Part shown: positions 1-53,393 of the stretch, piece by piece
How the letters are laid out: each line of letters opens with the position of its first letter
Numbering within the stretch: the first letter of the stretch is position 1
Assembly (NCBI GenBank): GCA_040225955.1
Contig: JBECUL010000011.1
Coordinates: forward strand, 1-53,393
DNA: 53,393 bases
Source: Candidatus Asgardarchaeum abyssi
GTDB lineage: Archaea; Asgardarchaeota; Asgardarchaeia; Asgardarchaeales; Asgardarchaeaceae
Direction: 5' to 3'
Position numbers and translations under genes: made by a program
Notes under the pieces: model-generated
The model's input: the letters and a program-made list of their open reading frames with translations, nothing else
Database searches by the model: none
Told to the model about the DNA's origin: nothing

Positions 1-1
1 T

Positions 2-145
2 ACTGTGTTGTGGGGGATGATAACGACGGGTAGTGATTTCGATATGGATCATGAGGCAAAGCGGCTCTACGAACGTAAGCTCAAAAGATTTAATTCGATG
101 GCCGAGACTGGTAGGAGGGTGTTAACGGAGAGGCATAAAAAATAA
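2..145 (+). mobile_element. 3' end of probable IS110-family transposase, truncated by the window edge
   Basis: Frame from nt 2 reads TVLWGMITTGSDFDMDHEAKRLYERKLKRFNSMAETGRRVLTERHKK*, resembling IS110 C-termini (..lW.M..G..f..LYERKL). GC is higher than the flanking DNA. It is followed by TTTTTCATAG at ~182-191, an end-like motif I associate with archaeal IS110 elements. Confidence 0.55.
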
Positions 146-232
146 AAGGAAGTAACGAGTACGAAGCATAGAGCGACGAAGTTTTTCATAGAAATAATAA
201 TGGAATATATGATGATTAAAGATTTCGTATGA

Positions 233-1159
233 TCACTCTTCATCAGGAATGTACTCTAGCGCAATTCCCCGAATCTCATCAAGTGAGGAATATCCATGAG
301 CTTCCATCCACTTTTTCACTTCATCTATTATCTGTCGATAAATTTTTGGTCCGTATAAGATTGCTGCAGTGCATACTTCAACTGCTGTGGCCCCAGCCAT
401 TATATACTCAATAACATCCTCACCAGTAGTTATACCACCAACGCCTATTACTGGCTTCTTGACAACTTTAGCTATATCTGCAACGAATCGAACACCAAGC
501 GGCTTAATAGCAGGACCGCTTAGCCATCCATAGACCGCCCCAAGTACAGGTTTACCACGTTCTATGTCGATCTTTAAGGTTGGACCTAACGTATTTATAG
601 CTACAAATCCATCAACATATGGCTCTAAAGCTTTTGCAAATTTTCTAGGCTCCTTTGTATGTGGAGACATTTTCATAAAAATAGGCAACTTTGTGCTTTC
701 ACGAAGAGCCTGAGCTATTTCGATGATAGGTTTTGGGTCATACTCAACATAATGAGTTGAGAATTCTATTCCGTCAGCACCTGTCTTTTCAATAAGTGGA
801 GCCAACTTTCTCATATCATCGGCATGATATCCTACACTTACGATTACTGGAAGTCCGGTAGTTTTTGCTTTTTGAATACCCCCGTTTATCCAGTATTCAT
901 ATGGTTTTTCATCCCACAATTCACAATTTAATAGACCATAAGATACCTTGCCATCAACTTTCATCTTAAGTGCATAAATTGAAGGCTTTTTCACCTTTGC
1001 AGGCTTGACACTTATAGTTTTTGTTACGAGTCCGCCTACACCATTCTCTGCTGCTTTAATGAGTATCTCAGCAGTCCCACTAGTTGGATCTGAAACTCCA
1101 TTTAATACTGGATTTCTTAATTTAATTCCAGCTAAATTTACCTCTAAATTAACAACCAT
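233..1159 (-). CDS. Dihydroorotate/dihydropyrimidine dehydrogenase family FMN protein (PyrD/PreA-like, atypical active site)
   Basis: LAGIKLRNP, GGLVTKTI, FMKMSP, AINT, GWLSGPAIKP, GVGGITTGEDVIEYIMAGATAVEVCTA motifs. Confidence 0.85.
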   Translation of the reverse strand: MVVNLEVNLAGIKLRNPVLNGVSDPTSGTAEILIKAAENGVGGLVTKTISVKPAKVKKPSIYALKMKVDGKVSYGLLNCELWDEKPYEYWINGGIQKAKTTGLPVIVSVGYHADDMRKLAPLIEKTGADGIEFSTHYVEYDPKPIIEIAQALRESTKLPIFMKMSPHTKEPRKFAKALEPYVDGFVAINTLGPTLKIDIERGKPVLGAVYGWLSGPAIKPLGVRFVADIAKVVKKPVIGVGGITTGEDVIEYIMAGATAVEVCTAAILYGPKIYRQIIDEVKKWMEAHGYSSLDEIRGIALEYIPDEE

Positions 1160-1290
1160 AGAATCACCTCTCTACAAAAAATACTACTAAGTTGTTTATA
1201 TTTACTACTGGTGTTTTAAAGAAAGAAACTTTTAATATATTTATATTCTAAGCAAAATATAACACATCTATTAAAATGTGAGGGAAAGAA

Positions 1291-1587
1291 ATGGTAACTA
1301 AGGAAGAAATTATGAATGCTCTTAGAAGTGTAATTGACTGGGAAATTGGCGTTGACATTGTTTCACTAGGGTTAATATATGATGTTCAAGTAAAGGATGA
1401 TAATAATGTTAAAGTTGTTATGACTTTAACAACGCCGGGATGTCCACTACAGGCAAGTCTTATGGAGCAAGTAAGAGCTGCCGTTAGAAGTTTAGGTGTA
1501 AAAAACGTTGAGGTTGAATTAACGTTTGATCCTCCATGGAGCCCAGAAAGAATGGATCCAGAAGTACGAAAAATGTTTGGTTTATAG
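1291..1587 (+). CDS. Metal-sulfur cluster assembly factor (DUF59/SufT/PaaD family)
   Basis: VIDWEIGVDIVSLGLIY, MTLTTPGCP, TFDPPWSPERM. Confidence 0.92.
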   Translation: MVTKEEIMNALRSVIDWEIGVDIVSLGLIYDVQVKDDNNVKVVMTLTTPGCPLQASLMEQVRAAVRSLGVKNVEVELTFDPPWSPERMDPEVRKMFGL

Positions 1588-1609
1588 CTTAATTCAATAA
1601 ACAGTATTT

Positions 1610-2566
1610 TCAAAATATTGATATTTTTGTTTCCTTATTACTTATGTTAGTAAGTTTTAGTGACAAAATACTGTAGTAGTTATCAACATCTACCAAAATC
1701 TCTTTTTTCGCAATTTCTCTCCTATAGGGTTCTAAAAACAAATTTGGCATACCTAAATATTCTGCCGCGGTAAATATTATTTTATTTTTTATACGAGCAA
1801 GTTCATAAAAATCGGATATTTTCGTCTTATACTCAGAATCTCTAAGAATATGATGATCAAGAATTATGACCTTGGTGTTTATCTTTTCTATAAGTAATTT
1901 CATATTCCTCATACCGATGTTAAACTCCTCACGAGATAACTTTGATCCGACTAAATAAGTGGGATAGCCATCTATAATTAGAAAATCGGGATTTTGATTC
2001 ATAACCCATCTAAGAGCTTGCTCGTCGGCAAGTCCCTGAGCATCACTTGCATGAATAAAGGAGAAATTTGTTTCATCAGCAATCTTTATCATTATTACAC
2101 GTCCAACTTTACTTCCTTCTGCACCATGCCAAACTGGTGGTGAAAAAGTTAGATTTTCAAATGATGTATTATCAGCCCAATGAACTTCTTCAGCTAATTC
2201 TCTTACAATTTTTTCAAATATCCTCCCACGACGCGCGCCTGAGGGATGGATATTATTATAAGGATCCTTTGCGAAAACTATTTTACCTGTAAATACGTTT
2301 TCATAAAGCTCCGTGTCTTTGGGCCTTGGAAAATGATCATAGTGATAGTGGGATATGAAAATTATGTCACACTTTTTGCTTAGGTTTATTATATTTTTTC
2401 TGCAATACTCCATTGCTCTAATTTCAATTTCTGTTGGCCTTATTCCAAATCTTCTTGGTGCTAGTGCTACGCTTGGATCTATAAAAATGCGATGCTCGTC
2501 CGTTTCCACAATAGTTGCCATACTACGAACTCCGTAGGAGTCAAAAGCTATAGGAATTATCTTCAT
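1610..2566 (-). CDS. UPF0282 family metallo-beta-lactamase-fold hydrolase
   Basis: DSYGVRSMAT, IDPSVALAPRRF, SHYHYDH, HASDAQG, ILDHHILRD. Confidence 0.85.
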   Translation of the reverse strand: MKIIPIAFDSYGVRSMATIVETDEHRIFIDPSVALAPRRFGIRPTEIEIRAMEYCRKNIINLSKKCDIIFISHYHYDHFPRPKDTELYENVFTGKIVFAKDPYNNIHPSGARRGRIFEKIVRELAEEVHWADNTSFENLTFSPPVWHGAEGSKVGRVIMIKIADETNFSFIHASDAQGLADEQALRWVMNQNPDFLIIDGYPTYLVGSKLSREEFNIGMRNMKLLIEKINTKVIILDHHILRDSEYKTKISDFYELARIKNKIIFTAAEYLGMPNLFLEPYRREIAKKEILVDVDNYYSILSLKLTNISNKETKISIF

Positions 2567-3065
2567 TTTTCTTACCTAACATCAGTCTTTCTTTAGTCCA
2601 AAGATTGTTAAAAATCCTTCTCAATTCATCATATTCTTTTTTAGTAGGACGACTTCTAATGAATCTTTCTCTTAATGGATGTTCCTCATCAGTGGGCATG
2701 TCAAGAATTACTTTCCTTATTCCGCCTCTTGGAGAGTTACAATCATTCATATACCTAGGGATTACATGTATATGAAAATGTTCTATTGTTTGCCCTGCTT
2801 GTTCACCTTGATTAAAACCAACATTAAAACCAGCAGGATTATAATAATCCTTTAAAGCTTTTATTACCGTCTTTACTGCTCTACAAAGACACAGAATTTC
2901 ATTTTCTGTTAAATCTAAAAATGATTTAACGTGTCGAGTTGGCATCACTAAAATGTGGCCTTTATTGACTGGAAATAAATCAAACAATACGTAGATTCTT
3001 TCATCTTTATAGATGATTCTTTCTTCTTCTACCTCTCCTTCACAGAATGGACATTTACCAGTCAC
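2541..3065 (-). CDS. HIT family nucleotide hydrolase
   Basis: CPFC, PVNKGHILV, AGQTIEHFHIHVIPR histidine triad. Confidence 0.92.
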   Translation of the reverse strand: MTGKCPFCEGEVEEERIIYKDERIYVLFDLFPVNKGHILVMPTRHVKSFLDLTENEILCLCRAVKTVIKALKDYYNPAGFNVGFNQGEQAGQTIEHFHIHVIPRYMNDCNSPRGGIRKVILDMPTDEEHPLRERFIRSRPTKKEYDELRRIFNNLWTKERLMLGKKNEDNSYSF

Positions 3066-3067
3066 TA

Positions 3068-4228
3068 TTAGACCACCTTAATCATTCTCCATGTTCTATA
3101 GTCTATTAGCACTTTAATATATCCTTTAAGATAGTTATCAACCTCTTTATCACCGGTATCAACTTTTAGTGAACCATCAGGAAGTTCTCTGATTTTTCTT
3201 TGCGTTGCAATAACTATAATTTTTTCTTTGCCGACACGTCGTATCACTTCAGGGCTTATTTGTTGATTTCCTCTTCCAAATATTACACCTTGCTTTCCGA
3301 TAGGAGACACAATAATCCAAGCCTTACTAAAATCTTTTATAATTTCTAATATTTGTCGCTCATTAACATCCTTGTACACTTTCCCTTTATGATAAATATC
3401 CACCCCGAGAAGTGTTTTTTCAACTCCTAATTCGTCAGCTACCATTTTCACAGTCGTTCCAGGACATAGGATGTAATAGCCTTCAGGATCCATAATTTCT
3501 ACAACATATCTGGCAATTGCTCGTTGATTTTCTGTTTCGTCCACAGTTTCAGGAGTTGGTTCTTTACTATGTTGAATCATCATTGGAACATACAATGCTT
3601 TAGCATAGCCATATAGTTTAATTTCAAGGCGGTTATTTCTGAAGGCTTCTTCATCTATATCCATGACTTCAAGGTCCATAACTCGTGCTTGACCTTTAAT
3701 AAAGGCAAGCACAACCTCTGCAGCCTCTTCTGGACTGTAAGCAAATACAGCACTATACATTTTCACTCCAGAAGGGACACCTAATATAGGAGTAGAGGCA
3801 TTTATTTCTTTTAAGGCATCCATTACATCTCGCGCTGTTCCATCTCCACCCACAAAAATTACTAAATCCACGTTATTATCGTTAACAAAAGTTTTCACAG
3901 CATTTTTCGTATCTTCTGCTGTTGTTTCATCACCAATATTGAGCGGTATTATTTTAGAATTTATGCTAATATTAGCCTTAGTAAGTTCATATTCACCCAT
4001 CATTTTGGGAACACTTATTATTTCAATATTTACGTTTTCTTCTTGTTGGTATAAAGAATCTAATGATTTTAAAAACTCTACAGCACGTTGCGGCGATACT
4101 GGCTTAGCACCAAGCTCTAAAGCTTTTTTATATACACCATCAGTACCTTTTAAACCGACTCGACCACCCATCCCAGCGATGGGATTTACGACAAAACCAA
4201 GTTTTAGGCTTTTTGTGTTTTTGCTCAT
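3068..4228 (-). CDS. ATP-NAD kinase family protein
   Basis: VNPIAGMGGRVGLKGTDG, GGDGTARD, GVKMYSAVFA, GRGNQQ. Start placed at the ATG at 4228, downstream of an AGGTGA SD. Confidence 0.85.
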   Translation of the reverse strand: MSKNTKSLKLGFVVNPIAGMGGRVGLKGTDGVYKKALELGAKPVSPQRAVEFLKSLDSLYQQEENVNIEIISVPKMMGEYELTKANISINSKIIPLNIGDETTAEDTKNAVKTFVNDNNVDLVIFVGGDGTARDVMDALKEINASTPILGVPSGVKMYSAVFAYSPEEAAEVVLAFIKGQARVMDLEVMDIDEEAFRNNRLEIKLYGYAKALYVPMMIQHSKEPTPETVDETENQRAIARYVVEIMDPEGYYILCPGTTVKMVADELGVEKTLLGVDIYHKGKVYKDVNERQILEIIKDFSKAWIIVSPIGKQGVIFGRGNQQISPEVIRRVGKEKIIVIATQRKIRELPDGSLKVDTGDKEVDNYLKGYIKVLIDYRTWRMIKVV

Positions 4229-4408
4229 GGCATTCACCTTTTAGTATTATACTTTAATTGTGTATTTTAAATTAACAAATATAACTTTAATCTATTTCTA
4301 CTTTAATTCTTTATCCTATTTCGTTTAACACCTTTATGAAATTGTATCTCATTATTAAGATAAATCATTTAGAAATAAAACAAATATAGTAAATTTGAGA
4401 ATAGGGTA

Positions 4409-5614
4409 ATGATGAAAATGTTTTGGAGATATATTATAGATTTAGGTAAGCTTTCTTCAGAGAAAGTATGTAAGATTTGTGGAAAGAAATCAAAGTATAT
4501 TTCAGAAAGCCTTGGTATATGTAAAGAATGTATAATAAATAATAGCAACGCAGAAAAATATATTTACCGTGCTCACAGTAGAGCAAGATCCAAATTTAGG
4601 CTACCATACCCTCCTCCGAAAAGCGATTCACCTAATCCTGTTACATGTAATATTTGTGAGAATAGATGCAAAATGGGTATAGGAGAAAAAGGATTCTGTG
4701 GGCTTAGGTCTAATATAGATGGAAAATTGCACTCCATTATAAGCGCGAACGTTTCATTAATGTATCCTTATTTGGATCCTCATATAACAAATTGTGTTGC
4801 TAGCTGGTTCTGTCCAGCGTCTACTGGATTGGGCTATCCTGATTATGCTTATAAGGATGGCCCTGAATATGGATATTATAATTTAGCTGTATTCTTTTAT
4901 GGATGCAATTTTGATTGTTTATTTTGCCAAAACTGGACTCATAAATCTCTTAACGAAGCAAAAAAAGTAACAATAGACGAATTTATAGATATTATTAGAA
5001 AAAATCATAAGATATCTTGCATATGTTATTTTGGCGGATCACCAGAACCTCATCTTCCTTTCGCAATCAAAGCTTCTGAATTAGTTTTAAAAGAGTTCCC
5101 AGACAGAATTATTAGAATTTGCTTTGAATGGAATGGATCGGGGAATATACACCTTGTCGATAAAGCTGGAGAACTTGCCCTTAAAAGTGGAGGTATTATA
5201 AAGTTCGACTTAAAAGCATTTGATGAAAGATTACATATTGCACTTACAGGAGTTTCAAATAAGGCTTCGTTGCGCAACTTTGAGTATTTAGCAAAGAAAT
5301 ATTATGATAAACGACCAGAGATACCAATAGTTACAGCATCTACATTATTGGTTCCCGGGTATGTGGATGAAAATGAAGTCGAAAAAATAGCTAAATTTAT
5401 ATCAAATATTAATCCGGACATTCCCTACTCCTTACTCATTTTTCATCCAGATTTCATTATGAATGATCTACCGATTACACCAATTGAAAGTGTTATTAGA
5501 GCATATAAAATAAGTAAAGAATACTTAACTCGAGTACATGTTGGAAATATACACTTAATTGGTTTCCATAGATATGAAGATTTTGAAAGATATGCGAGCA
5601 CCTTTAAATCATAA
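4409..5614 (+). CDS. Radical SAM protein (PFL-activating-enzyme-like) with N-terminal Cys clusters
   Basis: GCNFDCLFCQN (CxxxCxxC), FGGSPEP, KFDLKA; N-terminal CxxC..CxxC and CxxCxxxC. Exact start uncertain. Confidence 0.85.
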   Translation: MMKMFWRYIIDLGKLSSEKVCKICGKKSKYISESLGICKECIINNSNAEKYIYRAHSRARSKFRLPYPPPKSDSPNPVTCNICENRCKMGIGEKGFCGLRSNIDGKLHSIISANVSLMYPYLDPHITNCVASWFCPASTGLGYPDYAYKDGPEYGYYNLAVFFYGCNFDCLFCQNWTHKSLNEAKKVTIDEFIDIIRKNHKISCICYFGGSPEPHLPFAIKASELVLKEFPDRIIRICFEWNGSGNIHLVDKAGELALKSGGIIKFDLKAFDERLHIALTGVSNKASLRNFEYLAKKYYDKRPEIPIVTASTLLVPGYVDENEVEKIAKFISNINPDIPYSLLIFHPDFIMNDLPITPIESVIRAYKISKEYLTRVHVGNIHLIGFHRYEDFERYASTFKS

Positions 5615-7604
5615 CACTTAATAAAACATATACAAGAAACGCCACTAAATATGCTGTTATAATAGATAGGGCCACAGCAAATGTTGTAATCAGCCAAGAA
5701 TTGCTTTCCTTTTTTATTGTAGCAACTGTAGCAAGACATGGAACATAATATGTGTAAAAGATGATGAAAGCTATTGCTTTTGGAAGGTCAAAATAAAGAG
5801 GCAATGATTCTAACCCACCATAAAGAGCTTGAAGTACTGCTAGCGTATTTTCCTTAGCAAGAAATCCAAGAATTAGAGCCAATACTGCTCGCCAATCTAA
5901 TCCCAAGGGCATAGCTATTGGTTGTAAAAGGATACCTATTCTACCCAACAACGATTCCTCTAAAGGTGCACCTGGGGGGATATTAATTCCTGCCCAGATA
6001 AGAAGGGTCCCTATAAATATTAATACACCCGCCCTGTATAAAAACATCTTTGTTCTTATCCATGAGATATTAAATACACTTTTTAGTGGAGGAAAGCGAT
6101 ATGGTGGAAGCTCTATAACGAAACTAGAGGCTTCTACTTTTAAGTAGTGAGATAAAATTTTACTCTCGATGAATATTATAAAAAATGAGTTGATTAATAT
6201 CAGAAATATAGCTATTGATGATGTTAACGGATCTGGAATAAATACACCAATTAATATAGCCATGACACCTATTCTAGCAGAACAAGGCACAAACGAGTTC
6301 ATAATATATAAGATTGCTTTTATTTTTTTATCTTCAATTATTCTTATGCTTTGAATACCCACAACATTGCATCCGAGGCTTAATGTTATTGGAAAGAAAG
6401 ACTTTCCAGAGAATCCAAAATATCTTAAAATTTTATCCATTGAAAAAGCTAATCTTGCCATTAATCCAGAATTCTCCAAAATTGTGAATGCAAAGTAAAA
6501 CAGTAGTATATAAGGAATAAATGAGACTAACGTTGCCGTTGCTCCTATTAATCCACTATCGGATACTATGAATGATATTATAATTGGGTTGATATTTAAT
6601 CCAACTAAATAACTTTCAGCTGATTCTGTTAATAAACTAAATAATAAATCAATATATTCAACAAAGAAGTCGCCAATAAAGAAAACAACCCAGAACAGTA
6701 CTATAAAAGTAATAGCTGTAGTCACAAATTGAAAAATAGGATGCAAAACAATAGTGTCTATTTTTTCAGTTAATGCGTTGGTTAGCGTCTTTTTACTTAC
6801 ATATTTCTCTATTAGTTCATCAACAATCTTATATCGCTCGTTTATTATCAGCAAGGGGGGATCTTTTTTAAAAAATTCATGTATTCTGTCATGAATTTCC
6901 CTAGCCTTAACGATCGCTTCAGGGATCTTAAGCGTAAGAAGGTCTACTATATATCGATCTCTTTCCAAAAGCCTGATTGCAACCCATCTAGGTGGATATT
7001 CCTTAATTTTCCCATCTATTATTAATTCAAGTTCACTTAGGAGCCTTTCCAGCTCTAGATCATACTTTATTTGATATGCTTTAAATTTCCCTTGTGCCAC
7101 ACTCAGTATCGCATTAAGAAGATCATCGATTCCTTCCTTATATAAAGCACTTATAGGGACAAATGGTATATTAAGAGCTTTAGATAAGCCTCTGAAGTCT
7201 ATTTTTAATCCAGCATTTCGAGCTTCATCGATCATATTTACTGCAACTACAACATTATTAGTTAACTCTAAGACTTGAATTACGAGATACATATTGCGGG
7301 ATAATGTCGTTGCCGATGTTACAACAACTACTACATCGGGTTTTTCCTTAACTATAAAATCGCGAGCAACTATTTCCTCATCTGTAAATCCAGAAAGACT
7401 GTAGGTTCCTGGCAAGTCAACAAGCTCAAATTCAATATTTTTATAAGTAATCTTTCCAAAAGCTAACTCGACGGTTTTCCCTGGCCAATTCCCGATATGT
7501 TGATGTGCACCAGTTAATGCATTAAATAGTGTAGACTTGCCTACATTAGGATTTCCAGCAAAAGCCACTCTAATTTTTTCTTTCTTATTATACTTTTTTT
7601 CCAT
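5604..7604 (-). CDS. feoB: Ferrous iron transport protein B
   Basis: GNPNVGKS, GNWPGKTVE, DLPGTYSL, NMID, polytopic C-terminal half with GCNV and PCSAR. Confidence 0.96.
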   Translation of the reverse strand: MEKKYNKKEKIRVAFAGNPNVGKSTLFNALTGAHQHIGNWPGKTVELAFGKITYKNIEFELVDLPGTYSLSGFTDEEIVARDFIVKEKPDVVVVVTSATTLSRNMYLVIQVLELTNNVVVAVNMIDEARNAGLKIDFRGLSKALNIPFVPISALYKEGIDDLLNAILSVAQGKFKAYQIKYDLELERLLSELELIIDGKIKEYPPRWVAIRLLERDRYIVDLLTLKIPEAIVKAREIHDRIHEFFKKDPPLLIINERYKIVDELIEKYVSKKTLTNALTEKIDTIVLHPIFQFVTTAITFIVLFWVVFFIGDFFVEYIDLLFSLLTESAESYLVGLNINPIIISFIVSDSGLIGATATLVSFIPYILLFYFAFTILENSGLMARLAFSMDKILRYFGFSGKSFFPITLSLGCNVVGIQSIRIIEDKKIKAILYIMNSFVPCSARIGVMAILIGVFIPDPLTSSIAIFLILINSFFIIFIESKILSHYLKVEASSFVIELPPYRFPPLKSVFNISWIRTKMFLYRAGVLIFIGTLLIWAGINIPPGAPLEESLLGRIGILLQPIAMPLGLDWRAVLALILGFLAKENTLAVLQALYGGLESLPLYFDLPKAIAFIIFYTYYVPCLATVATIKKESNSWLITTFAVALSIITAYLVAFLVYVLLSVMI

Positions 7605-7625
7605 ATTTTGACACCTTATTATCTC

Positions 7626-7910
7626 TCATTTTATAATTCTCTTCACGAATATATTAGAGGAAACTCTAGGATTGAGACCGAATCGTGTTCCCATGACTTC
7701 AACAACCACATATCCAAACTGATTAAGAATTACTTTTACTCTATTACCAGGCATTATTCCAAGTTCTGACATCCTCATAAAAAGACCAGGAGGAAGATTC
7801 ACATACTTTATTTCTACTAAAGAATTCGGTGGAATTAATGATAATGGAATTACATCGGGCATCGGAGGCAGCGGTAGTGGTGTTCTATGTCCGCGTCTTC
7901 GCCGTGGCAT
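7626..7910 (-). CDS. feoA: Ferrous iron transport protein A
   Basis: RMSELGIMPGNRVKV..VEVMGTRFGL; directly upstream of feoB; AGGTGA SD. Confidence 0.88.
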   Translation of the reverse strand: MPRRRRGHRTPLPLPPMPDVIPLSLIPPNSLVEIKYVNLPPGLFMRMSELGIMPGNRVKVILNQFGYVVVEVMGTRFGLNPRVSSNIFVKRIIK

Positions 7911-7926
7911 CTCTTTTTCACCTAAA

Positions 7927-7942
7927 TTTAAGTTTGCCTAAA
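7927..7942. promoter_or_regulatory. Putative DtxR-family operator for feoAB
   Basis: Minus strand TTTAGG-CAAA-CTTAAA, an imperfect palindrome lying between a CTTTAAAT TATA-like box (~7966-7959) and the feoA SD. Confidence 0.6.
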
Positions 7943-8015
7943 AATTTTTTTAGATATAATTTAAAGTTTATGTTTGTGAATAAAGCTATTTATTTGTACT
8001 GCTTATAAGAAAGAG

Positions 8016-8059
8016 TGTTAGGGGGCAAAAAATATAAAAATAAATTATGCTCCCTAACA
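8016..8059. repeat. 12-bp inverted repeat with 20-nt AT-rich spacer
   Basis: TGTTAGGGGGCA (8016-8027) and TGCTCCCTAACA (8048-8059), 11/12 complementary. Confidence 0.7.
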
Positions 8060-8180
8060 TCATTACGCTGAGATATGAAGCATATATGGTAAAAAATTCT
8101 AAGCAGAAACATTACTATAGGATATGACCATAATTATATGTAGGACTAATACTAATCTTTTCGGTGATAGGGTGTAAGGT

Positions 8181-9167
8181 ATGAAAGTACTAGAAATTCA
8201 ATATAAGGAGATTACTAATTATTTTAGCAAATTTTTAAAAAGACAGGAAGAAGTTATTTTGGAAGATGGCATTTTTTATTACCAATTTGGCATCCTGGAC
8301 TTAAAAAATCAAGAACTGGTTCCAAACTATGTCTCTCTTAGAGATAATAGTTTACTCCATGCTATTGGCAGAAGAGAAAGCCCATCACCCAATGATATTA
8401 GAGATTCTTTATTAGCATCAAAATGTCTTCCTTTTAAAGGATTGGAGAAATTATTTAAGTTCATTGATCTTTATATGGAGGTTACTGAAAGAGCTCCACT
8501 TGCACTTGGGGTAGATACTAATGTTATTCTTAATGGCTTAATCAATCTAATAAGAGAAAAAGTCAGAGGTTCTGAATGGAAAGGGAGCCTTGAAATTGCA
8601 ATTCCAACCGTTGTTCTTCAAGAAGTAAATCGTTTACTTTTGGAAAAATATCCAGATAAGATAAATGCGCCCCTAAAAAGAAAAGACATCATTAAAAGAT
8701 TGCCATCAAAAATGAGCAGATTAGCTATTATTGGGATTGGAAATATTCAGAAGCTACGTTCTCAAGTTCAAGTTGAAATGATAGGAAGACCCCTATCACC
8801 AAATGTATTTTTATCAAGCTCTGCTGGTAGATATTTTAATGACTTTGTTGTAAGAGAGCAGATTCGTGATTTCGCTAGGAAAACGGGAAAACCAACTATA
8901 CATATTTCTGCTGATAGAGATAGCGTAAACATGGCCAGGGCAGAAGGATTACCAAGTATTTTAATAGAATTACCACCGTATCCTAAAAGAAAAATTGCAA
9001 TTGGTTCAATTTCAGATTTTCTATATTCCCTTGCACTTTTGAGAGGGATCATAGAGATAAGAGATAAGAATCAAAATTTACTTGCAGAAATTAGAACTAT
9101 TTGGCATGGAAAGCATGATCATCAATTTTTTGAGCATATAGTCCAATTACATGTGATAGAAGAGTGA
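8181..9167 (+). CDS. PIN-domain protein
   Basis: LGVDTNVIL, IPTVVLQEV, NDFVVRE, ISADRDSVNMARAEG acidic PIN pattern. Confidence 0.75.
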   Translation: MKVLEIQYKEITNYFSKFLKRQEEVILEDGIFYYQFGILDLKNQELVPNYVSLRDNSLLHAIGRRESPSPNDIRDSLLASKCLPFKGLEKLFKFIDLYMEVTERAPLALGVDTNVILNGLINLIREKVRGSEWKGSLEIAIPTVVLQEVNRLLLEKYPDKINAPLKRKDIIKRLPSKMSRLAIIGIGNIQKLRSQVQVEMIGRPLSPNVFLSSSAGRYFNDFVVREQIRDFARKTGKPTIHISADRDSVNMARAEGLPSILIELPPYPKRKIAIGSISDFLYSLALLRGIIEIRDKNQNLLAEIRTIWHGKHDHQFFEHIVQLHVIEE

Positions 9168-10589
9168 TTACATTATCATTCTAAATCCATCAAATATTCT
9201 ATATGGACGGGCATAGCTTGGAATCTGATATGGAATTTTTGACGATCTCAGTTTCTGAGCTAATGCACTTATGGCGGGCATATCACCATGCACTAAGAAT
9301 ACCATCTTTGGTTTATTTTTCATTTTAAGAACAAAGTTCAACAAGTCACGAGAATCAGCATGCGCACTAAGTCCATCTAGTTTTTCAATTTTTGCTTTAA
9401 CTTCAAGCTCTTTTCCAAATAAGATTATTTTGTCAGCTCCATTAAGGATTTTTCTACCAAGAGTCCCATTAGCTTGATAGCCAGTAAATAATATTGCATT
9501 ATAGGGATTATCAATGGTATGATAGATATGTCTTAATATTCTTCCACCAGTTAGCATGCCAGATGCTGCAATAATAATTGCTGGTTCTGGCTTGCTAATT
9601 ATATTTAAAGACTCACTTTCACTGTCAATATAATTTATCATTTTAAAGCTCAGTGGATTGTTGGGCGAATTAAGGAGATCCCACGTTTCTTTATAGAAAC
9701 ACTCTTTATGCCTCTTAAAGACTTCAGTTGCATAGATTGCCATTGGGCTATCGACATAAATTGGTACCTCAGGTATTCGTCCGTGCGTATAAAGCTGATG
9801 TAATATATAAATTATGGTCTGTGTTCTACCAACAGCAAATGCGGGTATGATAAGTTTTCCTCCACGTTCACCGTGTCTGTAAACCCAAATTACAAGTTTT
9901 TCTAGTTTTTTAATACTTTCCTCTAGCGGTTCATGTATTTTATCACCATAAGTGCTTTCCATAATGAGAAAATCTGTCTGGGTTATTGTATCTGGATCTC
10001 TAATTAATGGCATTCTTGGACGACCTAAATCACCAGTATATGTTAGATGATACTCTCCTCTACGAGAATCTATTCTTAAGTGAATTATTGCAGAACCAAG
10101 AATATGCCCAGCATCAAAGAAAGTTACATACACATCATCAACAACTTTTGTTTCTTTATAGTAATCAACACTAACCATTCTACTTAGGACTTCACGTACA
10201 TCACTACTTGTAAATAGTGGTTGCCTAGGATTTTGTCTTTTTCTCTCAAGAAGTCCATTTTCTCGCCTTGTAGAGTCTTCCTCTATTTCAGCAGCATCTT
10301 CTAATATTAGTGATGCTAAATCTATTGTTGCATTCGTAGCGAATATTTTTCCCTTATAGCCTCTTGAAAGTAAAATTGGTAATCTACCAATATGATCAAT
10401 GTGAGCATGTGATATTATAATAGCATCTATGGTATCTGGCCTAAACCTGAAATCTAAATTCCAACGTCTTTCAAAATCACGACTCCCTTCGAACCTACCA
10501 GCATCCAATAGTAACTTTACATCATCTACTTCAATATAATGCATAGATCCAGTAACAGTACGAGCCGCACCCAAAAATTTTAATAACAA
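9168..10589 (-). CDS. Beta-CASP metallo-beta-lactamase ribonuclease
   Basis: FLGAARTVTGS, SHAHIDHIG, DAGHILGSA, YTGDLG, MESTYG, FAVGRTQ, SAHAD, LVHGD; TTG start. Confidence 0.92.
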   Translation of the reverse strand: MLLKFLGAARTVTGSMHYIEVDDVKLLLDAGRFEGSRDFERRWNLDFRFRPDTIDAIIISHAHIDHIGRLPILLSRGYKGKIFATNATIDLASLILEDAAEIEEDSTRRENGLLERKRQNPRQPLFTSSDVREVLSRMVSVDYYKETKVVDDVYVTFFDAGHILGSAIIHLRIDSRRGEYHLTYTGDLGRPRMPLIRDPDTITQTDFLIMESTYGDKIHEPLEESIKKLEKLVIWVYRHGERGGKLIIPAFAVGRTQTIIYILHQLYTHGRIPEVPIYVDSPMAIYATEVFKRHKECFYKETWDLLNSPNNPLSFKMINYIDSESESLNIISKPEPAIIIAASGMLTGGRILRHIYHTIDNPYNAILFTGYQANGTLGRKILNGADKIILFGKELEVKAKIEKLDGLSAHADSRDLLNFVLKMKNKPKMVFLVHGDMPAISALAQKLRSSKIPYQIPSYARPYRIFDGFRMIM

Positions 10590-10833
10590 GGATTACACCG
10601 CCACAGTGAAGAGTTATGAAGTTTGTTAGCGCTGTTCTACGTACTATTTTTATAGAGATATTTATTATAAAAAATTAACGAATTATTAGAATAATACTAT
10701 TTTGGTTAAGTTATGTAATAATTGGAAAACAAAAATTTTTTATTATTGTTCTGGGCTTTTTTTGAATTTAAGAGAAGAGAAAAACATTTTTTAATTAACC
10801 ATGGGGATTATAATTTTTAAGAGGTGAGTAAGG

Positions 10834-11796
10834 ATGAAAATTCCAGAGGAGATTTATCAAATAGCAAATGACATAAAAACTATGAAAATTCGCGGAGCTG
10901 GAAAAATTGCAAGAACTGCAGCACATGGATTGGCGATAGCTGCAGAAAAATGTGATATTGATAAACCTGAAGAATTTAAAGAGTATATAAAAAGCGTTGC
11001 CAGAATTCTTATTAACACGCGTCCAACGGCAGTATCTTTACCAAACGCAATAAGGTATGTAATTAAAAGATTTGCAATGAAATATGACGACTTTACAAAT
11101 GTAGAAGAAATGAAAGAGTTCATCATTAGTGCGGCTAATGAGTTTATAAGAAGATCAGAAAATGCAATAAAAAGAATTGGAGAAATCGGTGCAAGACGTA
11201 TAAATGATGGAGATATAATTATGACTCATTGCAATAGTACATCCGCGATTTCTGTAATAGTCACAGCATTTAAACAAGGCAAGAACATTCAAGTTTATGC
11301 AACTGAAACAAGACCTAGATACCAAGGGCATATTACTGCTAAAATGCTAAGTGATGCAGGGGTACCTGTTACATTAATAACGGATAATGCCGTTAGGTAT
11401 TTCATGAATGACGTTGATAAAGTTGTAGTGGGTGCGGATGCTATTGCTTCCAATGGAGCTGTTGTTAATAAGATAGGAACATCCATATTAGCTCTCGCCG
11501 CCCATGAAGCTAGAACAAGAGTTTATGTTGCAGCAGAGTCATATAAATTTTCACCACAAACAGTTGCAGGAGAATTAATCCCAATAGAGGAAAGAGATCC
11601 TTCTGAAGTTATTTCGCCAGAAAAGTTAAAAGAAATGCCAAATGTAAAAGTAAGAAATCCAGCATTTGATGTAACACCTCCAGAGTATATAGATATTATA
11701 ATTACTGAAAAAGGAGTAATACCACCACAAGCAGCAATTATAATCTTATATGAAGAATTCGGTTGGGCAGAAACGGAAGATATATTAAACTTTTAA
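10834..11796 (+). CDS. Ribose-1,5-bisphosphate isomerase (eIF-2B-like family)
   Basis: [49 protein letters not shown]; GAGGTGA SD. Confidence 0.9.
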
Positions 11797-11837
11797 TATC
11801 ATGTCAGATAGGTCTTTAGAAAAACACTAGGTGTACA

Positions 11838-12371
11838 TTGATGGAGCTTATTCCAAAAAAGGTATTTCTAACGGCAGGAGTAGGGAGGCATCCAACTAAG
11901 CTAGGATCATTTGAAAGAGCACTGAGAGAAGCACAAATTCACCCATATAATCTAGTTCCAGTCAGTTCAATAATACCACCCAATGCAGAAATCATAAGTA
12001 AGGAGGAAGGGCTTAAATCTCTTAAACCAGGACAAATAATATTTGTAGTTCTTTCGAGGATATCGAGTGATGAAGTGGGGCGCCAAATTGTTGCGTCGAT
12101 AGGACTAGCTAAATTGAAAAACAATAACACTGCGCATGGGTATATTAGTGAATTCTCTGCTTTTGATATGCCAGTAGACATTGCTAAAAAAAATGCAGAA
12201 TACCTGGCAGCAGAAATGCTAGCAACATCTATTGGAGATCCACCTTTAGATTTTAATGATGAAAAAGTTAACTTAGATAAATTCATTATAAAAAGCACAG
12301 CAGCCAGTGCTACGATAGAAAACGGTGATGGCTGGGTTACCGCTATTGCAGCGGCAGTGCTACTCATTTAA
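11838..12371 (+). CDS. pdaD: Pyruvoyl-dependent arginine decarboxylase
   Basis: IPKKVFLTAGVG, SFERALREAQI, NLVPVSSIIPP (Ser-Ser self-cleavage site), GYISE. Confidence 0.9.
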   Translation: MMELIPKKVFLTAGVGRHPTKLGSFERALREAQIHPYNLVPVSSIIPPNAEIISKEEGLKSLKPGQIIFVVLSRISSDEVGRQIVASIGLAKLKNNNTAHGYISEFSAFDMPVDIAKKNAEYLAAEMLATSIGDPPLDFNDEKVNLDKFIIKSTAASATIENGDGWVTAIAAAVLLI

Positions 12372-12516
12372 TTTAATTCTCATTCATTTTTGTTAAACTA
12401 TTAGTAAAAAATGAATTATAAATGTTTAAGATCATTAAGCATTAAAATTCCTTTTTCATACTTGTGATTTGAGAATTTAAATAATGTAAAATTTTTAAAC
12501 CTATTTACTCTATTTC

Positions 12517-12535
12517 TGTTAGGTAGAACCTAACA
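12517..12535. promoter_or_regulatory. Palindromic operator, probably for the DtxR-family regulator of the metal ABC operon
   Basis: Perfect TGTTAGGT-AGA-ACCTAACA, downstream of a TTTTTAAA TATA-like box (~12492) and 19 nt before the ATG. Confidence 0.75.
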
Positions 12536-12554
12536 AATAAAATCAGGGACCTAT

Positions 12555-13607
12555 ATGAAAAAGTCAGTAATAATTATAATACTACTAGTGCTTACACTCA
12601 TAATTCCACATGCTCCAGAGGTTAGAGGATATAGCAATATTTACCAAAAGACATACTATGATAACAATATACCATATATTGTAGTTTCTATACCATCATT
12701 AGCCATGATAGCGAAGCACATTACGGGAAATACTAGTATTATTGATACAATATTACCTGAGGGTGTAGATCCGCATAGTTACTCATTAACCGTAGAAGAT
12801 GTCGAAAAAATAAATAAAGCCGATCTCTTGATATTAGCAGACATCGAACATCTAACACTAGAAGCTCAAATCTTAGAAAATTCTGAAAATAAAATATTTC
12901 TTGATTTTAAAAACTATACAGCTTATGGAGCATATATGATAGATATTCCAGGCTTTAAACACAATTTTCATGGATATTGGATATACCCAGATAATGCTTT
13001 AGCCATCGCAGAAGCAATACATGATACACTATCTTCTATGTTTCCTCAACTTAAAGAACACTATGATGAAAATCTTAATGTTTTTAAGGAGAGGATTAGC
13101 GAGCTTAAAATGGAGTTTAGAGCAGTCTCAGAAAAATATGGATTGAATAATACAGGTGTAGCAATTGCAGTGCCAGGTGTAGCATACATTGCTAAGATGT
13201 TTGGTTTTGAAATAAAGGCTTTATTTATCAAAGGTCCAGGTAGATTTATTAATGCAACAGAAATTGCAAAAATTGAAAATGATATAAGAAGTGGAAAAAT
13301 AAAATATATAGTATGTGAGTCTATTTTAAAGGACGCAAAAGCTGGTGAACTTTCTGAACAGATAGCAGAAGACACAGGCATACAGGTTATATATGTCAGT
13401 ATATTCTCATTAAGAATCTTGAAGGATTATTTTTCGCTAATGACTTATAATATCGCTGCTGTTGAAAGTGTTGTTTCTCACCAGGAAGGGGGGAAAGACC
13501 AGCAACTTCAACTTTTTTCAATGTATATAGTAGTTAGTATCTTAGCAATAATTAGTTTTATTGAAGGATTTATAATTTTCAGAATGAGAAAGAGTATTGA
13601 GGAGTGA
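12555..13607 (+). CDS. Zn/Mn ABC transporter substrate-binding protein (TroA/ZnuA family), C-terminally membrane anchored
   Basis: Signal peptide, LPEGVDPHSY, ADLLI, HGYWIYP, C-terminal hydrophobic helix. Confidence 0.88.
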   Translation: MKKSVIIIILLVLTLIIPHAPEVRGYSNIYQKTYYDNNIPYIVVSIPSLAMIAKHITGNTSIIDTILPEGVDPHSYSLTVEDVEKINKADLLILADIEHLTLEAQILENSENKIFLDFKNYTAYGAYMIDIPGFKHNFHGYWIYPDNALAIAEAIHDTLSSMFPQLKEHYDENLNVFKERISELKMEFRAVSEKYGLNNTGVAIAVPGVAYIAKMFGFEIKALFIKGPGRFINATEIAKIENDIRSGKIKYIVCESILKDAKAGELSEQIAEDTGIQVIYVSIFSLRILKDYFSLMTYNIAAVESVVSHQEGGKDQQLQLFSMYIVVSILAIISFIEGFIIFRMRKSIEE

Positions 13608-13614
13608 TAAATGA

Positions 13615-14073
13615 ATGGAACAGATACCACGTATAACTCCTAAGGAAGCACAATATCTTATTGAAATATACAGAGAGTTTATTGAAAAAGAAAATAATGA
13701 TAAGTCGTATTACTTTGGGCCTACAAAATTAAGTAAAAAGTTCAATGTAAGCAAAGTTACTGCATATGAAATCATTAAAAAATTAGTGATATTGGGATTA
13801 TTAGAAAAAGCAAATAGAGCTGGTTATAAGCTTTCAACATATGGAGTTGCAGTTGCTAAAAAATTAATTAGACGACATAGGATTCTTGAAACCTTCTTTG
13901 TAGAAACGATAAAGGAAAATCCAGATAGAATTTGTGCTCGAATATTTGGTCTTGAGATATATTTCGATGATGATATAATAGATAAAATGTGTAATTATCT
14001 TAATCATCCCCGAGAATGCCCTCACGGCAAAAAAATACCCCGGAAGAAAGAATGTTGTGAAAAAATGTTATAG
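13615..14073 (+). CDS. DtxR/MntR-family metal-dependent transcriptional regulator
   Basis: YLIEIY, HTH, RRHRILETFF, CPHGKKIP. Confidence 0.88.
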   Translation: MEQIPRITPKEAQYLIEIYREFIEKENNDKSYYFGPTKLSKKFNVSKVTAYEIIKKLVILGLLEKANRAGYKLSTYGVAVAKKLIRRHRILETFFVETIKENPDRICARIFGLEIYFDDDIIDKMCNYLNHPRECPHGKKIPRKKECCEKML

Positions 14074-14087
14074 GTGGTGCATTAAAT

Positions 14088-14867
14088 ATGTATTCACTTG
14101 AAATAGAGAATGCAACAGTAGTTTTAGACGGAAAAGAGATACTCAGTAATATTTCTTTCAAACTTGAACATCCATCAATTCTAACAGTTATTGGGCCTAA
14201 CGGAGCTGGGAAAACAACACTGCTTAGAGCTATTTTAGGACTCGTAGAACTTAAGGAAGGAAATATTAAGGTATTAGGGATTAATGTAAAGAAAGAGAAA
14301 GAGAAAGTAAGAAAAGTAGTGGGTTATGTTCCACAAAGAGAACATATTTCCATGACAATGCCTATTAGAGTTAAGGATGTAGTTCTCATGGCAAGAATGT
14401 CACGAAAAGGGGTATTATCAATTCCATCAAAAAAAGATATTAAAGCTGCGAAAGAAGCATTAAAGCTCGTAGGTCTTGAAGATCTGTGGAATGAAAGATT
14501 TTCAACTCTTTCTGGTGGGCAACAACAAAGAGTCATGGTAGCAAGAGCTCTAGCTGTTGAACCTCAAATGCTACTATTAGATGAACCTTTTTCGGCTACA
14601 GACATACCTACGCAAAGAAATCTAATCAACTTACTTTATAATTTAAGAATGCAAAGAAACGTAACTATAATTCTTGTGGCACACAACGTTAATCCATTAC
14701 TTGAGTGCTCTGATAAAGTATTATTATTGAATAGAAGAGTTATTGGTTTTGGAACACCAGCAGACATTATGAGAGAGGATTTACTTAGGAAGCTGTATGG
14801 TACTAAGGTTACTCTTGTGAAAACTGAAAAAGTTTGCTACCTTTTGGAGAGTGATCGACATGCTTGA
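14088..14867 (+). CDS. Zn/Mn ABC transporter ATP-binding protein (ZnuC-like)
   Basis: GPNGAGKTT, GYVPQR, LSGGQQQR, LLLDEPF. Confidence 0.92.
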   Translation: MYSLEIENATVVLDGKEILSNISFKLEHPSILTVIGPNGAGKTTLLRAILGLVELKEGNIKVLGINVKKEKEKVRKVVGYVPQREHISMTMPIRVKDVVLMARMSRKGVLSIPSKKDIKAAKEALKLVGLEDLWNERFSTLSGGQQQRVMVARALAVEPQMLLLDEPFSATDIPTQRNLINLLYNLRMQRNVTIILVAHNVNPLLECSDKVLLLNRRVIGFGTPADIMREDLLRKLYGTKVTLVKTEKVCYLLESDRHA

Positions 14868-15687
14868 TATTTTGTTATCACCTGTCTTCATTAGAGCATT
14901 GGTTGCAATAGTTTTAGTCTCAATAGTATCTGCCTTAGCAGGTAGTTTTTCGGTGTTTAAAAAGAGCACATTTATGATCGCAGGAGTCGCTCATGCAGCA
15001 TTAGGTGGTGCAGCTTTTGGTATATTAATGACTCTTTATGGAATTTTTCCATTTTTTAGCCCATTATTAGGTGCAGTAATATTTGCTGTATTTATGGCTC
15101 TTTTCATAGGGTATATAACGTTAGGCGAGAATGAGGAAGAAACTGATATAGCAATAGGTGTATCATTTGCATTCTCCATGAGTATAGCTATAATTTTTAT
15201 TTCAATGATTAAAGAGTATGCAGTAGTTGCATGGGGTTTGATAATTGGGGATCTGTTGCTTCTCACAAATCAAGACATTTTATATTTATTGATAATGTCA
15301 ATTATTGCTGTGCTTATTGTATTCATTTTCTTTAGAGAGTTCATATTCATATCCTTTGATCCAGAGGGAGCTGCTGCTTACGGATTAAAAGTGTCTCTTT
15401 ATCAGATTTTGTTATTGGTGCTTATATCAATATCTGTAGTAGTTGTTCTGAAAGGCGTTGGGGCGATTCTAGTATATGCTCTATTAACAATTCCTCCAGC
15501 TGCAGCAAATGAGTTTTCGAAAAGTGCATATGAAGTAATCTTATGGGCATTTTTAATATCTCTAATTGGAGGAATAATCGGGGTTTTTATCTGTTTATTT
15601 ATAAATGTAGCACCCAGTGGTATAGCGGGCCTAGTAGTGACCACTATTTATTTAATAGTTATTGGATATAAGAGAATAAAAGAGTAG
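14860..15687 (+). CDS. Zn/Mn ABC transporter permease (ZnuB-like)
   Basis: AHAALGG, GDLL, SFDPEGA, GVGAILVYALLTIPPAAA; multiple TM helices. Confidence 0.92.
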   Translation: MLDILLSPVFIRALVAIVLVSIVSALAGSFSVFKKSTFMIAGVAHAALGGAAFGILMTLYGIFPFFSPLLGAVIFAVFMALFIGYITLGENEEETDIAIGVSFAFSMSIAIIFISMIKEYAVVAWGLIIGDLLLLTNQDILYLLIMSIIAVLIVFIFFREFIFISFDPEGAAAYGLKVSLYQILLLVLISISVVVVLKGVGAILVYALLTIPPAAANEFSKSAYEVILWAFLISLIGGIIGVFICLFINVAPSGIAGLVVTTIYLIVIGYKRIKE

Positions 15688-15747
15688 TTCAAAAAACTTA
15701 TTTATGTCTCACGTGTAAGTTTTGCAGTACATTCGTGGGTGTCGTTA

Positions 15748-16410
15748 ATGGTTTCAAAAGAAGTTGCTGAAGTTGTAAACAAATATATTAATGAAGTTAA
15801 AAAATATTTTAAGAGCATACCTGCTGATGTGGCGGAATCTGCAGAGAAAAGACTCAGAGCAGATATCATAGCAAAGATCAAAGAAAAGAAGAAGAAAAAA
15901 GAGAAAAACATAACAGTTGAGGACGCAGAGGAAATTATAAAAATCTTTGGAGAACCATATAGAGTTGCGCTCATTTATATGGCTATTTTTAATTATGTTC
16001 CAAAGGTACCAGCGTGGATTGTAACGATGGAAGTTATGGCTGGGTTTATGGTATCATTAATCCCCTCTTTATACACCTTTCCATTAGGGTTTTATCTTTT
16101 AATGGTTGCATTATTTTCAATTTCAAGATATAGATGGGCAGTTGAGCTTCAAAAAATAACTATAATTATAACACTAATCATTTATTCAGTAATGGTATTT
16201 TTATCATCATACGCTCTTCTATCGATGATTATTACTTCAACAATGTTTTACTTAAATTTTGGAGATCCACTAGCATATGTTATAATTGCATTACCAATAA
16301 CAATCGCTGTACTATTAACGTATTTAATTTGGAGATACATTCCAGTAGTAATAAAGATAATGCCACTTATTCCTCCATCTTTAAAATATCGTCAATTTAA
16401 AAGAAAATGA
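15748..16410 (+). CDS. Membrane protein with N-terminal HAAS/DUF1700-like domain
   Basis: KYINEVKKYF..IP..RLRADI..EEIIKIFGEPYRVA pattern followed by about 4 TM helices. Confidence 0.55.
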   Translation: MVSKEVAEVVNKYINEVKKYFKSIPADVAESAEKRLRADIIAKIKEKKKKKEKNITVEDAEEIIKIFGEPYRVALIYMAIFNYVPKVPAWIVTMEVMAGFMVSLIPSLYTFPLGFYLLMVALFSISRYRWAVELQKITIIITLIIYSVMVFLSSYALLSMIITSTMFYLNFGDPLAYVIIALPITIAVLLTYLIWRYIPVVIKIMPLIPPSLKYRQFKRK

Positions 16411-16414
16411 TCTT

Positions 16415-17032
16415 CTAATTTATATTTTTATTTTTTGACATTCGAATGCCCTCTCTAAATGCTTGTTTATTAAGCTCAACATACTTAGCCTTTAGTGATT
16501 CTTCAATCGCCGATAGAATTGCCTTTTCTGATAATGGTAAAAGTCCTAACCCGTATGAATATCCTAATAGAATAGTATTAGCAAGCATAGGATTTCCTAG
16601 TTTTTTAGCGACTTTTTCAGTATCTACGATGCAAACATTATCTAAATACGATTTAAGAAATCTGATGAGTTCTTCTTTTGAAGGACACTTCTCAATACCA
16701 AGATTTGCATAGACGGGAGGAATTAACTTATTGTCAATTACTGCATTTGTGTGTTTATTGCACCACTTTAATGCTCTAACGGATTCACATATTTCAAGAC
16801 CTAGCAATAAGTTTGTTTTCTTGTCTGGAATTAGTGGAGCATAAACATTACTTCCAAATCGAATATATGATTGAACAATTCCAAATCTTTGTGACATTCC
16901 AAAAGTTTCACCAATTACTACTTTTAATCCATCTTTTATAGCAGCACGTCCAATTATCCTTGAAAGTGTAGCTCCACCTTGACCTCCAACACTCGCTATG
17001 AGTAAATTGAATTCAGATATTTTATTCTCCAT
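16415..17032 (-). CDS. iorB: Indolepyruvate:ferredoxin oxidoreductase beta subunit
   Basis: SVGGQGG, GETFGMSQRFG, ANTILLG, NKQAFREG. Confidence 0.92.
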   Translation of the reverse strand: MENKISEFNLLIASVGGQGGATLSRIIGRAAIKDGLKVVIGETFGMSQRFGIVQSYIRFGSNVYAPLIPDKKTNLLLGLEICESVRALKWCNKHTNAVIDNKLIPPVYANLGIEKCPSKEELIRFLKSYLDNVCIVDTEKVAKKLGNPMLANTILLGYSYGLGLLPLSEKAILSAIEESLKAKYVELNKQAFREGIRMSKNKNIN

Positions 17033-17036
17033 ATAA

Positions 17037-18899
17037 TTACACCCTCCTTTTTATTGCACCTGTTGGACAATATTTGGCGCAAAGCCCACAACCAACACAT
17101 GAATATTCATCAATTGTTACAGTACCAGAATGAGAAAATAGACTTGGACATCCAGTCGATAAAATACACGCTTTACAGTTAGTACAAAGAGATGGATCAA
17201 TATAGTATGGATTCTCAGTTAATCCTTGCCTTTTAGCAACTAAAGCACACCGTCTTCTGAGAATTACCACAGCAGGACCTTCAAATAATATGACCTCCTT
17301 GATTGCTTTAACTGATTCCTCGAGATTATAGGGATCTACAACTTTAACAAAATCAACACCTATCCCTTTGACAATATCTTCGATCTTAATTTGTTTCCCG
17401 GCTCTTTCTCTTGGAAGCAGTCTAGTACCTGGATGTGGTTGGTGCCCTGTCATAGCAGTAGTTTCATTATCGAGAATAAGTACCTTAACAGGAATATTAT
17501 TATGAACAGCGTCAATTAATGGCTGTATTCCATTATGAAAGAACGTGGAATCCCCTATAGTTGCAATTACTGGAGCTTCTATACCTGCGATTTTCAGACC
17601 CATTGCTAACGATATGCTAGCGCCCATCTCATGCTCTGTCCATATAGCTTCTAATGGTTTCTCGAAGCTAAGAGCATAGCATCCGATATCGCCCATTATA
17701 GGAACATCTTTTATTTTATATCCTAATTCTTTTAATGCTCTCTTTAAAGCAATATAACTATGTCTATGAGGACATCCTGGACATAGCGGTGGAGGCCTTG
17801 AGGGCATTGTGACTTTAAATTCTTTTTCGGCCATTTTCTCAAAATTTAAGACTTTCCCAAATACCTTTCTTATTGCATCAGCAATAAGCTTGTGAGACAA
17901 TTCACCCTCTTTGGGAAGAACTTTATCAAATTTCCCAAAAACTTCTACGTTATATAGTTTATTGATTTGAAGGACTAAGCGTATTTCTCTTTCGAGTATA
18001 GGTTCTAATTCCTCAACAACCAATATCTTCTTAACATTATTTCTCTTAATTACATCTAAAAATAGCTTTTTAGGAAATGGATGTATAGTCGATATTTTAA
18101 GAATTGATATTTCAGATACTTTTGATAACATATCTTTAACATAATTATATCCTGTTCCTGTTGCAACTATCAGATACTTACTATTCCCCTCAAGCAGATT
18201 ATATGAACAATTATAAAATTCATTATCAGCTATCTTCTCCATTAGTTTATTCAAAACTTTATGTCTCTCTAAATTTGCTGACATATACGCACGAATGTAT
18301 CTATGAGGATCCTTTTCGAATTTAGGCTCTACTTCTATTTTCTTAATTTCACCAATAGTTACGTTCGCTGATGTATGATTAAGCCGGGTAGTTGTTCTTA
18401 GAAGTACTGGAATTTGATATTTTTCAGATAATTCAAAAGCCCATTTTGTAATTTCTAATGCCTCTTGGGGAGTAGATGGCTCAAGCAGAGGCAAGATAGA
18501 GATATATGAATAGTACCTACTATCTTGCTCAGTTTGAGTTGTGTGTGGGCCAGGATCGTCAGCAACTAAGATTACCATACCTCCATTAACACCACTATAA
18601 GCAACCGACATTAAGGCATCCGCTGCTACATTAATTCCAGGACCCTTCATTGTAACTATGCTTCTTACTCCAGCAAATGAGGCCCCAGTAGCTACCTCTA
18701 AAGCAACTTTTTCATTTGGAGCCCAATCTATAAAGACATCATAGTTATACTCTTTTGATAATTTTTCTATAGTTTCAATAACCTCGGTGGATGGTGTTCC
18801 TGGGTAGCCAACAGCAACTCTTACTCCCGATTCAAGAGCACCATGGGCAATAGCTTCATTACCCATCATTAAATAAGTCTTATATGGGATTAATCTCAT
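17037..18899 (-). CDS. iorA: Indolepyruvate:ferredoxin oxidoreductase alpha subunit
   Basis: MGNEAIAHGA, GYPGTPSTE, RPPPLCPGCPH, GDIGCY, IGDSTFFH, TAMTGHQ, C-terminal 2x[4Fe-4S]. Confidence 0.95.
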   Translation of the reverse strand: MRLIPYKTYLMMGNEAIAHGALESGVRVAVGYPGTPSTEVIETIEKLSKEYNYDVFIDWAPNEKVALEVATGASFAGVRSIVTMKGPGINVAADALMSVAYSGVNGGMVILVADDPGPHTTQTEQDSRYYSYISILPLLEPSTPQEALEITKWAFELSEKYQIPVLLRTTTRLNHTSANVTIGEIKKIEVEPKFEKDPHRYIRAYMSANLERHKVLNKLMEKIADNEFYNCSYNLLEGNSKYLIVATGTGYNYVKDMLSKVSEISILKISTIHPFPKKLFLDVIKRNNVKKILVVEELEPILEREIRLVLQINKLYNVEVFGKFDKVLPKEGELSHKLIADAIRKVFGKVLNFEKMAEKEFKVTMPSRPPPLCPGCPHRHSYIALKRALKELGYKIKDVPIMGDIGCYALSFEKPLEAIWTEHEMGASISLAMGLKIAGIEAPVIATIGDSTFFHNGIQPLIDAVHNNIPVKVLILDNETTAMTGHQPHPGTRLLPRERAGKQIKIEDIVKGIGVDFVKVVDPYNLEESVKAIKEVILFEGPAVVILRRRCALVAKRQGLTENPYYIDPSLCTNCKACILSTGCPSLFSHSGTVTIDEYSCVGCGLCAKYCPTGAIKRRV

Positions 18900-19181
18900 C
18901 GGATCACCTCACTCATTAAAAGCTTCTTAAGAAACACTCTTAATTAAAAGCATATTTCATATAGCCTTTGAGTTCAAACGAAAACATACGCTAACTATTT
19001 TGCAGAAATTTATGATAACATAACAAAGCTATTTAGAGCTACATCATCAAATTTTCCTATTAATCAAAGCATCCTTTTTTATTTATGCAAAAGATATTTA
19101 TAATAGTTGGGTAAGAGACCGATCCTTTTCCTTATTTCTACATTCTTAGAAAAAGAGTTGCATTAACAATCATAATAGTTT

Positions 19182-19739
19182 TTATTTGGTGTTCTCATTT
19201 CTTACTTTAAGCGTATCACTTTGCCAATTTTGATAAGCATAAAAGGTTTTATCAAAAGACCTTATCTGATCGAAATCATATAGATAGTCTACATGATATA
19301 CATCACCCACTGCTGTAACTCTATAGGGGTATAGATTGACCTCCTCCCCGCACTTTAGTGCGGGGAATCCTAAGATTCCTCGGCGGGGAGGTTCGACCAT
19401 CCTCCACCGAGAAAAATCCCAGTAGAGTGGCCTGGGCCGGGCCATCGGCCCGTTAGGGCTATCCCGCAGAAACGCGGGATTCACCCGTATTGGTGCTCTC
19501 CTATGTGCGATATTAAAGGCGGCCAGAGAATAAAATCTTGCGCTGTATTGATAATTTTTCTTAATGCTTGACTTAAATGTTACCAGATTTCTCTCATGAC
19601 CACTAAGATAACTTTGTGTAGGAAATGTATTTGTCATTACCTCTTTTAAGAAAACATTCTTCATAGTGATTGGGTAAAATATTGTTAGAATAGAGAATGT
19701 TATTGTTGCTATTAGAAAAACAACACTTGATATTAGCAA
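19182..19739 (-). pseudogene. Membrane-anchored or secreted hypothetical ORF carrying an inserted IS200/IS605 fragment; likely disrupted
   Basis: TTG start after GAGGGG; N-terminal hydrophobic helix; AT-rich flanks around a GC-rich insert at ~19336-19525. Confidence 0.45.
19336..19525 (-). mobile_element. IS200/IS605 remnant: tnpB 3' end plus omegaRNA (reRNA) scaffold and right end
   Basis: Translates AAFNIAHR..RDSPNGPMARP, like the TnpB C-terminal AAxNI motif and archaeal RDRGNG..ARP tail. Hairpins ATCCCGC/GCGGGAT, GGGCC/GGCCC and GGAATC/GATTCC; subterminal 10-bp hairpin TCCCCGCACT-AA-AGTGCGGGGA followed by GGAGGTCAA. Confidence 0.8.
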
Positions 19740-19933
19740 GTATTAATCCCCTCATAGGACACTCTCTTAAATATTTTTTACTTTTAAATAATGAAATAGA
19801 TAGAAAAAATAATATTCATTCATTATTAGTCAATTTTTATCAAATGATAATATACCATATTAAGGCTATATATATCTTTATTTCTTTTTTCGAGACGCAA
19901 AAGAGCGCATAGATTACGGCAAAATCTCTGTTG

Positions 19934-20641
19934 TTAAGCAAAAGCTTTTTTTATTTCTTCCTCTATTTTCTTTCGCTCTTCTAAAAGACGAGCCATATCT
20001 ATAGGAGACAGCATGTGATAATTTTTATATTTTTCAAGAACCTTTAGAATTCTTTTTTCTATATCAAAACGCTCTAACGCTCTAGCCTCTCTTATAAATG
20101 CTCCTAAGTCTGTATAGATAGTGAATATTTTCTCACGATCTTTAACTCTCAAATAAATCAGCCGTTTATCTTTTTCAGTAATTTTTGCTATCTTCTCAAA
20201 AATCTCCTTCCCGAATATGATAATTCCTCCCTGTAAATGCCTAATTATAGTATCGTCCCTTAGATGAATTGATCTGATTGGTGCGCCCTCCCCAGTATAG
20301 TATAGTTCTAATGTATAAACTTTGATATCCAGAAACTGAAGTAATATTTCTTCAACATGAGAACCTGGAAACTCTGGTTTTTGTAATAATTTGTATAACT
20401 TGTTCAATTCATCTAAACTTGGATAACCGTCAACAATTACTAATACATCGTAATCAGACGCTATAAGGATTGACTTGAAAATTAGCAGAAAATAATATCC
20501 GTCACCAATAGATCCAGAAAGTTTCATAGCCTTAACCCAAGGGAACCTTTCCTTGATAATAGGAACTTTTTTTAATAGACGCTTATACGCAATCTCTTGA
20601 AATACGTTTTCAAGCTTTTCATTACTATCATTTCCGCTCAC
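19934..20641 (-). CDS. Pol-beta-superfamily nucleotidyltransferase domain protein
   Basis: LSGSIGDG..SDYDVLVIV..LDIKV (GS, DxD, third D); helical C-terminus. Confidence 0.65.
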   Translation of the reverse strand: MSGNDSNEKLENVFQEIAYKRLLKKVPIIKERFPWVKAMKLSGSIGDGYYFLLIFKSILIASDYDVLVIVDGYPSLDELNKLYKLLQKPEFPGSHVEEILLQFLDIKVYTLELYYTGEGAPIRSIHLRDDTIIRHLQGGIIIFGKEIFEKIAKITEKDKRLIYLRVKDREKIFTIYTDLGAFIREARALERFDIEKRILKVLEKYKNYHMLSPIDMARLLEERKKIEEEIKKAFA

Positions 20642-20718
20642 AACTCAAACCTCCCAAAATAAGCCTTATAAACATTTTAAGAGAACATTAGGGAATATTA
20701 AGCGTAATGACAAGAAAT

Positions 20719-21312
20719 TCATAATACGATTGGCCCTCTTCTCCGTTTTTCCTCAAATTCTTCTTTCTCTACAGCCTTAAAAGATGGCCCATAGATTATT
20801 GTCATTATTTCTTCAATCAGTCTTACTACTTTTGCTTTTTCTGAAATATCAATCTTTATAAAAGGCACATGATACCCTGTTTTTTGTGAAATTCTATCTG
20901 CGAACTTTTGAGCTTCAACCATACTAACCTCATGTTTTTCAAAGATATCCTCAGCTAACCCTATCCATCCTATTAAGGCAATTGGGGTTTTTTGTTTTGC
21001 GCTAAAAATTTCGTCAATAAACGCACTTAACCCTTCGAAGGTTTCTCGTCTATTCATATTAAATATCAAAAAAATAACATCGGCTTTCTCATAATATTCT
21101 TTCCTAATATTTTCGCGTTTCCTATCAGATGGTAAAATATAAGCATTAACACGGGTAATAAATGGCATTTTCTCAAATCTAACATTAAACGTAACATATG
21201 AAACATCATTTAAACGTAAAGCAGGTTTAGGGGATATTCCTTTAAAAACCTCACTCTTTCCAGACCTAGCTGTACCAACTACAACAACATTTAAAATATT
21301 TTCTTTAGACAT
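20719..21312 (-). CDS. Degenerate Rab/Ras-fold small GTPase (pseudo-GTPase)
   Basis: VVVVGTARSGKS P-loop, YYEKADVIFLIFNM..RETF, PIALIG, VS..EAQKFA; no DxxG, NKxD or SAK. Confidence 0.7.
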   Translation of the reverse strand: MSKENILNVVVVGTARSGKSEVFKGISPKPALRLNDVSYVTFNVRFEKMPFITRVNAYILPSDRKRENIRKEYYEKADVIFLIFNMNRRETFEGLSAFIDEIFSAKQKTPIALIGWIGLAEDIFEKHEVSMVEAQKFADRISQKTGYHVPFIKIDISEKAKVVRLIEEIMTIIYGPSFKAVEKEEFEEKRRRGPIVL

Positions 21313-21433
21313 GTTTTTTCCCTCAAGTTCTAAGTAATAAATAAGCCATTAGTTATAAATGATACTTCAATTATTAAAAAGATATCTTTTTATGCGTTTA
21401 TTCATCATGAACTTACATCTAGAGGTGTATCTA

Positions 21434-22111
21434 ATGGAAATAAAAGCCATAATTTTTGACTTAGATCAAACGCTCATATACACTCTTAGACGCTTCTATA
21501 AGGTTTTTAATAATACACTTAAGAGATTTGTTAAAAAGGAAGTATCATGGGATATTTTTCTTAAATATTATAACAAAGATGACCTAAACTTGTTAATAGA
21601 GAGCAATGTAAATCCTGTCGAATTTTGGCAATACTTCAGAAAGATATATTCAACTTTTATAGATCCAGAGGATAGACTTGTAGAGGGTGCAACTGAAATC
21701 TTAGAATACTTAAAGAACAAAGGTTACAAAATCTTTGTTACGACTGGTAGAGAGGCGAATCAGTCAGATATTTGGAAAGAACTTGAATACTTTGGTATAT
21801 CAAAATTTGTTGATAATGTCTTTACTTTAAGTCAGCAAGACCCAAGACAGGAAAAAATACTGTTTTCTAAAGAGGGTCTTATTAGTTATATCCTTAAGAA
21901 ATATAACTTAAAACCACAAGAAGTTTTATTTGTTGCAGATTATTGGGTTGATATGGTATCTGGAAAGAAGACTAATGTTATAACGGTTGGTATTATTACA
22001 AGTCATGAAGATGCGGAAAAATTGAAAAAGCATGGAGCAGTGTTTGTAATAAGAAAATTAGGAGAAATCAAAGATATAATTTCTAAGTTAGAAAATAGCA
22101 ATAAGTCATAA
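21434..22111 (+). CDS. HAD-superfamily hydrolase (phosphoglycolate phosphatase-like)
   Basis: IIFDLDQTL, VTTGR, FVADYWVDM; start set at the ATG after the GAGGTG SD. Confidence 0.88.
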   Translation: MEIKAIIFDLDQTLIYTLRRFYKVFNNTLKRFVKKEVSWDIFLKYYNKDDLNLLIESNVNPVEFWQYFRKIYSTFIDPEDRLVEGATEILEYLKNKGYKIFVTTGREANQSDIWKELEYFGISKFVDNVFTLSQQDPRQEKILFSKEGLISYILKKYNLKPQEVLFVADYWVDMVSGKKTNVITVGIITSHEDAEKLKKHGAVFVIRKLGEIKDIISKLENSNKS

Positions 22112-22126
22112 GAGAAAATAATAGAG

Positions 22127-22375
22127 ATGATAAATATGTCGTCAGAGGAGTATCATATTGTTAGAGTAGGGAAGGGAGGCCTAACAGATAATGTAGTCAA
22201 AGAGATAATGCGGCAACTTAAAGAAAAGAAAATAATCAAAGTCAAGTTTATGAAAAGTATAGTTTCCAATAAAAAACAGTTTAATGAAATTGTAGACAAC
22301 TTATTAAAAAAATTACCTAATGCTGTAATAAAGAAAAAAGTGGGACATACTGTTGTTATAGCATTAAAAGGATAA
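22127..22375 (+). CDS. YhbY/CRM-domain RNA-binding protein
   Basis: VRVGKGGLTDNVVKEI..LKEKKIIKVKF..VGHTVVI. Confidence 0.88.
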   Translation: MINMSSEEYHIVRVGKGGLTDNVVKEIMRQLKEKKIIKVKFMKSIVSNKKQFNEIVDNLLKKLPNAVIKKKVGHTVVIALKG

Positions 22376-22377
22376 TG

Positions 22378-24669
22378 TTAATCGGTCCTAACCAGTTCGG
22401 CCTTACGCTTCTCTTCTAGAAACTTACTAAGAAAAACTCTTTTTCTAACAATTTCGGCAACTTTCTGCTCATTCCCATGCTCGTTTTCACAGATATATAT
22501 AACCTCATCAAATACTTTGAATCCTTTTTTTATTATTTCCTCAGGGATTACTTCTAATTTTTGAATTGCTTCTAGCAACGAATTGATGAGAATGTTAAGA
22601 ATTCTAACCTTTGAAAAGGAGGATACACCTGGATACTCAAGTAACACTTTTGCTTTTTCAAATGATAAATGTAAATTATCCAGCGCAACTTTCGATTCGT
22701 ACGTTGTACTTATGATTTTTCTGTGATAATTGAGAATTGATATATATAGATCGGGATGCACCCATCCACCCATGAGATACATATGAATGATTGGCTCTTG
22801 TAGAGTTACTATAGTTTGTAAGTTCTTGATTCTATCAACGGTTCTTTTAATAAGAAATGTATTATATCCTAAAATGTGTGTTATGGACGACATTATTAAA
22901 AGATAGCTTGAAAAATCATGCGTTTTTATGTCATCTATTTTTTCTGGAGATAAAACTCTAAGATAGTCAAGGAGAATCATTATATATGGATTTACTTCAT
23001 TAATTACTGCATAGTATTTAGAAAGATAATCAAAGATCTCCAGACCATCAAGAATCATTATACTTTCAGAGATATGCTGTGTGGCGTTTAAAGTGAAGAG
23101 TTCTTCCAAGAATAAGTTAATTATGTCTTTTATACTTTTCATAAATTCTATATAATCATCTTCTGGGAGATATACTATTGAAGTCCAAGCAACAGTTAGA
23201 ATCGCTGAAGCAAGTTCAAAATATATAGATACCGAGAAGGATTTGATGAAACGAACAATTAGTTCTTTCTCAAATGGTAACGTTTCTCTGAAGAGTTTAG
23301 CATTATTCTCTATCTCATCAAGAGTAAAGCCGGGTGAATTAATTGAAGCTATAAAGGCATATAAATATTTGAGATACTTAAGCACATGTATAAAGAGTTT
23401 TGTACTTAAATCAATTTGCTTATCCATAGGTAAAGTTTTCATTTTTTCTGTATTTAACGATAAAAGCATTTGCTTTTTCGCCTTCAATTTATTATAGTTG
23501 TCTATATATTCATCTTTATATTTGGATAAAACTTGCTTTATCCTGGATGGTATAGGCTTAAAATATATATTCTTTCTGCACTCACCAATATCCCTTAAGA
23601 AGATACACCATTCTCTTAGCAGTTCTGATTTACCCTTAAAGTATTCAGCAAGATGCATTGATAAGTTAGGTAGATCGTATCTCAGTGGAACCGCAACTAT
23701 AGCATAAAGATCACGAATTAATGGATCATCTATCTCATCAAAACGGACAATTAACTCGTGTTCTATTGCTTTTAAGGAATAATTAGACACGAGATATCTT
23801 GCTGGTTCATCGGATAACAAACTTAAGTATTGATTAAGTATATTCTTCATGTATACTAGTATTTCTTTCTTTGTTTCTACGGAGTTTAGAGTTTCACGAA
23901 TAGCAGATATTGATGGAACATTCTCTGTGGATGGGAATAATCTATTTAATATACTCATTTTCACAAAAAGCAACTTAGCGATATGCCCGTAGATACCCAA
24001 GTCAAAATACTGCAATAATGCAGGGAGTACACCAGATATGTCCCCCTTATATATTTCTCTAATTAGTTTTTTTAGCTCCCCACGCGAGTCTCTAGGACGC
24101 TCCTTCTTTATAGCATCACGTACTAATTTATCAAATTCGGATATTTTTCTAATTATTTTCTCTTTCTCCAATTCAACTTTATAATTAATTTCAGCAATTT
24201 CATCCATCAGCTTAGTATCCAATAACTCAAAATATAAATCTTCGAGAATTTCCTTAATTTCACCAAACTTTGGCATAAGGATTCTCACAGATTGACTTTT
24301 AATCATCTCAGAAAGTTCATTTAGCTCACTACTCGGTAGATAACTTCCATCAACAAGTTTTGGGTGAAACTTGAAAAACTCCTCTAGTTGAGGGACTATA
24401 TTGTTGATAAATAATTTTGTAGTTATATCACCTTGATCAGAAACTACACCTAACATCACACGGCTATCGGGTAACTTAGTAAATGTTAACTCAAGATTTC
24501 GGAATTCAATTTTATGAAAATTACTACCAAATACCTCCTCAGAGACCGAAATTAAAGCAGAAAGCATACCAGCTATTAAAGTTTTATCTAGTGCTATCTT
24601 TATCTTTTGCAAATCTTCCCATAATATTAATGTCCCACGTTCTTGAACCAATAGTACACTATAAATCAA
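22378..24669 (-). CDS. Large helical protein with N-terminal longin/roadblock-like domain
   Basis: MIYSVLLVQERGTLIL..LIAGMLSALISVSEEVFG..HKIEF..LTF..MLGVVSD profilin-like/longin pattern, followed by ~630 aa of mostly helical sequence. Confidence 0.6.
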   Translation of the reverse strand: MIYSVLLVQERGTLILWEDLQKIKIALDKTLIAGMLSALISVSEEVFGSNFHKIEFRNLELTFTKLPDSRVMLGVVSDQGDITTKLFINNIVPQLEEFFKFHPKLVDGSYLPSSELNELSEMIKSQSVRILMPKFGEIKEILEDLYFELLDTKLMDEIAEINYKVELEKEKIIRKISEFDKLVRDAIKKERPRDSRGELKKLIREIYKGDISGVLPALLQYFDLGIYGHIAKLLFVKMSILNRLFPSTENVPSISAIRETLNSVETKKEILVYMKNILNQYLSLLSDEPARYLVSNYSLKAIEHELIVRFDEIDDPLIRDLYAIVAVPLRYDLPNLSMHLAEYFKGKSELLREWCIFLRDIGECRKNIYFKPIPSRIKQVLSKYKDEYIDNYNKLKAKKQMLLSLNTEKMKTLPMDKQIDLSTKLFIHVLKYLKYLYAFIASINSPGFTLDEIENNAKLFRETLPFEKELIVRFIKSFSVSIYFELASAILTVAWTSIVYLPEDDYIEFMKSIKDIINLFLEELFTLNATQHISESIMILDGLEIFDYLSKYYAVINEVNPYIMILLDYLRVLSPEKIDDIKTHDFSSYLLIMSSITHILGYNTFLIKRTVDRIKNLQTIVTLQEPIIHMYLMGGWVHPDLYISILNYHRKIISTTYESKVALDNLHLSFEKAKVLLEYPGVSSFSKVRILNILINSLLEAIQKLEVIPEEIIKKGFKVFDEVIYICENEHGNEQKVAEIVRKRVFLSKFLEEKRKAELVRTD

Positions 24670-24892
24670 ATTGTTACCCCCACAAGATAAACAAGATACA
24701 GTTCGACTTATAATATTTTAATTATTATTAATATATTGTTAATTACAAGGTAGATATTTTTCTTTCTAGCAAATATAATTTATTGCTATAAATAAAACTT
24801 TTCTTAATAAAAAATAGAAAGAATTATATCTAACTAAATCACCTCTTGGAGCAATTCCAAACCCTTTTATACTTAAATTTCATTATATTTCA

Positions 24893-25486
24893 ATGGTGGA
24901 AATAATGGAATTCTTCGACTGGGATAAGGTAGTTCTGGAAATAAAGAGAGCTATTTTTAACTTGGAAAAAGCTTCAAAAAGTATGAAAAGAGCTACTCCA
25001 TATCCATACACTGATAAAAAAGTAGGTGATAAATTAAATACCGCATATAGCTCCTTACATGAGGCGGTGAGTAAAATACAGACCTTGGTTCAGATATCAC
25101 CCACTCCAATTGCAAACTCCATTTTACAAAGATTGTTAGCTGATTTCAATATAATGGATGTTAAAAAATACACTGGAATTACCCGAGAAGAGATTGTTCA
25201 AATTATAAGAGATCTTGAGGGTCTATTAAAAGAGATCCCTAAAGGAAAAGTCCCTATTACACCAGCTCCTAGTCCACAAGCTCCAACTGGACCTATGTCA
25301 GTTTTACCACCAACACCACCTCAGCCATCAATACCAGCTAGGCCAACACCTCAAATAACAACCCCAGCACCAATGCGTAGAGCCCCTCCTGGAAAAAAGT
25401 ACTGTATAAAATGTGGAGCTCCTATCCCAGAAACAGCAAGATTCTGTCCCTACTGTGGCGCTCCTCAGCCAGTTAGGCTTGGATGA
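24893..25486 (+). CDS. Zinc-ribbon domain protein with proline-rich linker
   Basis: C-terminal YCIKCGAPIPETARFCPYCG; Pro/Thr-rich segment; helical N-terminus. Confidence 0.75.
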   Translation: MVEIMEFFDWDKVVLEIKRAIFNLEKASKSMKRATPYPYTDKKVGDKLNTAYSSLHEAVSKIQTLVQISPTPIANSILQRLLADFNIMDVKKYTGITREEIVQIIRDLEGLLKEIPKGKVPITPAPSPQAPTGPMSVLPPTPPQPSIPARPTPQITTPAPMRRAPPGKKYCIKCGAPIPETARFCPYCGAPQPVRLG

Positions 25487-25547
25487 TCCAAAATTCGCTA
25501 ATTATTTATTTTTATATTTTCTTAGGAAGAAAAAAAGAAAAAATGAA

Positions 25548-26618
25548 TTACCATTTAGGTTCTAAAACTACCTTAGCAGCTTTTTTCTCAATTATAACTT
25601 GCATACCCTTATCAAATTCTTTCATTGGGAATTTATGAGTTATAATGTGTTTCAGTTTTTCTCGAAACTCTTTTATTTTAAGTAAACCTTTAACTTGATA
25701 CCATGTTTCATACATTCTTCTTCCTACGATGCCATAAATTTTTATTCCTTTGAACACTATCCAATTATTTATATCAATTTCAACATTATGAGACTGCAGT
25801 CCAAGTATAGACAGTCTTCCTCCAGGAGTCAATACTTGGAACGCTTCTTTTAAAGCTGATGTAGCTCCAGACATTTCAAATGCAATATCAACTCCTTGAC
25901 CATTAGTAATATCTAAAATTTCTTTTACCACATTTGGAGTTTCATCCACATCGAAGACGTAATCAGCGCCCATTTTCTTTGCAAGTTCTATTCTAGTCTT
26001 ATTACCTTTTTCCGTAGCTATTACCATAGCAGCTCCCAATGTCTTAACAACAGCAATAGACATTAGACCTATTGGACCGCAACCAAATACCCCAACAGTC
26101 TTTCCAGCAATATCTTCGATATTATCTGCCGGAAGAACCGTATGCACTGCGTTCCCGAGTGGTTCTTGAATTGATGCTAGTTCTGGTTCTAAATCTTTAT
26201 CATTTATCCATGCATTTTCTGCTGGTATTGCAACATACTCCGCAAAAGCACCATCAATATCGACTCCTATAATTTTTGTATTAAGACAAACATGCTTTCT
26301 GCCAGTTCTACACTGATAACAGACATTATCAACTATATGTGTCTCAGCTGAAATAAAATCACCTTCTACAACATTAGTTACATTTTTGCCAACCTCTACA
26401 ACCTCACCTGCAAATTCATGTCCAAAGATCAGAGGTATTTTCTTAATTCTGGATGCTGCCCATTCGTTCCATTCATATATGTGAACATCGCTACCACATA
26501 TAGACGCCACCTTAACTTTAACAAGAATTTCATTATCCTTAATTTTTGGAATGTCCGTCTCTATTATCTCTGCTCCAGGACCTCTTTTTGTTTTTGCAAT
26601 CGCATACATAAAAGTCAC
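25548..26618 (-). CDS. tdh: L-threonine 3-dehydrogenase (zinc-dependent MDR family)
   Basis: SICGSDVHIYEWNEWA, GHEFAG, SAETHIV, QEPLGNAVHT, GCGPIG, GRRMYETW. Confidence 0.9.
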   Translation of the reverse strand: MTFMYAIAKTKRGPGAEIIETDIPKIKDNEILVKVKVASICGSDVHIYEWNEWAASRIKKIPLIFGHEFAGEVVEVGKNVTNVVEGDFISAETHIVDNVCYQCRTGRKHVCLNTKIIGVDIDGAFAEYVAIPAENAWINDKDLEPELASIQEPLGNAVHTVLPADNIEDIAGKTVGVFGCGPIGLMSIAVVKTLGAAMVIATEKGNKTRIELAKKMGADYVFDVDETPNVVKEILDITNGQGVDIAFEMSGATSALKEAFQVLTPGGRLSILGLQSHNVEIDINNWIVFKGIKIYGIVGRRMYETWYQVKGLLKIKEFREKLKHIITHKFPMKEFDKGMQVIIEKKAAKVVLEPKW

Positions 26619-26744
26619 CTTCGGATATCTATCTAAGAAAAATGAATTAAAACAAGCTTAAATACTTGTGTAAAAATCTAATAATAAAAAATTAGAGAAC
26701 CCTTAAAAAATTGTATTTTATAGCGATTTTCAGTGATATGTAAA

Positions 26745-27419
26745 TTATTTTGTGAAGGTAACTTGTTTTTCTATTTTGTCAAGAAGATAAATTACGTAAT
26801 TCTCAAAGTCTTTAAGTAATTTATCAACAACTAAATTTTCTGGTGGGTCCTTCTTGATCAACATATATATTCTTCTAAGGAATTTTATGTTCTCAAATAC
26901 TCTTTTCTTATCTTCAGGTATATTACTTTCGTCAACGCTTATTCTTAATTCCTCTGGGTACTTTATAGCAAAATATTCCGACTTAATCTCTTGTCCTCCG
27001 AAACTAAATTCAATACCATAAATACTTACTTCTTCAAACTGATGGATAAACGGTAATATCCTAGCGATTGTCATGACAGAAGGAGCTTGACAACCAGCAA
27101 TCACTTTGTTATCTTCAACATTTATAACTAAGTATAAATCAAATGTTTGCTCAGACTCGTACTCATTATAAAAGATCTGAAGAGATTGCCTACCCTCTAA
27201 GGTCAGCTCAATGCGACCTTTTACTTTCTTCTTTACCATTTTAACTAAATCAACATACCATCTTTGAATTTTATCCCCTGGGACTTGTTCTAAAGTATAA
27301 TCACCAAGTATTAAGTCAAGCACATCTTGTATCTTAAGCTTTGAGTATTTATCTTCTTTTTTCTCTTCCTTTTTTCTTCTGAAGAAGGGCAAGATAATCC
27401 CCCTTAATACATTTACCAA
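26745..27419 (-). CDS. Hypothetical protein
   Basis: 224-aa ORF filling the gap between tdh and AMP phosphorylase; no motif recognised. Confidence 0.6.
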   Translation of the reverse strand: MVNVLRGIILPFFRRKKEEKKEDKYSKLKIQDVLDLILGDYTLEQVPGDKIQRWYVDLVKMVKKKVKGRIELTLEGRQSLQIFYNEYESEQTFDLYLVINVEDNKVIAGCQAPSVMTIARILPFIHQFEEVSIYGIEFSFGGQEIKSEYFAIKYPEELRISVDESNIPEDKKRVFENIKFLRRIYMLIKKDPPENLVVDKLLKDFENYVIYLLDKIEKQVTFTK

Positions 27420-27587
27420 TTTATATCTTGTTAAAGTAACAACAACTATATAAAACTACATCCTAAGAATACTAATTTATTCGTATAGATAGAAAAGTGC
27501 ATTATTAGCTTGAAAAATATCTTATATAACTAATAAATAAAATAAGTAATACTGCTTCTTTTAAGATTCTTTATTGAAGAAATAAAC

Positions 27588-29114
27588 TCACTCAAGTGCG
27601 GAAATTCTTTGAAGAAGCATTCCCTCGATAGTGATAGGTTTTAACTGCATAGCCAATGTATGAGCATATGATAGCTTTGTTTCACTTTCCGCGTATATGG
27701 TTATTATTGGATCACCTTTCTTAACTTTATATCCTACTTTTCCATGAAGCTTTACTCCAGCCCCTTTATCAATTGGTGCGCCAGCAACACGAGCAATTTT
27801 CTTTATAGCTGTGTTATCAACACGGGCCACATATCCGTCTGCGGGACTATATAATGTAACCGATTTATCCCCAATAGGTATATCTTCTGGCTTAATATTT
27901 GGGTCTCCACCTTGAGCTTCAATAATCTCTCTCATCTTCTTCAGTGCTTTTCCACTAAAAAGAATCTCTTTAGCTATTTCTTCTCCACGCCCTCTATGGG
28001 CCAAACCACCCATTTCTAAGAGGATCCCTGATAAAGATGTTGCTTTTTCAATTAATGATGTCGGGCCATTTCCCATTAGAGCTTCTAAAGCTTCTTTTGC
28101 TTCTAAAGCAGGACCTACTGTGTGACCCACTGGTTGACCTCCATAGGTTATTCCACATTCTACTGTAATACCTAATCGTTCTCCTAAGGCTACAAAATCT
28201 CTTGCAAATAGTCTTGCCTCTTCCATCGTCTTAACCTTAGCACCTGCGCCTACAGGAATGTCTAAAACAAGAAAATTCACACCAACGGCTAGTTTTTTAG
28301 ACATTATTGACGCCATAACCTGACTTCTTGGATCTAATGAAAGAGGATACTCTACCCTTATGATCATATCATCAGCAGGAGCTATATTTAAAGCTCCACC
28401 CCATACTATTGCACCCCGTACCTTTTTTGCTATTTTTTTAAGTTCGGCTGCTTCAAATTCAACTGGAGCTAAGACCTCCATTGTATCTGCAGTGCCTGAG
28501 GGGCTTGTAATAGCTCTGCTACTAGTTTTAGGAATTAACAAACCAGCTGCTGCAACTATTGGAACTATAAGGAGAGATACTTTATTCCCGGGTACTCCAC
28601 CAATACTATGCTTATCAAAAACCATTTCATCGAATTCTATCTTCTCGCCAGTATCAGCCATAGCACGAGATAAATATTCAATCTCATCTAAGCTCATACC
28701 TAAATATTTTTGAGCAATAGCAAAAGCAGCTATTTCCAATTGACTGAGATTACCCTCTACAATATCTTTTATTATTGCATAGATCTCCTCTTTTGTTAGT
28801 GCTTTACCCTCCATTTTCTTCTTAATATAATCTGCTGAAATTGGAGGGGATGCTATATCAACAAGAACCACATCATCATCTTTTAAATCTAAGTCCTCTG
28901 CAACATTTTTAAATATACCGATTTTACCTGGAGGGATAAAAGTCTCAGTTATTTCAACTAAACATGTTGCACCTTCTTCTCCCTTAATGATCTTAATACG
29001 ATCATGCAGATGAACCCCTAATGATTGGGAGTCCTTTTTGTTCAATACTGCAACTCTGTTATTGCTACTGATATCAAGAACCTTAACTTGCATTTTCTTA
29101 GACGTGACATTCAC
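27588..29114 (-). CDS. AMP phosphorylase (archaeal thymidine phosphorylase family)
   Basis: DKHSIGGVPGNK, KTSSRAITSPSGTADTMEVL, IAPADD, GPALEA, N-terminal extension. Confidence 0.93.
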   Translation of the reverse strand: MNVTSKKMQVKVLDISSNNRVAVLNKKDSQSLGVHLHDRIKIIKGEEGATCLVEITETFIPPGKIGIFKNVAEDLDLKDDDVVLVDIASPPISADYIKKKMEGKALTKEEIYAIIKDIVEGNLSQLEIAAFAIAQKYLGMSLDEIEYLSRAMADTGEKIEFDEMVFDKHSIGGVPGNKVSLLIVPIVAAAGLLIPKTSSRAITSPSGTADTMEVLAPVEFEAAELKKIAKKVRGAIVWGGALNIAPADDMIIRVEYPLSLDPRSQVMASIMSKKLAVGVNFLVLDIPVGAGAKVKTMEEARLFARDFVALGERLGITVECGITYGGQPVGHTVGPALEAKEALEALMGNGPTSLIEKATSLSGILLEMGGLAHRGRGEEIAKEILFSGKALKKMREIIEAQGGDPNIKPEDIPIGDKSVTLYSPADGYVARVDNTAIKKIARVAGAPIDKGAGVKLHGKVGYKVKKGDPIITIYAESETKLSYAHTLAMQLKPITIEGMLLQRISALE

Positions 29115-29228
29115 CCCGATCTAATTTATTACAAAAACTTATATGTAAAGGTAATATTTACAGATAACAACTGATGTAATAAAATTTACGCTTATATTGT
29201 CATATATCATCTAATTATCGAGTCAGAA

Positions 29229-29588
29229 ATGGTGATAATAGTGATAAAAAATGACAACAATACGAGAATTATCGAATTGAAAGACATTGTTTTAAAATTT
29301 ATTAAAGAAAGGAACTGGGAGAGATATCATAGGCCTAAGGATATTGCAGTATCAATTGCTATTGAAGTAGGCGAGTTGCTTGAACTTTTTCAGTGGAAGA
29401 CCAATGATGAAATAGACGAGCTTTTGAAGGATCAGAAGTTTAAAGATAGTCTAAAAGATGAAATGGCAGATATAATGATATATTTACTTAGCCTCGCAAT
29501 AAACACAAATGTAGACATCGCCGAGGCTGTTTTTGATAAGATGAAAAGGAATGAAGAAAGATTTCCGATTGAGCAATTTAAGGAATAA
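29229..29588 (+). CDS. MazG-like nucleotide pyrophosphohydrolase
   Basis: ERNWERYHRPKD, EVGELLELFQW, DEMADIMIY. Confidence 0.9.
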   Translation: MVIIVIKNDNNTRIIELKDIVLKFIKERNWERYHRPKDIAVSIAIEVGELLELFQWKTNDEIDELLKDQKFKDSLKDEMADIMIYLLSLAINTNVDIAEAVFDKMKRNEERFPIEQFKE

Positions 29589-29616
29589 TAAGTATAATAT
29601 TAATGGTGAGAGCATC

Positions 29617-30969
29617 ATGGAGTGGACATCAATAGTACTTGAGCGAGGGAAATGTGCGTGGGGAAGATGTTATTTTTGTGGTTGGGGTAAAAAAGTAGTA
29701 GAAAAAAGTATTGAGGATGTTAAAAAGGATTTTGATACACAAATCTCCAAAAAGAAAGGATACAGCAAATTAAAAATTTTCAGTTCAGGAAGTTTCCTTG
29801 ATGATAATCAATTTCCTAAGGAATTAAGGGAATATATTTTTTGCAGACTAAAAGAGTTAGGATTTAAAGAAGTTATTATTGAGAGCCGTGTTGAGTTTAT
29901 TACAAAAGATAAGATATTAGAGCTTAAGAAAGTTGCTGATATCAAATTTACAATAGCTATAGGCCTGGAAGTTGCTGATAACGATGCTCTAAAGATTCTA
30001 AATAAAGGATTAACTTTGAAGGTACTTGAAGAGAAAATCCAACTTCTAAAAGAAAATAATATTGGGGTAAGATTATATGTCTTAGCAAATCCACACCCTA
30101 AATTAAGAGATATCGAACTTGTAAACAAGACCGTTGAGTATGCATTAAGATTTGCAGATTCGGTGGTTGTGATTAACACATATCCTCATGTAAATTCTCA
30201 ACTATGGGAGGACTGGATAAAAGGGAGATGGAGACCTCTATCAAAAGAAGAATTCAATAAAATTGTGGAGAGATGGAAAGATTTTCCAAATGTAGAATTT
30301 GACTTCAATAATTTTGCATTTATACCAAAGTTTCCTAAAGAGAAAAGAGTAAAACTTAAAGGAGTAGGGCATGAGTTTCTTGTTCATCCGTATTATGAAG
30401 TATGGCAAGATTTTCTTCAAAGAATCTATGAACCCCCTAAAGGAAAAGAGTATGTACTATTTTTGCCATGTGCATATGTTAAACCATATACAAAATCTAA
30501 AACTTGGAGAGCTATTTTAAGGGGGATATCAGGATATCCCTTTTTCAAGAAACTTCATATTATAGCTATTAGCTCCCCAGGCGTTATTCCATACGAGTTC
30601 ATAAATTACTACCCGTTTAACAATTACGATTGGCCCGAGTGGCTTGAGACTAAAGAAATAAAGAGAGAATACATAGACGTTACCAAAAAGAGAATAAAGA
30701 AATATATAGGTGCCCATTATAACCATTACAGGAATATATATTTCGCTTACTTTAAATTAGATGCCGAAAGCCTAATAGCATTGAGGCAAGCTTTTGAAGA
30801 ACTAAGAAATGAAGGTTTTAATATTCAGCTGATTGAGTGTTTATCCGAAGATACTTATAAAAAAATAAGAGAAATAGATTATAAACCATTATTAGCGCAT
30901 CCTGAAGCAATTAATGATCTGAAAAAATGTCTAAAGGATTTCTTTATGAGAAAAAATACTAATAGATAA
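29617..30969 (+). CDS. RaSEA-like (archaeosine) radical SAM domain fused to a DUF5591/ArcS-like domain
   Basis: N-terminal RGKCAWGRCYFCG, KIFSSGSFLD, IESRVEFI, IAIGLE, LNKG; C-terminal FLPCAYVKPYTKS, ISSPGVIPYE..YPF..YDWP. Start at the ATG after the GGTGAG SD. Confidence 0.75.
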   Translation: MEWTSIVLERGKCAWGRCYFCGWGKKVVEKSIEDVKKDFDTQISKKKGYSKLKIFSSGSFLDDNQFPKELREYIFCRLKELGFKEVIIESRVEFITKDKILELKKVADIKFTIAIGLEVADNDALKILNKGLTLKVLEEKIQLLKENNIGVRLYVLANPHPKLRDIELVNKTVEYALRFADSVVVINTYPHVNSQLWEDWIKGRWRPLSKEEFNKIVERWKDFPNVEFDFNNFAFIPKFPKEKRVKLKGVGHEFLVHPYYEVWQDFLQRIYEPPKGKEYVLFLPCAYVKPYTKSKTWRAILRGISGYPFFKKLHIIAISSPGVIPYEFINYYPFNNYDWPEWLETKEIKREYIDVTKKRIKKYIGAHYNHYRNIYFAYFKLDAESLIALRQAFEELRNEGFNIQLIECLSEDTYKKIREIDYKPLLAHPEAINDLKKCLKDFFMRKNTNR

Positions 30970-31900
30970 GTGGAAGCTCAATAGGCTTTTCGTCGGTTGA
31001 AATGGGAGCATCTGATTTTTCAATAGCTTCAAGGACATCCTTTGGTAATATGAATAGTGATTTATGAAGCTCTGGATAATAGAATTTTGTTGTAACGCCT
31101 CGTTCATGCATTCTTTTCTCTATTTCTTTCTCACTTATTGTTAAGGGATCAACAATTTCAGATGCAGTAACATAACCCCAAAGAAATCCAAATGAGGGAA
31201 CATACGCTTTATATGGGCGAGTTACTTTGAAGACGGCAGATAACGTTCTAAGTATGCTTATAAAAAAGTATTGATACACATAGAGACTTTCAGCGTGGGT
31301 TACTATGGCACCGTCATCTGCAAGCTTACTTTTCACTAATTGATAAAATTCTTTTGTATAAAGATATCTCGATGGACCAGATGGATCAGTAAGGTCTATT
31401 ATAATGAAATCAAAAATTTCAGTAGTCTCTTTAATAAATTTTCGTCCGTCATCAATTATTACTTTAACTCTAGGATCGTCAAAGGATTTGCCCAACGTGG
31501 GGAAATATTTTTTAGAAAATTCTATGACCTCACGATCTATGTCAACAAGGATTACTTTTTCTACTATAGAGTGTTTTAAAACTTGCCTAAGTGCGCCGCC
31601 ATCTCCACCGCCAATTATTAGAACTTTTCTTGGATTCTCGATAGACAACATGGTAGGATGTACCAGTGCTTCGTGATAAATATATTCGTCGTAGGAAGAA
31701 AATTGGACTAGACCATCTAAGACTAGAACCTTGCCAAATAGAAGACTTTCAAATAGGTCAATACGCTGATATTTTGTTTCACCCGAATAAAGTATCTTGC
31801 TTACGTTGATAAGTCGACTGATACCATACATTGATTTTTCAATGAACTGAAATCGTCCAACTTCAGCTTCAAATGCCCATTTACTATTTTTTGTTATCAT
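30959..31900 (-). CDS. speE: Polyamine aminopropyltransferase (spermidine synthase)
   Basis: LVLDGLVQ, DEYIYHEALVH, LIIGGGDGG, VDID, IIDLTDP. Confidence 0.93.
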   Translation of the reverse strand: MITKNSKWAFEAEVGRFQFIEKSMYGISRLINVSKILYSGETKYQRIDLFESLLFGKVLVLDGLVQFSSYDEYIYHEALVHPTMLSIENPRKVLIIGGGDGGALRQVLKHSIVEKVILVDIDREVIEFSKKYFPTLGKSFDDPRVKVIIDDGRKFIKETTEIFDFIIIDLTDPSGPSRYLYTKEFYQLVKSKLADDGAIVTHAESLYVYQYFFISILRTLSAVFKVTRPYKAYVPSFGFLWGYVTASEIVDPLTISEKEIEKRMHERGVTTKFYYPELHKSLFILPKDVLEAIEKSDAPISTDEKPIELPLIY

Positions 31901-31920
31901 GTCATCACCTCAAAAAGTAA

Positions 31921-32328
31921 TTAGAAAACTTGATTGGCATAATTTGTATATTGAGGTTTGCTCTCGCTGCTTATCACTGGAGGAATTAACCCTCGTTTTA
32001 GCATCATAACTTGAACTTGCGCTGGCTTAAGCTCATTTACAATATAGTGATAAGCGTTCCAAGTGCTTTTTTCATCTTTGCAGGTAAAAATATCAATAGC
32101 TGCATATCCATATTCAGGCCAAGTATGTATCATTAAATGCGACTCGGCAATTATAGCCAGCACTGTAACACCTTGCGGCTCATATTTATGGGTATGAACA
32201 CTTAGCAGAGTTAGTCCCGCATATTCAATAGCTCGCTTAAGCAAATCTGCTAGATATCCTGCATCATTTAAAATCTCAAAGCTTAAGCCATTTAACTCCG
32301 CTACTACATGCCAACCTAATCCTTCCAC
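31921..32328 (-). CDS. speD: S-adenosylmethionine decarboxylase proenzyme
   Basis: PQGVT..IAESHLMIHTWPEYGYAAIDIFTC (ES cleavage site). Start assigned to the GTG at 32328, 6 nt after GAGGTG (32340-32335). Confidence 0.9.
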   Translation of the reverse strand: MEGLGWHVVAELNGLSFEILNDAGYLADLLKRAIEYAGLTLLSVHTHKYEPQGVTVLAIIAESHLMIHTWPEYGYAAIDIFTCKDEKSTWNAYHYIVNELKPAQVQVMMLKRGLIPPVISSESKPQYTNYANQVF

Positions 32329-32368
32329 ATCTACCACCTCGCATTAAGTTTTTGCTACAAGACAACAT
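32276..32368 (-). other. Candidate upstream ORF (30 aa) overlapping the speD SD and start in another frame
   Basis: GAGGTG (32381-32376) + 7 nt + ATG; reads MLSCSKNLMRGGRCGRIRLACSSGVKWLKL*; TTTATA box at 32395-32390. Confidence 0.35.
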
Positions 32369-32782
32369 AACTAACCACCTCACAAACAATATAAAGGATC
32401 CAAAAAATCTTTGAGAGAAAAAGATTGTAAAAAACTTATTTTTCATAGAAGAAGACAAAAAGTTATTTATAATAAGGTCTAAGGATTTAAAAACGTCATT
32501 GCGGGGTATCTTATACCAATTTTTGCCTGCATGGCACTGTAATAATCTCATTCCCCACATTTTTGTATTATAAAAAATGTTTTTTTGCGATTATTTTCAA
32601 ATCCGAGACTTACTTATATATTTTTTCCTTTATTAATTTTTTTAATCAAATATTTCCTGAAAAAAACAGAAAATAAATCTTTAATTTGTTTTAAAAAATA
32701 TAAAAGTGAATAAAAATAGAAAAAACTAAAAAAGAACCTTTTATTTTTAAAGAAAACAGTTAATATACCACGAATTGAAGAA

Positions 32783-33208
32783 TCAAGACATTCTTTTCAT
32801 TATTCTCTTATATATCCGCTCTTTTTTTCTTCGAATAGTCATTAAGTGCTTTCGTCTTTCTCTATCCAAACTTATTGGTTTTAATTGCCAAAGATAATGT
32901 CTAATAAATTCTCTTGCCTTTTTTAAGCCAGCAAAATATGGATACTTATTTTTAATTTCTTCAATACCGATTCTTCGCCCTTCTATATCCTTTAAAAACG
33001 ATTTAACTATTCTTGTCAAATGGCGTGTGATTTCTAAATACTCATCATACTCCTTACTAGTGAGATTTTGTTTTGATGGAAGTTCGTCGCATAGATTCTT
33101 TAACATTATAACTTTTTTGACTAAGAAAACTTTTTCAGGAATTTCTATGTCTGAATCTTTATCTATCTGTCGAAGTTTTTTCAAAAATAAGGAGTACTCA
33201 TCTTGCAT
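32783..33208 (-). CDS. Hypothetical basic protein
   Basis: 141-aa ORF with a Lys/Arg-rich C-terminus; no motif recognised. Confidence 0.55.
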   Translation of the reverse strand: MQDEYSLFLKKLRQIDKDSDIEIPEKVFLVKKVIMLKNLCDELPSKQNLTSKEYDEYLEITRHLTRIVKSFLKDIEGRRIGIEEIKNKYPYFAGLKKAREFIRHYLWQLKPISLDRERRKHLMTIRRKKERIYKRIMKRMS

Positions 33209-33281
33209 AACAATCCCTATTTAATTTTAGAAATACAAAATTAAAAAGCATTATGTTAATTTATCTATAAAAAAGAAAAAA

Positions 33282-36200
33282 TTAAGAGCGTTTTTTCACT
33301 ATTACCACTACAACAATTACTATTACAATGACAACACCTGCAGCTATGCCTATAAGTGTCCAATCAACTCCAGGAGCTGCTGCCTCAACAGTTAATGTTG
33401 CACTCTGGATGCTAAATGTCTCATAATTACTTGCAGAGATTGTAGCATTGAATGTATAAGTCCCTGCTTCATCAGCCTTGACAGTCCAGTTAGCTATTAC
33501 TGACTCACCCGGTTCAATATCACCAAGTATAGCTGTATCGGATTCGTTAACCAAAGTTAGACCTTCTGGAACCTCTATCTTGACTGATACATTCTCTGCC
33601 TTTAATGAACCGTCGTTTGTAACTTTTACACTCACAGTGAACTCAGCACCCTCAGTAACAGTGCCTGGTAATATGAAACTAGCAGTTAGATGAGGTGTTG
33701 GAGCAATTCCTAGTAACCACTCAATCGTGTTTCTTACGAATACTTGATTATTCTCCCACCAAGTAGCATAGTTTCCATCACTTCGAAGTATATAAGTGCT
33801 ACCATATGCAATTACTTTACCGCCATTAGTATTCTCATATGCAGCAACGCCTATAATGGAGCCGTTATCCCATGTAATAATAGTTCCATTATCAAGTCTA
33901 ACAAATGCATCTTCGTCTCCTAATAGGACTGGAATTGCATTGCCACTAAGTTTAAGACCAGTACCATCGTACCATACTTCAGTAACACCAATCTTTAATC
34001 TATTAGCCACATCATTGTCTGCCCATTCATATAGTTTTGGCCAATATGCATTACCATCAATGTTATTTGTTGGGTCTTCTATGTCTGCATCATACCAGTA
34101 GATACCCCAATCTTCAGTTATTTTATTCATGTATTCAGGATAGAAGTAGCTATACCAGTTTCCAGCAAGTAATAGTTTACCACCATTATTAACAAAATCT
34201 TTCAATGCTACGGCTTCAGTATCTGTTACAGCATCTTCAGGGTTCGGTAATATATAAATCTCAGCAGCCGCTAATAGATCACTTGTAATAGGCTCTTTGT
34301 TGATAATGACATTTCCATATTCTTCTAGTAAATCGATGAAATCAGATAACTTATCTGGATCAAAGTATTGACCATGCGCATAATCAACAATTATTGCTTT
34401 CTGTACTAGAACTTTCACAGTAATCGTATCTTCAACAGAACCTCCGTCCTCTGAGGTAATATTCACTGTAAATGTGTAATCTCCAGCTGCAGAAACTGTG
34501 AATTTCCATTTAACAATTGCATATTGAGATGGACTCAAATCGCCAACATCAGCTGTTAGGTTATCAGTAGTAGAGATATTTTCTGCAGGAGGTGTTACTT
34601 TAGCTACTATGTTATGTACTGATAAGTCAGCTATATTAGTGATATTAGCAGTTATGTTAAATTCATTGGATACAGTAAGAAGCACAACCGATGGTTCTGC
34701 ATGCAATTCAAGCGTTAGATCAGGAATTATCTCAACTTCAATAGTCTTTGTAATATTACCGCCTAGCGTGCTATTAACTTTAACTATAATTGAATATGTT
34801 CCTGGCACACTACTGTTAAATATTAAAACATATTCTCTTGAATCTCCTGGTGCAAGGTCACCGATAGTATATTCCGTCAGGTTGTATGTATTTATCTCTG
34901 CAGGGAAGGTTACTGTTAGGTTAACATTTGTTGCATTTACACCGCCAAAGTTGCTGACAACCACTGTTAAAGTTCCATTGTTTCTCATAGGCAATTCTTC
35001 AGGAGCTGAAACATCCATATATAGAACCGCAGACTTTCTTATCAGTTCTCCTTCAAGCCAACCCATTACATTCTCAATGAATTCTTTATTTGTTGCAAAG
35101 TAGTCATAGCTATCCCAAAATACGCTACTAGATCCTATGGCGAATATTCTTCCACCATCTTCAAGGTCAACAGCGGCAGCAGCAATAACATCAGAACCAT
35201 TAGCAATTATAGTATCAGCCTGCATAGCATAGGTGTTGTTTGGAACCGGATCCTCGTCTCCAAGGAGTATCTTCACTGCACCCTTTGCCTCATCGACGTC
35301 AAGAGCACCACCTTCATATTGAACAACAGATACATTCTCTGAAAGTAGATCCGCTAAAGTATTATTTGCAAATACTCTTAAGTATGGGTATCTTGATTTA
35401 CCAGTATTATTGTTTTCGTCATATATTGTTGACTTCAAGAATGTTATTCCGTACCCTGCGGTTATTTCATTGTAATCACTATTATTGCTCCAGTAGTACT
35501 CCCTGTTGGCTGCAAACAATACAGCACCGCTCTTATTCTCTATGAAGTCCTTTATGGCACCAATCTCATCTTGTGTCAGGTGAGTATTTATTGAGAATAT
35601 TATTAGAACGTCTGCAGCAGCTAGGAGTGATTTTGATATTGGATTCTTGCTAATAATGACATTCTCTTTATGAGCTTTTAACATATCTATAAATTGAGAG
35701 CATATGCTACTCGTGAAGTATTGATCATGGCTCTCATCAAAGACTATAGTTACAAACTCTTCGAAAAGCCAGTCAACAACATTTCTAGCAAATTTTTCAT
35801 TATCATACATATGGATATAGTCTCTATACCATTTTGCAGTATCATTTGCGAAGACCTTAGAAGAGCCAGACGCAAAGATACGCCCACCATCTAGAAGGTC
35901 TACAGCTGCAAACGGTATTACGTTGCTTGCATTTGCAAGAATCGTACCTGCTTCATCAACAGCATATGTGTTATTTGGAACGGGATCACTGTCACCAAGA
36001 CCAACAGCAAAAGCTTTACCAGTTACATTAAGTGTACCGCCATTAAATACAACTTCAGACACACCCTCTGTCATAAATACGGCATCTGGGGTTTCGTTAT
36101 TGAATACATGAATTATTGGCTCATAAGCATTGACATATCTATGATCATCTTCGTCCATTATTTCAGAATCATAGAAGATTATTCCGAACTCACCAGTTAT

Positions 36201-36653
36201 CTTTGTAAGGTTTACTGAATAGTAATTATACCAGTCACCCATTATAAGCAATGAGCCTCCATTTCTAATGAAGTCTTTTATGGCGTCGATTTCCTCATCA
36301 TAAAAATCTTTGCTTGGATTAGGAATTATAAGAACGGATGCATTTTCAAGATCATCTATTGTTATATTGTCGGTGTTTATAACAACATCCGCTCGCTCAC
36401 TTACAATTTGTAGAAAGTCATAAAGTCGCATATGATCATAGTACTGATTATGCCCTTCGTCAAACACAACAATTGGCCTTTGAGACTCGCCTAGAGAGTC
36501 AACTTCTTTTGATACAATATGTTCGTGAAATGTTATTTCAGGTTGTGTTGTTGTAATGCTTGCAGTCATTGGCATTTTGTACATTGCAACTAATGGGGAT
36601 AGCAAACTTAATAGTAAAATGACAATCAAAATGGAGCTTATATATTTTTTCAT
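33282..36653 (-). CDS. Large cell-surface glycoprotein with three GIFT/DUF4350-like domains and CARDB/NEW3-like Ig domains
   Basis: Signal peptide MKKYISS..; three repeats starting VFDEGHNQYY / VFDESHDQYF / IVDYAHGQYF, each with ..IKDFI..GG.LL..; Ig-like N.G...A.NV..LGDI.PG.S segments; many N-x-S/T sequons; C-terminal TM + KKRS. Confidence 0.8.
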   Translation of the reverse strand: MKKYISSILIVILLLSLLSPLVAMYKMPMTASITTTQPEITFHEHIVSKEVDSLGESQRPIVVFDEGHNQYYDHMRLYDFLQIVSERADVVINTDNITIDDLENASVLIIPNPSKDFYDEEIDAIKDFIRNGGSLLIMGDWYNYYSVNLTKITGEFGIIFYDSEIMDEDDHRYVNAYEPIIHVFNNETPDAVFMTEGVSEVVFNGGTLNVTGKAFAVGLGDSDPVPNNTYAVDEAGTILANASNVIPFAAVDLLDGGRIFASGSSKVFANDTAKWYRDYIHMYDNEKFARNVVDWLFEEFVTIVFDESHDQYFTSSICSQFIDMLKAHKENVIISKNPISKSLLAAADVLIIFSINTHLTQDEIGAIKDFIENKSGAVLFAANREYYWSNNSDYNEITAGYGITFLKSTIYDENNNTGKSRYPYLRVFANNTLADLLSENVSVVQYEGGALDVDEAKGAVKILLGDEDPVPNNTYAMQADTIIANGSDVIAAAAVDLEDGGRIFAIGSSSVFWDSYDYFATNKEFIENVMGWLEGELIRKSAVLYMDVSAPEELPMRNNGTLTVVVSNFGGVNATNVNLTVTFPAEINTYNLTEYTIGDLAPGDSREYVLIFNSSVPGTYSIIVKVNSTLGGNITKTIEVEIIPDLTLELHAEPSVVLLTVSNEFNITANITNIADLSVHNIVAKVTPPAENISTTDNLTADVGDLSPSQYAIVKWKFTVSAAGDYTFTVNITSEDGGSVEDTITVKVLVQKAIIVDYAHGQYFDPDKLSDFIDLLEEYGNVIINKEPITSDLLAAAEIYILPNPEDAVTDTEAVALKDFVNNGGKLLLAGNWYSYFYPEYMNKITEDWGIYWYDADIEDPTNNIDGNAYWPKLYEWADNDVANRLKIGVTEVWYDGTGLKLSGNAIPVLLGDEDAFVRLDNGTIITWDNGSIIGVAAYENTNGGKVIAYGSTYILRSDGNYATWWENNQVFVRNTIEWLLGIAPTPHLTASFILPGTVTEGAEFTVSVKVTNDGSLKAENVSVKIEVPEGLTLVNESDTAILGDIEPGESVIANWTVKADEAGTYTFNATISASNYETFSIQSATLTVEAAAPGVDWTLIGIAAGVVIVIVIVVVVIVKKRS

Positions 36654-36907
36654 TTTCGTTACCCCACGGGTTATTATTAAAACCACGTTTTAGAATTACA
36701 TAATTAGTAGGAGATATTTAATATTTTTTATCGCGATAGAGAACAAATATAATATTGAGAAGCCTAAAATTTTATTATTATTCAGTTATAGTTAGTAATT
36801 TTTCAGATTTCAGATTATAGTAGCTACCTTATTTTGATAATCTATAGGTTTATATGTATATATTATAGAACATAGTTAGAGGTACTTTAAAAATACGGTG
36901 CTAAAAG

Positions 36908-37936
36908 ATGATTGGACATGTTAAAGTTATCAATCTTCAAAAAATATACCGAGTCCCAGAAAAAAGAAGTTTCTTAAAGAGGACATACAAAACAATAAGA
37001 GCTATTGATAATGTAAGCTTTGAAGTTAATCCTGGAGAAATTTTTGGCTTATTAGGCCCAAATGGAGCAGGGAAAACCACACTTATTAAAGTTCTAACAA
37101 CATTGTTAATACCAGATAATGGAGATGCTTATGTTAATGGATATAATGTTTTGAAAGAGCCGTATAAAGTTCGGGCAACAATAGGAGTTATGTTGATGGG
37201 AGAGCGAAGTCTATACTGGAAATTAACTGGGAGAGAAAATCTTGAATACTTTGCGGCGCTTTATCATATTCCAAAAAATGAAATTAAGAGAAGAGTTAAT
37301 GAAATAATAGATTTTGTAGGCATTCAAGACTTTGCGGATAGACTTGTTGAAACTTACAGTAGTGGGCAAAAGATGCTTCTTGCTTTTGCAAAAGCGCTCA
37401 TAAATGACGCTCCCATCCTTTTTTTAGACGAGCCAACAATTGCAATGGATCCAAATAGAGCTATGGAAGTTAGAGAGCTTATAAGAAAACTAAACGAGAA
37501 ATATAAGAAGACGATATTTCTTACAACACATTTGATGAATGAGGCCGATACGTTATGTCATAGAGTTGCGATTATAGACAAGGGAAGAATTGTTGCAATG
37601 GATACTCCCCAAAATTTGAGAGTGAATATTCCTCATAAAGGAGCTATTGAAATTGAAATACAAGGAAGAAATATACAAAATATTATTAACGAAATAAGGG
37701 ATATCAATGGTATAGAAAAGATTGCATACTCCGCTATGAATACTGATCAAACTGTTTCTGTGAGAATACTTTGTGATAGCCCAAGAAACGTTTTACCTGA
37801 TGTAATGAATGTTCTTATCTCACATAAGGAGATTTCTATAAGGTATATAAACCCAACTGAACCCACCTTGGAGGACGTCTTTATATATTATACTGGACGA
37901 CGTCTTTCTGAAGATACAAGGGAGGAAGCATTGTGA
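36908..37936 (+). CDS. ABC-2 type exporter ATP-binding protein (DrrA-like)
   Basis: GPNGAGKTT, YSSGQK, FLDEPT, TTH, EPTLEDVF. Confidence 0.92.
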   Translation: MIGHVKVINLQKIYRVPEKRSFLKRTYKTIRAIDNVSFEVNPGEIFGLLGPNGAGKTTLIKVLTTLLIPDNGDAYVNGYNVLKEPYKVRATIGVMLMGERSLYWKLTGRENLEYFAALYHIPKNEIKRRVNEIIDFVGIQDFADRLVETYSSGQKMLLAFAKALINDAPILFLDEPTIAMDPNRAMEVRELIRKLNEKYKKTIFLTTHLMNEADTLCHRVAIIDKGRIVAMDTPQNLRVNIPHKGAIEIEIQGRNIQNIINEIRDINGIEKIAYSAMNTDQTVSVRILCDSPRNVLPDVMNVLISHKEISIRYINPTEPTLEDVFIYYTGRRLSEDTREEAL

Positions 37937-38793
37937 CTTGGAAAGAAAAAAACAAAATTGAGCCCATAATCACATTAATAATATACGTCTTTAAGATCCG
38001 ATGGAAGCACATGATTAGATATAAAGGCTGGTTTGTAATATCACTCTTCATTCCAGTAATATTCGCGGCATTTCCAATTCTCATAGGGACAGCAATGGCA
38101 GGTAGTCCAGCAAACGCTGCAATGAATTTTCAAAGGAATGTAGGAACCAGTAATTATGCACTTTATATGTTAATAGGGACGGCTATTTGGACTTTGGCAA
38201 TTGGAATTATGTGGGACTTTGGTACTTGGCTCAGAGATGAACAGCAGCAGGGCACACTAGAACAAATATTCTTAGCTCCAACTAGTATATTCTGGATTGC
38301 TGTTGGTTCATCGTTATTTGGCGTATTTCAATCATTATTGCAATTTGTAATTGTTATAATTGTAGGAGGTATTATATACCAAGTGATATTTGATATAATA
38401 ACCCCAGCTTTTTTAATAGCGATAATATATATTATTTTGGGAATTATTCCATTAATTGGAATATCACTGGTGTTAGGGAGCATAGTTGTGAAATACAAAG
38501 AAGCCACCTCTCTTTTTAATCTTCTTCAGCCAATTTTTGGATTTTTAATGGGCATTTTTTATCCAATAACTGTTCTTCCGATGATAGTAAGGTATTTATC
38601 ATATACGTTACCACTAACATATTCAACTAATGATGCTAGAGCTGTTTTATTGCATTTAAATTATATTTTTAATTTTTGGGTGGATCTTATCATACTATTA
38701 TTGTTTGTCGTAATATGGCCTCTACTGGGACTATGGGAATTTTCAATTATTGAAAAAGAAGCAAAGAAGAAAGGTACTTTAGGAGCGTACTAA
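37933..38793 (+). CDS. ABC-2 type transporter permease
   Basis: EQQQGTLEQIFLAP, GIFYPITVLP, LPLTY; about 6 TM helices. Confidence 0.88.
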   Translation: MTWKEKNKIEPIITLIIYVFKIRWKHMIRYKGWFVISLFIPVIFAAFPILIGTAMAGSPANAAMNFQRNVGTSNYALYMLIGTAIWTLAIGIMWDFGTWLRDEQQQGTLEQIFLAPTSIFWIAVGSSLFGVFQSLLQFVIVIIVGGIIYQVIFDIITPAFLIAIIYIILGIIPLIGISLVLGSIVVKYKEATSLFNLLQPIFGFLMGIFYPITVLPMIVRYLSYTLPLTYSTNDARAVLLHLNYIFNFWVDLIILLLFVVIWPLLGLWEFSIIEKEAKKKGTLGAY

Positions 38794-38795
38794 TA

Positions 38796-39650
38796 ATGAA
38801 TACGGAATTAAAAAATGAAATATCTGCATTAATTACAATGACTAAAACTTTACTAAAGATATCAATGAGATATCCTTTAGACTTTACTGCTGGTTTCATT
38901 AGCCTGTTATTTTGGATACTTATGTTTTTCACAGCAGCTCTTGTTTTTGCTAGTCCTGAAAACTCAGCAACGAGTAGTTTCTATATAAATTCTATTACTT
39001 GGGGGATGATAATTTTCTTCTTTATCAATGATTTGGTATGGACCATGGGTGTCGGTATTAGATATGCCCAGATTACAGGTATTTTAGAACAAACATTTTT
39101 GACACCAAATAAAGAACATATATATCCTCTCTCAAGAGCCTTACGTTCTTTATTACTGACAATACCATTTAGTATTTGGGCATTACTTTTAATGGAGCTA
39201 TTAACGGGTGCTGTAAGGATAGTGAATCCGCTATTAGGAATTTATATACTCATTATATCGGCTATTATGTTTATGGGTTTTGGGTTTCTTTATGCTGGAT
39301 TAATAATTAATATAAAAAAGGCTCATACAATAACAGGGTTCTTCCAATTCATAATAATGATCTTTTGTGCAGTATTCTTTCCATTTAAAGCTCTTCCAGA
39401 ACAGTTATTAATAATTTCAAAACTCATTCCATTTTCTTATAGTGTTGACTTATTTAGGACTGTTATTAGTGGATATCAGCCAGAATTGTTTCCCGAGAAA
39501 ATAACTATTGGAATGTATTCAATTACATCATTTCAATTAGAGTTTTTAATAATACACATTTTTACTGTAGTCTTTCTGATCACGGGGTTTAAGTACTATA
39601 AGTATACAATAGAAAAAGCGAAACGAGAAGGCTCTCTTGGTCTATACTAA
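38796..39650 (+). CDS. ABC-2 type transporter permease
   Basis: GILEQTFLTP, VFFPFKALP, IPFSYSVDLFR; about 6 TM helices; paralog of the upstream gene. Confidence 0.88.
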   Translation: MNTELKNEISALITMTKTLLKISMRYPLDFTAGFISLLFWILMFFTAALVFASPENSATSSFYINSITWGMIIFFFINDLVWTMGVGIRYAQITGILEQTFLTPNKEHIYPLSRALRSLLLTIPFSIWALLLMELLTGAVRIVNPLLGIYILIISAIMFMGFGFLYAGLIINIKKAHTITGFFQFIIMIFCAVFFPFKALPEQLLIISKLIPFSYSVDLFRTVISGYQPELFPEKITIGMYSITSFQLEFLIIHIFTVVFLITGFKYYKYTIEKAKREGSLGLY

Positions 39651-39668
39651 CTAAAATTTTCACAGTTT

Positions 39669-40298
39669 TTATAACATATCAATGTAAGAAGATACCTTAC
39701 GAATTATTGTTTCTGGCCGGTTGACTCTTTTTAACTCATTTAGAAGCTTAAGGATTAATTCATTAGGCAAGGTTTTGTCATGTCGAGAAAAAAATACAAG
39801 AATGTTATTTTTATGATCATTGATAAAAGTAAATCTAAGAGGAATATTATCAATCAATAAAGTAGCTTCCATATGCTCAATACTTAAAGAGAGTATAACT
39901 CTTTCAATAATGTCCATTAAGAATGATAATATTAGCTCATTCGGACGTAAAGATGCGATGACGAGTATGTTTTTCTTTTTATTAAAAACAGCAATTCCTT
40001 TGTTTGTGTCTTTAGAGATTTTATCATGATTAATTACATATTTGATGACTTTAAAATGATGTGATACAAATAGCTTATCTACTTGAGTTATTTTTGGTTG
40101 CCCTTCTTCAAAATGAATATAAACGACCAAATCATGATTATTTGAACATTTTGCTAATATTGGCACAGGAGCTTTCATCTTATTATAATAAGTTTTAATT
40201 TTTGGCAGATTTACAAATAAATTTATTATTGGTGTTCCACAAATCGGACACGAAAATGCTGGAAGCTTGTTACTATCGCTTTTACTCATATATATCAC
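39669..40298 (-). CDS. Hypothetical protein with N-terminal Zn-binding motif
   Basis: FSCPICG..CSNNHDLVVYI (CxxC..CxxxH). Confidence 0.55.
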   Translation of the reverse strand: MIYMSKSDSNKLPAFSCPICGTPIINLFVNLPKIKTYYNKMKAPVPILAKCSNNHDLVVYIHFEEGQPKITQVDKLFVSHHFKVIKYVINHDKISKDTNKGIAVFNKKKNILVIASLRPNELILSFLMDIIERVILSLSIEHMEATLLIDNIPLRFTFINDHKNNILVFFSRHDKTLPNELILKLLNELKRVNRPETIIRKVSSYIDML

Positions 40299-41071
40299 TT
40301 GAGAAATTGATATTGTTTTTTCTTTTCCAAATATTTAATAAAAGCAGCGGCATCATCACCCATGTATATATTATTAAATAGGAAGTATACTTCTTCTATG
40401 TTAAACTCTTGCTCGAAAGTCTTTAATTTTTCTATAAGGAAATCAAAGTCTTTTACTGTATACTTATAGTTATACATCCTATTTCCAGGTGGCATTCCAT
40501 GAAGCCTAAAGTACATAATTTTATTTTCAACATGAAGTGGATCGTTTGCAAATGGATCAACTATATGAATTATTTTCAACCTTTCACAGATATCTTTAAT
40601 TATATCATCCTTCCAATCCTTTCCACGGGGTTCCCATCCTAGAATTAAACCATCACGATCAATTTGCGAGAAAAAAGTCTTCATGTTTGAGATATTATCA
40701 TCAGTCGGTTTGAAAGACGAGGGGGTTTGAAATACACAAATTTTTGACCCTAAAATCTTGCATGCTTCTTTAGTTATATTCCAAGCATCAATAACAACTT
40801 TATGATTTCTAAAATATCCTGCATTGCGCAAATCTTCATCGCTGAGAGAAATCTTTGCTTTTCTATAAGTTGGTGATGTGGATGGGTGTGTTATAATCTG
40901 CCATGCCTTAACGGAAAACTCGAAATCCTCTGGTGCTGACTCCCTCCATCTTCTTAGTGTTGTTGGCTTAGGAGGTTTATAGAATGTTTGCTGCACCTCG
41001 ACTAATTTATATTTATTAAAATATTTTGACATACCACCCGGAAAGCCACAACATCCAACTTTTATTATCAT
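40295..41071 (-). CDS. DUF72 family protein
   Basis: KVGCCGF, VEVQQTFYKPP, FSVKAW, FQTPSSF, GWEPRG, YFRLHG, FLFNN. Confidence 0.9.
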   Translation of the reverse strand: MIIKVGCCGFPGGMSKYFNKYKLVEVQQTFYKPPKPTTLRRWRESAPEDFEFSVKAWQIITHPSTSPTYRKAKISLSDEDLRNAGYFRNHKVVIDAWNITKEACKILGSKICVFQTPSSFKPTDDNISNMKTFFSQIDRDGLILGWEPRGKDWKDDIIKDICERLKIIHIVDPFANDPLHVENKIMYFRLHGMPPGNRMYNYKYTVKDFDFLIEKLKTFEQEFNIEEVYFLFNNIYMGDDAAAFIKYLEKKKQYQFLK

Positions 41072-41086
41072 TACAATCCCCTATAG

Positions 41087-41866
41087 TTATTTCTTACTAG
41101 CAGTTAAATATAAGAATATCTCACAATTTAGATTCCCTTTTCTTAGATAAATTCCAATTTTCAAGTCTATATTATTAAGCTTCTTAATTATTTTATTTGT
41201 AAGTTGAATTATTTCAGAAATGGATATCGTACTAGGAACTATAAATAGTAGGATGCCTCTTAATAAAGAGTATTTATTTAAAAATGCACAATTAATTTTT
41301 TCAATATTATTTATAACAAGCTTACTTGCTCTATAAACATCCAAACTTTGTTTCCTTGAGATATATTTCGAGAAAAAACCAATATTGGTGTTTTTATGTA
41401 ATGAGATAAAGTCAGCTAAAGTGACATCCATAAAACCAAAAGTATGTAGTGCAAAAACTATAGTATTTAAGAAAGAAAAAATAATGTTTGTAGCCTTTGT
41501 TATATTTCCATTTGTTCTAAAACAATAAAATGTAATATCCGAATAAGATTCAAGAAATTTATCATTTAATGGTTGTCCAGTGTTAGAAGTAATGAGAGCT
41601 ACAACATTACCATTTATGACTAACTTACTGCTTCTGAAAAAATGTTGAAGCAGCTCATTCTCATGTTCACTAAGAAGAATTATTGATAATACATTTTTTG
41701 AGAACACCTTTTGTAGGGATTTATCATTCTTGAGTCTAAAAATATCATCATATGAGAAAAAATAAATCTTACTTATTCTTCTTTTTAACTTATAAGATAG
41801 TAACTCCGAACTACTATCAAACGGCAGTACAATTATATTTGTATTACTGCTCATGATAGCCACCAT
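41087..41866 (-). CDS. Highly divergent FtsZ/tubulin-fold protein lacking GTP-binding glycine motifs
   Basis: KATNIIFSFLNTIVFALHTFGFMDVTLADF aligns with FtsZ H7/T7 (..GLINLDFADV). GILLF..ISISEIIQLTNKI..LKIGIYL..EIFLYLT aligns with the FtsZ C-terminal domain. No GGGTG(S/T)G. Confidence 0.55.
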   Translation of the reverse strand: MVAIMSSNTNIIVLPFDSSSELLSYKLKRRISKIYFFSYDDIFRLKNDKSLQKVFSKNVLSIILLSEHENELLQHFFRSSKLVINGNVVALITSNTGQPLNDKFLESYSDITFYCFRTNGNITKATNIIFSFLNTIVFALHTFGFMDVTLADFISLHKNTNIGFFSKYISRKQSLDVYRASKLVINNIEKINCAFLNKYSLLRGILLFIVPSTISISEIIQLTNKIIKKLNNIDLKIGIYLRKGNLNCEIFLYLTASKK

Positions 41867-41903
41867 ACTTTGAAGATATTACATTATTCGCAATATATCT
41901 ATA

Positions 41904-42683
41904 TTGGTGATATACATGTATTTTAATTCTCTCAATTGGAAAATATTCAAGTTTGAAAAAGTAACATCGACAATGGATGTTGCAAAAGATATTGCGGAAA
42001 AAATAGATCATCCAATTTTTGTTGTAACCGCACAAGCCCAAAGTCGTGGTAAAGGAAGAAAAGGGCGCTTTTGGTATTCACCAGAAGGAGGTCTTTGGGT
42101 AACTATTGTTTTACGGGGGGTTATTCCCAATACTAAAATTTTTATGATCCCCTATTTAGTAGCGGTTGCTACGGCAGAAACTATAAATTACTATTCGTGC
42201 GGTAAGAGAGTATCAATTAAATGGCCAAACGACATTCTGATCGAAGGAAAAAAGGTTGCTGGGATTCTTATAGACTCAAGGGAGTCATGTAGATGTGATT
42301 TTCAGGATGTGTTTATTGGTATTGGTATTAATATTAATAACCCAGTAGGAAATAGAAAGGATTTAAGAGATACAGCAATTTCACTTTCAGAAGTATGTAA
42401 AAAAGAATATAATATATCTGAAATTCTTGATTTTCTTCTCAAAAAGATTAATATATTACTAATTGAATTCATACGAAAAAGAAGTAAACCAGATAAACTC
42501 TTTGACCTATGGAAAAAATTTGATATTACTTTAGGAAGAAAAATTAGTGTTGATATGGAAGGTAAAAAAATTATAGGTCGTGCAGTAGATATTGATTATA
42601 ATGATGGTGGTCTCATTTTTGATATCGATGGTAACGTTATAAAAATTTATGATTATGTTTCAATTAGAATTTTAGAAGAATAA
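41904..42683 (+). CDS. birA: Biotin-[acetyl-CoA carboxylase] ligase (no HTH)
   Basis: [39 protein letters not shown]. Confidence 0.93.
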
Positions 42684-42700
42684 AGCTGGTGTTACGATAT

Positions 42701-44275
42701 ATGAGTTACGAGGAAGATAGCTTTCCAACATACGAAGAACTTGTAGAAGAATTAAGAAAAAAGAAAAAAAGGGCTGAACTAGGCGGTGGTCCAGAAAAGA
42801 TTAAGATTCAGCATAAAAAAGGAAAACTGACTGCTCGAGAGAGAATAGAGCTCTTATTAGATGAGGGAAGTTTTGTTGAGCTTGATAAGTTGGTTGAAAC
42901 AAGAGTACGCTACTTTGGTCTAGAGGAAAAGAAAATCCCCGGAGATGGTGTGGTCACCGGCTATGGTACTATTGATGGTCGCTTAGTTTTCATATATTCT
43001 CAGGATTTTACCGTTATGGGTGGATCACTTGGAGAAATGATGGCAAAGAAAATAGTAAAGATTATGGATTTAGCACTTGAAGTCGGAGCACCAGTTATAG
43101 GAATAAATGACTCTGGTGGAGCAAGAATCCAAGAGGGTATCTTAAGCTTGGGAGGGTATGGAGAAATATTTTACAGAAATGTTATCGCCTCTGGCGTAAT
43201 TCCTCAGATTTCTTTGATAATGGGACCTTGCGCTGGAGGAGCTGTCTATTCTCCCGCATTAACAGATTTCATAATAATGGTTAAGAAGACAAGTTATATG
43301 TTTGTAACTGGACCGAAAGTTACGAAGGCTGCTATAGGCGAGGATGTAACTTTTGAGGAACTCGGTGGGGCTTTAGTACATGCAGAGAAAAGTGGAGTCG
43401 CTAGTTTAGTTGCTGAAAATGACGAAGAGGCTTTAGCAATGACACGTCGTCTTTTAAGTTACATACCACAAAATAACATGGAGGACCCACCAGTAGTTAA
43501 AACTCTGGATGATCCTAATAGAATGGACGAGGAATTAGATCATATTGTTCCAACAGATCCTAAGTTAAGTTATGATATGAGAGATATTATTTTGAGAATT
43601 GTAGATGATGGCGAATTTTTCGAAATTCAACCACTCTTTGCTAGGAACATAATAACTGGATTTGCTAGGCTTAACGGACACACGGTTGGAATAATAGCAA
43701 ATCAACCTAAAGTTCTAGCTGGCGCTCTTGATATAGATGCCTCTGACAAGGCTACAAGATTTGTTAGATTTTGTGATGCCTTTAATATACCAATTGTAAC
43801 ATTTGTTGATGTACCAGGATATCTTCCAGGAACCGCGCAGGAGCATGGAGGCATAATAAGGCATGGAGCTAAATTAATTTATGCTTATGCAGGAGCCACC
43901 ATTCCAAAATTAACTGTTATTGTCAGAAAAGCATACGGTGGCGCTTATATAGTTATGAACAGTAAACATTTAGGCGCAGATATAGTATATGCTTGGCCAA
44001 CTGCAGAGATAGCTGTGATGGGAGCTGAGGGAGCTGTTGAGATAATATTTAAGAGAGAATTAGAAAAGGCGGAGGACAAAGAAGCCTTTATGAGAGAAAA
44101 AATAAAAGAATACAGAGATCTTTTTGCAAATCCATATCGAGCTGCAGAGGTTGGATATGTTGATGATGTCATAGAGCCTCATGAAACTAGACCACTATTA
44201 ATAAAAGCTCTTGAAATGTTAATTAATAAAAGGAAGTCACTCCCCCCAAGAAAGCACGGGAATATGCCAATGTAG
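42701..44275 (+). CDS. Acyl-CoA carboxylase/decarboxylase carboxyltransferase subunit (PccB/MmdA-like)
   Basis: [59 protein letters not shown]. Confidence 0.94.
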
Positions 44276-44287
44276 GGGGTTTATCAT

Positions 44288-44848
44288 TTGCTTGAAAAAA
44301 CAAGATACGAATTGATTATTGATAATAATGCATATAAAGTTAAGGTGAAAAGATTATCAAAAGATAAGTTATTAATTGATTTTGGGGAAAGAAAAATAAT
44401 AGCTAAGATAAAGAGAATTGATAGTTTTGGTCATGCAATAATCAAAATTGGCGATAAGGAATATAATATAGTTCTTAATAATTTTGTTTCCGAAAGGAAC
44501 GAAACACCAAAAATCGAAGTTAATGCAAAGCCTCTTAAACTGTCAATCAGAGAGCACTTAGACATGCAAATACCACCAGAATCTGCAATGTCACCATACA
44601 TTGAGTATAAGAAGGATAAAAGTAAATTTATCCCCCTAGGAACCGTTGTTGCTCCATTTTATGGAAAACTAGTTGAGTTAAAGGTCAAAATCGGAGATAA
44701 AGTTAAAAGAGGACAAACAGTAGCTGTCATAGAAGCCATGAAAATGAGAAATGAAATTGTAGCAAAAGTGGATGGTATTGTTAGAGATATTAGGGCATCG
44801 ATAGGTAAGATTGTCAAAAAGGGAGAGCCTATAGTTACTATTAAGTAA
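44288..44848 (+). CDS. Biotin carboxyl carrier protein
   Basis: IEAMKMRNEI biotinylation motif. Confidence 0.9.
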   Translation: MLEKTRYELIIDNNAYKVKVKRLSKDKLLIDFGERKIIAKIKRIDSFGHAIIKIGDKEYNIVLNNFVSERNETPKIEVNAKPLKLSIREHLDMQIPPESAMSPYIEYKKDKSKFIPLGTVVAPFYGKLVELKVKIGDKVKRGQTVAVIEAMKMRNEIVAKVDGIVRDIRASIGKIVKKGEPIVTIK

Positions 44849-46412
44849 CATTCGTTGAGCGATAGAAGAAATTTTTCCTTTTTCCCCATCTACTTAAGTA
44901 GAAGATTTCGTATTGATTTTGCGGATATATATACCGTCTGACCTTCTTAGCTACTTGAACTGTACTGTTTGCTGTTAATTTTGAAAGATTTTTTCCTATC
45001 AAAACATTAATAGCTGCTGTTACGGCAGCAACTCTTTTTAGTTCCTCATCATATACTTCATTAAGTAAACCTCGTAAATAGTTATCTAAATATAATGTAT
45101 TATAATTACCCTTAATGAAATTCTTTTCTGAGAATATAATCTTATATAATGGTATGGTTGTTTTGATTCCTGTAATAACAAATTCGTCGAGAGCTCTTCT
45201 CATTCTATTTATTGCGGACAATCTATCAATATCCCATACCATTAACTTCGCAATTAATGGGTCATACTCAGGTGGAACTGATGCTCCTGAGCGAACTCCA
45301 GAATCCACCCGTATTCCAAAGCCTCCTGGTTCAAAGTATTCCTCAATCGTACCAGGGTTTGGCAAGAAATTATTGAATGGGTCTTCTGCATTTATTCTAC
45401 ATTCAATTGCCCACCCTCTTAAAGTTATATCACTTTGCGTGTAGCCTATTTTTTCGCCAGCTGCAATTCTGATTTGCTCTTTAATTAGATCAATACCTGT
45501 TCTTAATTCTGTGATTCCATGCTCTACTTGTATTCTAGCATTAATTTCTAAGAAATAGAACTCCCCATCTTGATATATAAACTCTATAGTACCAACGCTA
45601 TCATAATTTATTGCTTTTGCTGCTTTAACGGCATACCCTCCCATTATTGTACGTTCTTCTTCAGAAAGCGCTGGCGATGGTGATTCTTCAATTAATTTCT
45701 GATGCCTTCTTTGAATGGAACATTCTCTCTCTCCTAAGTGAACCACGTTACCATATTTGTCTGCAATAATTTGAAATTCTATATGCCTTGGACGGGTCAA
45801 GTATCTCTCTATATATATGCTGTCATCTCCAAATACATTAAACGCTTGTTTTTGAGCTTGTTTAAACATTTTCTTTAACTGCGATGGTGACCGTGCTACA
45901 TACATTCCAATGCCGCCGCCACCAGCTGCTGGTTTGAGAAGAACTGGATATCCTATTTCATTAGCCACCGCTAAAGCATCATCTAAGTCTTCTATTGGAG
46001 ATAGAGACCCCGGGACTACTGGAATATCAGCTTTTCTCATAAGTAGTTTAGCATATAATTTGTCTTTTATTTTCTTAAGGACCTCTGCTGAAGGGCCGAT
46101 GAAAGTTATTTTATTCTTTTCGCAAGCCTCTGCAAATCGATAATTTTCGGATAAGAATCCATATCCAGGATGGATGGCATCCACTCCAGCTTCATCTGCA
46201 ATATTAATTATCTTTTCAATATTTAAATAACTATCAAGTGGATCAGATTTACCAATGTAAAATGCCTCATCAGCCATTTTTACGTGTAAGGAGTACTTAT
46301 CAGCATCCGAGTATATGGCAACCGACTTTATTCCTAGTTCTCTACATGCCCTAATTATTCTAACTGCGATTTCGCCTCTATTAGCTACTAGTATTTTCTC
46401 AAAATATGTCAT
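44841..46412 (-). CDS. accC: Biotin carboxylase subunit
   Basis: KILVANRGEIAVR, HPGYGFLSEN, GGGGIGM, ERECSIQRRHQK, RIQVEH, ECRINAED; convergent with BCCP. Confidence 0.94.
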   Translation of the reverse strand: MTYFEKILVANRGEIAVRIIRACRELGIKSVAIYSDADKYSLHVKMADEAFYIGKSDPLDSYLNIEKIINIADEAGVDAIHPGYGFLSENYRFAEACEKNKITFIGPSAEVLKKIKDKLYAKLLMRKADIPVVPGSLSPIEDLDDALAVANEIGYPVLLKPAAGGGGIGMYVARSPSQLKKMFKQAQKQAFNVFGDDSIYIERYLTRPRHIEFQIIADKYGNVVHLGERECSIQRRHQKLIEESPSPALSEEERTIMGGYAVKAAKAINYDSVGTIEFIYQDGEFYFLEINARIQVEHGITELRTGIDLIKEQIRIAAGEKIGYTQSDITLRGWAIECRINAEDPFNNFLPNPGTIEEYFEPGGFGIRVDSGVRSGASVPPEYDPLIAKLMVWDIDRLSAINRMRRALDEFVITGIKTTIPLYKIIFSEKNFIKGNYNTLYLDNYLRGLLNEVYDEELKRVAAVTAAINVLIGKNLSKLTANSTVQVAKKVRRYIYPQNQYEIFYLSRWGKRKNFFYRSTNVT

Positions 46413-46505
46413 AACAGAAACACCTAATATCAAGACTTATGCACTGCTGAAAACGATGAAAACTTGAGTCAATAGGAGCTATATCAATAGATGTTGGCAA
46501 CTTCA

Positions 46506-46760
46506 TTATTTAAAAATTTTTATTTTAGGATTGGAAAATATCCTTTTAATTTTTCTTTTTAAAAGAAAAAGTTTCTCTTTATCTGCTTTTCTCCATTTTG
46601 GAAGATATATTTCAATAAGATCGCTCCTCCGATAGAGAAGGTAGCAGAAAAAACCTTTGTCGTCGTATATGAAAAATTCATTATAGTGTCTTCTTATTGA
46701 AAAACCCATACTTCTTAAGAAGCCACTCATTTGTAAAATTTGATTCAACTGAACGATCAT
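46506..46760 (-). CDS. Small hypothetical protein
   Basis: 84-aa ORF in a run of same-strand genes, 6 nt after the epimerase stop. Confidence 0.45.
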   Translation of the reverse strand: MIVQLNQILQMSGFLRSMGFSIRRHYNEFFIYDDKGFFCYLLYRRSDLIEIYLPKWRKADKEKLFLLKRKIKRIFSNPKIKIFK

Positions 46761-46766
46761 AGAAGA

Positions 46767-47708
46767 TCACTTATGTAATTTCATCCATTCAACAACTTCT
46801 TTTATACCTTTATATAATTTTACATTAGGATGGTAACCCAGAAGTTTTTTCGCTTTGTTGATATTTGCAACACTACGCTCAATATCACCAGGGCGCATAC
46901 TTTCATATATTGGCTTTAAATTAGGTTTATTTGCCGCTTTAATAATAATATTTGCTAGTTCAGATATTGATACTTCAGAGCCGCTAGCTATATTGAAAGG
47001 TTCTCCATGAACATTCTCTTTAATAGCAAGCATAGTTGCAAATACTACATCTTTTACATTAACAAAGTCCCTTGTCTGATGCCCACCGAACACAATTGGT
47101 GGCTTATCGTTTAAAACTCTGGAGACGAATATTGTGATGACTCCAGCATACGGATCGTCAGGATTTTGCCCTGGTCCATAAACATTAAAGGGTCTCAATA
47201 CAACAACTTTTAGACCATATAGATGATCATATGTCAGAGAATAATACTCGCTTGAAAGTTTACTTACTCCATATGGACTTATCGGATTTTTAGGGTGTTC
47301 TTCATCTATAGGAATATACTTTGGGTTACCATATATAGCAGCGCTAGAGAAATGTATGAACTTTGCCACATTATACTTTAGGGAGAGAGCTAAAATGTTT
47401 AGTGTTCCGATTATGTTATTTAATGCATCATAACATGGATCCTCTATAGATTTGTTAACACTAACCTGAGCTGCAGTATGAATAACTATGATTTCATCTT
47501 TCCTTGGGAATATTTCTTCTAATTTATCTTTGTCCCTTAAATCTATTTTCTTGAATTCAACATTTTCTTGAATGTCTCTTATACGATTTATATCGCCTCT
47601 AGATAAATTGTCTATTATTAGAACTTCGAAGTCATCTTCAACTAGTTTATGTGCTATATGAGATCCTATAAACCCGCAACCTCCAGTTAAAAGTACTTTC
47701 ATTATCAA
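46767..47708 (-). CDS. NAD-dependent epimerase/dehydratase (UDP-glucose 4-epimerase-like)
   Basis: TGGCGFIGSH, SSAAIYG, YGVSK, RPFNVYGP, RDFVNV. Confidence 0.92.
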   Translation of the reverse strand: MIMKVLLTGGCGFIGSHIAHKLVEDDFEVLIIDNLSRGDINRIRDIQENVEFKKIDLRDKDKLEEIFPRKDEIIVIHTAAQVSVNKSIEDPCYDALNNIIGTLNILALSLKYNVAKFIHFSSAAIYGNPKYIPIDEEHPKNPISPYGVSKLSSEYYSLTYDHLYGLKVVVLRPFNVYGPGQNPDDPYAGVITIFVSRVLNDKPPIVFGGHQTRDFVNVKDVVFATMLAIKENVHGEPFNIASGSEVSISELANIIIKAANKPNLKPIYESMRPGDIERSVANINKAKKLLGYHPNVKLYKGIKEVVEWMKLHK

Positions 47709-48346
47709 TCGCTCTCCTTTGGATATGTTTCGCGTTTTAGTATGTCAATAGGACCTTCCTTCCAATTAAAAATATTAAGATACCTATTAGAGAAGAAGAT
47801 AAAAATCCTTTTTTTCATGAATAATATTATGGCACCAGCAATTAGCGATGCAATAAAAGGCATTTGGGATATTAAAAAGTCAATAAATGTAAACACGCCT
47901 CCAGTAGAGAATGTCTCTCTTAAATAGAATATTAAAGTTATATGAGATGATAAGATTTCTGATAATACTGTAACTAACAGAATATTAGAACTTAGTCTTG
48001 TAAAGTAATCCTCTTGTATGAGATTTAAAGTATGAGTCCCATTGATAAGACCTATCAACCCATCTACTAGAGAAGTAGGATATATGGCAAATGGTAGGAA
48101 TAAAATTATCAGCACCATAGTAGCTAGTAGCGATAGAAGATATATCATCTGAGATAGTATATACTCCAGGTTTCTAAATATGACAATTGACCAAAACATA
48201 AGATAAAAGTTCACAAACATAGAAATAAAGACAACTGCAAGAAGTAGTTTTAACTTTCTTAGAAGACGTATATTTTGAGCTTTAACTTGAAGTAGAGTAT
48301 TAATTACCGCTTCCTTCGATTTCTCAAATGACACTAGTCCACTCAC
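47705..48346 (-). CDS. Hypothetical membrane protein (about 4 TM helices)
   Basis: GTG start after AGGTGA; hydrophobic segments; stop overlaps the epimerase start. Confidence 0.6.
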   Translation of the reverse strand: MSGLVSFEKSKEAVINTLLQVKAQNIRLLRKLKLLLAVVFISMFVNFYLMFWSIVIFRNLEYILSQMIYLLSLLATMVLIILFLPFAIYPTSLVDGLIGLINGTHTLNLIQEDYFTRLSSNILLVTVLSEILSSHITLIFYLRETFSTGGVFTFIDFLISQMPFIASLIAGAIILFMKKRIFIFFSNRYLNIFNWKEGPIDILKRETYPKESD

Positions 48347-48420
48347 AATAAATTCACCTAAATTATTATGCTATCTTATTACGTTTCTACACTAAAGTAA
48401 AAGAATTTTACTTTTAAAGA

Positions 48421-49572
48421 TCACTTGGAAATTATTAAAAATTCCTTGAGAATTTCATAGTAGGATTTCAATGTTTTCACTAAAGAGCTTATTTCAACAT
48501 ACTCATCATCTTTATGAGCCTTTGAGAGAGGAGCAGGACCATATATTAATGCAGGAATTCCCTTTTCGATAAACAGTCTAGCATCTGTAGCTCCAGGCAT
48601 GCCACCTATTTTTGGTGCAGTACCGGTTGCTCTGCGAATAGCATTAATTACCCGTTGAACTATCTCAGATTTCTCATCCAATTCATATGGACTTGCCTCA
48701 AGAATAACACCAGCATCTATTTTTGCATCAAAAGTTTGTTCTATGCCGCGAACTAATAAATCTATTTTTTGCTTTATTACATCATGAGTTGTTAGTGGAG
48801 TTGTTCTAATATCGACCTCGGCTTCAGCGTAATCGGCAACTATGTTTATCTTTTTTCCACCACTTATTTTTCCAATGTTAACTGTATGAAATCCTAAATA
48901 TTTATGGGGTGTATATTCAAGTTTCATGTTCTTAATGTTTTGTAATAGGGACATTAATGCTTCAATAGCATTCACTCCTTCATGTGGCATAGATCCATGA
49001 GCTGCTTTTCCAAATACCTTAAATCGATACCATAATAACCCCCGCTCACATATGAAGAGTGTGTTGTCGGTTGGTTCGGCAACCATTGCAATATCTGCTT
49101 TAATTTTCATATTATTAATAAGATATTTTGTACCCGAGCCCCCAGCCTCCTCATCTATAACCGCTGTGAAAAGTATTTTTCCACTAAACGAATCATATTC
49201 ATCTAAAAATTTCTTTATGGCTACTACCATAGCAGATAAACCACCGAGCATATCAACAGCTCCACGACCATAAACTTTATTATTTTTTATAATACCTGTG
49301 AATGGGTCTATTGTCCATCCAGATGTTGCAGGTACCACATCTAAATGCCCGTTAAGTAGAAGAATTGGACCAGGGGAATCACCACTTATCTCTAAGATCA
49401 AATTTGGTCTTTTATCTGTGACATACTCGAGTCTCGGAGTGAAACCAAATTTCTCGAGTTCTGACTTTAACATAAGTGCCGCTGATTCTTCACGCCCTGG
49501 AGGATTTTCAGGCTTAGTACGTATTAATTTCTTTAGTAAATCCAGCATGAGCTTTATTTCTGCGTCAGACAT
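48421..49572 (-). CDS. M20 family metallopeptidase/deacylase (ArgE/DapE-like)
   Basis: NGHLDVVP, GRGAVDMLGG, DEE, AEPT, GKAAHGS, AHKDDEY. Confidence 0.92.
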   Translation of the reverse strand: MSDAEIKLMLDLLKKLIRTKPENPPGREESAALMLKSELEKFGFTPRLEYVTDKRPNLILEISGDSPGPILLLNGHLDVVPATSGWTIDPFTGIIKNNKVYGRGAVDMLGGLSAMVVAIKKFLDEYDSFSGKILFTAVIDEEAGGSGTKYLINNMKIKADIAMVAEPTDNTLFICERGLLWYRFKVFGKAAHGSMPHEGVNAIEALMSLLQNIKNMKLEYTPHKYLGFHTVNIGKISGGKKINIVADYAEAEVDIRTTPLTTHDVIKQKIDLLVRGIEQTFDAKIDAGVILEASPYELDEKSEIVQRVINAIRRATGTAPKIGGMPGATDARLFIEKGIPALIYGPAPLSKAHKDDEYVEISSLVKTLKSYYEILKEFLIISK

Positions 49573-49667
49573 AAAAGTTCACCTCAAAATTACTACTACT
49601 GAATATAATATAATAGAGGTTATGAAAATTAATGTTTTAATAAAATATATCTTATTGTTATAGTCAT

Positions 49668-50249
49668 TTAGGGCATTATAAGTTGTTTAGCGAGAACTTC
49701 AAAAAGTCTTTCAACATTTTGGCCAGTTTTAGAGGAAACTATAATATATTTGAAGTTTTTTTCCTGAGCAAAAGTCTTTATTTCGTCATAATTAATAGCT
49801 CTTTCTCTAATTAAATCCGCTTTATTTCCAACTAAGACAAAATTGCGAGCTACATCAGGTCTCTTACCAAAATCAACTTTTAGTTCTTTCTCAACAGCCG
49901 GAACCCAAAATTTTTTTAGATCATCAAAAGAGATAGGTTCAGTTAGGTCAAAAACAAAAAGACCGCCAGAAGCCCCTTTAAATAGCCTTAGCATTAACTG
50001 CCGAAATTGCTCTTGCCCAGCAAAATCCCAAAGTTGCAAAACAACCTCGAATAAACCATTTTCTAATTCCACATTAACTCTCTTCACAAAAAAAGCAGCT
50101 CCTATTGTAGACTTAAGAGTAGTAGGGTCGGGGAACTCACCAGTGACGGTTCTATAAATTAAGCTGGTTTTTCCAACACCAGTGTCACCCATTACTAATA
50201 TCTTAAAAATTTTCTTAGTATACTTCTGCGACATTTCGATATTACTCAC
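49668..50249 (-). CDS. Rab-like small GTPase
   Basis: G1 GDTGVGKTS, G2 STIGAAF, G3 WDFAGQE, G4 GNKAD, G5 SSKTG; no C-terminal Cys. Confidence 0.92.
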   Translation of the reverse strand: MSNIEMSQKYTKKIFKILVMGDTGVGKTSLIYRTVTGEFPDPTTLKSTIGAAFFVKRVNVELENGLFEVVLQLWDFAGQEQFRQLMLRLFKGASGGLFVFDLTEPISFDDLKKFWVPAVEKELKVDFGKRPDVARNFVLVGNKADLIRERAINYDEIKTFAQEKNFKYIIVSSKTGQNVERLFEVLAKQLIMP

Positions 50250-50364
50250 ACTCCAAGGGCGCTAAAATACGAAAATTAAAATTTTATTCATACATTAACG
50301 CATAATTGATAATATTAATTTATTTTATAATATTTTTTCTTATTGCCACAGAAAAGATTCTCTA

Positions 50365-51384
50365 TTAAAACGTTCTTTTATAAGCAAAAATTGCAAGGTG
50401 CCTTAGAATTTTTATATACTTGTTCTCAGGAAAAGTAGATATCTCCTCTAACGCTCTGTTAATAAGATTTTCTGCCTTCTTCATAGCACGATCTACAGCA
50501 CTAGTTTTCCTTATAAGACTAATAGCTTCATTTATATCATCATCCGTCGGACTCTGTTTTTTCAAAATTTCTAAAATTCTATCTGCTGATTGTTTATCCA
50601 GTTCCTGAAGCGCATATACGATCATTATGTTCCCTAATTTATGTTCCTTAATATCCTTTCCGGGCTCTTTTCCTAATTTTTTCGGGTCACCAAACAAATC
50701 TAAATAGTCGTCTGTTATTTGAAATGCAAGACCTACATTCCATCCGAAAACGCCAAATTTTTCAATTGCTTCATCAGAAGCATCAGCCGCGATAGCGCCA
50801 GCTTTACAACTAGCACTTATGAGAGAAGCCGTCTTTCCACCAATCATCCTTAGGTAATCATCCTCGCTAACACTTCTAAATTGATATTTTGAGAAGTAAT
50901 CACCCTCTCGCCCAAATTGTTCAAATAATATGTCTAACCGTTCTCCCTCAATCATGTACATTATTGTATCAGAAACCAAGTCCGCAATTTTTAGTGGATT
51001 TGGACTTTTAAGTATAGCTTTTTCGATAGCCTCTCTATAATGCAACGAAGCAAGTATGGCAAACTCTAAACCATATTTTTTCCATACTGTTGGTTTCCCT
51101 CTCCTTAAAATGGAGTGGTCTATTATATCATCTACGATTAATGAAAAATTATGAATCAGTTCAATAGCAGCTGCTGGATACATAGCGTCTTCTTTTTTGC
51201 CCCCAAGTGCTTCACATACTATTATTGTAAGAGCAGGCCTTAGTCGCTTCCCACCAGCTAAAATCTGATGTTCCAAAACTTCTATAAAGTCCTTAGATGC
51301 GTTAATTCGCAGAACCTCAATCATATATTTTTCAACATCTTTACCTTTCATCATAAGTTCTCTTAACACTTCAGATTCTGGCAT
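50365..51384 (-). CDS. Polyprenyl synthetase (geranylgeranyl diphosphate synthase)
   Basis: GGKRLRP, FARM LIVDDIID..RRG, GKTASL, SARM FQITDDYLD, GKDIKE. Confidence 0.92.
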   Translation of the reverse strand: MPESEVLRELMMKGKDVEKYMIEVLRINASKDFIEVLEHQILAGGKRLRPALTIIVCEALGGKKEDAMYPAAAIELIHNFSLIVDDIIDHSILRRGKPTVWKKYGLEFAILASLHYREAIEKAILKSPNPLKIADLVSDTIMYMIEGERLDILFEQFGREGDYFSKYQFRSVSEDDYLRMIGGKTASLISASCKAGAIAADASDEAIEKFGVFGWNVGLAFQITDDYLDLFGDPKKLGKEPGKDIKEHKLGNIMIVYALQELDKQSADRILEILKKQSPTDDDINEAISLIRKTSAVDRAMKKAENLINRALEEISTFPENKYIKILRHLAIFAYKRTF

Positions 51385-51580
51385 AGATTACAACTCCTTA
51401 TCGTTTGAGCATTTTTCTCTCGTTAACATACTATTTATAATTTTTTAAAAGAGAAAGGAAAAGAAAGGGACAGTATATTAATATTATAATTTTTTAAAAA
51501 CTAGTAATTAATTTTTATTTTTGACGTGGGTTAAATTTGGCTAATTAACTAAAGGTTACAATATATAAGTGTGATGAAAA

Positions 51581-52099
51581 ATGAAAATAATTCCTACGCA
51601 TGGTATTGCTTATTTTATAGTTACTAAAAGTCAAGGAATAAATGAAATTCTAGAGTTTACATACTATGATGAAGAAGAGTATTTCCCCAAGATTCTTCAT
51701 AACCAAAAAGATTTTGAGAGAGAGGTTAACAACCTATGGAGTAATATGCAGCACTTTCTGGATAAGGAAAAAATCGTCATTAATGGAGAACATATAATGC
51801 CAGAAGTGACCTTTGTAGACGTAATACCGCGAGGTATTTCTACTGTAACAACAATTATTTATCATATTGCCATGCCCGCAAATATAATATCAGGAGATAA
51901 TGTATTTGAAACTTGGACTGATGAAGAATCAACAGAATATGATTTTGATATTGTTTGGATTTTTCCCACTAAATGCACAATTAAGGAAGTGTTATCTAAA
52001 CTCGATTTTGAAATCTTTGGAAATAAGCTATTACTTTGGGCAAGAAAAGGGGATGTTGTAGGAGGCTATGAAAAAATTGTTGTAAATATAGAAGATTGA
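51581..52099 (+). CDS. Hypothetical acidic protein
   Basis: 172-aa ORF with a GTGATG SD-like motif; no motif recognised. Confidence 0.65.
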   Translation: MKIIPTHGIAYFIVTKSQGINEILEFTYYDEEEYFPKILHNQKDFEREVNNLWSNMQHFLDKEKIVINGEHIMPEVTFVDVIPRGISTVTTIIYHIAMPANIISGDNVFETWTDEESTEYDFDIVWIFPTKCTIKEVLSKLDFEIFGNKLLLWARKGDVVGGYEKIVVNIED

Positions 52100-52180
52100 A
52101 AACATCGCTATTAATAACGATGATTGCCTAACAAAACTGTTCTTTTTGATGAAAATCTTTAAATGTTTTTATGAATAAAT

Positions 52181-52353
52181 ATGAGCATACGGCAGTAAAA
52201 GAAAACTTTATACGCTCAAGCAGGCAAGTGAAATACTCGGAGCCCACCGAAAACAATTCAACGGTGGGATAGAGAGGGGAAATCCGAGTCGTTAGAGCGC
52301 CGGGAGGCAGAAGAAGAATACCCGAAAGCGAAATAAAGCGGATTCTCGGCTTC
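52181..52353 (+). pseudogene. IS607-family tnpA N-terminal HTH remnant (frameshifted)
   Basis: Joined across single-base deletions it reads LYTLKQASEILGAH / TIQRWDREGK / IRVVRAPGGRRRIPESEIKRILG, the MerR-like HTH of IS607 serine recombinases. Confidence 0.8.
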
Positions 52354-52701
52354 TTTAAGTTAAAACCTTGGCGTGTAATAAATAACATGCTGAAAGACGC
52401 TGTAAGGGCAAATTTTAGCTTCGAAACACCCCTTGCGGACACGACTCTGAGCTGTATCCTATGGCCGATACCTATTATTTCAAACAAATATCTATTATTT
52501 TAAGAAAATGTTTGCTCGAAATATTCCAATTGCATCATAAATAAACTATTAAAAGTTTCAAAATTTCGAAACTAAAAAATTAAAAAAAGACTTTAAAAAC
52601 CTTCTTTTGAAAAATAGAACCGTAAAAATACCCTATTTCAATAGAAAAGTTTTTATATGGGTTTAAATATAGAGATAAGTGATAGAATTGGAAGTGGTTG
52701 T

Positions 52702-53211
52702 ATGGTTGTGAGGTATGCCGGGCCTAAGGGCTTGGGTTTGTGGCTTCAGAAGACCCACAGGAGCATGAGGAGGACAGAGCAGGAGCTCCAGGTCAGGGAG
52801 TTGCTTGAGTCCTTGGGTTTGGAGTTTGAGGAGCAGTATCCGATAATGCTGGGGAGCAACGAAGGGCGTCCCGGGGTGAAGTTAGAGGAGGGTGTGAGCT
52901 GGGTTGTGGTTGACTTTTTCATAAGGGTAAATGGCGAGGACTACGTGCTTGAGTGCGCGAGGCTGACGAGGGGGACGGATAGGCAGCACATGATGATGCG
53001 TGCACGTCAGAGAGCCGCATTTTTTGAAGTTAGGTTTTTCGAGATCAAGAGGAGATACGACATGGGGTGTATAGCGTTAATAGAGGCGCCGGAGCCGAAT
53101 CTTGCAGATTATCTTCGTCCCAGGATTCCGCATGCCGATTTTGTAGTGGATAGCATAGATAGTCTGAGAGAGATACTCATAGGGTTAGCAAATAGGCGTG
53201 CACAACATTGA
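52702..53211 (+). CDS. PD-(D/E)XK-fold nuclease-like protein (Vsr/DUF559-like), GC-rich
   Basis: RTEQELQVRELLESLGLEFEEQYPI..VVDFFI..YVLEC; sharp rise in GC relative to host. The ORF track starts at 52657; the ATG at 52702 is preferred. Confidence 0.55.
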   Translation: MVVRYAGPKGLGLWLQKTHRSMRRTEQELQVRELLESLGLEFEEQYPIMLGSNEGRPGVKLEEGVSWVVVDFFIRVNGEDYVLECARLTRGTDRQHMMMRARQRAAFFEVRFFEIKRRYDMGCIALIEAPEPNLADYLRPRIPHADFVVDSIDSLREILIGLANRRAQH

Positions 53212-53217
53212 GAGGGA

Positions 53218-53393
53218 GTGAGGAAGTCATCAGAGACGATTAGGCTGACTGACGTAATCGGAGGACTGACCGAGGACTTGATAACCATAGTCGGCCATTT
53301 CGCAGGAAAGCTATACGGTATGCGTTCTCGCAAATACAAAAGGCTCAAAGAGGTGTGAAAAGCTCATCGAGGAGATTGAGCGTGAAAATCGTC
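53218..53393 (+). mobile_element. IS607-family tnpA C-terminal remnant and probable start of a downstream tnpB
   Basis: [29 protein letters not shown] matches the IS607 TnpA C-terminal helix (EDL..I...F.G.LYG.RS..). A GTG at 53382 opens a frame that runs off the window edge. Confidence 0.75.

Follow-up and report, generated by a model that had tools for sequence, protein, structure and literature searches.

A predicted FtsZ-fold protein without GTP-binding loops in a narrow lineage of Asgard archaea

Can a protein keep the architecture of FtsZ after losing the loops that hold GTP, and what might such a protein do? This question is raised by a single long open reading frame of 259 codons on the minus strand (41087-41866) of the stretch of Asgard archaeal DNA analysed here, which is 53,393 nucleotides long and is referred to as the window. 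The first-pass annotation had read the encoded protein as colinear with FtsZ, with all GTP-binding glycine loops erased and a T7-like loop kept, and had suggested that it could cap or terminate filaments or serve as a scaffold. In the following, the protein is called P0001, and its residues are numbered from the upstream ATG at 41866 (259 codons). Our analysis suggests that P0001 is likely to be a GTP-blind, tail-less protein of the FtsZ fold, an assignment that comes mainly from structure modeling. Proposals about its action are more tentative and are treated separately.

An orphan gene that is real and under constraint

The frame is the only long one at these coordinates. Because stop codons are frequent at the local G+C content of 29.5%, 259 open codons are very unlikely to occur by chance. 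Two in-frame ATG codons are candidates for the start. The one at 41866 would lengthen the protein by four residues, while the second, at 41854, is the likely start and gives a product of 255 amino acids [Table 1]. The N-termini of the homologues all lie at the MSSNTN sequence that corresponds to ATG 41854 (4/4 copies). A Shine-Dalgarno motif of the GGTGG kind, as found here, stands upstream of 26 of the 49 ORF starts in the window. With its basic pI (9.7) and rather hydrophobic composition, P0001 is unlike FtsZ.

Among 5.8 billion proteins, a word-indexed search matched one near-identical cluster only, and a full HMMER (phmmer) pass over 1.84 billion representatives returned the same single cluster. 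Its four members are 92.5-96% identical and all intact, with no indels within the frame. One copy, 96% identical, was deposited as a protein of a Candidatus Odinarchaeota metagenome-assembled genome, which bears out the earlier view that the host is an Asgard-like archaeon. A profile built from the four sequences gave chance-level matches only in 400 Asgard genomes, none of them tubulin-like on inspection; a weak match in one genome sits among unrelated genes. The closest relatives in the searched genome set are at the level of the phylum, with none nearer. Moreover, no homologue was detected in two contig collections (genome contigs and metagenome contigs), and P0001 matched nothing in Pfam, NCBIfam, PADLOC, PHROG, or the PDB sequences. 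P0001 is an orphan. It is restricted to one narrow, genus-level lineage of Asgard (Odin-like) archaea and therefore cannot be a general regulator.

The copy on a 36,990-bp contig is 92.5% identical to P0001 (19 differences), and its neighbours on the same contig provide a yardstick. There, identity is 97.3% for the DUF72 protein, 96.5% for BirA, 98.7% for the carboxyltransferase, 96.5% for the ABC ATPase, and 91.5% for the ABC-2 permease. Hence, P0001 evolves faster than the enzymes and at about the rate of the membrane protein. The differences are unevenly placed: residues 63-126 hold 16 of the 19 (binomial p about 1e-7), residues 5-62 are invariant among the four copies, and the 133 residues from 127 to 259 are nearly invariant. 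Uneven substitutions together with intact copies are, as judged from the aligned sequences, the pattern of a functional protein and not of decay. Neutral decay in orthologs had been named beforehand as an outcome that would count against the FtsZ reading, and none is seen in the four known copies. We take it as shown that the gene is genuine and constrained.

Table 1. Features of the P0001 gene and its cluster
Feature	Positions	Strand	Remarks and basis
CDS of the GTP-blind FtsZ-like protein (predicted), P0001	41087..41854	-	255 aa; stop 41087-41089; ORF list and homologue starts
Shine-Dalgarno-like GGTGG	41860..41864	-	5 nt upstream of ATG 41854; sequence read
N-terminal alpha/beta domain, residues 5-121	41504..41854	-	strand/helix alternation (AF2 secondary structure); without glycine-rich loop
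Fast-evolving segment, residues 63-126	41489..41680	-	FtsZ register S4 to S6, former nucleotide-pocket side
Long central helix, residues 122-142, putative FtsZ H7 equivalent	41441..41503	-	helix in both AF2 runs; hhalign and HMMER alignment
T7-like loop GFMDVTLADF, residues 143-153	41408..41440	-	invariant in 4/4 copies; opposite FtsZ psLInlDfaDv
C-terminal domain, residues 154-259	41090..41407	-	FtsZ_C-like order: helix, strand, helix, strand, helix, strand, strand
DUF72 (YecE-like) gene	40295..41071	-	15 nt after the P0001 stop, same orientation; Pfam PF01904, E 1.7e-36
Gene of 206-aa protein with N-terminal Zn-ribbon	39669..40289	-	third gene of the cluster; possible 4-nt overlap with the DUF72 gene

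Structure predictions and sequence signal

The FtsZ fold is predicted mainly by a single, language-model-based method, the ESM Atlas. Its model of the exact protein has a pTM of 0.79 and a pLDDT of 0.73, and the nearest Atlas models are FtsZ clusters (TM 0.79-0.81, with 247-249 residues aligned over residues 5-259) that carry PF12327. When language-model features are compared instead of structures, 26 of the 30 nearest clusters are short "putative FtsZ" proteins of about 240 amino acids without a common Pfam family. The feature score to these clusters is 0.92, with 201 of 256 features in common; the Atlas itself states that 4-10% of shuffled proteins obtain a first feature match of at least 0.9. 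Residues 5-142 alone have their best Atlas match (TM 0.73) in a cluster of FtsZ-like proteins of 294 amino acids, 94% of whose members carry FtsZ_C and 18% Tubulin. The same residues score TM 0.55-0.65 against the flavodoxin, SIS, and CheY folds. The expected two-domain build, with a Rossmann-like N-domain, H7, and a C-terminal two-layer sandwich, is thus present in the model of one predictor only, that of the Atlas.

The first-pass annotation had proposed AlphaFold2 followed by Foldseek as a check on the fold. Our own AlphaFold2 (AF2) models of P0001 reached a pLDDT of 37.6 from the single sequence and 41.8 from the four sequences, and neither Foldseek nor VIA found a meaningful match to these low-confidence models. 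The low values arise because an orphan offers no usable alignment, and the AF2 result is without bearing on the fold. That check was therefore uninformative along the proposed route, while the sole confident model, from the Atlas, is FtsZ-like.

The order of elements predicted in the AF2 runs is an alternation of helices and strands, a 21-residue helix, a loop, and then helix, (strand), helix, strand, helix, strand, strand. This order fits FtsZ with S3 and H6 deleted. The C-terminus lies three residues past the last predicted strand, leaving no linker and no tail. From the models, the N-terminal domain (residues 5-121) is probably a decayed GTPase domain.

The sequence itself gives a weak signal (p about 0.01), which is limited to H7, T7, and the C-domain. 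P0001 is not matched by Pfam PF00091 (Tubulin) in hmmscan at E<=1, by PF12327 (FtsZ_C) in hmmscan at E<=1 or in a genome search at E<=10, or by PF13809 (Tubulin_2). In local mode, hhalign of the whole protein against 28 Asgard FtsZ sequences gave a score equal to the shuffle mean, with 94 of 200 shuffles as high. Within the protein, hhalign and HMMER both returned the same colinear alignment of 107 residues, placing residues 125-231 against FtsZ H7, T7, H8, S7, H9, S8, and H10. An HMM of FtsZ H7 plus the C-domain scored P0001 at 4.1 bits, which is below any family threshold and was equalled by 9-14 of 1000 shuffles. With the whole FtsZ core, 8-22 of 1000 shuffles reached the real score. When residues 5-121 were scored with an HMM of the FtsZ N-domain, the result was not significant (22-78 of 1000 shuffles as high), and mismatched controls in the domain-restricted tests gave p values of 0.06-0.7.

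These results divide the earlier claim of a protein colinear with FtsZ. The resemblance of H7, T7, and the C-domain was recovered in one register by two independent programs, at the weak level given above. The short motif matches pointed out in the N-terminal part are at chance level, and there HMMER and BLAST favour another register, residues 10-91 against FtsZ S5-H7. Colinearity over the full length is seen in the Atlas model and, by sequence, over residues 125-231, but not in the whole-protein hhalign comparison. As to the fold itself, the view of a tubulin/FtsZ fold without a GTP pocket draws on the Atlas structure, the feature searches, the weak signal from H7 onward, and the order of elements; the AF2 models contribute nothing. 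That other register, in which the P0001 N-terminus equals FtsZ S5-S6 (BLAST E 0.012), was considered and rejected, since about 95 residues with three strands would then face a part of FtsZ that holds only H6-H7. Nor can it be reconciled with the Atlas match, in which 247-249 residues align.

The erasure of the GTP-binding glycine loops, in contrast to the N-terminal motif matches, stands as first described. P0001 contains eight glycines (3.1%) and no GG dipeptide, and both the T4 signature GGGTG[ST]G and a T1-like glycine run are absent from the whole sequence. The statement that the T7-like loop is kept needs to be narrowed. Opposite G-L-V-N-L-D-F-A-D-V of the host FtsZ, P0001 reads G-F-M-D-V-T-L-A-D-F, in a register that comes from weak alignments. 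Read as DxTxxD in place of NxDxxD, the loop has Asp for the Asn and Thr for the first catalytic Asp, and only the last Asp is retained. Hence, the D-V-T-L-A-D of P0001 departs from the strict T7 synergy motif, NxDxxD/E.

Gene neighbourhood and host genome

P0001 heads a tight cluster of three genes [Table 1], and the DUF72 gene is probably co-transcribed with it. The 206-aa product of the third gene has no match in Pfam, NCBIfam, or the PDB, and its C-terminal half shows no BLAST link to Roadblock. Its Zn-ribbon has three paralogues in the genome, each heading an operon with a Roadblock-like protein. In two of the three operons there is also a Ras-family GTPase, and a further protein is membrane-like in two and of the metallo-beta-lactamase fold in the third. 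P0001 is not similar to the 263-aa and 505-aa proteins of these paralogous operons, nor to the 469-aa ORF adjoining the tubulin-like gene. The gene birA and a set of biotin-dependent carboxylase genes, biotin carboxylase among them, stand upstream of P0001 in divergent orientation, and an ABC-2 transporter is encoded on the far side of the cluster. No cell-division genes were found in the neighbourhood.

Elsewhere, the host genome encodes FtsZ1, FtsZ2, and a third tubulin-family gene product (440 aa) that is matched by tubulin-family models. About 27 small-GTPase matches were also found. In the relatives that carry the closest DUF72 orthologues (57-59% identity), a Rab-like GTPase of about 180 amino acids is encoded directly upstream of DUF72, that is, in the slot taken here by P0001, and the same arrangement occurs in one further family. 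A diverged P0001 orthologue was sought by synteny beside DUF72 in relatives, and none was found. The gene context of P0001 points to small-GTPase systems as much as to FtsZ.

Possible action, rival readings, and known systems

The best overall explanation, which we hold at slightly less than an even chance, is that P0001 is a lineage-restricted protein of FtsZ architecture that has lost its GTP loops. It would consist of an N-terminal alpha/beta domain followed by an H7-like helix, a T7-like loop, and an FtsZ_C-like domain, with about 60 core residues deleted. With every GTP-binding loop lost, P0001 would be unable to bind GTP in the manner of FtsZ, to hydrolyse it, or to form canonical head-to-tail polymers; from the sequence, we say this with some confidence. 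The same confidence applies to the view that P0001 presents no C-terminal linker or tail for SepF and no nucleotide face for a following subunit.

That P0001 works as a one-sided subunit is a more doubtful proposal. The conserved face formed by T7 and the C-domain might attach to FtsZ1, FtsZ2, or the tubulin-like paralogue where their nucleotide face is exposed, and the decayed upper face would then offer nothing to the next subunit. In this scenario, P0001 might sequester GTP-bound monomers or cap the (-) end, where the N-terminal face is exposed. We regard such docking on FtsZ-family proteins as rather unlikely on what is at hand. The fuller proposal, that an Asgard FtsZ copy was turned into a nucleotide-free, tail-less, one-sided regulator that caps filaments or sequesters monomers, is unlikely to a greater degree. 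A function as filament capper or scaffold, as the first-pass annotation suggested, is wholly conjectural. In FtsZ, the face made of H7, the T7 loop, and the C-domain is the one that inserts into the nucleotide pocket of the neighbour, and the corresponding parts are nearly invariant among the P0001 copies. The two FtsZ genes and the third tubulin-family gene of the host would be the potential partners.

The repurposing may also have gone further, such that the FtsZ fold serves as a static adaptor or scaffold away from FtsZ-family filaments, maybe together with the DUF72 and Zn-ribbon proteins. A scaffold of this kind with its operon partners is about as likely as one-sided docking. The three-gene cluster, the lack of division genes nearby, the basic pI, and the partial retention of the T7 catalytic residues are all consistent with it. 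On the other hand, no partner for such a scaffold is known, and the segments that stay invariant outside residues 5-62 (H7, the T7-like loop, and the C-domain) are those that build the longitudinal interface of FtsZ. It is quite improbable, in our estimate, that the N-domain is instead a pseudo-GTPase, decayed from a Ras/Rab-like small GTPase and extended by a C-terminal alpha/beta domain, the likeness to FtsZ being a convergence of the 2-1-3-4-5 sheet. By our own reasoning, an FtsZ that lacks S3 and a Ras that lacks beta2 would have the same strand order, which would make the N-domain alone indecisive. Such an origin would agree with the Rab-like GTPase in the P0001 slot of relatives, with the Roadblock/Ras operons headed by paralogues of the cluster's Zn-ribbon protein, and with the roughly 27 small-GTPase matches in the genome. 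Moreover, phmmer aligns residues 64-136 to GTPase alpha3-alpha5, with NKxD opposite GNVVAL (3 of 500 shuffles as high, p about 0.006). However, a broader small-GTPase HMM gave p values of 0.08-0.13, hhalign was at chance, PF00071 did not match, and a genome-wide search with the GTPase missed the P0001 locus at E<=10. The P-loop (GxxxxGK[ST]), DxxG, and NKxD are all absent from P0001, and the Atlas models nearest in structure to residues 5-142 include no Ras-like family. The C-terminal order of elements fits FtsZ_C and not the Roadblock domain, the topology of which differs from that order. The FtsZ reading is favoured over the Ras one because of the H7, T7, and C-domain part.

Might P0001 belong to neither family, and be a lineage-specific alpha/beta protein for which the language model is over-confident? 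We consider this improbable. That no homologue beyond 92% identity turned up among billions of proteins, that AF2 cannot fold the protein, and that whole-protein profile comparisons are at chance would all be expected if it were so, and the rate at which shuffled proteins reach a feature match of 0.9 points the same way. Against it, the pTM and a TM of about 0.8 over the full length to several independent FtsZ clusters are unlikely to be an accident, and the shared features (201/256) and the single register found by two aligners from H7 through the C-domain (p about 0.01) add to this. A decaying or spurious frame without function is highly improbable. The orphan-like distribution and a rate of evolution two to three times that of the neighbouring enzymes would suit it, but the long open frame at 29.5% GC, the Shine-Dalgarno motif, the four intact copies without indels, the uneven substitutions (p about 1e-7), and the almost invariant 133 C-terminal residues argue otherwise.

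The reading as a protein of FtsZ architecture, and the one-sided action proposed for it, can be set against known systems. Canonical archaeal FtsZ1 and FtsZ2 (PF00091 plus PF12327) are like P0001 in the predicted two-domain fold, the H7-like helix, the T7-like xxADx motif, and the FtsZ_C-like order. Relative to them, P0001 lacks the T1 and T4 glycine loops, about 60 core residues, the N-terminal amphipathic helix, the C-terminal linker, and the SepF-binding tail. It also differs in having Thr for the first T7 Asp, a basic pI, and an occurrence in one narrow lineage. Dual FtsZs are described in Odinarchaeota (PMC12583498), and the Odinarchaeota literature that we searched describes two FtsZs and a tubulin and no GTP-blind third member. 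Other divergent members of the archaeal tubulin superfamily, namely FtsZl1/Tubulin_2 (PF13809), CetZ, and OdinTubulin, keep a recognisable GTPase domain that PF00091 or PF13809 models match, while P0001 matches neither. A survey of the tubulin superfamily used PF00091 as the query (PMC9871819), and surveys of this design would miss P0001 since it has no PF00091 match.

The best published precedent for the proposed action is ARC3, in which a non-polymerising domain derived from FtsZ is a direct regulator of true FtsZ. The FtsZ-like domain of ARC3 is not known to have GTPase activity. In plant chloroplasts, this domain inhibits FtsZ assembly (PMC12232670). ARC3, however, is a large chimeric protein of eukaryotes that also carries a middle domain and MORN repeats, whereas P0001 is a bare protein of 255 amino acids with no MORN match and no further domain. 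The two have no detectable sequence relation, and the interaction of P0001 with FtsZ is putative. A parallel to the mechanism comes from MciZ, MipZ, and SulA, one-interface regulators that occupy one longitudinal interface of FtsZ and thereby cap filaments, which present their C-terminal face at the growing (+) end, or sequester monomers (PMC9897490). Blocking of a single interface is what is proposed for P0001. The folds of these three proteins are unrelated to FtsZ, and they bind its C-terminal (T7/H10) face, at the (+) end. P0001, in contrast, would itself present the T7/C-domain face and bind the opposite, nucleotide face.

Should both the fold and the one-sided binding hold, FtsZ itself would have given rise to a natural capper or sequesterer in those archaea that stand nearest to eukaryotes, with parallels in plant ARC3 and in the eukaryotic use of non-polymerising members of the tubulin family. 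An FtsZ-derived regulator of the archaeal cytoskeleton would, if true, be of a kind not described in the literature that we searched. The weight of this proposal is limited by the occurrence in one genus-level group, the non-division context, and the single supporting structure prediction.

Finally, the short FtsZ-like clusters of the ESM Atlas (about 240-294 amino acids) deserve mention. They are sizeable and bacterial (Bacillota, Bacteroidota, and Fusobacteriota), and no published description of them was found in the literature that we searched. They are likened to P0001 through features and models alone, with no link at the level of sequence. In this comparison, the clusters are the nearest to P0001 both by features (0.92) and by structure (TM 0.73-0.81). 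They belong to the same size class and, like P0001, appear to have lost the GTP pocket and retained the C-domain, in which FtsZ_C is recognised in part of the members.

Small GTPases and the slot upstream of DUF72

In the relatives G038, G028 and G033, the orthologue of the DUF72 gene has a Rab-like small GTPase gene directly upstream, co-directional and adjoining, and the two genes form a conserved pair in these genomes. In the window, the GTPase slot upstream of DUF72 is filled by P0001, the orphan FtsZ-shaped protein without GTP motifs. Two further small-GTPase-like genes are present in the window. One is well conserved and matches a Rab-like query at E 3e-28, and the other is very weak (E 0.003). 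The latter coincides with the "Rab-fold pseudo-GTPase" of the first-pass annotation.

Features discussed in this part (G000, host genome; C, its contigs; L, locus extracts)
Feature	Source	Position
Tubulin-like gene and preceding ORF	G000:C13	L003 75-2799
Rab-like GTPase and DUF72 orthologue	G038	L050 962-2238
Rab-like GTPase and DUF72 orthologue	G028	L051 1501-2804
Rab-like GTPase and DUF72 orthologue	G033	L058 738-2274
Small-GTPase-like gene	window	20893-21126
Small-GTPase-like gene	window	49680-50210
Zn-ribbon operon 1	G000:C75	4410-7054 (L088)
Zn-ribbon operon 2	G000:C50	7324-10177 (L089 2325-5178)
Zn-ribbon operon 3	G000:C36	6493-8278 (L090 2494-4279)
BirA-like ligase	window	41916-42683
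Carboxyltransferase	window	42701-44275
Biotin carrier	window	44288-44848
Biotin carboxylase, convergent	window	44841-46433

Tubulin-family sequences of the host

Residues 10-91 of P0001 (window 41590-41839) match S5-H7 of host FtsZ2, one of two canonical FtsZ proteins, with 31% identity over 83 residues including the LPF and NDK motifs (BLASTP; E 0.012 in a single comparison). This register is incompatible with the remaining FtsZ alignment; the similarity may be due to chance or be the trace of an internal rearrangement.

The third tubulin-family gene of the host encodes 440 aa and matches PF00091 at 67 bits and Tubulin_2 weakly. A 469-aa ORF, for which no Pfam match was found, precedes the gene and overlaps its start, and the two may constitute a two-gene tubulin-like module.

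Zn-ribbon operons and other window genes

The N-terminus of the 206-aa protein (window 39669-40289) is homologous to the Zn-ribbon of three paralogous host operons. The first two genes of each operon encode a small Zn-ribbon protein of 86-119 aa and a protein of 131-135 aa; a weak Roadblock/LC7 match was obtained for one of the three 131-135-aa proteins. In two operons, the genes that follow encode a Ras-family GTPase and unassigned proteins that appear to be membrane-bound; in the third, a metallo-beta-lactamase-fold protein follows.

A complete biotin-dependent carboxylase set (window 41904-46433) adjoins the P0001 gene. No Pfam match was found for the ORFs at 47705-48346 (213 aa) and 32783-33208 (141 aa). 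The interval 33282-39650 encodes a 1134-aa protein with IFT52-GIFT/ABC_transp_aux/OST48_N-like domains and a C-terminal CARDB/NPCBM-associated domain; its neighbours are two ABC-2 permeases and one ABC ATPase.
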